Positions 1 through 64,000 of a stretch of DNA of 64,000 nt are shown piece after piece (position 1 is the first letter of the stretch; each line of letters starts with the position of its first letter). A model generated the notes under the pieces. That model saw nothing but the letters and a program-made list of their open reading frames with translations, was not told the origin of the DNA and made no database searches. The DNA lies in NCBI GenBank assembly GCA_030264375.1, contig JASCQW010000146.1:26159232-26223231 (forward strand), read 5' to 3'. This stretch comes from Carcharhinus longimanus (taxonomy: Eukaryota). A program made the translations under genes and the position numbers.

Positions 1-545
1 CTCCCCTCATTCTTCTAAACTCTAACGAGTACAAGCCTAGTTTATTCAGCCTCTCCTCGTAGCTCAACCCCCTCAACATTTTAACCTGGTGTTGTAAGAC
101 TTCTTTCTATGACCGAGCCAGTTCTGTATCCATCTTGCCAGCTCACCTCTGATCCCAGGCGACTTCACCTTCTATACCAGTCTGCCATGAGGGACCTTAT
201 CAAAGGCCTTACTGAAGTCCATGTAAACAGCCCTATCCTCATTATTCATCTTCGTCACTTCCTCAAAAAACTTGATCAAGTTAGTGAGACACGACCTCCC
301 CTTCAATAATCTATGTTGCCTCTTGCTAATACGTCCACTTATTTCCAAGTGGGAGTAAATCCCTGTCTCGAAGAATTCTCTCCAATAATTTCCTTAAGAC
401 TGAAGTTAAGCTCACCGGCCTGTAATTACTTGGATTATTCTTGCTACCCTTCTTAAACAAAGGAGCAACATTGGCTATTCTCTCCTGTAGCCTGTGAGGA
501 TACAAAGGTTTCTCTCAAGAAATTTCTCCCTTGCCTACCTCAGTA
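1..545 (-). mobile_element. CR1/HER1-type LINE fragments, decayed
   Basis: Minus strand reads RT-region remnants (VYMDFSKAFDKVP-like near 190-230; NYRPVSLT-like near 400-430). Confidence 0.7.
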
Positions 546-627
546 TTCTGCATTTCAACCTTCAAGCTTCAACCTTTCACTAGCAGCTGCATCATGGATG
601 TTGCTAAACATTTCTCTTTCTTCTTAG

Positions 628-694
628 GTTGCTATTGGGCGTCGACAGTGCCTAAATGTGTTTGGAAATGACTATGAGACATGTGATGGCACAG
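628..694 (+). CDS. GALE: UDP-glucose 4-epimerase, internal coding exon (upstream exons lie outside the window)
   Basis: ttag|GTT..ACA G|gtaag, 67 nt; [22 protein letters not shown](G) matches vertebrate GALE [23 protein letters not shown]. Confidence 0.96.
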
Positions 695-2044
695 GTAAGA
701 TCACTCTATCTTGTGATTCATGATTCAGGTATACACCGATCAACATGGTAACACAAAAGACAGATGCTCCAAAAGGATGTGGTGTGCGGCACTGGGTTCA
801 CACTGTCACCAAGGAGGTGACTTCTGCAGTTTTCTTGGGTCCATAAACTTAAACATATTATCCGTAACACAAAGTTTAAAAGACAGTGCTGAGCAGAATT
901 CCTATGGAGAAGCACAAATTCCTTTGTTGGAAGTTGGATTCACATACTCTGAGGCTCTGGATAATTTCAGCTTTGTCTTTCCTATTTTGTACAAAATATC
1001 TATTTATAATTGGGCATGTTTTGTTTAAAACAGAAAGCAAATGCAGTCATGTGCCCTTCAAATTTTGGGGAGAGAAAATAAACAGATTCACTAAATTCAA
1101 TAATGGGTGTCACACAAAGTGAGATAAAAGTCTTCAGGGAATTGTGGGGTGGGGTTGTTTGTTGTTCCAATTGTGTTCCTTGTACATGGTCCTTTTTTTT
1201 GTACCTCCAGTGTCTTCATTTATTGGGGAACTACCTTGAGCAGCTCCAATGTCCTCAATTGACAGTTCCACTGGAAACCTCTGCCACTCGTTCACGTTGA
1301 TCCATTCCTGTGTGAACAACATGCTTAACGAAGCTTCCTGCATTTATGTTTGTATTAGCAGGAACATCCAGAGGTGCTACAGAGCCAATGACCTCTGAGA
1401 ATAAAGCGCCTTGGCAGAAGAAAATGGATGACTTGCTATTACTGCTAGTGGTGGTGCTGTATTGGCACTTGTCTTACCGTGTACATTTACATGGTCAAGT
1501 GTACTCTGCAGGATTTTTGCACGCGGGACATTTTGGGCAGATGTGTATGATAATCAGGATCTGTATATTATTTACACTGAGTGCTGTATTTGCACAAAGG
1601 CAAATATATGTTGAGAAAACCTCCTGGTTGTCATAAGAGTTTAGGAGCAAATAGATTAAGATGAATTAGAAGGCGGCATTTGTTAGGTTACAATAAGGAT
1701 ATTCTGCATTTGAGGGTGAAAAGATGTTAAAGCTATACCATAATAGCACAGAATCACCTGGATGATGCCAAGACATGGATGCAAGTTGAAATGCTGATTC
1801 CAGGGCTGTGGGGAGGAATTTGGGCAGTGGGGATAGTTTTTGATGGTTTTAAATTAAAGGACAAATGACACCTTTTTGTGCTGCAGATGTCTAATCTAAA
1901 GTGCTGTGTACTGCAGCTAAGGCTTTTCTGGGTGTTTTGATGAGTACAACCATGATACTGGAAACAAACTGTCCTCATTTCTAGGAATAGGAGTTGTTTA
2001 TGGATCTGAATGCACGCAAATAAGAGCTTTGTCTTGCTGTTTAG

Positions 2045-2130
2045 GTGTCAGGGATTACATTCATGTTGTGGATCTTGCAAAGGGACACATTGCTGCACTG
2101 AAGAAGCTTAAAGAGAAATGCAGCTGCAAG
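2045..2130 (+). CDS. GALE: UDP-glucose 4-epimerase exon
   Basis: ttag|..AAG|gtttg, 86 nt, phase consistent; (G)[28 protein letters not shown] contains the GVRDYIHV motif. Confidence 0.97.
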
Positions 2131-2359
2131 GTTTGTTATTGAAAGCTGCACTCTGGGCAGCTTTAACACTGTTTTAGTCTGCAAGACTATTGTCTCTGCT
2201 GCCTTCTACAATTTGAGTTACCTGTTTCCAATTCTTTGATATCTTTACCCCATCCTTTTTCTTCTATTCTCCCAAGACTTTGTCCTTTGTCAGCACTACA
2301 TAACTTATGCTAGGGCTACCTGTTTTCACAATAACCACTGTGTGGTTCTCTCTGTCCAG

Positions 2360-2437
2360 GTGTATAATCTTGGTACTGGAACAGGTTACTCTGTTCTGCA
2401 GATGGTAAAAGCGATGGAGAAAGCTTCCGGAAGAGAG
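2360..2437 (+). CDS. GALE: UDP-glucose 4-epimerase exon
   Basis: ccag|GTG..GAG|gtatg, 78 nt; [26 protein letters not shown]. Confidence 0.97.
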
Positions 2438-2569
2438 GTATGTGATGGTAATCAGAGCTTCTGAAATGCCACCTTTTAGCTCAGCTGATAATTAATTAAA
2501 ACACTTTTAATCTGTGATTAAAAAATGGATCAAATAACACAAAAATCTTGGTTTTCTCATCTTTTGCAG

Positions 2570-2684
2570 ATTAAATATCAGATTGTCTCAAGGAGAGAAG
2601 GAGATATTGCTTCTTGCTTTGCCAATCCAGCTCTCGCAGAGAAGGAACTTGGATGGAAGGCAGAGTTTGGGATTGATAAGATGT
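2570..2684 (+). CDS. GALE: UDP-glucose 4-epimerase exon
   Basis: gcag|ATT..ATG T|gtaag, 115 nt; IKYQIVSRREGDIASCFANPALAEKELGWKAEFGIDKM; keeps the Cys equivalent to human C307. Confidence 0.97.
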
Positions 2685-2765
2685 GTAAGCACTCAGTGTA
2701 ATAAAATGTCTGGGAGTTTAATGTAATTTTGATGTTCCATATTAAAGCAACATTTTAATTTGTGT

Positions 2766-2932
2766 AAAAGCAAAATACTGCAGAATCTGAAACAAAACAG
2801 AAAATGCTGGAAAATCTCAGCAGGTCTAACAGCATCTGTGGAGAGAAAAGAGCCAACATNNNNNNNNGCAGAATGTTGGCTTTATTCTCTCTCCATAAAT
2901 GCTGTCAGACCTGCTGAGATTTTCCAGCAATT
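2766..2932. repeat. Inverted-repeat (hairpin) element, probably Penelope-derived, in the last GALE intron
   Basis: Arm gctggaaaatctcagcaggtctaacagcatctgtggagagaaa pairs with tctctccataaatgctgtcagacctgctgagattttccagc; related half copies near 21750-21840, 34640-34770 and 40400-40470. Confidence 0.7.
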
Positions 2933-3050
2933 GCTGTGGTGGGGTAGTTAAAAAATGTGTGACTATTTTTCAAGTCTTCATTTAGAGCTGTACTATTGCA
3001 TTGTTAAATGCTGGACTGTTCATTGAGTTTTAATATTCTTTGTATTTTAG

Positions 3051-3133
3051 GTCAAGATTTATGGCATTGGCAATCCCAAAATCCTTACGGCTTCAGCAAG
3101 AGTGAAACACCAAATGCGACATCTACCAGTTGA
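3051..3133 (+). CDS. GALE: UDP-glucose 4-epimerase last coding exon
   Basis: ttag|GT CAA..TGA; (C)QDLWHWQSQNPYGFSKSETPNATSTS*; candidate AATAAA at 3529-3534. Confidence 0.95.
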
Positions 3134-3734
3134 TTTTTTTTATATAAGAGAACAAGATTTTAAATCTTTTGTAAAACCTTTTAGCGGTAGCCCAGAAATC
3201 ACCGGTGATAAAATACAAAGTAGTCTTTCTAGAGATCTCTAATCTGTTCTGGTGGAGGATGATGTTATTTGAAAACTACATCAGAGCACAGAAATTGTGT
3301 ACTTGTGAATTTTATTACATTTACTGATTTACATCAGATTTTAGAATTGAAAATTATGAAGCAGTTTAAAGGTCAGTGAGGGACTGATTTCTTTTAGCAA
3401 GATTGTCTCTCACTTTCTTGTTGGCTGAAGTTCCAGTAACTTGTATATAATTTATATATACACAACACATGAGCTGACTACAGCTCTGGTGCATTTGAAG
3501 TTTTTATACATTGGAATAACACCATAGCAATAAATTAACACCAAGTTTTGGTATGTGTGCTTCCAAGAATTTCTTTTCTGCTTCTGACATGGAAAAGTGC
3601 ATTGATCTTAGTTACACCAACTGCCTCATTTGTAATTTGAGTTGATGCCAGGATTGTTGAAGGATTTTTATGTTGCAGAGTCAGACAGACTTTATCACGG
3701 TTAAAACAAGCAAATTTTGGTTGCAGGTTGGTAG

Positions 3735-4293
3735 CACTGGCAATCTGTTTACAATCATATCTGTTGATGGAGTATAAGAATAAAGACATCTTGCTACAAT
3801 TATACAGGGCTTTCGTGAGACCACACCTGGACTATTGTGCAGTTTTAGTTTCTGTGTTTAAGGAAGGATATACTTGTATTGGAAGTGGTACAGCAAAGGT
3901 TTACGAGATTGGACTAACCCTCTTATCCCAAAGACCAATGCTAAGAGGCTGAGTAAATTGGACCTATACCCTCCTGGAGTTTAGAAACACTAGAGGTGAT
4001 CTCATTAAAACATACATTCTACCCTGTCCAGCCCCTTCAGAATCTTGTAAGAGGTTATATACCCTTAACTGAGGAATCTAGAACACAGGTGTCCAGGTAA
4101 AGGGCTTATCATTTAGTAATGAGATGAGAAATTTCTTCACTTTATAAACATTGGAAATCTTTGGAATTATCAATCCAAAGGATTGTGGCTATTCCATCAG
4201 ATATATTTAAGACTGAGATGGACAAAAATTTTTGGTGTCTTAACAATTTAAGGGGCAGGAAAATGGAGTTGACAGTAAAGATCAATTATGATG
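3735..4293 (+). mobile_element. CR1/HER1-type LINE 3' fragment
   Basis: EYKNKDILLQLYRAFVRPHLDYC is the CR1 ORF2 C-terminal motif; decays into a 3' tail. Confidence 0.8.
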
Positions 4294-4689
4294 ANNNNNN
4301 NNNNNNNNNNNNNNNNNNNNNNNNNNNNNNNNNNNNNNNNNNNNNNNNNNNNNNNNNNNNNNNNNNNNNNNNNNNNNNNNNNNNNNNNNNNNNNGTCAAG
4401 TTCCAAATTAATGCTGATTTTCCCTACAATTCCACATTTAAATGTCTAAAAATTTGGTTTCTGACCAATGACAGTATCCAAATGGCAAACAGTGCATCTG
4501 GGTACATTGTCCACCCCCATAACCTCTGAGCTTCTGAAAGATTCAGCCACCTGGTTGTCTTCCACCATCAGGCTGTTGCCAGCTCAGTGGGTTATTCTTC
4601 CAGTCCTGTTTTGCTGCTAGGATTTAATACCAATTTCTCTCAAACAAACAGTCATCAGAACTTGGGAGGTGAAAAAAAAATCAGCAACC

Positions 4690-5135
4690 TACAATTATCT
4701 TGAATAAAGCTGCCAGGCCAGACTTGTTGGCCCCTAAGTGACATCTCCCTTATTCTAAGGTTGTGCCCCCTGGTCCTAGACTCCACAACCAAGGGAAACA
4801 TCTTATCTGCAACTACCCAGTCTATTCATTTAAGTATTTTGTAGATTTCAATACTATCCTCCTCTGATTTGCCGACATTCTTGAGAATACATTTCCGATC
4901 TCTTCATAAGATGGTCTGCCATCCTGAGAACGTCTGGTGAACTTTTCTGCGCTCCCTCTATATGGCAATGTTCTTTGCCGTAATGAGACACAACCTGCAC
5001 ACTGCACTCCAGATGTTGTCTAACCAAGATTCAACACAATTGAAGCAAGACTTCACTACTCCAGTACTCAAATCCTCTTATGAATCATCACTTTAATAGC
5101 TTGCGACTTCTGGAAAATGACCCCCAGGTCCCTTT
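4690..5135 (-). mobile_element. CR1-type LINE 3' fragment
   Basis: Minus strand resembles the same ORF2 C-terminus (LVRQHLECSV.., KFTR..) with stops and frameshifts. Confidence 0.6.
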
Positions 5136-5627
5136 GTATGTCTTACGTTTCATTGTTTAATACACTAAACATAAAATTCCACATTAAAAATTATCATGTT
5201 TTGCATAAGATCATCAATATCTCAGCAGGTTCAGGGTGATTAATTGGGTCATAGTGACCCTGCTGTATGAACTCATTTCCACTAGGGGGCAGAAAATGTT
5301 ATGATCTACAATTGATCGCAGCATCCCCACATTAGAATGGGCAGCTTTTCTCCACCCAAATGTGATGCATATTGTACATAGACACCATCAGAATCAATGT
5401 ATCATCCTGATAAATCTACTCTGTACTCCCTCCAAGGCTATAATATCCTTCCAAAAGGTGTAGTGTCCAGACTGAACTTAAGAGCTCCATGTGTAGTCTA
5501 ACCAGGGCCAAAATTAATTGACCATATTGTTGAAGGGGTATATCTACATGACATCAATATTATCGATTATGATTCCTACAAATTGTCATAAACAGAAATG
5601 CAAACAAAAGACTACAGCAGCACTTAG

Positions 5628-5802
5628 CAGTGGACATGAGTGATGCTGCATTGAGTAGGTTTTTCAACTGATGTTTTGCAGCACTAATGATCATCCTTAG
5701 CTTATCTGTCATCATAAAAGCAAATGTTAACAGTATCATTGGATCCATTTCACTATGGTACTGTAGGATCCTGATATCCTCATTGACACTGCCATCTACT
5801 GC
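5628..5802 (-). pseudogene. Non-functional duplicate of LYPLA2 exon 9
   Basis: AVDGSVNEDIRILQYHSEMDPMILLTFAFMMTDKLRMIISAAKHQLK/TYSMQHHSCPL aligns to exon 18480-18653; acceptor AG>AA, donor GT>CT, +1 A frameshift (175 vs 174 nt). Confidence 0.9.
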
Positions 5803-7861
5803 TTAGAATTTTTTTAAAAAAATCAAATATTGTTGCAAATATCTAGTTCATAGAGTACATTTTTAAATTTTAAATGTAGTTTACTGTAGGAAATAGAATT
5901 CATACGATTAGGGTATCATGATCGGTACAGGCTTGGAAGGTTGAAGGGCATGTTTCTGTGCTGTACTTTTCTTCGTTACTTAAAGCAAGTATGGAGCCTA
6001 TTGCACATGAACAGCTAGAAAGATAATTAAAATGCTGGGCTTTAGAAATTGCCAGAACACCTAAAAAAATGGTAGTTCAAAACATGATTCATGTTTGTTT
6101 AATAAAATTAGAGATAAAGCTGGAACACAGCAGGTTGCCTTACTTAGCAAAAGAACTGGAGGTGTGATGTCTGCAAAGCTTGCAAGAACAATGGCAGTCC
6201 AGAACATAAGAACATAAGAAATAGGAGCAGGAGTAGGCCATCTAGCCCTTCGAGCCTGCCCCGCCATTCAATAANNNNNNNNNNNNNNNNNNNNNNNNNN
6301 NNNNNNNNNNNNNNNNNNNNNNNNNNNNNNNNNNNNNNNNNNNNNNNNNNNNNNNNNNNNNNNNNNNNNNNNNNCCCTCAACTCCGGTATCAGCCTAGTA
6401 AACCTCCTCTGCACTCCCTCCAAGGCCAAAATATCCTTGCGTAAATGCGGCAGAGATGTTTTTGTTTTGGGAGGTAGAGCTAGGTTGTTAAATCCCGAAA
6501 GAATGTAAAACCTATTTACTTCACCAAATAAGAAATTGTGTTTGAGGGGTGATTAATTAAAAGGCAGTTTGAAGATGGGTGGAGCTTAGGGAGGTTCTCT
6601 GGTTTCAACTTACCCAGGTGTTTGCTGAAATAGTTGCATTTTGGATCTGACGCAGTTTGTAGCTCACTGAGAAAAGTGAGCCATAGCAAACAATAGATGG
6701 ACCTGCACTGTAAGTAAAGATCTGATGTCATTGTCGGCTATGTGGAATATGGGTGAGGCATAAATTCAGTTTGAATCCTGAGAGAGAGTAGCAGCTGAGA
6801 GATTACTTAGTTTGAATCTTGTGGGAGAATCTAAAAGTGTCATATTGCAAAAGGGAGTAATCAGCTGAGTTAACTTGGAAGTATTGGAAAGTAACCAGAG
6901 CAAGGGATTGGGTCATCCACAGTCAGAGAGTAAACTAGTCTCTGAGAATAGTTGGAGCTAAGGACAATCCAAAAAGCAGCACTAGGCATACGTAAAAATG
7001 AGGCATCAGTCTGGTTAAGCTAGAACATAGGACAATTTGTGTACCAAACTGCATAAGCAGCAGATGATAGACAGAGCCAAGCGATTCCACAACCAACTGA
7101 TCAGATCTAAGCCGTGCAATCCTGCCAAACTCTGGCCAAGAAATGTTTTTTAGCTCACCCCTAGTCAGTCTTCTGATCTTGTACCTTGGATATTGAAACT
7201 GGATTTCCACACGATACAATGGCATCTTCGGCAGTGTTGAGAATTAACCAGACGATGCACGGTGAGTAATCAAAAATTGCGCCTTTATTCCTTGTGCACA
7301 AGGAGAACAACACAGTGGATCTCACTATGATGTTCTGACCAGATTCTGTAAAACAGTTTCAAATATAGCATTCTGTAGCCAATACACACCAGTTAAAACT
7401 CCAATAGCATTACAGTTTGCTGTGCATTTTCAACCAATACAGTTCAGCATCTTTTCAATCCTTAGTCTGCATATTTATTGCTGTACATGAAGATGTAGAG
7501 TCCGTGACATTTTAGCACACAGCATTCAGTAAACATCCTTACTTTCCCTAACCACAAACTGCACCCAGAAGTGGGTCTCAATATTTACTTATGCTGATCA
7601 AGCAGACTCACACCTTTCACCTACTAATGACTGACTCCAACTTCCACAGCAGCAGCGTGAAGTTTTATTTCTGTCTTCTGTTACCAAAGTTACTTCAAAG
7701 CTTTTCTAAGGCGATCACTTCCTATGTCTTCACTTCTGGTGCTTTTCACCAGGTCAGACTTTTTTTCCTAAATTTCTTCCTCAGCTTCAGGGTTGTTCAG
7801 ATAGCTGACAGCATGTTGTATTATGTTGTGTGTAGTACAGCAGGACTCATGAAAAGATTCT

Positions 7862-8647
7862 GGGGGCGATTTTGCCAAAATAAATTCTATGTTCTGAACA
7901 AGCACAAAAATAGGAGAGTATATAACACCCATTTTTCAGTGAGCTTTCAGACATGATCTTATGCCGCTTAGTGCAAAAAAAAAGCCAAGTGTGATTCACA
8001 CCAGTAGGGGGATTGGATGAAATCTATTCTCGCCAGAAAACTGGCTGCCCACCACTAAACAGAGCTATTGCACATGCGCAATTTTCTCATTGTGTATATA
8101 GAACACTGAAGATCTGTCACTGACCGNNNNNNNNNNNNNNNNNNNNNNNNNNNNNNNNNNNNNNNNNNNNNNNNNNNNNNNNNNNNNNNNNNNNNNNNNN
8201 NNNNNNNNCCTGGCTAATCATACACCCCCAGATATCATCCCTATGCCTGGCTGATTGCTGTCCTGATACTCCTCTTCCCACCCCCCACGACATTCACTAC
8301 CCCTCCCCTCCAGCCGGTCTCACCACCCCCTAATTGATTGCTGTCATAATACTCGTCCCCCTGACAATCACGCCCACCTCCTCCCCTTCCTTCCATATCC
8401 CCTCCCCATACCACCTGCACCTCCATACAATTGTGCCAGCCTGATTGCAGAGTGTGCAGCTTCCCTCCCTGCCCAACTCCCCTTGAGCCCTGCCTCCCCC
8501 TTTAAGCCCCTTCCCAGCATGATTACGCCAGCAAGATTTAGAGAGATGGGTAACCCTGCGTGACTTGGATTTTTCTGGCCTCTCTCGCAATCTTACTGGC
8601 TCATCTTGTCAATTGGCCAGCGCAATGAGCTGGTAAAAATCACCCCC
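7862..8647. mobile_element. Non-autonomous DNA transposon (MITE-like) with terminal inverted repeats
   Basis: Left end GGGGGCGATTTTGCCA; right end reverse complement GGGGGTGATTTTTACCA; internal N gap; no transposase seen. Confidence 0.55.
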
Positions 8648-11600
8648 TCAGTTTTGTATAGGTTAACAGTCTATATGTATTTTTATTAATTACTAGAATT
8701 ACATACATACAGTATAAGGTCTGAGCTTTGACCTGTCTCCCTGCTTACATCAGCACCCATCTCTGTCCAATACAAGACTGCCCTCTACACTCGGGTCATA
8801 CATTGCACAGTGGGTGGTACTGCACTCAGTCCACATTAATCCTTATACTATAGTTAAAATTATGAAAAGTTTTGACAATGTCAACAAGAGGATATGTTTC
8901 CTCCTGTGGAGAAGAGTATAACTTTAGGCCATCAATATAAGATAATCACCTAGACATCTAACAGGGAATTTGGAAGGAATTTTTTCGCTCAAGGATTGGT
9001 AAAAATCCAAAGATTCTGCCACCACCAACACCACCCGCACCCCACTGCCAGCCAGAGCAGTGGAAGTGGTAAGTATTGATGCATTTAAAGGAGGTAGAAA
9101 ATGCATATTAGGGAGGACGAGATGGTTACAATGGTTGATTCAAAATGAGAAAAGCTAGGCGGAACCTGCAGTGGAGCTTAAACACCAGACTGATGTGGCC
9201 TCTGTGCCACACAGCCTGTGGAAACTGAACATAATTAACAGAAATTTCAACTATACTCATTTGTTCTGGGGATTATGGCCAACTTGTAGCTTATGCTCTT
9301 TAATATTTTAAATTAGCATAATTCTAGGCAAATTGCACTGCCTGTCAGGAACTCTGCTCTCCTGGAGTGATCCAGCCTCTTTGGCTGAGGTTTGTGCCTG
9401 ATTTCTCTCATGATGTTACCAGCACTGGCGTGTTCAGCCTTGTACCCATTTCTGGTGTGAGGCAGAATAAATTATATAAGTCAAATTTAAATAGAATTAG
9501 CAAGCCAGGGACTCAAACCATCCAGGCCAGACATTTTGGCTTTGCTGGTAAAACCAGAGGCCTTTGAGGCTCCCATGGGAAGTCGGGGCAAGGGGTGGTT
9601 GCCCACCCAGTTATCAGGCAGTGTCATGAGGATGGTACCAGCTAGGCAGTGCTTTACTGATGGTGTGGCCCACTGCACACACTACAGTTGTAATTTTGAT
9701 GTTTAAAGCAACAGTTAAGTGAGAAAGGTAACAATTATCTTTCATCTCAATTTGAGAGTTTGAAATCCAATCCTTGGTTTCAATGCAGTTAGAAATTAAA
9801 ATATTGCATACTTACACACTAAATAGTGTCTATGTACTATACGATTGCTAAATGCTGGAAGTATTACATTTCAAAACTATATTCTTTGCATTTTCAGCCG
9901 TGGCTTTGTAGTGATGGCAATTTCAGAATCCTTACGATCTCAAAAGAATGAAATGTGCCACAACAGCTAATAGTTGTACTTTCTAAATACACTAGTTTTT
10001 AAATCTAATACAAAACTGTTTGTGCAGCAGCCCAGAATGTAGATCACAGGGAGAAGACAGGTTCAAAGCTGCAATTGATTTTTAAAAAGTTTGGATTAAA
10101 CATAGGTCAACAAAGCAACTGCTGTAATATGAAATAACCAGCTGGGAATTTCCTTCACTTTCAGTTAAATGGAGGACAAGACACTTGCAATTCAAAATGA
10201 AGTACAAATTAAAATTATATTCATACCATAAACTCTGCTGCCACTATAAATAACAAAGCTTTGATTTAAAATAGCAAATCTCCTGTGGTATTGCTTAATA
10301 CATTATCAATTCAAAATGCACATTTTTCATTTAATTTTCCAATGGACAAATAGTCAGCTATAGCTGATACATCTAAAGAGCAAATGTACCATGTTGTTTT
10401 GTCTTGGAATGCACTGCCTGAAAGTAGTTTCCACCAGCAGAAGGGAATTAGACAAATGTTTAAAAAGGTGAAGTTTGCAGGGATATGGGGAGAGAGTTGG
10501 AAGTGGGACCAAAAGACAACAGGCCTCCAGCTATGCTGCAAAATTCTATAAAACACAAATCAGAAAAAAATCAATTGCAGTTTAAAGATATTAAAATTAA
10601 ATTAAAAATTAAAACTAAATTTAAAAATGTTACAAAAATGATCCAAACATGTTGCTCGATTCTTTGTTTTGGGAGGAGGGAGAATGCTTTGTTACACTTG
10701 CAAGCTGGGAATTTTAGTATGGGAAGCAATATTTATAATGAACACAATTAAAATGATAAGCATATCTCAGCAATATTATTCTGAGTTACAGACATCCATA
10801 CTTTCCAGGCATCACCAAGTAGCTGGGCTATACTGTATACAAACCTGGCTGTCTTCACTGCTGTCCTACTTCAGAAGATTTTTCTCACAACCAAAGAAAC
10901 AGGTAGTGTGTGCATTGTGTTTCTAAGGTTGTCAAGACAGGCTAACAAAGTTTGCTAATTCAGTCAAAGATGGAACTAGATAAAACTCCACAGCCAGGTC
11001 ATTAGCACCATAACTATTCATCATTCCTGTCTTGTGTTTTAATTTGTCAGGATACACGTTTTCTTAAAAATACAGTTAGGAATAACACACTTTCCAAATT
11101 ATTTATGCAAAAATATCCCAGAATGCGATACCATGATATAACAAGAATCTTTACAAAATTTTCAGTGATGTTCAGTCAATTGCTCCCTTCCCCCTGCAGC
11201 ATAAGTGCCAACCTAAGAGGAGCATCAGAAGAAGTCAAAAAATGTGACAAATTTGAGTCTGTCACAGGTACCTTCTGGATAATGATACATGACAGAAAGA
11301 TACTCCAAAAATTATATAAAGAGAATTTTATTCAGATTGGTCCATTTTTTAAAAAAAATCTCACACTGTGAAACCATTAGCAAGCATAAGCCTGGGAGGA
11401 AAAAAGGGTTGCAAACCGTTACTGCAGGAAAATTCTACTTACAAAGTCTGCATCAAAAGTGTCTACACAGGAAGAAAAATGGTAAAGGAAATATAATAAT
11501 TGGAATAGACCGCATGCTGTTTATATCAGAATGTACAACTTCAAACACCTAGACGGACATTAAAACTTTGAAACCTAGGTGTCACCAGGAATAAATCTCT

Positions 11601-11699
11601 TGGATACTAGTGTAAACTCAGAAGAAAAATCATGGCAGCATTAAAAATAACTGCATTAGTGTTTTTCACTTTCTTTGAGCACTTTTATTCATTGGGTAT

Positions 11700-12142
11700 T
11701 AGAACACACGAACTAGAAGCAGTAGGCGGCCATCTGGTCCCCCTGCTCCACCACTCAATAGGATCATGGCTGATCATTTCGTGAACTCAGCTCCAATTAC
11801 CACCTGTTCACCATAACCCTTGATTCCTTTACTGTTCAAAAATTGCCTTAAAAATATTCAGTGAGGTAACCTTAACTGCTTCACTGGACAGGGAATTCCT
11901 GTGGGTGAAAGAGTTCCTCCTCAACTCTGTCCTAAATCTATTCCCCCCTTATTTTGAGGCCATGCCCCTTTGTTCTAGTTTCACCTGCCAGTGGAGACAA
12001 CTTTCCTTCTTCTATATTATTTATTCCCTTCATAATCTTATATTTTTCAACAATCTCCCCTCAATCTTCTAAACTCCAATGAGTATAGCTCCAGTCTACT
12101 CACTCTCTCCTCATAAGCCAACCCTCTCAACTCCAGAATCCA
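11700..12142 (-). mobile_element. CR1/HER1-type LINE 3' end
   Basis: Same tail as copies at ~6205 and ~28803 (agaacataagaaataggagcaggagtaggcc-like) followed by a decayed ORF2 C-terminus. Confidence 0.7.
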
Positions 12143-15100
12143 GTAAGAATACTGGATATGGAGAAGGATAATTGTTTCGGCAGGAAGGTTGTGAATAGAT
12201 CATGTGATGAAACACCCAGCAATATTTTCAAACAGATTTGACAATCTTAATGAAATCTAAATTTGCTTCCCAATTATTGCTGAAGAGACACTCAAAACAA
12301 CTTACGATGGACTTCTCTTTATTCAATTTCACATTACAAAGAGACTGGAAAACAAAAATAAAATACCGTGGGTTCAATTAATCAGATTAAACCACAGCAA
12401 TGGAATGGAAAAGCACACAGTCACATGGAAATTGATCACTTCTTTTGAAGGGTGCATTAATGAATGGTTTCTTTTACTGTGTTCAATTACCAGTTCTTGT
12501 CTGACATCACCTTAAGGTGTTAAGAGCCAAGCAATTAACAATCATCATGATTGTACAATTGTAGATTAAAGTAAAAATTTGGGAGTTAATGCAATGAGTT
12601 TGGAATATCAAGTACACGGCCTCGTTCCCAATATGATTTGTAAAACACATTTGTGAATGCATGCAACGGTATAAATATTTAATCTTAAAACTGTAATTGT
12701 CAATGCTGCCCAGCAGTCACTATTTGGAGCATTTACCACTCAGCACACATACATTTTCTATCACTTACATTTGTAAGACATTTAATGATTCTTTAATCTA
12801 CAGCCTTAATTTTCTATAGAAGGAATGTGAGGTAGAATCAAATCAATTTCTGCTTTAGCAACTATGTTGGATAAACTTAGCATGAATATTTGGAAAAATG
12901 ATTCTTCCTTCTACCCACCAACCATACTCAAGGTCACATACCAGCTTCCAGTGACTGGAACAGGAAGGCATGCTTGCTCTCCATTTTAAATGCCATCAGA
13001 ACTCGCCTGCTAAACTGAAACAGCCTGACTAGAAGTAAAGAAAAAAATGACATTGCACTGCCTCCCTCTCCTCACAGTATCACAAGCTAGTAAAACATAG
13101 TTAGAAAGTCATAACATTAGGCCCTGGTCAAAGGAAGGAAATAAAATTGATGTGCACTTTAATATGCCCACAGGCTGCTCAGCAGTCAGGATTGAGATTT
13201 GAGATGCATGTCCTCAGAAGCCCATTTTCCAGATAAAACTCAAGCGCTTTCAAGCTAGGTTTTCAGAACCTCTGAATTAATTAATGGATATTCCTTACAA
13301 CATTATATCAATTTACATCTTCTCCAAGTATATGAAAAATTCTTTATATCCATCCTCCTTCAAGGTAGTCAAACTCCTCCCAATGTCACTCTAACCAACC
13401 GCATACACATTGAAAAGCGCAACCTGGAAGGAGCCACAATCAAGTGCTATAACCCTGTCCAGTCAAAACTTAAAAGATGCTATTTTAAAAGTTAGATTTC
13501 TCAATGCTTTTTTCTAAGAAAGATACGCACTGATACGCTAAATTTTATCCATTAAAAGTACAATACCATATACAACTAGTCAGTCACATCTGAAGAGGTA
13601 GACAGAAAGAAGCGAACGTATTCATAATGGGAAAGCAATGAATCACATTGAAGGAAGGTCTCTCACACTCAAAAAAAACAAACTTGATCCAACTCAATTA
13701 CGTACAGATGGCGACAGACATTAAAAACTAGCAATAGATTATTCAGAAATTAATCTAGCAACATCTCTGCAGCAGTGGAGAGCAAATGAAAGAAAATGCC
13801 ACAGTTAAAAAGCTAATCTCATTAATTCTCCCTCACATCCTCCAAAATTATCTACCTAATGTTACACAGATGTCATGACATGCTATTTTTATTGAAGATA
13901 TATGTGAAATGCATCAGGTGGAATCCAGGTACAGCAATGAGTTACCAAATCCAACCTTTAAGAAATCTAGTGCAAGTGCATATCACATGCTGTATATAGG
14001 ATTGTCGGAGTAGGATTCTGTTTTGTGGCAAATGGATCCAAGAGTAGTGTTACAATGCTTCAATGAAGTATCATTCAATACATATCAAAAACCTCAGATC
14101 TGTAATTTTACATGAATTTAACTTAGATTCTGCTGGAGCAGTTCCTGAAAAGGAATCAAACTCTTGTGAAGGTGATGGCGTTCACAGAAACAAGGACATT
14201 TTCATTTTTTGCATAATTTTCAGCTACATGATGTACTGAACTGCTAATCAACTTGCATCACAATATGTTCGTCAGTAAAGACAGTTTGCATAACGTTTAA
14301 CATTTTCTGTACTTTTAAAAGTAAAAGTCTTTAACTTCTTTGCCAGCCAAATTTGTTTGTTACTCTAAAAAGCTCACATGAAGCGCAGTGCCCATTTTTG
14401 AAAAGTATTTTACATAAACACTGAGCGTAACTAAGGGTAATGTTATATCACTGCAGTTTATGAAATCATTTTAATAGTTTGTGACAAAGACCCAGGGTTC
14501 TACACCATATTTCCAATTCATTGTAACGGATCCAGAGGGAATTTCTTGGATAGAACTAAACCAATCATTCAACAAGTGACTTTGACACCGTTTAAATAAT
14601 TGTCCCCTTTTCCTACTGCTCAACAGCTGTTCTACTCCTCAACGTACAGCACAGAACTATGTCAAATGCTTTAGAATTGGCAGACCTCACTGGAGGGCAA
14701 GCAAGAATGATGTTCAGCATGCTAGGCTGGATCCAGACCTCTGGCTAGCAGAACTATGCTCATTGGAGGTAATGTGTTATAACTTCTGGGAGATATTTTG
14801 AGAATGGAACATTCTTTTAAAATTTCAGGACAGTACAAACAGTACTCCCATAGGTGGTGATCCTCCATTTGTAACCCTGTCCTCACTTAATGGTCAAACA
14901 TATAGATTCTCCTGTCGGACTCACTTAATAGCAATCGGTTAATGGGGGACAGGTTGTCTTGGTGGATTCCTCCCTTCCATAGCCCAGGGTGTTGAGGTCA
15001 AATATCATGCCATGTATTGCTGCAGTTGAGATAAAAGTGGAGTTACCTGCAGCTTTTCAATGCAATTTCCACACTTTGCTCTCACCGGTTTGGTACAATA

Positions 15101-15892
15101 TGTTAGGCAAACATTCCCTTTATAGACTCCACTGCACTCACAAACTTAGATAGAAAATACGCAACAACCTTATTGCTATGACACCTGCCTCCATTTTGAC
15201 AACCTAGCCATTACGGATCACCACTCGTGATGCACCGGTGAACTGCTGATAGAGATTTATGATCCCGGCAATTGCCTAGTCTGCAATCTCATGTTGGTAG
15301 CCCTTGGGTTCATTCCATGTTTTATTTTACTTTTCATTCTTGAATAGACATGATTCTTCATTGCTGTTTCTTGGTCCCGTCAGCCAGTACAGCAGAACCA
15401 TCTAAGCCTTGCAACTTCTCCACAATTACACAGTTAAATAACAAGAAGTGAGTGCATCAATTTGCAGGCAAAGCACAAAAAGTAGAGCATACTGATTTTG
15501 AAACTTTAACTCTAGTTGAGGTGAAATTGGACTGAGGCTTGAGCCCAAGATCAGAAAGTATGGGTAACCCTTCTTGTTTTGAGAAACTTTATAAATTATA
15601 CCGCAAAATAAAAGCTGCATTAGGAATATTTTTCTGACTATTTGAATGGAAAGAGTTAAAGTTGAATAGGTACTTCCTGTCAAACGCCATTATCACTGAA
15701 CTGATAAAATTACCTCTGAAGAGACTGTGCCAGTACAAATTGTGGATATATCCACTCTACTTTACATTAAGAAGAAATATTAACTATTACAAATAAAATG
15801 GTCCGTCAAAGATCTGAGGTTGGTAGCACATGGCTTGGTTTCAGGTGAAAGTTGAAAGATTGAGGAGGGCTTTACAGATTTGCTCTTTTCAG

Positions 15893-15943
15893 TCAGACTG
15901 GTGGGAGCTGCTTTGCAATGAATTCTTTCACTGCAATCATTTC
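15893..15943 (-). CDS. LYPLA2: Acyl-protein thioesterase 2, last coding exon (exon 10)
   Basis: cacag|GAA..TGA, 51 nt; EMIAVKEFIAKQLPPV* vs human EMAAVKEFLEKLLPPV*. Confidence 0.95.
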   Translation of the reverse strand, partial: EMIAVKEFIAKQLPPV

Positions 15944-16239
15944 CTGTGTGATGAAAGAACAAACTCCCATTAAACTCTTCAGTTCAGAAAGGGAAGAAAA
16001 TGTTATTTAAGTCTTCATGATTCCATGAAAGCAATGCACATTTTTTTCCAATTTATATTCTATGAATAAAATTAAGTTCCTTGTACCAATATTTGTCTCC
16101 TCAAGTCTGCTCTGCTACATGGCTGTACTGTTTGTGACCTCAAATCCACTTTTTCTTCCTAATCACTTGCTGTACATGCATTTTAACATTTCGTCATGCA
16201 TTTATCAAGATCCCTCTTTATCTCAGAGTGCTGCAGTCA

Positions 16240-17075
16240 ATCTCTCCATTTAAATAATATTCTGCTTTTCAATTTTTTCTGTCAAGGGGACAAGTTAACA
16301 TTGTCCCTCAAGGTACTCCAATTAGCAAATTTTTGCTCACTCAACCAATCTATATCCCTTTACAAACCCCTTATGTCCTCTTAACTTACTTTCCTACCTA
16401 TCTCTGTGTCATCAGCAAATTTGGGAACCATATATTCAGTCCCTTCATCCAAGTCATTGATATAAATTGTAAATGACTGAGGCCCCAGCACTGCTCGGTG
16501 CAGCTCCTCATATCTTACCAATTTATGCCTACTTTGCTAACTAACCTCAATCCTCTATCCATGCTAATATAATGTTACCACCTACACAAAGAGATTGATT
16601 TTGTGTAGAAGCCTTTGATGTAGTACCTTGTCAAATGTCTTCTGGAAAGCCAGAGTACACCACATCTACAGGGTCCACATTATCCATGTTGCTTCCCAAA
16701 GAACCCTAATAAATTGGTCAAACAATTTCCCTTTGATAGAACCACAGTGACTCTGCATGGATGCACTCAGATTTTCCAAGTGCCCTGCTACAACCTGCTT
16801 AATAATAAGATTCCAGCATTTTCACCAACAGATGTTATGCTAACTGCCCTGTAGTTTCCTATCTCCTTCATTTCCTGAATACAGGAGTACATCCCCTAAT
16901 TTCTAATTTGATGGGACCTTTGCAAAATCTAGGAAATTTTAGAAAATTAAAACCAATGTGTCAATGCCTCAGCAGCCACTCTTCTTATGGCCCCAGGATG
17001 AAGTCCCTCAAGACCTGGGGCCTGCCAGCCTTTAGTTTTAATGATTTTCTCAATACCCTTTCCTTGGCAATTGTA
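16240..17075 (-). mobile_element. CR1-type LINE RT fragment
   Basis: Minus strand shows KFADDT (aaatttgctgatgacaca near 16405-16422) and DFQKTFDKV-like remnants. Confidence 0.75.
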
Positions 17076-17329
17076 TGTGTTTTAAGCTCTATTGCAATGA
17101 CGCATGCAAATCTGCTCTGCACCACAAAAATGGCTCTGGGCATAGCTTTAAATAGAATGAATGCAACTCTCCTTATCTTGTGACTGAACACAATCAATCA
17201 CATCAGTCACCTCCTACGTAATCACTGTTATCCAACTTGATGGGGTTCAATTAGTTAAGTTCAACTTATGCAATCATGACAAAACTTGTTTTGCTGCAAC
17301 CTCACACAAACAGCCGTGCAAACTTTTTA

Positions 17330-18215
17330 AATAATTCATTTGTGGGATATGGACAGAGCTGACTAAGCCAACATTTATTGCCTATCCCTAATTGACCTTG
17401 ACAAGGTTGTGCTGAGCTGCCTCCTTGAACTGTTGCAGTCCATGTGGCTGTTGGGCAGGATGGTCCAGGATCTTGACACAGAGATTGTGAAGGAATGGCA
17501 ATATAGTTCATAGTCAGGATGGTGTTTGACTTGGAAGGGAACTTCCAGGTGATGGCGTTTCCATGTACCAGCTGCCTTTGTCCTTCTGGGTGATAGTGGT
17601 CATGGGTTTGGAAGGTGCTGCCTAAGGTGCCTTGGTGAGTTCCTGCAGTGCATCTTGCAGATGGTACACACTGGACCCATTGTACTTTGGCAGTGGAAGG
17701 AGTGAATGTTTGTGGAAAGGGTTAATCAAGGAGGCTACTTTTTCCTAGATGGCTCTGAGCTGCCATGTATTGTTGGAGCTGCACTCATCTGGGCAAGTGG
17801 AGAGTCTTCCATCACACTCCTGACATGTGCCTTGTAGATTGTGGGCAGGCTCTGGGGAGTCGGGGATAAGCTACACGATGCAGGATTCCTAGCCTCTGAC
17901 CTACTCTTGTAGCCACTGTATTTATGTGGCTAATCCAATTCAGTTTCTGGTGAATGGTAACCCCTCAGGATGCAGATAGCTGGGAATATAGCAATTTAAT
18001 ATTAAGGGACGATGGTTAGACACTCTCTTGCTGGAGATGGTCATTGCCCAACACTGGTATGGCTCACATATTACTTGCCACTTGTTAGCTCAAGCCTGGT
18101 TATTGTCCAGGTCTTGCTGCATTTGCTGTGGACTGCTTCAATATCTGAAGAGTTGTGAATGGTGCTGAACATTATACAATCATCATCAAACATCCCCACT
18201 TCTGATCAGAAGGAA
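17330..18215 (-). mobile_element. LINE 3' fragment (CR1/L2 group) with gggcaataaatgctggc-type tail
   Basis: MFDDD remnant near 18180-18195 on the minus strand; tail shared with repeats near 27530, 30105 and 54465. Confidence 0.6.
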
Positions 18216-18449
18216 GGTCACAAAAAAATAAGCCATGTTTGTCAAGTCTACAATTATTCCTAATGAGGCTACTTGGCCCGTTTTGGCTAAGTGATTACTT
18301 CAACATTGCTTTCTCTTTCAGCATTTTGTCAACTAATTTATGGGACAAAATCGTAAAGGGCTATATCTAGGTGATAGCACCAATATTATTAAGTATGCAA
18401 ATGCTCAAATTATGTGCATTATACATAATAATATATAAATTTTGTATCA

Positions 18450-18653
<204 letters not shown>

Positions 18654-19731
18654 CTAGAATTATCAAAAAATCCATACATTTTAAAAATAATATTCAATTC
18701 TCAATGTAGCTTTCTTGCTGTCAGTTTAAATAATTGAAAAATATCCAGAAAGGGCAAGCTAATAAATGTGCGCATTTTTATGCATTTACACACCCGAATT
18801 AGTTCAGAAACATCATCTGGTCATATTGTTGTTAGAATCTAAAATTCACCAATCCCAAACCTTCCCATTCAGCCCTGCTTCTATAAGACAAGTCCCTCCC
18901 ATTTTATTGAATTTTATTAAACGCAAACTGAAATGGTGAGTAGATAATTTTCCACTTCATTGAGTGACAGACCAGAGCAACCAAGGTCACCCAATTTCAT
19001 TCAATTTTAAACAAAAACATTGCAAATCTAGACTTAAGTATATGTGTACATAGATAAGTCAAACTGATTTTGACTGTTGGATCTCAGTGGGATTAATATA
19101 CACAGTTCTTGTATATCTTTCCATTAGTTTGGTGCCACAAAAAAAATGCAATACTCTAGATGGGGTTGGACCAAAAAGGTTGGACCTCTTGCCCAACAGA
19201 ACTACCCCCTCCTTACTTGTGCATTCCAAACCCTTAGAGACAAACTGTTTTGTACTTTTCCACTGATGTTTACTTATCTATTCACGTGCACACCAAAATC
19301 CTTTGGTGCTGCACACCTCAGACTCTCACCAAGAATTTCATAAGATCCAAAAGTCCAGCACCATTAGAGTCCTGAATAATTAGAGCTTTAAGTTGCAAAA
19401 ATATCATAGAATTTCAGAGAATTGTTACAGTGCAAGAAAGCCATTTGACTCATCATGTCTGCACTTGCTCTCCAAATGAGGATTATGATTTAGTGCTCTT
19501 CTCTGTAGCCCTGCACATTGTTTCTATTCAAATAACCACCCAATACCCTTTTGAATGCCTCAATTGAACCTGCCTCCACCACACTCCCAGATAGTGCATT
19601 TCAGACCCGAAACATCTATTGTGTGAAAATATTTTTTTCAAACATCACATCTGCTTATTTTTCAAATCATTTTCAATCTGCACCCTCATGTTCTTGATCC
19701 ATTTACAAGCAGAAACAGTTTCTCCCCATCA

Positions 19732-19986
<255 letters not shown>

Positions 19987-20060
19987 CTATAGTGAGAAGA
20001 GAGTCATTATTTTTCTTGATCATTCAAAAAAGGTACTGAATAAATTTGGAAATAATTCTA

Positions 20061-20165
<105 letters not shown>

Positions 20166-20862
20166 TTATTATAATAAACCACATTCCCCTAATCCCTCTC
20201 ACACATGGATCTCTGGATATAAATTTGCAGGCATGCATTACAGAAGAAAGCTTTTTTATATACTCCATGCCCTACATGTATTATTTAATCTTTGCCACAC
20301 CCATATAACCTAGATTTGCCTTTGTATCCATTCATGTTTATTTTGTGGCAGCTGTTTCAGTCTGAAGCCCACTGTGATACTATTTTACCTCCTTGGCTCT
20401 CACGCTTTCACTCATGCTGTCGGGTATGCTACCTTTTATCTCACCTCTTTCAGTTAGTTATTCCCCCACCTTTACCTCTACCTCTCCATTGCCAGCCAAT
20501 CTTTCTTGTCATCATTCCAGAGTTGAATTTCACTTGACCGTGTTTACCATAGGATACCTTCTATCTTCTCAACATACTATGACAGGACTATCATGGCACC
20601 CATTATCAAGCTGAGATAATGCTCCATCCTCCCCTCTTGCTAGCCTTTTCACACAGAATGCCTTTTGAAAGCCAACTGCCATCTTGTCTACTAGATCTGA
20701 CCCGCCCCTGGATCCTGCTGGCAAGCGCTGCCTCCCTCTGCAGGTGGTCTGCTCATTCACAAACTAGGTCTTTGTAACCTTTGGAATTCTCATCGCAAAC
20801 TCGCACCATCACAAATCCCTCCCCGCCATGCTCTAATAATACTCTTAAAATGTATTTCAAAA

Positions 20863-20982
20863 GGCAGGATTTTCCCATCACGCCCAGCAGGGGAATCGTA
20901 ACAGGCACGACACATACAAAGGTCCGTTGATTTCGGGCAGGATTTGTCGGCCTTGGGGTGAGTGCGGCTGGAAGATCCCGCC
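20863..20982. mobile_element. Short MITE-like element
   Basis: Imperfect terminal inverted repeats ggcaggattttcc / ggaagatcccgcc around a CpG-rich ~120 bp core. Confidence 0.45.
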
Positions 20983-21164
20983 TTAAGTCACCCTCCCTAA
21001 TCGTAACACCTTTAGCAGGATACTCATTGTTCATTGTATCTCTGAAAATCTGTTAGAAGATAATATTTAAATACAAGATGTTGCATACTTAAAGTACTCA
21101 GCTGGTCCTAATTGAAGTGTGCTGCAGGATTTAAAAAGGATTTGATACAGGAAGGGGGACTTAC

Positions 21165-21235
21165 TGCAGTCAGAAGCTTTCTTTATACCGGTTTCATCTT
21201 CTGCATCTTCTGGGTTTAGTCCTGCCAAGTCAAAC
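21165..21235 (-). CDS. LYPLA2: Acyl-protein thioesterase 2, exon 6
   Basis: aaag|G TTT..TGC A|gtaag, 71 nt; (W)FDLAGLNPEDAEDETGIKKASDC. Confidence 0.95.
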
Positions 21236-21425
21236 CTTTCAAACAGAAGAGAATAAGATTTTGCTGTACTCTCAGTTATAATGCATAATTAAACAAAATA
21301 AAGTTAAAGCTTAATTAAATATTAAAAATAATGATTTGCGTTCTGCTTTAAGAATGGTTGAATTATAAATGGAAAATAGCACCTCCAACACTGCTCTGTG
21401 ACAATGGCTTAAGGATCATCCTCTT

Positions 21426-21723
21426 GGCACAGTGGCACAATGGTTATCACTGCTGCCTCACAGCGACAGGGACCCGGGTTTAATTCCTGTCTTGGGTCAC
21501 TGTCTGTGCAGAGCTTGCACGTTCTCCCCATATCTGCGTGGGTTTCCTCCGGTTGCTCTGGTTTCCTCCCACAGTCTGAAAGATGTGCTGGTTAGGTGCA
21601 TTGGCCATGCTAAATTCTCCCTTGGTATACCCGAACAGTGCTGGAGTGTGGCGACTAGGGGATTTTTACAGTAACTTCATTGCAGCATTAATGTAAACCT
21701 ACTTTGTGACACTAATAAATAAA
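21426..21723 (+). mobile_element. tRNA-derived V-SINE (HE1-like shark SINE)
   Basis: A/B-box head gtggcacaatggtta..gggtttaattcc; V-domain ttgcacgttctcccc..gtgggtttcctccgg; aataaataaa tail. Confidence 0.85.
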
Positions 21724-21993
21724 TTTTAAACAATACCAAATCAATACACCTGAAAGGTTAACTTGTCTTTTTTCCTCTTTAGAGCAATGAATTGATCTAC
21801 ATGGAACTTCCAGCATTTCTAATTTCAAATTTGCAGTTTCTTTTCTATTTACACAAAATAAATGTCTGATTCGGCTTCTTATCACTATACAATCATTCTA
21901 CTAGCTGATCACCTGTGGTGTTCCACTCAAGCAATCAAAAGCAAAAGCTAAATCACGAAAGAAAATTAAGAAAAGTAAATCTGACAAACTCAC

Positions 21994-22041
21994 CATGATG
22001 GCATAGGTATGGACCTATTCAATTGCACAGGAATCTTGGGC
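21994..22041 (-). CDS. LYPLA2: Acyl-protein thioesterase 2, exon 5 (beta-tongue)
   Basis: tcag|G CCC..TCA TG|gtgag, 48 nt; (A)PKIPVQLNRSIPMPS(W). Confidence 0.93.
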
Positions 22042-22952
22042 CTGAATAAATTTTTAAAAATTAAATTCAGTCCAGAAATTATCTCCCAAATGTACTTATT
22101 TAACTTCAAATTAATGCACATTTCAATACAATTTAGGTATAATCGTTAACTTAAATGTAAGTTGTTTCCTGCTATTTCATAGATTTTCTTTTGAAGAACA
22201 CCACATTATTCTTTTATACACAACATAGCCTTTTTTGAATTTTTAATCCATTCTGACAACTTACAAAGCCATTGTGCAGAGTGAATTCAACAAGCCCAAA
22301 TCCATCTAATCCCCTATATTTCAGCAGCTTTTGGATGATTAATGGAACAGTTTGGATCATGCTCAGCTAACTCATTTCCAACAGGGGGCAGCAAGAGGGT
22401 TAGGTAGGAAAACAGATTTCTCTACCCGACCGAGATACATACTGGAAATGCACATGCATCTGCTGAGTGAATAGTTTACCATCACTTATCAAAGATCAAC
22501 ATAAAGAATGGTGCCTTAGACAGGTCTCCTTGAGCTACTCAATTTGTGTATAACTCAAGCAGGTTAGCAATGTGTTCAGGAGAGATCAGGAAAGGAGAAA
22601 AATCAAATAATTAAAACTGGTGATTAAACTGACGTGAGGTTGAAAGTCATTCAGCTTTCTGCAGAATCACACACACTGGTTTTGATAATCTGGATCCAGC
22701 TCAAAAAGGTTTCATATTCCTCCTCAAACCAGCCGCAGCTGTTATATGATTGCCAGGCTCCAACAATTCCGGTTACCATCAAGACGAGTAATAACAATGG
22801 CAAACATCATATAAAGCATTTTTACAATCTTGCCACCAAGATTCTCAGCTACTTTGCTCTTCAGGAGTATCATCAACAACTCAATGTTTCAGATTACTAC
22901 TCAAAAATAATAAAAAGTATTCATCAACAAATTTCGCACAAACAGCACTTAC

Positions 22953-23018
22953 GCATGAGGACAGATGTATTTGACATAGGGGAGTCGGATGGCGGACAGC
23001 GATTCAGCCCAACCATGT
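22953..23018 (-). CDS. LYPLA2: Acyl-protein thioesterase 2, exon 4
   Basis: tcag|A CAT..CAT GC|gtaag, 66 nt; (G)HGWAESLSAIRLPYVKYICPH(A). Confidence 0.96.
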
Positions 23019-23894
23019 CTGAAAAGAAGAATTCAAATTGTTCAGCTCCAAAATTTAATACATTTGCAACAGCTACAATAATCCAAAATGATTCCAGGGT
23101 GATGGATTTTTGCTACAAAGTTAGGCTGGAGAAGCAGTGGCTGTTTTACTTGGGAGCTCACAGGTAGTTTCGACAGGTTTTGAAATTTATGACAGCTTTA
23201 GATAATGATGTGGGTATGCCGGCGTTGGACTGGCGTAAACACAGTAAAAAGTCTGACAACACCAGGTTTTAGTCNNNNNNNNNNNNNNNNNNNNNNNNNN
23301 NNNNNNNNNNNNNNNNNNNNNNNNNNNNNNNNNNNNNNNNNNNNNNNNNNNNNNNNNNNNNNNNNNNNNNNNNNNNNNNNNNNNNAGAGGGTCATTGCTT
23401 TTTAACTGGTCGGCGCAACATCGTGGGCCGAAGGGCCTGTTCTGCGCTGTAATGTTCTATGTAATGACTGTAACACTATGATTATCAGATACAATGGTCC
23501 AGTTCAGGCGTTCTTTATTATATAGGCACAAGCAACTTCATTCTTCTTATTGGCAACAGACAGAAATTGTTAATGACAATTTTACTTCCTGCACAATCCA
23601 GTGGCAGCAGTTATGTATTTCTTCTGCAGTTGGTGGCAGAATCCAATCTTTGCTGTTCTAATAATTTTGCAGACTTTATATTTTGACGTGCTCTTGCAGA
23701 TTCTATTTAGTACATCTGGGATCATGTCAAGACGCTACTTCACAGCATGTACAAACACCGATACACAAAAAGCCAGTGCTGTATCAATTGCTAGATCCTT
23801 TCATGTGATGATACAAAAGGGAAATCTTGATATTTAGATTTGAGAGTGTTGTTATGGATTTCAGGAAGGGAGCCATGCTTCCTGACTGGATAGT

Positions 23895-23980
23895 AAAGGG
23901 GCAGAGCCCCGAAAGCTGGTGGCGTTTGGCACCAAATAAACCTGTTGGACTTTAACTTGGTGTTGTGAGACTTCAACACC
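23895..23980 (+). mobile_element. Penelope-like terminal repeat fragment (half hammerhead)
   Basis: ggggcagagccccgaaagctggtgg..aataaacctgttggactttaacttggtgttgtgagacttc; same family as 38263-38446 but lacks the CTGATGA core. Confidence 0.6.
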
Positions 23981-24999
23981 CTGTCCCATACAGGGCCACA
24001 AAGTGTCTGGAAATTGACAACAAATGTACATTAATATTTAGCAGGTCTCGTCTTTGTACATTAACAATTAATCGAGAACTAATAACATAGACCCTAGACC
24101 TACCGAAACTGGAATTCTGTTATGTAACATTATCTAATATGTAATGGTAAATGATCTCCGAGCATGGTACATGGCTATGGGAAGATATGTTTTGATGGGA
24201 CAGGGTGTAAAAGTCACACTATGAGAACGTGGTAATGGCCTTTCACTGCAAAGGTGGCTTGTTCTGAGTGTTCACATCTCTCATTGCAACAATATTAAAC
24301 TGTGTTGTAATTCTACATCCAGTCAGTGTCTCATCGTGATTTCTTTGTTTGTCTAGGCCACCTTCAAGTTGGTTAGTAGCTCTAATAAATTTTCCCCATA
24401 GCAATAAAGAGCAGCTCCCCCACCCAATTCCACTGCACAAGTGTTAATTGTGCTCATAGCCAAGTACAGTAATACCTTGAAAACTGTCCTCAATGAACTG
24501 ATTTGGAATAGCACATGAATCAAAGTCAAACCAGAAAGCATGATCCTCTGCTGATTTCTAAACCTTTTAATTAGATTTCAAAATAATGGCTTATCCAACT
24601 GTCTTTTAAAGGGTTACAACAACTGCATTTAAACAAAATTTACAAAGTTCTTCACGATAGCGACATCATACACAGGGTAGGAGTTAGGTGGAATTAGCAC
24701 AGAATATTAAATAATATAGCTTTAATTATTTTTAAGATATCTAGATCACAATTAACACAGCGTTACAATCAAAAACTAGTTTTAAACTGGTTAATGCTAG
24801 AGCAGTGTTTTCCAGTTGTGTGTGGCAGTTGAATTTAAGGAACAGTGTGTGAAACCAGAGGATTATAGACGGGCCAGCCATCTGTCACTGGGAAATAGTG
24901 AGAGTCCAGAATTAAGGATCAAGTGACTGAACATCTGGAAATTTTCTCACTGAACATAGTAGATCAGTATCAATTTATAAGGAGCTGGCCCTGCTGATG

Positions 25000-26005
25000 G
25001 ACTGATAGAAATTTTTGAAGAGGTGATTAAGTAACGGACACAGGAATTATCTATACAAATTTTGAAAAGACATTTGATGACAGTTCTCGCAAGACAGTTA
25101 GTCAAATTGGAATGGAGGGCATATTATTGACCTGGTTAGGAGAAGGCTGAGTAGCAGAAGACAGACAGAAGGCATAATTAGTTGGTACTCTAATTACCAG
25201 GATGTGAATAGTGGCCGCCTATCCATATTGGGGCCTCACCTATTCGGTGTACTTATTAAAGACATAGCCACATATTCAAGTCTGTCCATGGCACACTGAT
25301 AGGCAGCATTAATGCAATGTGTAGATCAAAGCATGAAGTACAATGAGAAGTTAATAGATGAATGATTCAAACTGTGTCAAATATATTTCAATATATGGCA
25401 GGTGTGGGGTCACTGAGTTATTTTGAAAAGGTGAAAAGTATGAAGCAGCGGAGGTCCAAAGAGACTTTGGTTGGGGTAAAGATCATAGAGGTAGTGTTCA
25501 GAGATCATCATGTCATGGGTAGGTATGAAAAATAATCAATAATATGAACAAATGCTGGTCTTTATATCTAAAGGAGAACAATACAAGTGGTTAGAAATAA
25601 TGCTAGAGCTGTACAAGACCCTGGTTAGATCATATCTGAAAGTACTGTGTTCAATTCTGGGTACTGGACTTTCGGATCAAACATGACCTTGGAGGGAAGA
25701 CAGTTTAGGTTTACTAGAATTATATAATTTAATTCCTTTAAATCCAGATATGAGGAGAGATTACACAAACTAGGATCATATTAAGTAGCATTTAGAAGAT
25801 TAAGGAATGATTTGATTGAGGTTAAGGTATTAAAGGGAACTTATAGTTTCTCTCTTTCTATTTCTACTGGTTGGGAAACTAGGTTCAGAGAACATAGCCT
25901 AAATGATTAGGGCAAGACATATCGTAAATGAAGTCACAAAGTCATTCCAAACAAGAGTAGCAAAAGTTTTGGATGGTCTTCTACCAAAGGTAGTTGATTC
26001 TGGGA
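25000..26005 (+). mobile_element. Old CR1-type LINE RT/3' fragment
   Basis: Decayed FEKTFD and LELYKTLVRSYL motifs. Confidence 0.65.
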
Positions 26006-29000
26006 GCAGTATTTTGTATCTGGGGAAGGTGGTGGGGTGGGGGTTCTTGCCCACCAGCTGGAGAGCCCTGTGTCGCCTCTTCAGGAAGGCCTTTTGCATT
26101 AAATGGGCACGATGGGCCTTCCCTGGGCTCATAGATGCCAGAGATGGAGGTCCAGCCCTCTGGCAGCTGCCAGCCAGAGGCCAATAGCTCTTTATTATTC
26201 AGCAGCAGCACGGGAGGTGATGGCCATTGCATAGAAATATAGTCAACTGAGTCCCAGGATGCCTGAAGGATCCATGCCAGAAGGTGGGAAGAGAAATAAA
26301 AAAGGAGAGATCGGCAGCAAGGGCAAGGAGAGGCTCTCAACAGGCCACCTTCTCCCAATTTCAGGTGCCTCATCAGGCAGTTTTCTGACTTAGAGGTGCT
26401 CAGTGATACTCCCATAAATGGTAGCTTTGCACCTTTGAATGAGGGACAGCCCCTGGAAGCCCACAAGTTACCCCAACATGATTTGCTTTTCAAGCTTGTC
26501 GTATGACAAGTCTCTCACCCGCTACTAGATGAAAACCACTGGCAGCAGGGTGAGGCCCCCTTAAGGAGGCATTATGAGGTAGCAGGGCAAACATAATTGG
26601 GACAAAGATGGAAAGATAGCAGAGTTCCTACCCACCCAATATTTCTCTGAGAAAAGGAAGTTCAATCTGTTTTTTTTGCAACATTATAACCATGTTTGTC
26701 TTTTGTGTTATTTTGTCTTTCTTAGGTGATGAGGAGAGTCAGAATTGAGAGGCACCTTTAAATTTTGTGGTTCCTTTTAACAGAAAGGTCTGTGGCCACT
26801 TGCTTCAAATTGTGGGCTTATATTTGGCCAGCTGCATTCAGATCATTGAACAATTGGAGGCAGTCATGAATATGCAGTCATTCAGAGGCTATGTGGTACC
26901 ATTCTGTCAATAGGAAGTGAACAACTGCAGTTTAAGAATTAATTTTATATTGAGAGTTAGCACAAAACATACACAAGCTGTTTTCACATTGAGAATGGGC
27001 TATAATTACTGTAAACACATTGTTTATACTATTGCTTATTTACTTGTATAATGTTAAAATTGTGTTTTTAAAGAGAGCTGTATGGTAGCACATATTCTTC
27101 TAAAGTTGAGATCACATAAATGATAGAGCCTTAGGCTCTCTGACCCCTGGGTCTTGTTATATTTACTTACACAGACATACTCAGTTTGAGGTTTCTTAAC
27201 AAGAGTGGCCATGATACTGAGATCAAGGAGTATATCTAGAGTAAAATCCCCAAAATGTAAAACTGACATCCTTTTATGAGCAGGCTGTCCAAAATACCTT
27301 CCAAACACACAACTTCTATCACCTAGAAGGACAAGGGCAGCAGATGCTTAGGAACTCCCCTCCAAGTCACACACCATCCTGACTTAGAACTGTATAATAT
27401 TGTTGCTTCACTGTCACTGGGTCAAAATCCTGGAACTCCTTTCCAACAGCCCTGTGGATGTACCTATACTACATGAACTGCATTGTTTCAAGAATGTGAT
27501 TGACCACTACCTGCTCAAGAACAATTACTTGGGGCAATAAAAATACTGGCTGGACCAGCCTATGTCCCATGAAAAGCATAATTTTAAAAAATGTAGTATC
27601 CCAAATCTGGGCTCAGGAGTGATCTACAAAGGATTAATAAAAAAATGCCTTCAACTGATAGTAAAACATATGCCAGTATTCAATCATGAAGCTTTAGTCA
27701 ACAAAGCTATTGACTGGAAATATTTTTACAATAATTGATTACTATCACAATTCCTTTTCCACCTTTCCTACAGATATGCTTTTTCAACACAACATATTTC
27801 CTGCTCCAATATGTGTTCAATTGCATTTAGCCACATTAAAATCCACTTGTTATTCCATTGTCCATTTGCTAGGTCTTCCTTGGCTCCTACTTCCCCCATC
27901 ACTAACTGCTTATTAAAAGAAAATTAAAAATAAATAAGAAAAGTCCAAAGTTTGAAAATTAAAAAGTATAAATTCAGAGTGATGATTAGTTACTTGGACT
28001 TTAAAAACATTTCCTTTTTCATCTACATGCTATTAACTACTCCAATGCTCTCCTGGATGCATTTCCACCCTAACAAGCTCTAATGCCCATAACCGTTTCA
28101 CACCAAGTCCTATTTACCAATCACTCCTATTCTCACTGAGCTACATTGGTTTGTGTTCTGGCAACACCTTGATTTTACAATTCACATCCATTTTTTCAAA
28201 TCCCTTCATGGCCACACCTCTCCCTATCACACTAACCTTTTTGAGCCTGTCAAGGTCTCCGCTGTCCTCCAATTCTGCCTTCTTATGCATCCCCATTGTT
28301 TATTACTCCAACCCTAGCAGCAGTGCTTTTAGCTGTCTGGGCACCAAAGGGCTATGGAATTTCCACCCCAATCCTGTTCAGCTCTCTTTCAAGATACTCT
28401 TTGTAACTCATCTCATCTTTCCAAATATATTTTTATGTAGCTCAATGTGAAAGTGCTTTGGTATTTTTATTACATTATAGGCACTATATAAATGCAGGTT
28501 GTTGAAGGAGTCTGGGGGAAAGAAATGGAGAGGCAAGTAAACAACTCAAGTGTTTTGAAGAAAAATGCATTAGAACAGAAGATGTTACAATGAACCTTCA
28601 TTTGAGCACTGTGAGAATTAGAAAGTACTATTGAAATGTGGTCATTGTTGTAATGTAGGAGCTGTAGCCAATTTGCACATACAATTGTCACAGGAGTGTC
28701 AGCCTAGATTTTGTGCCCAAATCTCTGGAGTGCAACTTGAACCCACAACCTATGCCAGACTCCAGGCATAAGTCCTACCACTGAGCCAAGGCTGACTTTT
28801 AAGAACATAAGAAATAGGAGGAGTAGGCCATCTAGCCCTTCGAGCCTGCCCCGCCATTCAATAAGATCATGNNNNNNNNNNNNNNNNNNNNNNNNNNNNN
28901 NNNNNNNNNNNNNNNNNNNNNNNNNNNNNNNNNNNNNNNNNNNNNNNNNNNNNNNNNNNNNNNNNNNNNNNATCCACTATCACCTCCGCCATTTCTTTCA

Positions 29001-29534
29001 GAACCCATGGATGCATTCCATCCGGTCCTGGGGACTTGTCCACAATCACTGGACAATCACTTTTAAAAAGTGATTAGGGTCATGTATTTACTTGCAACTC
29101 AAAAAGTAAGAAGGGAAAGTTCAGAGGAACACTGATCATAATAGTATCTATAAACAAGATAGAACTAAACTTTCGAGAGAAAAATTTTTGTCACAAAGAG
29201 TGACTAAATTTCTTGAAAGCAACACTAACATAGTTTTTGGAAGAGATAAGTGATCAGATGAGGTTAAGATAGAGATATATTTTTAATTAAAAAAGGGGAT
29301 AAGAGATAGATATATTTCTAACAAAAAACGGGATAAATGGATATGGGGAACAGGTGGGGAGCTGAATTTGAGACCAGGGAGATATCAGCCATGATCTGAT
29401 TGAATGGCAGAGCAGGCTCAAAGGACTGAGCTTGCCTACTTCTGCTCCAAATTCCTATGTTCCTCTGTTAACTTTCTCTTAAGAGCTGTTAATTGTACCT
29501 TCACAATAAAAATGGTGTGGAAAAGGGATTCATA

Positions 29535-29950
29535 AGATAATGAGACAGAACCGGTGGATGTGGCGTTTCTCAATTTTCAGAAGGCGTTTGATAAGGTGCA
29601 CAAAAGGTTGCTTCAGAAGGTTAGGGGGCATGGAGTTGGCGGTAAGGTATTAGCGTGGATAGAGGATTGGTTGTTTAATAGGAGGCAGAGAGTTGGTATC
29701 AATGGGTGCTCTATTCTGATCGGCGGTTGGTGACTAGTGGAGTGCCCCAGGGATTGGTGCTGGGGCCTCAGCTATTTACCATTTATATAGATGATCTGNN
29801 NNNNNNNNNNNNNNNNNNNNNNNNNNNNNNNNNNNNNNNNNNNNNNNNNNNNNNNNNNNNNNNNNNNNNNNNNNNNNNNNNNNNNNNNNNNNNNNNNNGC
29901 TTGAAGGGCTAGATGGCCTACTCCTGCTCCTATTTCTTATGTTCTTATGT
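29535..29950 (+). mobile_element. CR1/HER1-type LINE RT fragment plus 3' tail across a gap
   Basis: FQKAFDKV, VTSGVPQGLVLGPQLFTIYIDDL; tail ctactcctgctcctatttcttatgttctt. Confidence 0.85.
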
Positions 29951-30249
29951 AACCATAGCAAGGGACCAGAAGGAGCAACTTCTGCCAGGACAGAAAAACA
30001 GTGCTGGGTGTTATTAAGGAGCCCTGTTACTGAAATAACAAATTACATGCAAATATATAGTTGATCCAGGCAAGGACAAGTAGCGATGAATACATTTTAG
30101 GAATGGGCAATGAATGCTGACCTTAACAGCAACAATGACACACCACGGAAGAATTTTTAAAAAGTTACCCAAACACAGTTGTTGGGTGCCAAGGAAACAT
30201 TACATAACTCTGGAATGGGATATCAATCCGTGTAGACTGTAGATTTGCT

Positions 30250-31035
30250 GTTGTCCTTCAAAAAAGGGGCTGGTCAAGTGTCTGAGAGTCGAAGGTAGGT
30301 GCACTAACTAGATCAATGATACCTGTCACCGCAGTCTCCTGGAGGTTGTTAAATTGGCTTCCAGTTTTCACCTAGTTGGGGAGTTGATGGTTGGTGCAAC
30401 TTGTACCATGATGCAACCGCTTGGAATTTTCCTGTCTTTGTTTTATATGCTTGCCTTAATGACTGATTAAGACTTTTTCAGTAGGAGCTAGAACTGTTAT
30501 GAAACACAAATAACAGACAAACCCGAGCCAAGACATAACCCCTGAATCAACAGATGAAAGTGCGTGAGAGGAAGACACGAGAACGTCCACATCAGTGTGA
30601 AGAACCAATACAACATTGATACGATAAAATATTAAAATGGAACTGATGGAAGAATGTACGTAGTTGAATTTAGAAACATGTTTCTGGGCATGTAAAGGAT
30701 GCAAGATACAATCCTGGCAAATGAATGCATTGACGTGAAGGACACAATACTGGGCTTTATTAGGGATCTGCGAACACCTAACAGGTATCTTCAAGCAACA
30801 CACCAGAAAACGTTAAAGATTGGGCTGCTGTGTCACTTGTAGTTGCCCTTGAGTAAATCCATAAAGTGGATGATGAGATGGAAAAATCAGGTGCTGTGAC
30901 TTCAGTGATTTGGGTGATAGTCAGCAGCTGCCTATGGTTTGTATATGCACATGGGAGGAGTATCTCTGCCTCTTTCAACTTCACAGTCTGGCTACAAATT
31001 CACCGTTTGGTGTTGGGTGCAACAGTCAACTTAAG
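30250..31035 (-). mobile_element. Decayed RTE-like LINE fragment
   Basis: Minus-strand remnants resemble RTE ORF2 C-terminal motifs; heavily frameshifted. Confidence 0.4.
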
Positions 31036-32867
31036 GATAGTTAGTTAGGCCATACATAAATCTGGTTTTCATGAACTTTGTTGGTGCCACTACCACTGGG
31101 AACGGGAGCTTCAAACAGGCATTAGGCTCCTTAATTACAAACACACGCACAAAGGGCTGAGCCCATTTCACAATTGGGCCCTTGATGCCAATTATTTTAT
31201 CTGCATCAATATTATAGATGACTCACTTTCAGCTCATAATTAGCATTAATTTTGTGCCTGCATATTAGAGGCTTAGGTGTTCATTTAGCACGTGAAGGAG
31301 GTACTATGTCACCAAATTTCTAAGCCAAAACAATCTCAAAGACTATTGCAACTACCCGAGTTAGGGTATTAGAATATGATTTGTCAAAGAGGATTTTTAA
31401 AATGGCAAATAATAGACAGTAATAAGAATGTAATTCAATTCAATACTGCTCATCTCCATTTTAAATCATGTAAGGCGATGACACATTAAGAGTTAAATTT
31501 GATTTAAACGGAATAATGGGATGACCACATTTGCTGGTAGTCTTATTTAGGAAAGCAAACAACTTTTGAGAGTCTGACTCATTGTAGCTGTCAAGCCACT
31601 GCTGGTGATGAACAATCAGCAGCCAAGAATAATGATTTCAAGAGGACGTTAAGGTTTGATGTTGCTTGAGGAAAAAAAATGAAGAATTAAGATGATTTAA
31701 AATGGAGATGAGAAATATTGAATTGAATAAAGGGAGATTTGTTTACTAATAGAAGGCAGAGGTTGTCATTCAAAAGAACCAAGGAGGAGCAGCAGGGCTA
31801 ACAGACAATATTAACACACATATTTCTTGGATTAGCATCAGACTATAGGTGCAAAAGAGAAATTGAATTGGGAAAAGTTTAGAAAGGAACAAAGTGAATA
31901 TGAGCAGGGTGATTAAAAATAGGCATAGATGAAATTGAGATTGCAGTCATCATTCAGCAATGTTTTGTGAAAACCTGGTCTGGTTAGATGTCCTCCAGTT
32001 TACCTCCCCTGCATCTGGCTTCAGCTCATCATTTTTCATTGACAGTAAAACAGTTTTTAAAAATTAAAAGTTATGAGTTCATGGGCAGCAGACAGTTAAC
32101 AAAGGACAAGCTAAGTGTTATGTAGCTTAGACAAAGGAATTGTCAGTATGCTGAATATAGTTCCATCATTACTTTGCCTGTATCTATTTATGCGTATGCC
32201 TTAATAGAAAGTATTCACTACATGGGGCATCACAGCCACTGAGTCCTGTCCCTGCCCAAGGCCCACTTTCAGAAGTGTCACAATTGTGATCAGGAACCCA
32301 GAGATTGGAGGTGAAGTGCAGCACTCCTATTGCCAATCTAGTTGATATCAGATAACTCAGTACAAACTACAGATTGAATCTGGGTTTTATGGTCCATCTG
32401 ATCAACTGCTTGCTGGATATAGTTGCTAAGCCACACAAAGGAATCAGATCCTAACTCCAGCATCCAGTAAATACTTTGCAGTTTGTTTTTGGAGGAGTGG
32501 GGGAAAAGGATAGGGCCAATGTCTCTCTTCCAACTTTAAGGATGCCTTCTGGTTACAGCGATATTGAAAAAGTTCCATTCCACTGCATCAGCTGAAGGAA
32601 TCTTTGTGGAAGAGACAGACTGCATCAGGGGAAATGAAAAGTAATTAGAGCAGAAAGATGTTTAGCTTTTTGAAAATGGTCCATCATTATACAATTGTTG
32701 GCAGCCAGGTGTACATAATTGGAAAGGTTACAGAACCCTCAAAGCACAGAACGCTGTTAAATAGTCAAACCATGATACGCATTGGATTTATATTTAAGTC
32801 ATTTTTTTGCAATTAGCATCATGAAACTGATCAATTTCTCTCCAATTTTCATTGAAAACAAACTCAC

Positions 32868-32899
32868 CCAGTGTCTCCAAGTCCATGCAGGAAAATAAC
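32868..32899 (-). CDS. LYPLA2: Acyl-protein thioesterase 2, exon 3
   Basis: acag|GTT..ACT GG|gtgag, 32 nt; VIFLHGLGDT(G). Confidence 0.96.
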
Positions 32900-33799
32900 C
32901 TGTAAAATACAACCCAAACACGCTGATTTCATACCAGAACAATATAACACCAGAACCATGACAATTTTAGAAATGCCAAATACAGAATGTTTGATTAAAG
33001 TTGTCTGGAGTGGGATTTCAAATTGATTACAGTCATGAGAAGATAATAACTGTAACTCCACTGGTACGGCATTAATCTCATAAGTGGTACTGCAGCTCCC
33101 TCTATTTGATTTAACTACCCACACACATTCCAAAATGGAACAAAAATGGATTAACAGTAAACTCTGAAATCAATTGCTGCCCAAAATATAGAGGGAAACT
33201 ACAAAAGACTAACTTCAAAAGTAATTTTAAAATTATAGGAGAAATTTTTAGCAAAAATTAAATTGAAGCACTATTATGCTGGTGTTCTGCCTTTATTCTG
33301 AGATTTAAGGAAGGTGGAGAAAGATGATGAAAGCTTAAAACAGACAAACTAGAGTCAATCGAATTTCAGGCAGCAATGCGTAGTGTGAATATGCCATGAG
33401 TGATAAAGTACTAATAAAATTTCCACAGTTGCTCTCACCATGTGCAAAACAAGCACTTCAAAATGTTTTTCCTTCCAGATAAAACAACAAAAACAAATTA
33501 TTCATACAAAGTTAAACAATGAAGCAAAGCTCAATACATTAGATGCGATGCTTGCAGACTGGAGTTTCACAAAAGCCAGAGATTGCTGGTTTAAGTCCAA
33601 GACTAGAGTTAAAAGCAGCAACAGCCAGATCTTGCGTGCATTAATTGAACAATAACTAATGTGATCCCCTTAAAAACTGCAATACTTCAGAGATCACACC
33701 AAGACTGTATTATAAATCTGAAATGTCTTCCAAAAATTAGATTCCAGCAGATGCCATCAAGTACAGATACAGGACAGCGCAAGGGAACAGATTTCTTAC

Positions 33800-33877
33800 C
33801 ACTCCAGTTTCCCTTTCTGTCCCAGACACAGTCGCAGCCTCATCGAGCAGCGGCAATGACATGTTGTTACCACACAT
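33800..33877 (-). CDS. LYPLA2: Acyl-protein thioesterase 2, first coding exon (exon 2; exon begins at 33905)
   Basis: ATG at 33877; MCGNNMSLPLLDEAATVSGTERETGV|gtaag with Cys2. The nine exons total 696 nt = 231 aa + stop with all phases consistent. Confidence 0.96.
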
Positions 33878-36800
33878 ACAACAACACAAGTGCCAACTGT
33901 GAAACCTGCAGGCAGACACATGAGGCCAGAGTAAGAAACAGGGATAGTTATCACACCTAGTGACACACCTGCTAACTACAATACCAAGAACACCAGATTA
34001 ACAGCACAGGCATTTCTCTCATAATCCAGAGATATTCAAAATCACCATTAGGAACATGATCCATTTTGTCAAATTATTTATAATAAGCAAAAGAGTAAAA
34101 CTTAGCGCTGACTAATAAATTGATAATTAGGCCTCAATATATAACTTGAAGACTCATTATTGCAGAGGTTTAATTTTTATTTCAGCAAGAACCAAAATAA
34201 GATCTGTTTTACTGTGCATTGTGTGTCTAGTATTATTCCATTAGCAAACTAATAAAAATAGTATTTCTTTCACTTTTAAATCAATTGAAACTCCCAGTTA
34301 GGTTGCTGAGATATAGTGTTCCAACGTAAGGTAAGATTGTAACTCCAGCTGCCAAGTACTTAATGCCCAAAGATCAGAAGAACACTGCACCAATATAGCC
34401 CTCACTTTAATTGATTTGCTCCAATCATTGACTAGTCTCTGGTTAGAGCAAAACATATCAGGACAGCTTTGGATAGCTAATGGCAATGTGAGAATGGCAC
34501 CCACAAGGATGTGGTCAAATGGCCATGTTGTCCAGTTTGGGATGGGGGAAAAGGAAGGCGATGCATGTCATGGTCAAAAGATAAAAAACACCGCTTTTCT
34601 ACGATGCAAGTAGGATTCAAATAACTTTTAGTGAAAGCTCTCTAGTATAAATATTCTGACGTATGCATGGCTTTGTCTGACATGTTTCCCACACCACAGA
34701 TTTGCTCAGTATTTATAGCATTTTCTGTTTTTATTTCAGATTTCCAGCTTCAATCATTTTATTTCTGTTATGTAAGACTACTATACTTCAGATTGTCAGA
34801 TAACTAACCACTATGTTGATGATATTAATTATAAATGCACATTTATGGTGGTTACCCAGTCTGTCAAATAGTTCATATATTATGCAGAGATAATTAACCT
34901 GATTCCAATGAATAAAATAAATGTGTTTCACTCTAACAGTATAACTAACAAGACATAGCTCTACAACACACAAATGGGGCATTACAAATATCCATGACAT
35001 TTGGACTTGCTCATAAAGAAATAGAAATTCAAGCGGAAAGGGCTCTGGCTTTGGCAGACTCCCTGAAATGAATGTGTGTTGTTTTGTATGCAAAGAAGTG
35101 ACTTGAGAAGGATCTTAATTACATTTCTTGTTAAAAAATCAAGAATTTTAAGTCATGAGGTCTGGTACGCTAAGAATGTTTTTTTTAAAAAGATCAAAAG
35201 CATGATGAATATTGACAAATGCATTCCGTATGTTAAGACGTCATTGGAGAAATATAGTGCATTACATCAACAATAATCTTTCGGAATTCACAAATATAAA
35301 AAGACCCACAGTGGCACAAATGAACTGTGAAGATTGTATCCAATGGGAATTAAGCCCACTGCACATCAGAACATGAATTTACAACAACTTCTTTACAGTG
35401 ACAAGATGATGGTGAGTCATGTAATTACCTATTAAAGATTTAGTATAAGCTTGCATATACAGCTTGCCAACACAATTAAAGAATAAACAAATTAGCATTC
35501 ATACAGCACCCCCACATCTTCAAGCTGTCCCTTACTTATTATATGCATATCCCCCTTTGCACCTTATTTAAATGCGCAGACTGGAAAGCCAGATGCTCTG
35601 CAGAGTGCAGGTCATTTCTATTTTTACTGCAGACAATACCAAGGTTGACAGAAGTACAGGTTCTGACTGCCAACTTGGCAACCAAAGCACAGAATGAAAC
35701 AAAATCTCTCAGATCAGAAAATTCAGTTTCAAATCTGGGGTTTGCACTGGTTTCACTGATTTCAGCTGAGACGATAAAAATGTTACAACTGACACAGCAA
35801 GTCATACCAGGTTGCTGGGTGAAAACAAAGCAGGTTTAGCCGGAAGTTGTTACAGAAATATGAATTCTGTAAATAATGTCCAATACAGGTCAAGCTTTCC
35901 ACATTGTTGTAACAAGTACAAGTGGGAACTTGCATAGAGAACTGAAGCATCAAAATAATTTGACTACTCCATAAAGTATTTGAAGAACTAACCTTTGCGT
36001 TATTTTCTGAATGCAAAACAAAGAACACGGAGCTACTGACTGTTACAGATCAAGTAAATGATCCAGAATTTCCATTCACACTGTTGGGAACATATCACAG
36101 ATTTCTATTCGGTTTGGAATCCCTGTGCTTGCAGGTCACAAAAGTTGACAAGACAGTCAAAACTTATGCATTGGTTTCTGTGGAACAAAAACTGGAAAAG
36201 ATCACTGAATATTTTCCAGATAGTTTGCGCCCTCAGTTAACCGCTGGTCATTTCCCATTCATCATTATCCATTGTTTAACTCAAATTTTTTGTCAATAAA
36301 TCAGTAACAATAAGCCAATTCAAGAATTTGGAAATTATTTTCATCCTGCTGTATGAAGATAATTTAAATTTGAAATGCATTATGAACATGAGGATTCAGA
36401 GCAAACTGAATTCATTACAAATATCAATACACATTTACAGCATAAAGAACAGAACAACCAGGATGTTTCTTTTGTAAGTTTTGCCTTTTTTTGTTCCACA
36501 CAAAGTTGTGTGTATAAGGTCCACAGGTGAACTCTTAGCTTGTTGATGCAGCTGTGACTAACATTTACACATCAGTAAACACTACAAACTCAGTTATACC
36601 AGGTTGATCAGCCAAATAGCACGAGATAAAGACATGCATTTACATAGCAGCGTTCGCAAATTCAGGATCCTACAAAATGCTTTGCAGCCAACGAAATGCA
36701 TTTACACTATGGTCAGCATTGCAAAATGACACATAACATCTGTTTGTGCGTAACAATGACCAAATCCTGTTTAATTTGACTGGGAAATAAATTATTGCCA

Positions 36801-37029
36801 CGAATTCTCTTGCTCTTCACCAGAAACTTGCATTGGACGTTCTACGTCCACTCCAGAGGTTAGAAAGGGCCTCGGTTTAATGTCTAGTCAAAAAATGGCA
36901 CCTCTGACAGTTCAGCACTCCCACTGCAATATCAAATTGCTACTCATCAAGAAGTGAGAACAGCTCAGACTAAGTTTTATTGGCATCTGTCCATCTCAGG
37001 AAATAATGAATTGTGCCTATATGTATGTC

Positions 37030-37700
37030 AATTCAAGAGTTGAAGACCCTTCCTCAGCTGGCACTGAAGAATAATATAGGTCCAAGGTTTACTGAGCTTT
37101 CCCCCCTTCTGGCTGGCTCTCTTCCACCATCTGGTTGTTCCTTTTGTCCTCTGCTTTTTCCACGATCCTCCTGACTTTGTGTCTCCAGTCACTCTGGTCA
37201 GCAGCAAAAAATTCCCTGCAACAACTCCATCCTTCTCAGCAAGTGAAGTCTCACTTGCTGATGTGAGCAATCCAATGGACATGAGTTGATAGCAAACTTG
37301 CCATAGAGCATGTCTTTGGAGATGTAGTCATCTTTCGTTCGGTTCACAGGACACAGCCTATGCAGTGGCCACTGACTCAAGAGGGAAAACATTTTGGGAT
37401 CCCTGCATGCTGATGTACTTCCATATTCCAGACTGCCTTACTAGGAGTTGCCCAATGTTCATCTGAGGTGGAAGCTGCTCAGCTGCTTTTGTTGGCTTTA
37501 AGTTGCCCATGACTCACCGCAGTACAGTGTGGAGAGCACAAACTTGGTAGACACGGTGCTTTGTATTTTCAGTCAATTTGCTGTTGGTCCACACTCAACT
37601 TTGATCTGTAATTTTCCTACTCATCACCTTGCTTTGAAGGCAGAAACCCCACCTCCTTTCCTTGCCCCACTGCATCAACATTCGATGTTGATTTTAAACC
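37030..37700 (-). mobile_element. RTE-type LINE 3' fragment
   Basis: Minus-strand remnants VLSTLYCGESWAT, SSFHLR and KDMLYGK, typical of the RTE ORF2 C-terminus. Confidence 0.6.
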
Positions 37701-37839
37701 TGTAGGCTCCATCGGGCTCGTTAAGAAAAACACACAATTAAAACAAGTACAGTAACATGAATTCCCCCCTCCCCTACAATGACCTACAATGGGAAGATGC
37801 TACAGGGTCCGGAGAGTGACCACTAACCCACACTGATCA

Positions 37840-38225
37840 CACTGTCCGCAGAGGGGTGATATTTTGGGGCGGGTAGGGTGGGCTTTTTGCCCTCCGGGTT
37901 GGGAAGGTGCAGCCAGAGGCCCGGCTTCCCTGTAATTAATTTGCTCCCAGCTTCTCTTGTGAGCGACGGAAACCGTAGGAGATGCTGCGTCGCCGATTCA
38001 TCACAAACAGCCGCCCGCCAGCCGCCACCCCTGGGATTCAGGTCCCCCTCAGCGGTGACCGCTGGCCAGCAGCTCCCTACCCCCTCCCAACCCCAGCATT
38101 TACCTTCGGTCACCGAGCCGCCGACAGCCAGCGTCCTCCCTCACACCCAGCGCGCGGCACTTCCGGCGGGGGTCAGGTGACCGGCCGGCACTTCCGGTGC
38201 CGGGGAGGTGACGTCACCCCATAGC
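37840..38225 (-). promoter_or_regulatory. CpG-rich LYPLA2 promoter with two ETS/GABPA motifs and a palindromic CRE
   Basis: CACTTCCGG at 38158-38166 and 38189-38197; GGTGACGTCACC at 38207-38218; strongest CpG enrichment in the window. Confidence 0.75.
38104..38160 (-). other. LYPLA2: Probable non-coding exon 1 of LYPLA2 (5' boundary uncertain)
   Basis: Donor GAAG|gtaaat at 38104/38103 inside the GC/CpG-rich island; exon 2 has an acceptor 28 nt before the ATG, so an upstream UTR exon is needed. Confidence 0.6.
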
Positions 38226-38262
38226 TGCAGTGTCCTCTCTCGCAGCTCCCATGCAGCAGTCA

Positions 38263-38446
38263 GAAGTCTCACAACACCAGGTTTAAGTCCAACAGGTTTA
38301 TTTGGTAGCAAAAACCACTAGCTTTCGGAGCTTTGCCCCTTCATCAGGTGAGTGGGGAGTTCTGATCGCAACAGGGCATAGAAAGGCACACACTCAGTTT
38401 ACAGAATATTGATTAGAATGTGAGTCTTTACAGCTATTCAAGTCTT
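38263..38446 (-). mobile_element. Penelope-like element terminal repeat
   Basis: acaacaccaggtttaagtccaacaggtttatttgg family (also near 23245, 23935 and 85); carries a hammerhead motif; runs into an N gap. Confidence 0.7.
38315..38351 (-). ncRNA. Minimal type I hammerhead ribozyme (Penelope-type)
   Basis: Minus strand UCAC-CUGAUGA-A-GGGGC-AAA-GCUCC-GAAA-GC-UA-GUGG: both conserved core boxes, 5-bp stem II, CAC/GUG stem I, palindromic AGCU in place of stem III. Confidence 0.65.
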
Positions 38447-39339
38447 NNNNNNNNNNNNNNNNNNNNNNNNNNNNNNNNNNNNNNNNNNNNNNNNNNNNNN
38501 NNNNNNNNNNNNNNNNNNNNNNNNNNNNNNNNNNNNNNNNNNNNNNACCCAAAAGGCAACATGGCCACTACGAAACAAGTCCCCCCCCCGGCACCCCGAG
38601 CAGCATGGGGAAGTTTAAAAGCAAAGACTTATCTCTTTGCTCACCCTAACTGATCAAGCGCCTGAATGCGACTTTTATATTTGAGCTGAATTCCTGACCG
38701 ATTCAGTTGCAGTGAATAAGGTCATTAAAGCAGGTGAACTGGGAAGATTGGGAGCGAACCTCACTAATTACATTGCGATGAAAGCAAATTGACATTTCAC
38801 CCGTTTTAGGGATCCTAACCTCGTCAACTTTTTTTTCTTGGTAAAATGGGAATGGGCGCCATTCCCGCTGGTCGCATCAGGCCCAATGTTACAACTTTTC
38901 CCTGCTGTAAAATGGGCGCGATGAGGCTGTAAAATTCTGCCGGTTATCTATTTCCAGCCTTTCTGGCATGCAGAATCCACCAGTCACCATAGACCTATGG
39001 AACAGTTATAGCACAGAGGGAGTCCTTTCGGCCCATCTTGTCAATGCCAGCCTGATGACGCCCAGGTGCCCTTTCTAATCCCACCTTCCTGCACCCAACC
39101 CATAATCCTATTGCTGACAGCAATTAAGGTGCAGATCCAGGTACCTTTTAAAAGGGTTTAGGGTCTTTGCCTCCGCCACCAATTCAGGCAGCGAATTCCA
39201 GACTACTCTCTGTGAGTAAAAGCTTTTCCTCATGTCCCCTCTATGGCATCTGCCACTTGTTCCAGAATTCTCTACCAAGGGAAACAATTTTATCCTGTTC
39301 ACCTCTTGAAGAATAAACACTTTGACTTTTAAAGTCTTT

Positions 39340-39466
39340 GGCTGGAATTTTACCAGCGTTCCCGCCTCGACTATGTGGGTGGGCGCGGCTCGGAGAACGG
39401 CATTCTCCATTGGCTTTGGGCAGGAACATATGAAACTCGGGCAGACGTGCCGGTAAAATTCCACCC
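39340..39466. mobile_element. Short MITE-like element
   Basis: Terminal inverted repeats GGCTGGAATTTTACC / GGTAAAATTCCACCC; a related end gtaaaattctgcc lies near 38930-38941. Confidence 0.55.
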
Positions 39467-40084
39467 TATAAGTAAAGGGATGTTTTAAAAATGAGGAATA
39501 TTATATTCAATATCTTTATTTTTTAATTTATCCTTTCATGGTAGCTGAGTGCCACTGGCAATGCCAGCATTTGCTGCCCGTCCCTCATGGCCCTCTGAGA
39601 CCAGTTATTAGCTTTCCACATTGCTGTGGGTCTGGAGTTCGATGCAGGCCAGAGCAGGAACTAGATGAGTTTTTACAACAATTGATGATGGTTCTGTGTT
39701 CACCGAGGCCGTGTTACAATCCAGATTGTTTTTTGATTGAGTGAATTTGAATTCCACCAACCACAGTGATGGGAGATGTTTCCAGAACATTAGCCTGAAT
39801 GTCTGGATTACTAGCCCAGTAAAATTACTGCTATGCTGCTGTTTCCTATTTATCATTGATTTTCAAGGACTACTTCTAAACTTCTACCCCTTTGGCATTT
39901 ACAAAACGCTGAACAATAACTTATCTTTAATTGGTGATCGTTGGATTTTATAGAATCCTATAGTGCAGAAGGAGGCCACTCGGCCCATCGAGTCTGCACT
40001 CACCACAATCCCATCCAGGCCCTATCCCCATTTCCCATGCATTTACCCTAGTTAGTCTGCCCTGGGACTAAGGGGCAATTTATT

Positions 40085-40392
40085 CATAGAATCTCCATAG
40101 TACAGAAGCAGGCCACTCAGCCCACCAAGTTTGTACCGACCACAATCCCACGCAGGCCCTATTCCCAGAACCCCATGCATTTAGTCTGGCTAATCTGCCC
40201 TGAACACTAATGGGCAATTTAGCATGGCCAATTCACCTAATCCACACATCTTTGGAGTTTGGGGGGAAACTGGAGCACCTGGAGGAAACCCACACAGACA
40301 CAGGGAGAATGTGCAGACGCTGCACAGACAGTGACCAAAGCTGAGAATCAAATCCAGGTCCCTGGCACTGTGAAGCAGCAGTGTCAACCCAA
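40085..40392 (-). mobile_element. HE1-like V-SINE, with an extra partial tail copy at ~39950-40080
   Basis: Reverse-complement match to the head and V-domain of the 21426 copy; tail of type ctctgcactatagga/ttctatga. Confidence 0.8.
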
Positions 40393-40619
40393 CTCTCAGC
40401 ATTCTCTATTCTCTCTCTCTCCTCAGATGCTGTCAGACCTGAGTTTCTCCAGTTTTTTTTGCATCCAGACTCTAAATGGGCTGTTTGGCGACATGAATGC
40501 AATGTTACAGCTCAGCTATTCCCCTGCCTACCACACACACTCAACCCTTCTTCCTGTGTCCAAACAAACTCTTTACAATTTAGTAGGATTCCATTCAAGT
40601 GAAACACAAGATTAACATG

Positions 40620-41480
40620 TGATGACACTTAGTGACAACACTAAGATTGGTGGCATAGCAGACAGTGAAGAAAATGATCTCCAATTGCAATGGGATCTTG
40701 ATCAATTGGGCCAGGGGGCTGATGAATGGCAAATAGAGTTTAATTTAGACAAATGTGAGGTGATGCATTTTGGTCGATTCAATCAGGGTAGCACTTAATG
40801 GTAGGGTGTTGGGGAGAGTTACAGAACAAAGAGATCTAGGGGTGCACGTTCATAGGTCCTTGAAAGTGGAGTCACAGGTGGACAGAGTGGTGAAGAAGGC
40901 ATTCGGTATGCCTGGTTTCATCAGTCAGAACACTGAATACAGGAGTTAGAATGTCCTGTTGAAGTTGTACAAGACATTGGTAAGGCCATACTTGGAATAC
41001 TATGTGCAATTCTGGACACCCTATTATAGAAAGGATATTATTAAACTAGAAAGAGTGCAGAAAAGATTTACTAGAAGGCTACTGGGACTGGATAGACTAG
41101 GACTTTTTTCTCTGGAGCATAGGAGGCTGAGGGGTGATCTTATAGAAGTCTATAAAATAATGAGCAGCACAGATCAGCTAGATAGTCAATATCTTTTCCC
41201 AAAGATAGAGGAGTCTAAAACTAGAGGGCATAGATACAAAAGTGTCCAGAGGGGCAATTCTTTCACACAGAGTGGTGAGTATCTGGAACAAGCTGTCAGA
41301 AGTAGTGGTAGAGGTGGGTACAATTTTGTCTTTTAAAAAGCATTTAGATTGTTACATGGGTTTAGAGGGATATGGGCCAAATGCAGGCAATTGGGATTAA
41401 TTTTAGGGGTTTTAAACAAAAAGGGCCACCATAGACAAGTTGGGCCAAAGGGCTTGTTTGCATGCTGTAAACCTCTGTTA
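40620..41480 (+). mobile_element. CR1/HER1-type LINE 3' portion
   Basis: DNTKIGG, KCEVMHFG, LYKTLVRPYLEYYVQFWTPYYRKDIIKLERVQKRFTR, RLRGDLIEVYKIM. Confidence 0.9.
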
Positions 41481-41654
41481 TTCAGAGAAAGTTCAGGAGG
41501 GGGCACTAGCCAATGACAAACATGTTTTAGTCACTGGACTGTATGGTGGTGTTGTGGTTAAATCACTGGAATATAAATCTGTAGCATTGGCCCATAAATG
41601 CTGAAAAAAGTGAGCTCATATTCCATCTTGGAAATTTCAAAATATTAATTGTCA

Positions 41655-42252
41655 AGCAGAGAGACCTAGGGATGCAAGTGCATAGTTTCTTGAAAGTGTT
41701 GTCACAGGTAGACAGGGTGGTGAATAAGGCACTTAGCGCACTTGCCTTCATCAGTCAGAGCACTGAATACAGAAGTTGGGATGTTGTGTTACAACTTTAC
41801 AAGATCTTAGTGAGCCCACATTTGGAGTACTGCATATAATTCTGGTCGCCCTGCTATAGGATGGATGTTATTAAACTGGAAAGGGCACAAAAAAGATTTA
41901 CAATGTTTGAATTATGGAGGAGGTGCTGGATAGGCTGGGACTTTTTTCCCCTGGGGCGGGGGGGACCTTAAGAGATTTCTTAATCATGAAGGGCATAGAT
42001 AAGGTGAATGGCCAAGGGAGTCCAAAACTAGAGTGCATATGTTTAAGGGAAGAGGAGAAAGATTTAAAAGGGACCTGAGGAGCAACTTTTTCACAGAGGG
42101 TGGTGCATATATGGAATACACTGCCAGAGGAGGTAGTAGAAGCATGTACAATTACAACACTTAAAATACCTTTAGAGAGGTGAAATGGTTGGGAAAGGTT
42201 TAGAGGCATATGGGGTCAAATGGGACTAGTTCAGTTTACGAAACCTGGTTAG
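41655..42252 (+). mobile_element. Second CR1/HER1-type LINE 3' portion
   Basis: Collinear with 40830-41440 (LYKILVSPHLEYCI..WSPCYRMDVIKLERAQKRFT). Confidence 0.85.
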
Positions 42253-43484
42253 CAAATTTCTTTGACTAATTCAGTTCATATAAATCTGGAAATTAAAAAA
42301 AATCTAAAACAAATCTACTTATTATTTTCCTATCCAGGACAATCAATCTAGATAAATTACCCAATTAAATCATTACTGAAAGTGTGTACTCATGAGAGTT
42401 TGATTTTTTGCAAGCATATATTATCTCTAATTTTAGCCCAATACCTTAAGCTCATTCTTCTTTCCTGTTATCTATGTAGTGAGTCACATTCAAAGCAATA
42501 CATTATTTGGTGTTCATTTTTTCGTATGGTGTACTTACTTCAAATCACCTCTGTAACTACCATGTTACTGTCTTGAAATGATCAGAACTTCACTCTAGCA
42601 TATAGGTTCAAATGCTCTCCAAATCACAACTCAAAACTGGAATGATAACATCTGCAATTGCATCATTATGCATTTACATGTAGTGTAATGCACAGTTCTA
42701 TTTTATATGCATTCATCTGTCTTAATGTTGAGATTCCTTGAAGTGGTTCCAGATGTTTATATAATTTGCTTAGAGGTGGAGGTTCCAGGTCAGCTGATCA
42801 TTTAATGGCTCAGAAACCTAGGGAAACCAGGTTAATTGAAAAAGAGATGCTTGTTGAGCAAAGCTCCAAGGCTAAGCAGATCTTCAGCCTGTAAGCTATG
42901 GGCCGCACAAATCACAAGGTAAATTACATCTTCAAATGCAAGAGAATCGGGGTGCTTTTAAGACNNNNNNNNNNACTTTACAATAGTCCTTAATACAACA
43001 AATCTGTTACAGTTCCAATGTTTGAGGCTAACAAGGGATAAATAGAATATTTGCATAATAAGTGCGCTGCTGTTACAATATTTAGCATGTAGCATGGGCT
43101 CAGGTTATCACGCCTCAGCCAGATGTACTTTCTCAAACCTCCAAGCCTTCACTGATGTTGTGATCATTAATCCAACCTATATGCCTCCTTAGGATTCTGA
43201 GCAATTATAGCATAGCCTTCTTTAGATAGAATTGGTTCTACCACCTCTTTAGGTTTAAGGGTCAATTGCTTTCACTTTTTAGCCCTATGCTAAGAAAGTA
43301 CAGGAGCTGCCTCTAAGCAAAGTATAGCTGCTTTTAATAATGAATTGTATAAACCAAGAAGCTACTGTTCATGATTTTGACAAATCCACATTTTTACACG
43401 AGCAGTTTGTAATTGTCATGAGAAGAGAATGCTGCCAATGTAACAATAAAGATGTGCTTAAAAAGTTGTTGTTCTTTCAAATTG

Positions 43485-43930
43485 AAAAGTCATCCAGTTC
43501 AGAAAGGAAGGGAAGGGAAGATTGTGTTGAGGTTCTGGCCATAATTTTCCAAACCTCCTTGGATGCAGCAGTAGTGATTGAGAACTAAAGGATTGTAAAT
43601 GTTATAACGTTCCAACAAAAAGGGATAAATTCAGTCATTACAACACAAGTCAGTCTAAAAGGTGACACAAACATTTACAATTACTAAACTAGGACAAAAT
43701 TAATTATTTTTGAATGTCTGCACGAGTAAAGTCAGCATGGATTTCTTAAAGACAAATTGTTGTTTGACTAACTTAAACCAGGACAAATTTAATTAGCATT
43801 TTGGAAAGTATGCACTAAAAAGTCAGCATGGATTTCTTGAAGACAAACAGTTAATAGACTAACTTGATCAGGTTTTTTGTTCAACAGAAGTACCACATAT
43901 TGGACCACTTAGCAAAGTTAAAGTTCATAT
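43485..43930 (+). mobile_element. Old CR1-type LINE fragment with internal ~85 bp tandem duplication
   Basis: SQHGFLKDK motif (aagtcagcatggatttctt) occurs twice, near 43729 and 43820. Confidence 0.6.
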
Positions 43931-46113
43931 CATTACAGGGAAAGAACAAGATAGTGGAATTAATTACATCGCTCTCCAAAGAGCAGGTACAGGCCCAATG
44001 GGTTTAATGGCCTTTTTACCAAATAGTTATGGGAAATCTTGTGCCCTCCCTAGTGGTCGATCAGCATTTAATCAGGTAGCAGGCATCTGGACTTCATCAG
44101 GGGAGGGAGAAATTTTGTCAGCTGTGTGGTAATCCATTACAAGCCACAATCAAGCTTCGTGAGCAATATTTCCAACTCCAATTCTCTTCCCACACTGAAT
44201 GGTGCACTATGGAAGACTTTCATCTGTTTCCAGGTAATTCCCAGAACAGGTCACTTGTCTGTTGCCAGCGCCTGAAAGCTCAGGATGTCAAACCACAGTA
44301 TGGCTGACCAGGAGTCTCTCCCACTCTCTCCACCAGCTACTGGGAAACTAAATACAGCAAAGAAACAGGCTATTCAGCCCTCCAGGTCCGTGTCAATCAT
44401 GATGCCCTAAAAGAAAAACCTTTTGTCCCTACTTGGACCATATCCCTTTATTCACGTACCCATCCAGATGCCTTTTAAACTTTGCTGATGTGCCTGCTTC
44501 CACCATCTCCTCTGGCAGTGTGGTCCCAGGCACTCACCACTCTGCATGAAAACCATTCCCCCTCTCATGTTTGGAAGGATTTGAAGGTTTGTACACCTGT
44601 TGACAACATTATGAATGCACCTTCCTCAGCCATCAATTCCTGGGAATGGGATTCGAACCCAGAGCTTCTGGCTCAGAGGCAGGGATAGTACCCATTGTGC
44701 CAAAAGACAAGTGAGCACTATAGAAAACATAAATCATTTGGACAGTCTCAGGTTGGCTGTAACTGAGGCACATTAATAAGATGTACATAAACAGGTGGAG
44801 GGATTTAGATTAATTTCCTTAGTTTACACTTTATTTCCATCACATTATTGAAACTCAAGACATATAATCAAGACAATCTATTCACTATTCAGTTGCTTGT
44901 GTTTAAAGTTAATTGCATTACAGCAATTTTTAATGAAATACATTTATTTCAATCTTCAAAACAAACATTAACAGTAACTGCAATGCAGCCTTCAAAAATA
45001 GCGGGGATTACACACCATCAGTCCAATAATAGCAAACACATTTTTATTTTCTTCTTAAAACCATGGTTGCATTTCTGGAGTCGTGAAAGCAAAATTCTAA
45101 ATCTGGAAACTATAACATAAAAGCTTAAGTGGATATCAACAAAAAAAAAAGCATCCAATCAACTTCAACTATATCCATGTTAACACAAGTTCCAAGCAGC
45201 GAAAAAACCTCCATTCACTGGATTGATACTCAAATGGCACAAAAGTGTTCATGGTTATGTAATCTAATGCACAAAGGTATATGGAAAGACAGCAACTTGC
45301 AGGAAAAATGGGAAAGAATGGATAGATTACATATGACTGATAGATGTTATTGGATCATTTCATTCATTAAAAATCAATACATTTTGGCTCTGCTCCTGAT
45401 CTGTGATTGTGCTCGTGTTACAGAAGTCCCTCTTCATAATAATTTCAAGAGCATTGACGCTTTTTGTGGTGCTCAAAAAGCAGTGTAATGGATTTACTGG
45501 ACTCTGAAGAAACTAGTCCCCATCCATTACAAAATCAATGAGGTCTCCAAATTTAGGTACATAGATTTTCATAATCTTGATTAGACATCACGGTGCACTT
45601 TTTAAAAAAATTCAGTTAACCTTAAAGAGATGCTTTTCTGTTTTATGGTTTATGAAAAATATTACTGCTCGAGAATCTTATGGTAATAGGAGCAGAGCAA
45701 TGTCACAAGCAATGGATTATTCTGATGTGTGGATTTTGAGAAGCAGGCACAGGAGTAGATTTTCAGCATTTTTCAAATCTTATTGTTAATGTAAAATAAA
45801 ATTAGGCATTTAATTTTAATAGAAAATATCCTGTTTTGAGGCCAAGAATATTAAATACCATTCTAAATCAGGATATTAGCATTTATGAATCAAAGCAGCA
45901 ACTGCAGACTCCAATTAAACAGCAAATGTTACCTCCTTATTAATCATCTGTTCATCACACGTTTGTCGCAGTTGTTTGGCGCTTAAATAATGTGCCAGTC
46001 TATTCCACTGGGCATTTACTGTAGGATGCCCAGGTATTCTGGAAGTGCATTTTTCTTGGTAGGGTAGTGCAGTTTTTACATTTTATGCACACTATAGCAT
46101 CAGAAGTCACATT

Positions 46114-46215
46114 TTAAGCAATGAAGTGTGTCTGAGGAGTGATGAGGTCAATTTTGTGATCTGTAGGGTTGGCAGAAGCTTCATATGTACAAAGCGTCAC
46201 TTCATGTCTGTGGCC
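46114..46215 (-). CDS. PITHD1: PITH domain-containing protein 1, last coding exon
   Basis: acag|GGC..TAA, 102 nt; GHRHEVTLCTYEASANPTDHKIDLITPQTHFIA*; candidate minus-strand AATAAA at 44943-44948 and 44830-44835. Confidence 0.95.
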   Translation of the reverse strand, partial: GHRHEVTLCTYEASANPTDHKIDLITPQTHFIA

Positions 46216-47737
46216 CTGTCACAAAAAGGAAAATTTCATTTTGTGTTACTCAGTTCTAGCAGAGGATTATTTTCTTATTTATTTTGTTTAAAAATATAAT
46301 TTCTTTCTGTCCATCAAGGGACTGATGTCAGTGACGTGGAAGACAAACTATTTAAAGTATTGCTTTCAAGTATTTAGGTAAAACACAAATTGTATTACAC
46401 AGAGAAACCATTTAATTTAGCTGAATAATATGCATTTACAACGGCTAATACATCCATGAAATATTTTCATTTTGCACCCAAATACCTTAATGCTCTGTGT
46501 AAATAAATACTATCAATTTAGAGGCACACTATGGGACTGTTCTGTGTTCTAGACAAAATAGGAACGGAGTTGAGAAAATTTTCAACTTCATTGAAGTGGT
46601 TTAGATTCAAAGCTTAAGCCTCAAAAGAATTAAACCAACATTTTACCCAATTTACACCTCTGCTTCAAAAAACAATTTTAATTCTTCAAATGCTGGAGGT
46701 GGCATGGTGCTGACTGCAATGTTGTTTTAATTAAAAATAAAATTACCACCCTCCATAACCATGTTCTATAACCCTTTCTTTTGATCTTCTTTAAAAACCA
46801 CTTTTGCAACTGAACGTTTGGCCACACCCCCTGAAATCTTTATATTTGACTTAGTGTCCATTTGTTGTTTTGTGCCCATGACATGTCCTGGGATGTTATA
46901 CAAGTGGAAATGGAAATTGAACAGCAAGATGCTACATTTGCCCCCCTGTGATGTGTTCTGCATTAATCACCACCTGCTGACACACAGACACATGCCAAAC
47001 TGCTAGTTAGTTAAAAAGTAGTAAAAATAAATCTGCAAGTGAGTTTGGTGGCTAAATGCATCAAACAATGTCCTGAGTCAGATGCCTGCTTTGCATTCAA
47101 TTTATGTCAAGTGATGTTCTAATTAGCCTTAGTACCTCTGGCTAAGGAATAGAACAAACCACGTGTTTTAAAAGTTCTCATTGTTGATTATTACTCAGTC
47201 GTGGATCTGCAGAATGGACCTTAAGGTGACAACAGGAACTGGATCAACTCTGATGTCCTTAGGATTAAAAAGTAAATAGTTCACCAACATTGCCTCTCCT
47301 CAACTCATTTACAGACGGCCATGTCATGAGGGTACCAGAAGGATACTGAAGCCTGTGGAAATTAATCCAACTATAAATCACTTCAAGAGAAGAAGGGTAA
47401 AAGGAACGAGAAATAACTTTTCACTGCCAATCAGATTTCCAGGAGTTGAAGCAGGATTATTCACTGATTCACATGGAAATTATCCAGTGTATTTCATTTG
47501 ATCATAAGCCTTGCATACTTCAAAATACTGCAGGGTAATATATACAACAAGCCCCAGTGAAATTACATATTATTTCACTGAAAATATCAAGTGCTTTTCC
47601 AAGGCTGTCAATCTCAAAGTGACATTAGTATTTGCTATGCAATATCACTAAGGTGCAAGATAAAAACAAGATGTAAACTCATGCCAGTGAATGCTTTATA
47701 ACTTTTCAAAACTATTTTTAATATTTTTCAGTCTCAC

Positions 47738-47846
47738 CTCTGACCATTCCCCTCGCAATCCTACATAATAGATTTTTGTAATCTCTGCACCAAAATTCTT
47801 GGTGATGTGAATGGAAAGATGGTGAACATTGGAGAAACGAGCTATC
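47738..47846 (-). CDS. PITHD1: PITH domain-containing protein 1, exon 5
   Basis: ttag|G ATA..GAG|gtgag, 109 nt; (K)IARFSNVHHLSIHITKNFGAEITKIYYVGLRGEWSE. Confidence 0.96.
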
Positions 47847-48786
47847 CTAAAAAGAAACAAAACATACAAGTGGAAATATTAAAAAGTATTGAACCTGCTG
47901 TAGTTACTAATTAGGGTATAAGTAATGCAATATACTATTTTCAACATGTAATAGTGCACAATTATAAAGTGGTCTCGATTGAATTGTACAACTTTAAAAT
48001 ACCAATAGGATATATGTTGATGGCTTTTGCAAATGTAAAAGAATAATTATGCCTATTTTAGCAATTTTGATTACATTATTCAATACACTTGCTAAGTGCC
48101 TGTACAGAGTATGACAGCAAAATAATTTGGCTGGCCTGCAAGGAACAATGTAGGAGATAGGAATGTTTTGGACGCACAGCTTTCTGAAAGTGATGCATCT
48201 TTGGCCGCCTTTGATGGCAAACAGCTGGTTACCAATGCAGCTTTTGGAGGTGCTGGTTAAAACCATCTACTTTGTTGGTGTGTTGCTTCTGGAAGCAGGA
48301 ACACTGCACTACTTACATTTACCTTTTGTCACTTTGGACTGGTCATCAGTATCAAACTATAAACAAATGGGCAAGGACTGAACTTCAACTTGTACTGAAT
48401 TTTCAACAGGTCTTTTTTTATTGCTGTAGTGACCATGTTGTGACTATCTAAATTAATTACACCCTCAGTATATGAGAACTTTCATCCAAGCAGTCTGGAT
48501 CTGAACCCAAGTTCCAAAGGATCAGCGTGCTAACCCATACTATATATACACACACACACACTCCTACCAAAGCAATATTGGCAAAATTATGCAACAGTTT
48601 TTGAGATAACCAGATCTGCTAAAATATATCAGTTCCAAAATATATTAACATCCAGCAAATTCTGGAAGATTACTGTGATTATTCTATTACAATCTGTCAA
48701 GCAAAACCAGAATTTAATAAATAATCTCCTATGGACCATTATTTATTAACTTCCAATAACAAGCATTTAATTTCAGTTCCACATTA

Positions 48787-49109
48787 TAGAATTCCTATAG
48801 TACAGAAGGTGGTCATTCGGCCCATTGAGTCTACACCGACTCTCCAACAGAGTATCTTACTATCACACCACCCTGCTCTATCCAATGGCTAATCCATCTA
48901 ACCTACTCATCTTGGGAAACTAAGAAGCAATTTACTATGGCCGACTGATCTAACCATTGGACTGTGGGAGGAAATCGGAGCACCCAGAGGAAACCCACGC
49001 AGACTCAGGAGAAAGTGCAAACTCCATGGATAACCACCCAAGGCCGGAACTGAACGCAAGTCCCTAGTACTGTGAGGCAGCAGTGCTAACCACTGCCGCC
49101 ATGCCGCCC
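48787..49109 (-). mobile_element. HE1-like V-SINE
   Basis: Minus strand gggcggcatggcggcagtggttagcactgctgcctcacag head and V-domain tggagtttgcac..gtgggtttcctc. Confidence 0.8.
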
Positions 49110-50097
49110 TTGATTATCAATTCAAGACATTTCAGGGGTTGGGGTAGGGATGGTGAAGTAGGGTAATAGTATAAAAGCCCCTTATTTTAAATTTACTATA
49201 ATAGTAGACAGGGTAAGGTAAAGATTACAAGGTGCCTTAGAAGGATTCACTATTGCCTAATACAATATGCAAAGGTATTGTCTGTATAACCACAAATTTA
49301 ACCAATTATGAAATTAAACTGTATTCCTGATGTGCTTTGTAAACCTTCACTAATGGATGATCTAACTGCTCAGCTTGATGGGAAATAGACAGTAATAGAC
49401 AGACCAAATTCTTTTGAGACAATGGAGTAGCAAGAGCAGTTCTCCTCCACCTTGAGTCAAGCAGCTGCAAGTTAATCAAGGCTTTGGAATAAATGGGAAT
49501 GCATTAGCTCATGGTTAGAGGTTGGTAATGGGACCAGACATTAGCAATAAATTTGACTCTGCTTACCAATTAAAATTTGCAGGTGATAGCAATATCCTTG
49601 CATCTACCAGATTTATATAGTTAGATTTCCTAGTAACAAGGAAAGAACTTTCAGGTGCAATGGACTAAGGAACTCCTAATCTTGCTGATAGGTAGAGTGT
49701 TACTAGCTAACGTAATAATATGCAATATGGCAATTGGACCCTCCAGTGTGAGTGACAACCTGGGCAGGAAATAAAAATGTTCAGAAGAGTTTATTCATCT
49801 CACACTTGTACTGTAATGTCAGAAAGGGTAGCTGGTGCTTGCTGACTATCTTTTCTCCTTCTTTTCACTCTAACTACATGGTGTCTTTCGTGGCTCCTCC
49901 TCGTGAGAACTGATCTTCAACACTGGTGCAAAACAGGACTGTATAAACCGATAGCCAACTTTTACAATGCTTGATTTTTCTCAATTAGAAAAACGGATTT
50001 GGTGTAAAACAGGCTAGCAATTCGTCGAACGTGTTTCAAATTACTGGTGAAGAGCACTTTCACTTTTTTAAAAAATGCACAACAAAAATGGACATAC

Positions 50098-50202
50098 TTC
50101 GTGGTATATTCCAACTCCCCTGTGAGATCTCGGCTAAGCGGAAACACTTGATCAGGTTCTCTACCCGTGTCATCAAATGACATATGTGGGATGTTCTTGT
50201 AC
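50098..50202 (-). CDS. PITHD1: PITH domain-containing protein 1, exon 4
   Basis: tcag|G TAC..ACG AA|gtatg, 105 nt; (L)YKNIPHMSFDDTGREPDQVFPLSRDLTGELEYTT(K). Confidence 0.96.
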
Positions 50203-53176
50203 CTGATGGAAAGAAAAGAATTGATTAGTATATTCTATATCACTTGCAGAAAATTTGCAAGTGTATAAACATTAGGAAAGATAACATTTCCAGATTCATT
50301 TCTTTATTTTTCTTCCTTCTGTCACAATGATGTGATTTATGCATGAATTACATTAATCTGTAATCTCACTGGCTAAGCATATACTGAACTGTTTAAAAAG
50401 GAAAAATGACTTAAGATACTGACTAAAGAAGGCTGCCACAAGTCACCTAACAACTGGTACTGTAAGTTGGCCAGTTCCACAGTGAATTGCAATTCAGACA
50501 TGCCCAGGCAACTTCATGAAATTTCACACCAGATGTTCAAGAACTACTTTGAAAGGATTTAGTGAAAAATGTACCAGACTTAATATTTCTGAAAGACTAT
50601 GCTCCAATGAAACAAAGTCTGCTAGAACCCTTTGGCATCGAGATAACTGGGGGGGATATTCACACTGGCAGGATTTTCAGATCCCATTACTGTGCACTCC
50701 CTCATGCTGGTTTCATGGTGGCATGGGTGACATCAATGGGAAATTCCATTGACAGTGACAGGACCAAAGAACCCCGTCACTATTAAATACACACAGCTGA
50801 GAAAATTTCTAATACAGCAAGGAAGCTGCAAACAATGTAAATAGTCTAGAAAAGCTGCCAATGAATCATTAAGGATCTCCCTTTTCTCCTCTCCCAAGAT
50901 AAAATCCTATCTCTTGCAGTTTAGAAATCCAGCACAGAGTTAGTGGATTTTCCACCAAAATGAAACCGGAGTGCAAAGTTCATTTACTTCTGGAACAGAC
51001 TAAAAATAACTTGTTTCCAGCAACTTTAATTATAGAGGCGTCAACTCAACTCCTGGAATATTTAAGGAACTTTGCCACAGTCACAATGCCCAGTCAATGA
51101 TTCAAACAGTGAGCTCTCAAGTTTCTAACCTTTCAGCATTAAATAATTTGGCAAAGAAATTACTTACTGTATATAACTTGTAAACATTGCAAGCGTGTCT
51201 GTGTGCAAAGGTGGGATGCAAAAGTGCGAGAAGAATAGCTTTACGTTTTTAAGTATTTTGCTACCTCTACTTGGGTGGATTTTTAATCTAAAAACAAATT
51301 TTTATTTTAAACCTCAAATGTCTGTCAGATTTGTTACTTTGCAATCAGTACGTAAATAGTTAAACAAGACATTGGGTAAAATTCTTCCATCCTTCTAAAT
51401 TCAAGAAAACTCCATTCTGGTCAGACTTAGGGTGTTAACAGAAGGGAATCAAATTGTAACCCTCCTCATATTCACAGAAAGCCAGCTTCCTTCATCTTGT
51501 GCTTATAACTAGCTACATTGTGGTACAACATTAATTATGATTTAATCAGTTGGCAATGTGTTTGCTGCAAGTCATGAGGATACAATTACATGTAGCTCTA
51601 TTATAATCCTCTCTGAATACAACACAGACAGACTAAAAACGTTCTCAGCTAGTGTAAAAAAAAAACAGGAGCAGTAGACCATATAGCACATCAAACCTGC
51701 TCAGCCACTCAATACAGCCAACCCTGGCTGATCTATGGATTTCTCACCACTCCTATATTCTTTGATTCCCTGTGAGACCAATTATCTGTCTATCTCAGCA
51801 TAAATTTATTCAGTAATGGAATATCACAATCCTCTGGGGAAGACAATTCCTAAGAGGCTACTACTATATTTTCCATCTGAACTAACATCCAAGAAAATCA
51901 AACTTGTCAAAATGTATTTATAATTTACCTCATTCCACTGGATCACCTGCTGCCCTGCACAGGCTTCCCTCTTTGTACTTCCACAGCCCCCAACACTACA
52001 ATCACACAGTGTGTTCTGCTACACTCTCCAGCTGGACAGCTTGTCCCATGTTGTGGGAAGTCATATTTCTGGTCATAACCAAGAAATACTTGTATATTGC
52101 ACAAGGGTTACTGCATCTTTACTGTCATTGTTAAAGTTCAAACTTGAAGACCAACCTAAGGAATTTCATCCTAGTCTGAAGAAAAGGCATTCCTAGTAAA
52201 CTGGTTTCAAGTTCAAGTGTTCACTGAATGAAGGAAATCACATTAAGACACATGTTACACTTATGCCACAATTGCCAAGTTTACAATATACATTCAGTAT
52301 GCAATTTGGAAACTTCTCTTGCTCTGTATTGAAAAACTGTTATTAAATCTTTTGGGTCTAAACAGACTTAATAGCCTTTATTTTCCCCTCTCTTTGCACA
52401 TTTCACTGCTTATATCCCTGACTGTACCTGCTCTCCTTTGCCACTGTGGCACCCAAGGATCTCCACCCCATATATTGCAGATCATAATTCAACTAGTGAA
52501 GATAAATAATTGGGGCCCTTCCAGGGTTGCCAACAACCCAAGAACATTTCTTTGGGAACAAGCAAGTATTTTTATATAGCACTTCCTACAGAATATTAAA
52601 TAAGGTGCAGAGTCTACAGCAAAATAAATCATCTGTGGAAAGGCTAGGCTTGATGGGTTGAATGGTTTCTTGTGTACATATAACGTCAGTCATTCACTAA
52701 GCATGAAGTGTTTANNNNNNNNNNTTTATGTGGGGACACAATGTTGAATACATTTTTGTGATTCAGTGTTGCAGGTCGGTAAATTATTCAGATCCACCAT
52801 TTTTAATCCCCACAACAGCTCAAGTTAAATGCTTTCAAAATACAGCATTCATTAGCAATTTGTCACAGTATACAAAAAATCTCCCACTGGTTCATTGGGG
52901 TTGCATATTTGTAAAGGCTGGGATAATTTTAGTTAGGCTAACAATCACTTTTAGAGCATTCAACAGTTTAGTTAATCAGTAAAAATATAGCTTTCAATTA
53001 GATGATTACGTCCAAAGACAAGTACACATATAACTCTCACCTAGAACCATCTAAAGATTGAAAGTTTCATAGCAAAGGCATAAGAACCTATTCCATAGTT
53101 AAATACAATTCCAGTTTTTAAATGGATATATTTTAATGAAGTTAAATAGCTTAAAATAAAACGTTCTTTCACTTAC

Positions 53177-53254
53177 AATCTCATTTCTGATGGATGGCTG
53201 TCATCATCTTCCCCCATTATTATTATTCCTTTCAGCTTCACATTGCCTGTGAAA
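53177..53254 (-). CDS. PITHD1: PITH domain-containing protein 1, exon 3 (exons 1-2 not seen; probably beyond the window end)
   Basis: tcag|T TTC..AGA TT|gtaag, 78 nt; (P)FTGNVKLKGIIIMGEDDDSHPSEMR(L). Confidence 0.96.
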
Positions 53255-54179
53255 CTGAAACAAAATGAACAGTAATTATCATCTTACACACCTCCCCTGA
53301 TCTAGGGCTTTATTCTGGTATGTGCAGCAGATCTCCTCCATAACTCACTTTAAGCAAACAAGTATGTTTCAAACAAATTGAGTCTGAAACAAATCTTAGA
53401 TCCATCACTTGACAGATCGGTTCAGCCTTGCGCTCCTTGAATCTCGTGACTGGCTCCCTATCCTCAGTGCTCCACCCTGTCCTCTCCTCTAGAACTCACT
53501 CTATTGCTGCTTTCAGTGAAGCTTTGTCCAAACCTTGCTGGTCCCATATTTTTTCTTCTGTTCAAAGCATTGTAAATTCCAACTTAAGAAATGCCAATTG
53601 TATGTATTCTGTACAATAAAAGCTAGCAAATGAGACTCAGGCTCCAATTCAGCTTTTTCATTCTGTACAAATTCATGAACTGGTCAGACTTTTCATGGGG
53701 TTGGATTTAATGCAGCTCACTATGTTGGGAACTAAGAAATCCTAGCCTGCTTGGAGGCCCTTCATCAACTTTCCACTGGGAGGAGAATCTCCCTTTATTA
53801 GGCACAGGACAAATGAAACAGATGTGGAATCCCTGACGAGTGGTGGTGGGATGTCAATTAGACTCATTTAAGAGCCTATTGACACCCATTATCTCACCAC
53901 AATTTAGTGATGCCTTGGGGATTTAACAGGAGGCACACAGCTTTCCTACACCTTTGAAAGTCCATCCAGCAAAGCCTGTCAGGCTTTACCAGCGGCTTCT
54001 GGGGATGGCATTCCCTCTTTATCAAGAGCCCTGAGCCCAATTGAGGGATCTGACATCAGGAAGGAGAAGAGCCACTGAAAGGCATGCCCTGCTCTTGCCT
54101 CAAAGACCTATTGCCCCCTCCCTCATCTCACGCTTGCTCACTTTTGGTCTCAGGTCCCATGTTTCTGGGCATCTGGTGG

Positions 54180-54488
54180 GAGGCAGTGGCATACCAATTG
54201 TCACTCAACTAGTAATTCAGGGTGAGATCTGGGGACCACAGCAGATGACGAAGTGTGAATTCAATAAAAACAAATCTGTAATTAAATGCCTCATGATGAC
54301 CAAACTATTGTTGATTGTGGTTAAAAACACAACTGGTTCACTAATGTCCTTTAGGGAAGGAAATCTGCAATCCTTACCTGATCTGGCCTGCTTGTGACTC
54401 CAGATCCACAACAATGTGGTTGACTCTCAAAATGCCATCTGAAATGGAGGGCAGTAAGGGACAGGCAAATAAATGCTAGCCCAGCCAG
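54180..54488 (+). mobile_element. SINE-like repeat interrupted at its 3' tail (tail resumes at 63360)
   Basis: Core ggttcactaatgtcctttagggaaggaaatctgc; tail ggcaaataaatgctagcccagccag stops abruptly at LTR sequence. Confidence 0.65.
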
Positions 54489-55013
54489 TTATGGTGAAAT
54501 TAAAGTGATGGACACAAAATGGACTCTGGGAAGGGACATTAAAAGGCACTGACTTTGGGCACAGACAGTTCACAAAGAGTTAAAACTAGCAATATCTGAA
54601 TTGTTGCAGGAAGCTGGTCAGACCTGGGGCACTTTAAGACTTGAGATAAGAGCAGACCCAGAACAATGAGTTTGATAATAAGATCAGCCACTGATGGGGA
54701 CATGAATGCATAAATGTAATGAAATCAGCCACTGATGGGGACATAAAATGTATATATTGAAACCAGTCATTGATCGAGGACATAACTGCATAAATGTATC
54801 CATGTACAATGATGTCTTAACTGTCCATGTCTGTACCTGTCTGTTTGTAACAATGTGTTAAGTGTCGATGGTACAAGTTGAGTAGGCAGAAACGGACAAT
54901 GTGTTAACGACTAATGTCTAAAAGGTATAAAGATATTCAAATACCATTGTTTAGTTCAGAAGGTAGCTGCCAAGTACTGCAGAGTACCAGTGCTTTCTCC
55001 CAATATAGTGGAA
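54488..55013 (+). mobile_element. ERV LTR copy A (U3-R, lacks U5)
   Basis: Aligns with 60891-61410; three atcagccactgatggggacat-type repeats; TATAAA near 54926. Confidence 0.85.
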
Positions 55014-55218
55014 TAAAACCCCCACTGATTCAGAGGAGATATAATCCTTCATTCCTGGTTTATGGGAACAGTGAATTATAATGTTGTAATGATACTGAGA
55101 TGCTCCTAATGATTTTGGGGCACAAGTTCAAAGTCACAGTAGCTGGAGGAATTTAATTTCAATTTAATTGATAAAATCTGGAATTAAAAGGTAATCTCAG
55201 CAATAGTGACTATAAAAC

Positions 55219-55422
55219 TGTTATGGTGAAACTAAAGTGATGGACACAAAATGATTACCTGGCACACAAAATGGACCCTGGGAAGGGACATTAAAAGGCA
55301 TTGACTTTAGACACAGACAGTTACACAAAGAGTTAAAACCTGCAGAACTTGTCCAAAACTTGTCCAAAACTGTTTTGTTGAGCCTCTAAGTCTGACTCCA
55401 AAGTGGTAAATTTCCCACAACA
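55219..55422 (+). repeat. 5' LTR (copy B), internally deleted, 204 bp
   Basis: TGTTATGGTG..CCCACAACA; joins the first ~125 nt of U3 directly to U5. Confidence 0.88.
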
Positions 55423-55424
55423 AT

Positions 55425-55443
55425 TGGCATACTCGGCAAGGAT
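55425..55443 (+). promoter_or_regulatory. Primer binding site, most similar to tRNA-Ser
   Basis: TGGCATACTCGGCAAGGAT, 2 nt after the LTR end, vs the tRNA-Ser complement TGGCGTAGTCGGCAGGAT. Confidence 0.75.
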
Positions 55444-56169
55444 CTCATTGCTGGTAAGTTCGACCGTTTGGCCACAATCAGAAAGCCGGGGTAGAGATCA
55501 TTGAATCTGTGGGAATCAGACAAGGTCAATAATTCAGTTTAAAAGGGGTTAAAATTAAGGGCTATTTTATGGTATTATAGAAATAAGTACTAATTGCTGA
55601 TGATATAGTGACAAGTAACTGCTACTTGTGTTGACTGACTAGAGGACAAGGAAGTGCCTGTCTCAAATGCGTAGCCTCCCCTCACACGAAGGTCAGTACC
55701 CTGAAGGGGGCATAGAGGCACCAAGGGCACTTAGGATTGTGAAGCACAAGTGGCAAAGATAGGTTATCAAACTCTGTAGTGGCAAACAAATGCAGAGTTG
55801 ACACCTGTTTGCATCAAAGTTTGTATAGTTGGGTTTGTATAGTTGTAAAGTGGTGCGGAAAAGGAGCTGATCAACTCTGACCTACAGCCAGACTCCAGTG
55901 AAGAAACACATTGCTGAGGCGGTAATAGTGGAGCCATGAGTATAAATTGAAACCCTGAGATGGTAGTGAAACATGGTGCTAGAGTAGTAATAGTGGCCTG
56001 GGGTAATAAAATCCCTATGGTAGAGAGTACACATTACTAGGAGGTAATCGTGGCCATAAGGTGTACGAAACACGTTGCCAAGGAGGCAACTGTGACCGGG
56101 GGTAGTGAAGTCTGCGAGATAGCAGATAAAGAAGTTGAGAGAGAATCTGCAGGATCTCTTATTGAAGTG

Positions 56170-57444
56170 TATATGACAGATAGACGAACATTAATGAAGA
56201 GGATGCAAAGGGATGGCTGGGAATTTTCTCAGACCTTAGAACAGCAGAGAAAATGAATACATGGGGAAAAGGGAAACAAGACAAAAGGAGGCCAGGGTAT
56301 TAATACTACATCAATTAGCGGGACTAATTGAACAAGTAGTCACTTCTACTAAAAAGGTGGAGTGAAGATAAAGAGATTAGAGAATCAGAATCCAGAGTAA
56401 GGGAACTGGAGAAACGAAACCAAGTGTTAGAAAAGAATCAATGGGGAGGGGAAACTGTTCCTCTACCTCCTGATGAGTCCACACTACAGGGACCAACCGC
56501 TCCTCCAGAGGAGTGGGTAACGGTAGAACACAACTTAGCGCCAGTAACCTGATGGGGAACAGATGCGCAGCCAAAAGCGAATTATAAACTATTCACCCCA
56601 GGCGAAAGACAGCAGATAATGGCTTCCTATAAGGGCAAATACTAAATTCTGGGAAGAATTAGATACAATATGGGTAAGACACTAACTACACCTGAGAGAC
56701 ATACACCAACTGGCCAGGGCAGCCTGTCCAGCGGATAAGTGGAGGCAGGTAGCAGGTGGACCTGCCACTCCTCCGGCACAAGATTATAGTGGGGGACGTT
56801 GGACATACGTAGTCGCCCTAACAGCAGGAATAGATGCCCAACATGCACCTGTCACCCAGTTTAACTGAAATTCAGAGAGTTTTAGGAAATGGTCCTACTA
56901 ACTGGAGCAGAATTACCACGACCAAGCAGCTAAAGGGGGAAGGAGCTTCTGAGTACGGGAACGATTGTTCCAAGTACACCAGGAATGCTCAGGGCAAGGA
57001 AACCCAGGCCATGGGGATCAAGTGTTCATCCAGGCTTTCAAGGATGGGCTTTCTAGTGCTTACTAAACCATCCTAAAAACGGAAGCAATTATGTCCCAAA
57101 ATTACGATGAACTGGTAGAATGGGCTAATGGCGTAATGGGAGGCAGAGAGGAGAAATCCCAGACAAGAGTAACGCTAGAAAGAGTAGCCGCTTAGAGTAA
57201 CAGGAACGGAACTAAGTCCAAAGTGACTTGCCACAATTGTGGCTGACTAGGGCATTTTGCAAGGGACTGCGGGGTCCCAAGGAGAGGAAACAAACTTGGA
57301 AGCAGTGGGAAACATTATAGTCACTGTAATAAAAATGGACACACAGAAGCAGTGCGTTGGGGCAAACATGGGAGACCCCCGATCTGATCCATGACCACAG
57401 CGGAACTGGAAGGACCAAAGAACCTCCAAGGTCAGCAAGATTGA
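56170..57444 (+). pseudogene. gag: ERV gag remnant (5' boundary approximate)
   Basis: MHR-like NWSRITTTKQLKGEGASEYG; knuckles CHNCG*LGHFARDC (57229-57270) and degenerate YSHCNKNGHTEAVRW (57316-57360); ends QQD-TGA in frame with pro. Confidence 0.8.
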
Positions 57445-57640
57445 CAGTCTGCAGCCCCCATTCATAAGGGTGAGGAGGACAGAAGGATTCGTGTGTCTGC
57501 ACTAGTAGGGGGCAGGCAATGTGAGATGCTGGTGGACACAGGAGCATCCATATCTGTCACCAACCTACCCTTACTCACGACAAGTAAAATGATTAACCTA
57601 ACTGGGATAGGAGAGAACAAAACATACCTGTAGAAATAAA
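57445..57640 (+). pseudogene. pro: ERV aspartic protease remnant
   Basis: RIRVSALVGGRQCEMLVDTGASISVTNLP..INLTGIG with DTGA active site at 57535-57546. Confidence 0.85.
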
Positions 57641-57659
57641 TAATTTGTATATACTGATG

Positions 57660-59230
57660 CAGTAGTAAATGACAAACTAGAAACAGTAAGGTCAGAAAGA
57701 ATTGACAGAGGTCTATCCATGCAAGTGGCAGAACTAGTGGCACTCACACAGGCACTAGAATTATCTGAAGGCAAAACGGTAAACATATATACAAATAGTC
57801 AGCATGCATTCGGGGTAATACATGAATATATGACAGCATGGGGTAGAAGGGGGTTCATAACCACAGGAGGAACTCCTATTAAACACCAAAGAATTGAGGC
57901 ATTATTAAAAGCTAGTGAGAAATCCCGAGAAGCCACAGTAATAAAAATTAAAGCGCATCAGAAAGAACCAGGAAGAGATAACCCAGATTGGTTAAATTTC
58001 AAAGGGAACAAAATCACAGATAGAGCAGCACAATTAGCCTTAGAGCAGGAGGCAGTTGGTGAGCTGCCAATAGCAGTAACGGGATAGACAGGAGACAAAA
58101 TAGATATTCAGGACTTACATGAGGATACCTCAAAAGAGTAAAAAGGGAAGTGGGAAGCTCAGAGAGTGAGCGAAGGGATTGATAACATTTGAAGACAAAA
58201 TGATAAGGTAATGGCACCAGAGTGCATACAAAACACCTTCTTGGAACTATACCATGGACTCTCACATGAGGGAAAAGAGGCCATGGCAACTGGTATAGGA
58301 AAGGAATAGTGGTGGAAAGGAATGGGAAGGGACATAGCCTGACATTGTCACTGATGCGTGACATGTGCACAACACAACCCTGGCTGACCCATAAAAATTA
58401 AGATGGGACACGTGCCCCGAACAAAGGGACCCTGGGAACATCTGCAAATAGATTTCACAGGGCCACTACCACAATCCTGTCTATCCCGTTGTCTGGTTAT
58501 TATAGACCAGCTCACCAGGTGGGTAGAAGCATTCCCTACTACAAATTGTACTGCTACCATGGTAGCTAGAAATATTGGCAGAGGAGGTAATCCCTAGATG
58601 GGGAGTACTCCTACAAATTGATTTGGATCAAGGAACGCACTTCACTGGAAAGGTGATAAAAACAATGTGCCAGTTGATGGGAATAAAACAAAAACTCCAC
58701 ATTTCTTACCACTCACAGAGTTCTGGAATGGTGGAACGTATGAACTGAACCCTTAAGAATGCCCTAGCTAAAGCCATACAAACGTAAGGAAAAATGTGGA
58801 CAGAAGTATTGCCCACTATATTAACAAGGCTGAGAGCTACTACAAACCGTGCAACCAAATTAACCCCTTATGAACTAATGACAGGAAGGGCGATGCAATT
58901 ACCAGAAAGCATCATATCAGGTGGGACTAATGTAGACCCACTAAAAGATAAAATCAAAAGATATGTTTTGGAACTAAGCGCCCAACTAAAAGGGATGCGT
59001 AAATTAGGAAAAGATAATCAGGAAGAAAGACACACAGAGAGAGCTTGAAATGCTCCCTGTTGGGACAGCAGGAAGTCGCATCCGAGTAAAAACATTACCC
59101 GAAAAACCAGGGTTTGCACGAAAATGGAATGGGCCATATGAAGTTATAATTGGTGGAGACACCTGTGCCTGTCTCGGCATAAGAGGGAAAGGTGTATGGA
59201 AACATTAGACCCAGCTGAAATTACACAAAG
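57660..59230 (+). pseudogene. pol: ERV pol remnant: RNase H and integrase only
   Basis: QVAELVALTQALELSEGKTVNIYTNSQHAFG..KIKAH..GNKITD (RNase H); H..H..C..C, WEHLQIDFTGPLP, IDLDQGTHFTG, HSQSSGMVERMN, WNGPYEV (integrase). Confidence 0.92.
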
Positions 59231-59381
59231 AAATGAATGAATGAATTAAAGTGACCAGAGTGCTTTCCCCAAAACAGGTGATGACTACAAGCAAGAGTAA
59301 CTGATGCATTTGTGTTGGCAATATAACTTTTGGAAAATTGTTAACTTAAAGTTATAAGATTGATATTTGCTTGTTGCGGAT

Positions 59382-60852
59382 ATGTATAAGGTCACGTATG
59401 TAATTATATTACTTTGTATTGTCGCGACTGTAAACTTGACTGGGCTAGCAGATAACCTACTCTACAAGGATCATATACATTTACATGGGAATCAAACTTT
59501 TAGTTACCTGTTAGCCCAATCTGTAGAAGCCCTATTTGTGGCCACCCCTGGGTGGACCCCCCATGACTTATATACAGCAGATATCTCAGATGCACTCTGT
59601 GAAGGACAAATTGGCAAATATAAAAGGGGTATACAGGGAAGATGTATGGAACTTGTAAATCCCACAGATCCTGTGTGCAGGGGGCTCCAAGGGGTGGGAG
59701 GAAGAGCTTGCTCGGATAATGCAAGCTACCTGCTTTGTTTCTCGGGGCAGAAATAGGGATGTGCATATGCCTTGATCCCAAGAATGATTCCTGCGTACAG
59801 ACGCAGTGTGCCCGTCAGCACTGTTGGGTAAATAGAGGTCAGTTTACTTGTATCTGTAACGAGCAGAGATGCCTGAACGTAACCGCGGGGAGGCAACTCA
59901 TTTGTGGACAATGTAATGGGCCTCATGTCAGCCAAATGGACATACCTGTTTGATACTCACCAAGTGGTGGGATCAAACGGGGAGTCAAGTAAGCCGAGCA
60001 ATTGGCGGAAAACGCAAACCAATAATCAGGACACTAAATGCTACCGGACTAAGAAGGGATTTGTATTCTTCTTCAGTGGCATCTACACGACAGCAACACT
60101 AACCCTCCCGATCCTTTTTGCAGTAGGAACAATAGGACTACCACTGTTGCATGCCCTCAGAAGGGGCATATCCGGAGAAAGATAGTGACCCGGGCCATCA
60201 GCAAAGAATTCTGTGCTGATTGGGAAGCCCTGGGCATCGTCACTGGGATACGGGTTCCTTGGAGCCCTATCTCTGGTTTGGTGGGGGGTGGGGCGCAGAC
60301 AGGCAGGCAGCAGGAGTAATTAGTGCCAAAAATAGGAACCATATTATCTGTGGACTAACAGTCCTGGGAAACAGTACATCAAAAGCATTGGAAGCTGCCA
60401 ACCAAGAAATGGCTGAATTAAGATTATATGCACAGCAGACCTGATATGCAATAGACTACCAGTTAGCCCAACAGGGGGAGTATGCACAATAATAGGTGAC
60501 AAATGTATAACACATGTCACAGATAAATCCTATAACATCACCCATGTCATTAATTAGCATAAGAAAACAGCGTGATGACCTTAGACAAGGACCCAAGAAA
60601 GGGCGTACCTGGCTGGAATGGCTAGTGGAGGGATTCTGGGTATCCTATTTAATGCATGGACTGATCATTCTCATTGCAATAGTAATTGCCTGTTGCCTAA
60701 TTGTCGGATGCCTTAATGTGTGTTGCAAAGTAATGATGACTCGAATTGTGCCAGGAGCTAGCATAATCATCAAGGAAGAATACATGATGGGACCCCCCGA
60801 AGACACCAAGGATTACGAGGAAAGAAAGAAGAAGATGAACATCTACCTGTGA
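59382..60852 (+). pseudogene. env: ERV env remnant with filovirus GP2-like transmembrane subunit
   Basis: Signal peptide MYKVTYVIILLCIVATV; Cys-rich SU; basic RRKIVTR; heptad ICGLTVLGNSTSKAL..ELRLY..AIDYQLAQQGGVCTIIGDKC; hydrophobic anchor GLIILIAIVIACCLIVGCL; several frameshifts. Confidence 0.88.
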
Positions 60853-60878
60853 ACAATGCTACTGTTGTTGGTCTGACC

Positions 60879-60888
60879 AAAAGGGGGA
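60879..60888 (+). promoter_or_regulatory. Polypurine tract
   Basis: AAAAGGGGGA, 2 nt before the TG of the 3' LTR. Confidence 0.85.
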
Positions 60889-60890
60889 TC

Positions 60891-61482
60891 TGTTGGAGTG
60901 AAACCATAGTAAAGGACACAAAATGGTTACCTGGCACACAAAATGGACTCTGGGAAGGGACATTAAGAGGCACTGACTTTAGGCACAAACACTACACAAA
61001 TAGCTAAAACCTGTAGTGTTTAAATGACTTCAGGAAATGGGTCAGACCTTGAGGCATTTTAAACTTGAGATAAAAGCAGACCCAGAACAATGAATTTGGT
61101 AACAAGATCAGCCATTGATGGGGACATAACATCATAAGTGTATGTAACAAAATCAGCCATTGATAGAAGACATAACTGCATAAATGTATCTACTCTATAT
61201 ACAATGATGTGATAACTGTCAATGTCCGTACTTGTCTGTGCATAACGATGTGTTAACTGTCAATGTCCGTACTGTCTACTCAACTTGTAACAAGGTGCTA
61301 ACGGCTAATGCCCATACTGTCTATTATCTAAAAAGTATAAAAGATGCTCAGCTACCATTGTGTAGTTAAGAAGGCTGCTGCCTGTACTGCAGAGTGCCAG
61401 CGCTTCTCCCAAAGCTTTGTCCAAATAAAACTGTTTGTTGAATCTCCAAGTCTGACTCCGAAGTGGTGAATTTCCCACAACG
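60891..61482 (+). repeat. 3' LTR (copy C), full length ~592 bp
   Basis: TGTTGGAGTG..CCCACAACG (terminal CA>CG); TATAAAA at 61336; AATAAA at 61424-61429; U3 tandem repeats. Confidence 0.9.
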
Positions 61483-61905
61483 GAGGTGAGGCTGTCATTT
61501 TCAAAGATGGGAGTCATGGATTGTTTATTTCGTAGTGGCACTGATGATGAGAGATTTGAAAGAGAGAAAGATAGTATTTGAGAAAACAGTTTTAGCAAAC
61601 ATAAGTAAGGGAAATTGGGTGGTCAGTTTAGTGGGAATAGTGTCTAGAGAACAAGAGAGGTTCTCATTGATGAGATGAGCTTGGTGTGGGCATGAAGGAA
61701 GATACAAGAAAAGCTAGAGAAAGATGCAAATCCAGGATTAGGACAAGGATGGAGCTTGGAGGAAAGTGGACCCAGAGGGCTGGCAAAAGGAGGGAAATAG
61801 CGGAGGCAACTGAATAGAAGGGCTCAGCCTTTGGCACAAAAAAATTTATGTATTTGAGGTTCATTGCACTTGTTGGAGGTGAGGGTAGAGACTTGTTCAT
61901 GAAAA
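61483..61905 (-). mobile_element. L2-type LINE fragment
   Basis: SCSLDTIPTKL..FKSLII motif typical of the L2 RT N-terminal region. Confidence 0.55.
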
Positions 61906-62344
61906 ATAATCAAATTTTAAGTTCTAATTAAAAAATACATTTTAATTGCACATTGATTGAACCAAACTGCTCAGACTCATCCTATGTGGTGCCAAATGTT
62001 TAACACTAGAATTTAAAAACAGTGCTGCATTGTGTCTCCATAATTTACATAGTTTGCAAGAAACTGCAAATCAACATACTGGCCAAATTGAGTTACATCA
62101 CCACTGCATCTTTGGGCAAATAGGAAAAAAAGCACATTATATTGCATAGAAACCTTTCAAAGCATTTCATGTAGAGTTAATTGACTTGGATTTTAGTTAC
62201 TGTTATGTGGATAAAAGCAGTAGCTATCTTGTGCTCAAGAAATTCCCACAAACAATAATGAGATGCACAAGCAATTAAGCTGTTTTTGATGGTGCGTGGG
62301 CTGAAATACTTAACAGAACTCTTTAAGTATTGCTGAATCTATAT

Positions 62345-62825
62345 TTTTAAGTTTACTGATGACACCGCTGTAGTGGGTTGGTTCTCAAACAATGATAAGA
62401 CAGAGTACAGGAAAGAGATAGAGAATCTGGTGAAATGGTGCGATGACAATAATCTCTCCCTCAATGTCAGTAAAACAAAGGAGATATTCATCAAATTCAG
62501 GAATCGTACATGCCCCTGTTTATATCGAAGGTGAGGATGATCGAGAGCTTCACGTTTCTAAGGTGTTCAAATCACCAACAACCTATCCTGGTCCCTCCAC
62601 ATAGCAATACAATTAAGAAAGCCCACCAACACCTCTACTTTCTCAGAAGGCTAAGGAAATTTGGCATGTCCACCATGACTCTCACCAATGTCTACAGATG
62701 CACCACAGAAAGCATTCTTTCTGGTTGCATCACAGCTTGGAGTGGCTTCTATTTAGACCAAGACTGCAAGAAACTACAAAGGGTTGTGAACATAACCCAG
62801 TCCATTATGCAAACCATCCTCTTGT
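62345..62825 (+). mobile_element. Rex1/Babar-like LINE 3' fragment
   Basis: KFTDDTAVVG, LSLNVSKTKE, KKAHQHLYFLRRLRKFGMS..YRCTTESILSGCITAW. Confidence 0.8.
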
Positions 62826-62850
62826 CCAATGACTAAACAAGTGGAACAGG

Positions 62851-62991
62851 GTGGCACGGTAGCACAGTGCTTAGCACTGCTGCTTCACAGTTCCAGGGTC
62901 CTGGGTTTGATTGCTGGCTCAGGTCACTGTCTGTGTGGAGTTTGCACATTCTCCTCGTGTCTGCATGGGTTTCCTCCAGGTACTCTGGTTT
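62851..62991 (+). mobile_element. HE1-like V-SINE 5' part, runs into a gap
   Basis: gtggcacggtagcacagtgcttagcactgctgcttcacag head and tgtgtggagtttgcacattctcc V-domain. Confidence 0.8.
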
Positions 62992-63091
62992 NNNNNNNNN
63001 NNNNNNNNNNNNNNNNNNNNNNNNNNNNNNNNNNNNNNNNNNNNNNNNNNNNNNNNNNNNNNNNNNNNNNNNNNNNNNNNNNNNNNNNNNN

Positions 63092-63358
63092 TGATGTCCA
63101 TATCCGTACCTGTCTGCTTGTAATGATGTGTTAACTGTCGATGTCTGTATCTGCCTACTCAACTTGTAGCAATGTGTTAATAGCTAATGTCCAAACTATC
63201 TACTGTCTAAAAGGTATAAAGATGCTCAACTACCATTGCGTAGTTGAGAGGTAGCTGTCAAGTACTGCGGAGTACCAGTGCTTTCTCTCAAAGTTTTGTC
63301 CGAAATAAAACTATTTTGTTGAACCTCCAAGTCGGACTCAGAAGTGGTATATTTCCCA
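63092..63358 (+). mobile_element. ERV LTR copy D (3' U3-R-U5; 5' part hidden by gap)
   Basis: Aligns with 61220-61478; TATAAA and AATAAA present; terminal CAACA missing. Confidence 0.85.
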
Positions 63359-64000
63359 GTGATGCTCACATCGTGTGAAATAAAAAACTGCCAGCCCTTA
63401 GCAGACGGGATATCCGGTACAAGAGATCTCAATCGCAGAGGAGGCTCAAGTGCTATTGATTGTATTGGGCCTCCACAACAAACAGATAAGAGTTCCCTCC
63501 CACCAGTGGGCAAGACCCCCATTGGCCCCGCAAGATGCAGCCAATGATATTTAACTACAGATCAAGGGTTTATTTCCAATGAAATTTAATAGTGACACCG
63601 AGTGACAAATACGTTATATTTCAATGAACAGTTATGGAATTTAATTTTTCACAAAAGGCACTGAATCTAGAACATTAAAAAAATCTTAAATCTTCCCAAG
63701 ACCTCAGTTAAAGAGTGTAGTGTGCCATTTTGCGCTCTACACATAGGAAAAATAAAGCAGTTTTAGAAAGTGAATAACCAAGATAAGGATGTTGCCTGTT
63801 TGAAAAAATACAAACATAAAGAAAGGCTTGAAAAATTTGGCATTTTACATTAGAACATTGCAGTTGCAATGAATTAATAGAAATGTTTATGAAGTAATGA
63901 GGGTTCAAGAGCATGAGGAGATTGCTAAAATTTAGAATAGAGCACAGGAAAAAGTCTCATCATGGAGTTACAAGACAGATCACCTGCTGAATTGCATAAG

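Follow-up and report, generated by a model that had tools for sequence, protein, structure and literature searches.

Does a broken envelope gene in a shark genome carry the fusion subunit of a retroviral lineage akin to filovirus GP2, and if so, how close is that kinship? The locus lies in a 64,000-nt stretch of the genome of Carcharhinus longimanus (henceforth the window), in which the initial annotation had noticed an endogenous retrovirus (ERV) env whose transmembrane (TM) subunit resembles GP2. The motifs that it named can indeed be found between 60167 and 60852 (+), spread over five frame pieces and interrupted by a single in-frame stop, and both the proviral position of the gene and its shark and ray relatives identify it as the env of an elasmobranch-type ERV family. 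The best explanation, which we hold with good confidence, is that the window env is the broken gene of a single old member of a multi-copy ERV family, that the intact Env is likely a class I fusogen with a Cys-closed internal loop, and that its TM likely belongs to the loop-type branch that gave filoviruses their GP2.

Sequence inspection, Pfam and BLAST-type comparison place the env as the last gene of a degenerate provirus at 55219-61482 (+), with the order LTR-gag-pro-pol-env-LTR. The parts of the provirus are as follows.

55219-55423 (+): remnant of the 5' LTR, internally deleted (~200 of 590 bases remain), recognised by two matches to the 3' LTR
55425-55442 (+): primer-binding-site-like stretch with a TGG start, directly after the LTR end, identified by reading the sequence
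55960-57390 (+): degenerate gag with a zinc knuckle near 57226-57270, 5' limit approximate (PF00098, E 8.5e-6)
57451-57659 (+): N-terminal part of the aspartyl protease, cut off by a deletion (PF13650, PF13975 and PF00077, E 0.001-0.003)
57660-58087 (+): RNase H (PF00075, E 2.4e-15)
58090-59210 (+): degenerate integrase (PF00665, E 1.5e-4 and 6e-3, in two frames)
59382-60193 (+): env signal peptide and Cys-rich surface subunit (SU) with stops and frame changes, the last part being the basic stretch at the presumed SU/TM junction (tblastn, P0003 residues 1-287)
60194-60351 (+): predicted internal fusion loop region, frame-broken, in which a hydrophobic Gly-rich stretch lies between two Cys codons (60212, 60349)
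60352-60557 (+): HR1 with an NST sequon (60370), ISD-like stretch, CX6C (60483-60506) followed by Ile, and a second sequon (60534), interrupted by one stop and one frame change (PF22307 and PDB GP2 matches)
60559-60852 (+): end of HR2, Trp-rich membrane-proximal region, membrane anchor and cytoplasmic tail to the stop (55% to P0003 residues 390-484)
60879-60888 (+): polypurine tract; the same tract precedes the LTR in 9 of 12 other copies checked
60891-61482 (+): 3' LTR

The 5' LTR remnant matches the 3' LTR at 86% over 128 bases and 84% over 74 bases, which amounts to a difference of 14-16% over ~200 bases. No tRNA gene was found in the 64-kb window, and the LTR ends of the provirus showed no recognisable target-site duplication. 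On either side of the provirus lies a further LTR, or part of one, that belongs to this family, at 54490-55003 (73% to the 3' LTR) and 63095-63358 (82%), and these, together with the absent target-site duplication, suggest a cluster with a nested insertion or rearrangement. LINE-like and SINE-like repeats (classed by eye) lie at 40827-41901, 62474-62836 and 16809-17183, and the window elsewhere contains 11 runs of N. Comparison with genomic copies L043 and L044 revealed that a deletion of ~1.7 kb at 57659/57660 has removed the reverse transcriptase (RT) from the window copy. None of 40 other matches spans this junction; in the copy at C81:61642271-61645856 the distance from pro to env is equally short, and internal deletions may thus recur. 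The RT of L043 scored 165-162 bits to MLV/XMRV-type, 147-142 to foamy and at most 53 to HERV-K and HIV-1 sequences, which points to retrovirus class I or III, not II.

The genome contains at least 40 places similar to the provirus: scoring 40 of 179 candidates gave 45 matches, 40 of which, the window itself aside, extend over at least 490 bases at 76-89% identity. An intact env was found in none of 30 genomic copies, several of which were only partly covered. With 6 frame changes and 3 stops over the whole gene, the window env is not a co-opted (syncytin-like) env; it is a pseudogene that makes no protein and is itself without function. Annotated intact relatives (for example XP_048454915.1) exist in sharks, the named close ones in Rhincodon, Pristiophorus and Heterodontus (54-70% over the TM) and more distant ones in Heterodontus and Mobula. 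The env of the family is ~490 aa long, and eight ungapped pieces of 50-100% identity align the intact relative P0003 to positions 59382-60843 of the window. The layout of the intact relatives (signal peptide, assigned by eye, SU, basic junction and TM with membrane anchor) can be transferred to the window. A profile search for wider relatives returned 11 proteins, all close family, and missed query members, and is therefore no guide to host range. Two relatives have unusual architectures. P0015 (XP_048473945.1, Rhincodon typus), named erythropoietin receptor isoform X1 in RefSeq, consists of a family Env ectodomain over its first ~400 residues followed by a receptor-like anchor and tail, and reflects either a genuine chimeric transcript or an erroneous gene model. 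P0023, a family protein of 646 aa, carries ~150 additional N-terminal residues in front of a family-type SU, as would be expected of an added receptor-binding domain.

The initial annotation had predicted an internal hydrophobic loop between two Cys residues and had proposed a family consensus as a check. Column tallies over the 30 genomic copies bear this out, with loop Cys1 in 21 of 21 aligned copies and loop Cys2 in 25 of 27. The two Cys of CX6C are present in 27 of 30 and 23 of 29 copies, and intact relatives agree with the copies on the loop and CX6C cysteines. The reading of CX6C followed by Ile, instead of CX6CC, is likewise upheld: the third Cys occurs in 0 of 30 copies (Ile in 28, Thr in 1, Leu in 1) and in none of the family proteins with a TM core. 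The loop cysteines are 40 residues apart in the family, 45 in filoviruses and 38 in the snake filovirus Tapajos virus and the lizard ERV envelope Env-Mab2; in the window copy their codons lie 137 nt apart (60212, 60349) versus 120 in an intact relative. A hydrophobic 13-mer in mid-loop has KD values of 1.2-2.0 versus -0.75 to 0.15 upstream of it, and a conserved Cys pair around a hydrophobic stretch before HR1, the pattern of an internal fusion loop, is thus present at the sequence level. A disulfide closing the loop and insertion of the loop into a membrane are likely, as predictions. The G-rich run in the predicted loop (60276-60306), which varies in length and often breaks the frame (also in L003, L006, L009, L014, L017 and L020-L022), is a slippage hotspot.

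The cleavage site proposed in the initial annotation differs from a canonical furin site, 20 of the 22 aligned copies having Ile at P4, and R-X-K/R-R was absent from the SU/TM junction in all 7 full-length family proteins checked; it is present in the distant members P0025 and P0026. The junction might be read as a site-1-protease-like motif; a literature search did not turn up that motif. The hallmarks of gamma-type Env are CX6CC and K/R-X-K/R-R (PMC9967133), and the close family lacks both the third Cys of the former and the furin site of the latter. Structure prediction gave models of low confidence, with pLDDT 51.7 and pTM 0.26 for the full Env (confidence <50 over residues 286-311) and 46.5 and 0.36 for the SU alone.

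To place the family, TM cores of ~100 residues were taken from 139 of 166 proteins (26 had no usable core and 1 dropped out). In a quick tree of 125 rows, from which 14 near-duplicate or garbled rows had been removed, the family, the filoviruses and Tapajos virus GP (P0041) with Mabuya Env-Mab2 (P0088) were joined with SH-aLRT 83. In a careful tree of 57 hand-picked rows, all rows with a loop-closing Cys were joined with support 96/91 and the family and filoviruses with support 92/60, the family joining Lloviu, Mengla and Marburg GP2 in 920 of 1000 bootstrap trees. After removal of the loop and third-Cys columns the family and the filoviruses still grouped in 755 of 1000 bootstrap trees (76/87, the bootstrap not having settled); with the loop columns dropped, the loop-Cys group as a whole fell to 0 of 1000. 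AU tests rejected none of three alternatives: the family with Tapajos/Mab2 (p 0.315), filoviruses with Tapajos/Mab2 (p 0.439), and filoviruses outside the other loop-Cys rows (p 0.413). These trees are effectively unrooted, their rows were picked by similarity to the shark family, and they were built without Ebola, reptarenavirus, ASLV, MLV and named percomORF sequences. The claim that the TM groups with filovirus GP2 thus holds in so far as the trees join them, but with moderate support. The ebola/marburg group is the favoured, though unproven, sister of the shark family on these TM alignments, a placement to which we attach moderate confidence. A further group of loop-Cys Envs (P0113, P0129 and P0130), one of them from the snake Ahaetulla prasina, has CX7A, without a third Cys, and a loop span of 50-53, and its place in the tree is unstable.

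A kinship between cartilaginous-fish ERV env and filovirus GP has already been published, and prior description, one of the grounds that the initial annotation had named for giving up its claim, thus largely applies. In the tree of Nino Barreat and Katzourakis (2024; PMC11521997), the ectodomains of cartilaginous-fish ERVs are the sister group of the GP of ebola-, cueva-, marburg- and dianloviruses (posterior 0.83), Tapajos virus joins lizard elements (1.0) and reptarenaviruses join tarsier elements (0.98); the authors propose three captures from retroviruses, and PMC11398700 cites this result. The hosts named in PMC11521997 are Chiloscyllium, Scyliorhinus, Amblyraja, Leucoraja and, in a table of 14 chondrichthyan loci, Rhincodon. 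Like the window family, its elements are shark, skate and ray ERV envs with an Ebola-like HR1-HR2 domain, Rhincodon typus being a host in both, and its skate elements measure 5.8-6.4 kb from LTR to LTR, like the 6.3 kb of the window provirus. The window family fits the description of that clade as chondrichthyan ERV envs whose ectodomain groups with ebola/marburg GP, and is likely the same family, matched by description and host, not by locus sequence; motif searches of the readable files of that paper gave no hit. The preprint text of PMC11521997 contains none of the terms "fusion loop", "cysteine", "disulfide" and "surface", and a term search of Horie 2021 (PMC8498845) returned no mention of a retroviral link. 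In a search that left subscription papers and bioRxiv supplements outside its scope, we found no published account of these shark elements that deals with their loop, their SU/TM junction, their SU homology or the absence of a third Cys. The anatomy added here (the loop Cys pair, the lack of a third Cys and of a canonical furin site, and the SU homology) is modest.

The SU draws the family towards a different neighbour. Among 166 proteins, the family SU profile found Mabuya Env-Mab2 (E 7e-10) and no ordinary Env. The SU of Mab2 compared with family SUs gave z scores of 12.0, 10.6 and 4.8 (0 of 60 shuffles each), and the family-Mab2 score was 135 versus 67 for the best of 59 ordinary SUs. The SU of Mab2 is in turn homologous to Tapajos GP1 (z 14.7, 0 of 60 shuffles), and Tapajos GP aligns to Mab2 over 463 columns at 27%. 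Direct comparison of Tapajos with the family SU scored at shuffle level, as did four comparisons of Marburg or Mengla GP1 with the family or Tapajos SU and that of Marburg with Mab2; profiles of the SU N-terminus found neither Marburg nor Mengla GP1, and the family-only profile missed Tapajos (E 1.1). In hhalign the family covered 351 columns with Mab2, 190 with Tapajos and 125 with Mengla, and a Cys-Pro at the SU end and the missing third TM Cys are common to the shark family, Mab2 and Tapajos. Language-model features of the SU, at 0.92-0.93 to the TLV_coat and Avian_gp85 clusters, mark it as a retroviral SU. The structural comparisons start from low-confidence models. On a second look at the Foldseek rows, the SU, in a low-confidence model, matched Ebola/Ravn GP1 with Z 2.4-3.0 (rmsd ~3.2 over ~73 residues) and gp120 with Z 2.7, weak matches that are compatible with the proximal domain which Hotzel (bioRxiv 10.1101/2023.10.07.561363) describes as common to SU, GP1 and gp120-type proteins. 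Foldseek against the PDB gave nothing at E <= 0.001, and a wide search gave only generic helices; against BFVD, the only match at E <= 0.001 was the alpharetrovirus-type EAV-HP Env, from a low-confidence model, and the SU model had no match.

The SU results could mean that the shark family is nearest to Env-Mab2 and Tapajos GP, and that ebola/marburg GP2 descends from a different loop-type retrovirus, absent from the sampling, in which CX6CC and the furin site were retained. The homology of the SU, the hhalign coverage, the shared loss of the third Cys and the shared SU-end Cys all speak for this possibility, and the AU test leaves it standing (p 0.315). The trees, however, joined the family and Tapajos/Mab2 in only 77 and 119 of 1000 bootstrap trees, the spacing is CX7C there and CX6C in both the shark family and the filoviruses, and the shared SU may be an ancestral state that has been lost to view in the fast-evolving GP1. 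We therefore regard such a separate origin as possible, though rather doubtful. That GP2 has a third Cys and a furin site and the close shark family has neither was counted against our preferred explanation, in which the shark TM and GP2 come from the same loop-type branch.

The scores of the TM against GP2 bear on a second alternative, in which the GP2 likeness reflects an old gamma-type TM core with separately gained loop Cys, and the shark family stands no nearer to the filoviruses than do the Envs of other fish. The piece at 60307-60477 (with X at the stop) matched PF22307 (Ebola-like_HR1-HR2) at 27.2 bits, the gathering cut-off being 27, and other copies scored 35.7 and 27.4, above the cut-off, and 26.6 and 19.8, below it. 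The same piece had 43 PDB matches, 40 of them filovirus GP/GP2 chains, gap-free and with E values of 3e-4 to 0.06, and no retroviral TM at E <= 10. The natural copy P0001, with an open frame, found filovirus GP2 first in the PDB (49.5-28 bits, ectodomain constructs), followed by syncytin-2 (27.1) and other retroviral TMs (<18). The family profile scored 74-53 bits to full filovirus ectodomains, 39.8 to CAS virus, 39 to syncytin-2, 16 to ASLV TM and 11.8 to MLV, figures that come from constructs of differing length in a database without fish Envs. Filovirus GP2 is thus the best match among solved structures, and the reptarenavirus likeness that the initial annotation had also raised is weaker than claimed, the score to the core of reptarenavirus GP2 (CAS virus) being no better than that to syncytin-2.

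Outside the solved structures the distinction becomes smaller. The hand-counted identity to GP2 is real and in line with the 31, 28 and 27 of 83 positions that we found to Lloviu, Mengla and Marburg GP2 (pieces 60307-60477 and 60477-60554), but it is not special, since two ordinary gamma-type Envs reach 30 and 31 of 83 to the same pieces, and ungapped identity to GP2 is 27-32 of 80 for seven ordinary Envs versus 27-35 of 80 for eight family members. The two sequons likewise stand at positions matching those of GP2, although many gamma-type Envs from outside the mammals share the HR1 sequon (PMC9967133). When 1.84 billion proteins were searched with HMMER, 514 hits were obtained at E <= 0.001; among the best 150 of these, family members lead, dozens of ordinary CX6CC gamma-type Envs score as high as 92 bits, and the values for the three filovirus GPs are 53, 51 and 50. 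In a reciprocal search from the filovirus side, the shark family was ahead by only a few bits; a reciprocal word-index search with Lloviu GP2, a method too insensitive to serve as a test, found 2 filovirus proteins only. The hhalign alignment of the family to GP2 starts 8 residues before loop Cys2, the loop sequence proper being unalignable to that of GP2.

Equal ungapped identity, ordinary Envs that outscore GP2 among the best 150 HMMER hits, the loss of support for the loop-Cys group without its own columns and the AU test (p 0.413) all favour a shared old core. Against it, the family and the filoviruses stay together in 755 of 1000 trees without the loop columns, the loop-closing Cys lies exactly 45 residues before CXnC in 12 of 12 loop-type proteins measured, and the published tree, built independently, has the same sister pair (PMC11521997). 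A loop-closing Cys is present in only 34 of 135 TM cores, namely those of the shark family, the filoviruses, Tapajos/Mab2 and four others. We judge this second alternative improbable. The suggestion that the retrovirus was instead the recipient of its TM from a filovirus-like RNA virus, for which unrooted trees leave the direction free, is very unlikely, because the SU is retroviral and, like the TM, homologous to that of a lizard retroviral Env, the env sits in its normal proviral position, and fish filoviruses lack this ectodomain according to PMC11521997.

Comparison with known systems sets the limits of our preferred reading, descent of both TMs from one loop-type branch. With filovirus GP2 (Lloviu P0114, Mengla P0140, Marburg P0159, and Ebola in the PDB) the family shares the Cys-closed internal loop, with loop Cys2 45 residues before CX6C, a gap-free HR1-ISD-CX6C-HR2 and the two sequons at matching places; it differs in that GP2 has CX6CC, a 45-residue loop span (40 in the family) and an R-X-K/R-R site. 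Marburg and Mengla GP1 show no sequence match to the family SU, and the family has no mucin-like region. The proviral context, the lack of a third Cys and the SU unmatched to Marburg/Mengla GP1 indicate that the window env is no filovirus GP gene. Env-Mab2 and Tapajos GP share a length of 460-500 aa, the loop Cys pair, the absence of a third Cys, the Cys-Pro at the SU end and a homologous SU N-terminus (direct for Mab2, via Mab2 for Tapajos), whereas they differ in having CX7C, not CX6C, a loop span of 38 and only 23-25% identity. ASLV, an alpharetrovirus with a variant gamma-type Env, also has an internal fusion loop closed by a disulfide (PMC9967133), where the Cys pair of the family is a predicted counterpart, but it has CX6CC and a covalent SU-TM link, its TM scores only 16 bits, and the RT of the family is not class II-like. 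Ordinary gamma-type Envs of fish and amphibians share the ISD-like stretch, the HR1 sequon and the CXnC loop, but mostly have CX6CC and lack a Cys that would close a loop. A CXnC subtype of anamniote Envs is listed by Chen et al. (bioRxiv 10.1101/2021.11.23.469661). In the study of Proudley et al. (bioRxiv 10.64898/2026.05.06.723177), R-X-X-R was a requirement and every candidate is reported to have CX6CC, so the shark family likely lies outside their set.

Motif conservation and analogy with known proteins suggest how the intact Env might work. It would be a trimeric class I fusogen of the internal-loop type, like filovirus GP2 and avian leukosis virus TM, and would be cleaved at the basic stretch ~7 residues before the first loop Cys. 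Receptor binding by the SU would free the loop for insertion into the target membrane, after which HR1 and HR2 would fold back into a six-helix bundle; by analogy only, a second trigger such as low pH is plausible. With no third Cys, the usual SU-TM bond of the CX6CC type would not form, and the likely partner of the N-terminal SU Cys would be the conserved SU-end Cys. Some members have an odd number of SU Cys (17, 17 and 15) and others an even number (16, 16 and 12), and this pairing is therefore not proven. A bolder proposal, which we advance tentatively and which falls somewhat short of even chances, is that shark and ray ERVs, Env-Mab2 and Tapajos GP form one old class of non-covalent, loop-type Envs with SU-internal Cys closure, that Tapajos virus captured a whole Env including its SU, and that the shark branch was the source of the ebola/marburg spike, the close members of this branch being cleaved by a non-furin protease.

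The origin of the filovirus fusion protein is a long-standing question. The published link to shark ERVs has moderate support from a short ectodomain alone; it is reproduced here with other sequences and is still weak. The added anatomy suggests that whole envelopes, and not only ectodomains, were captured at least once, and that there are intact natural shark ORFs whose structure could clarify the GP1 side of filovirus origin. If the bolder proposal is true, such ORFs would offer the best present-day models of the retroviral precursor of the filovirus spike.
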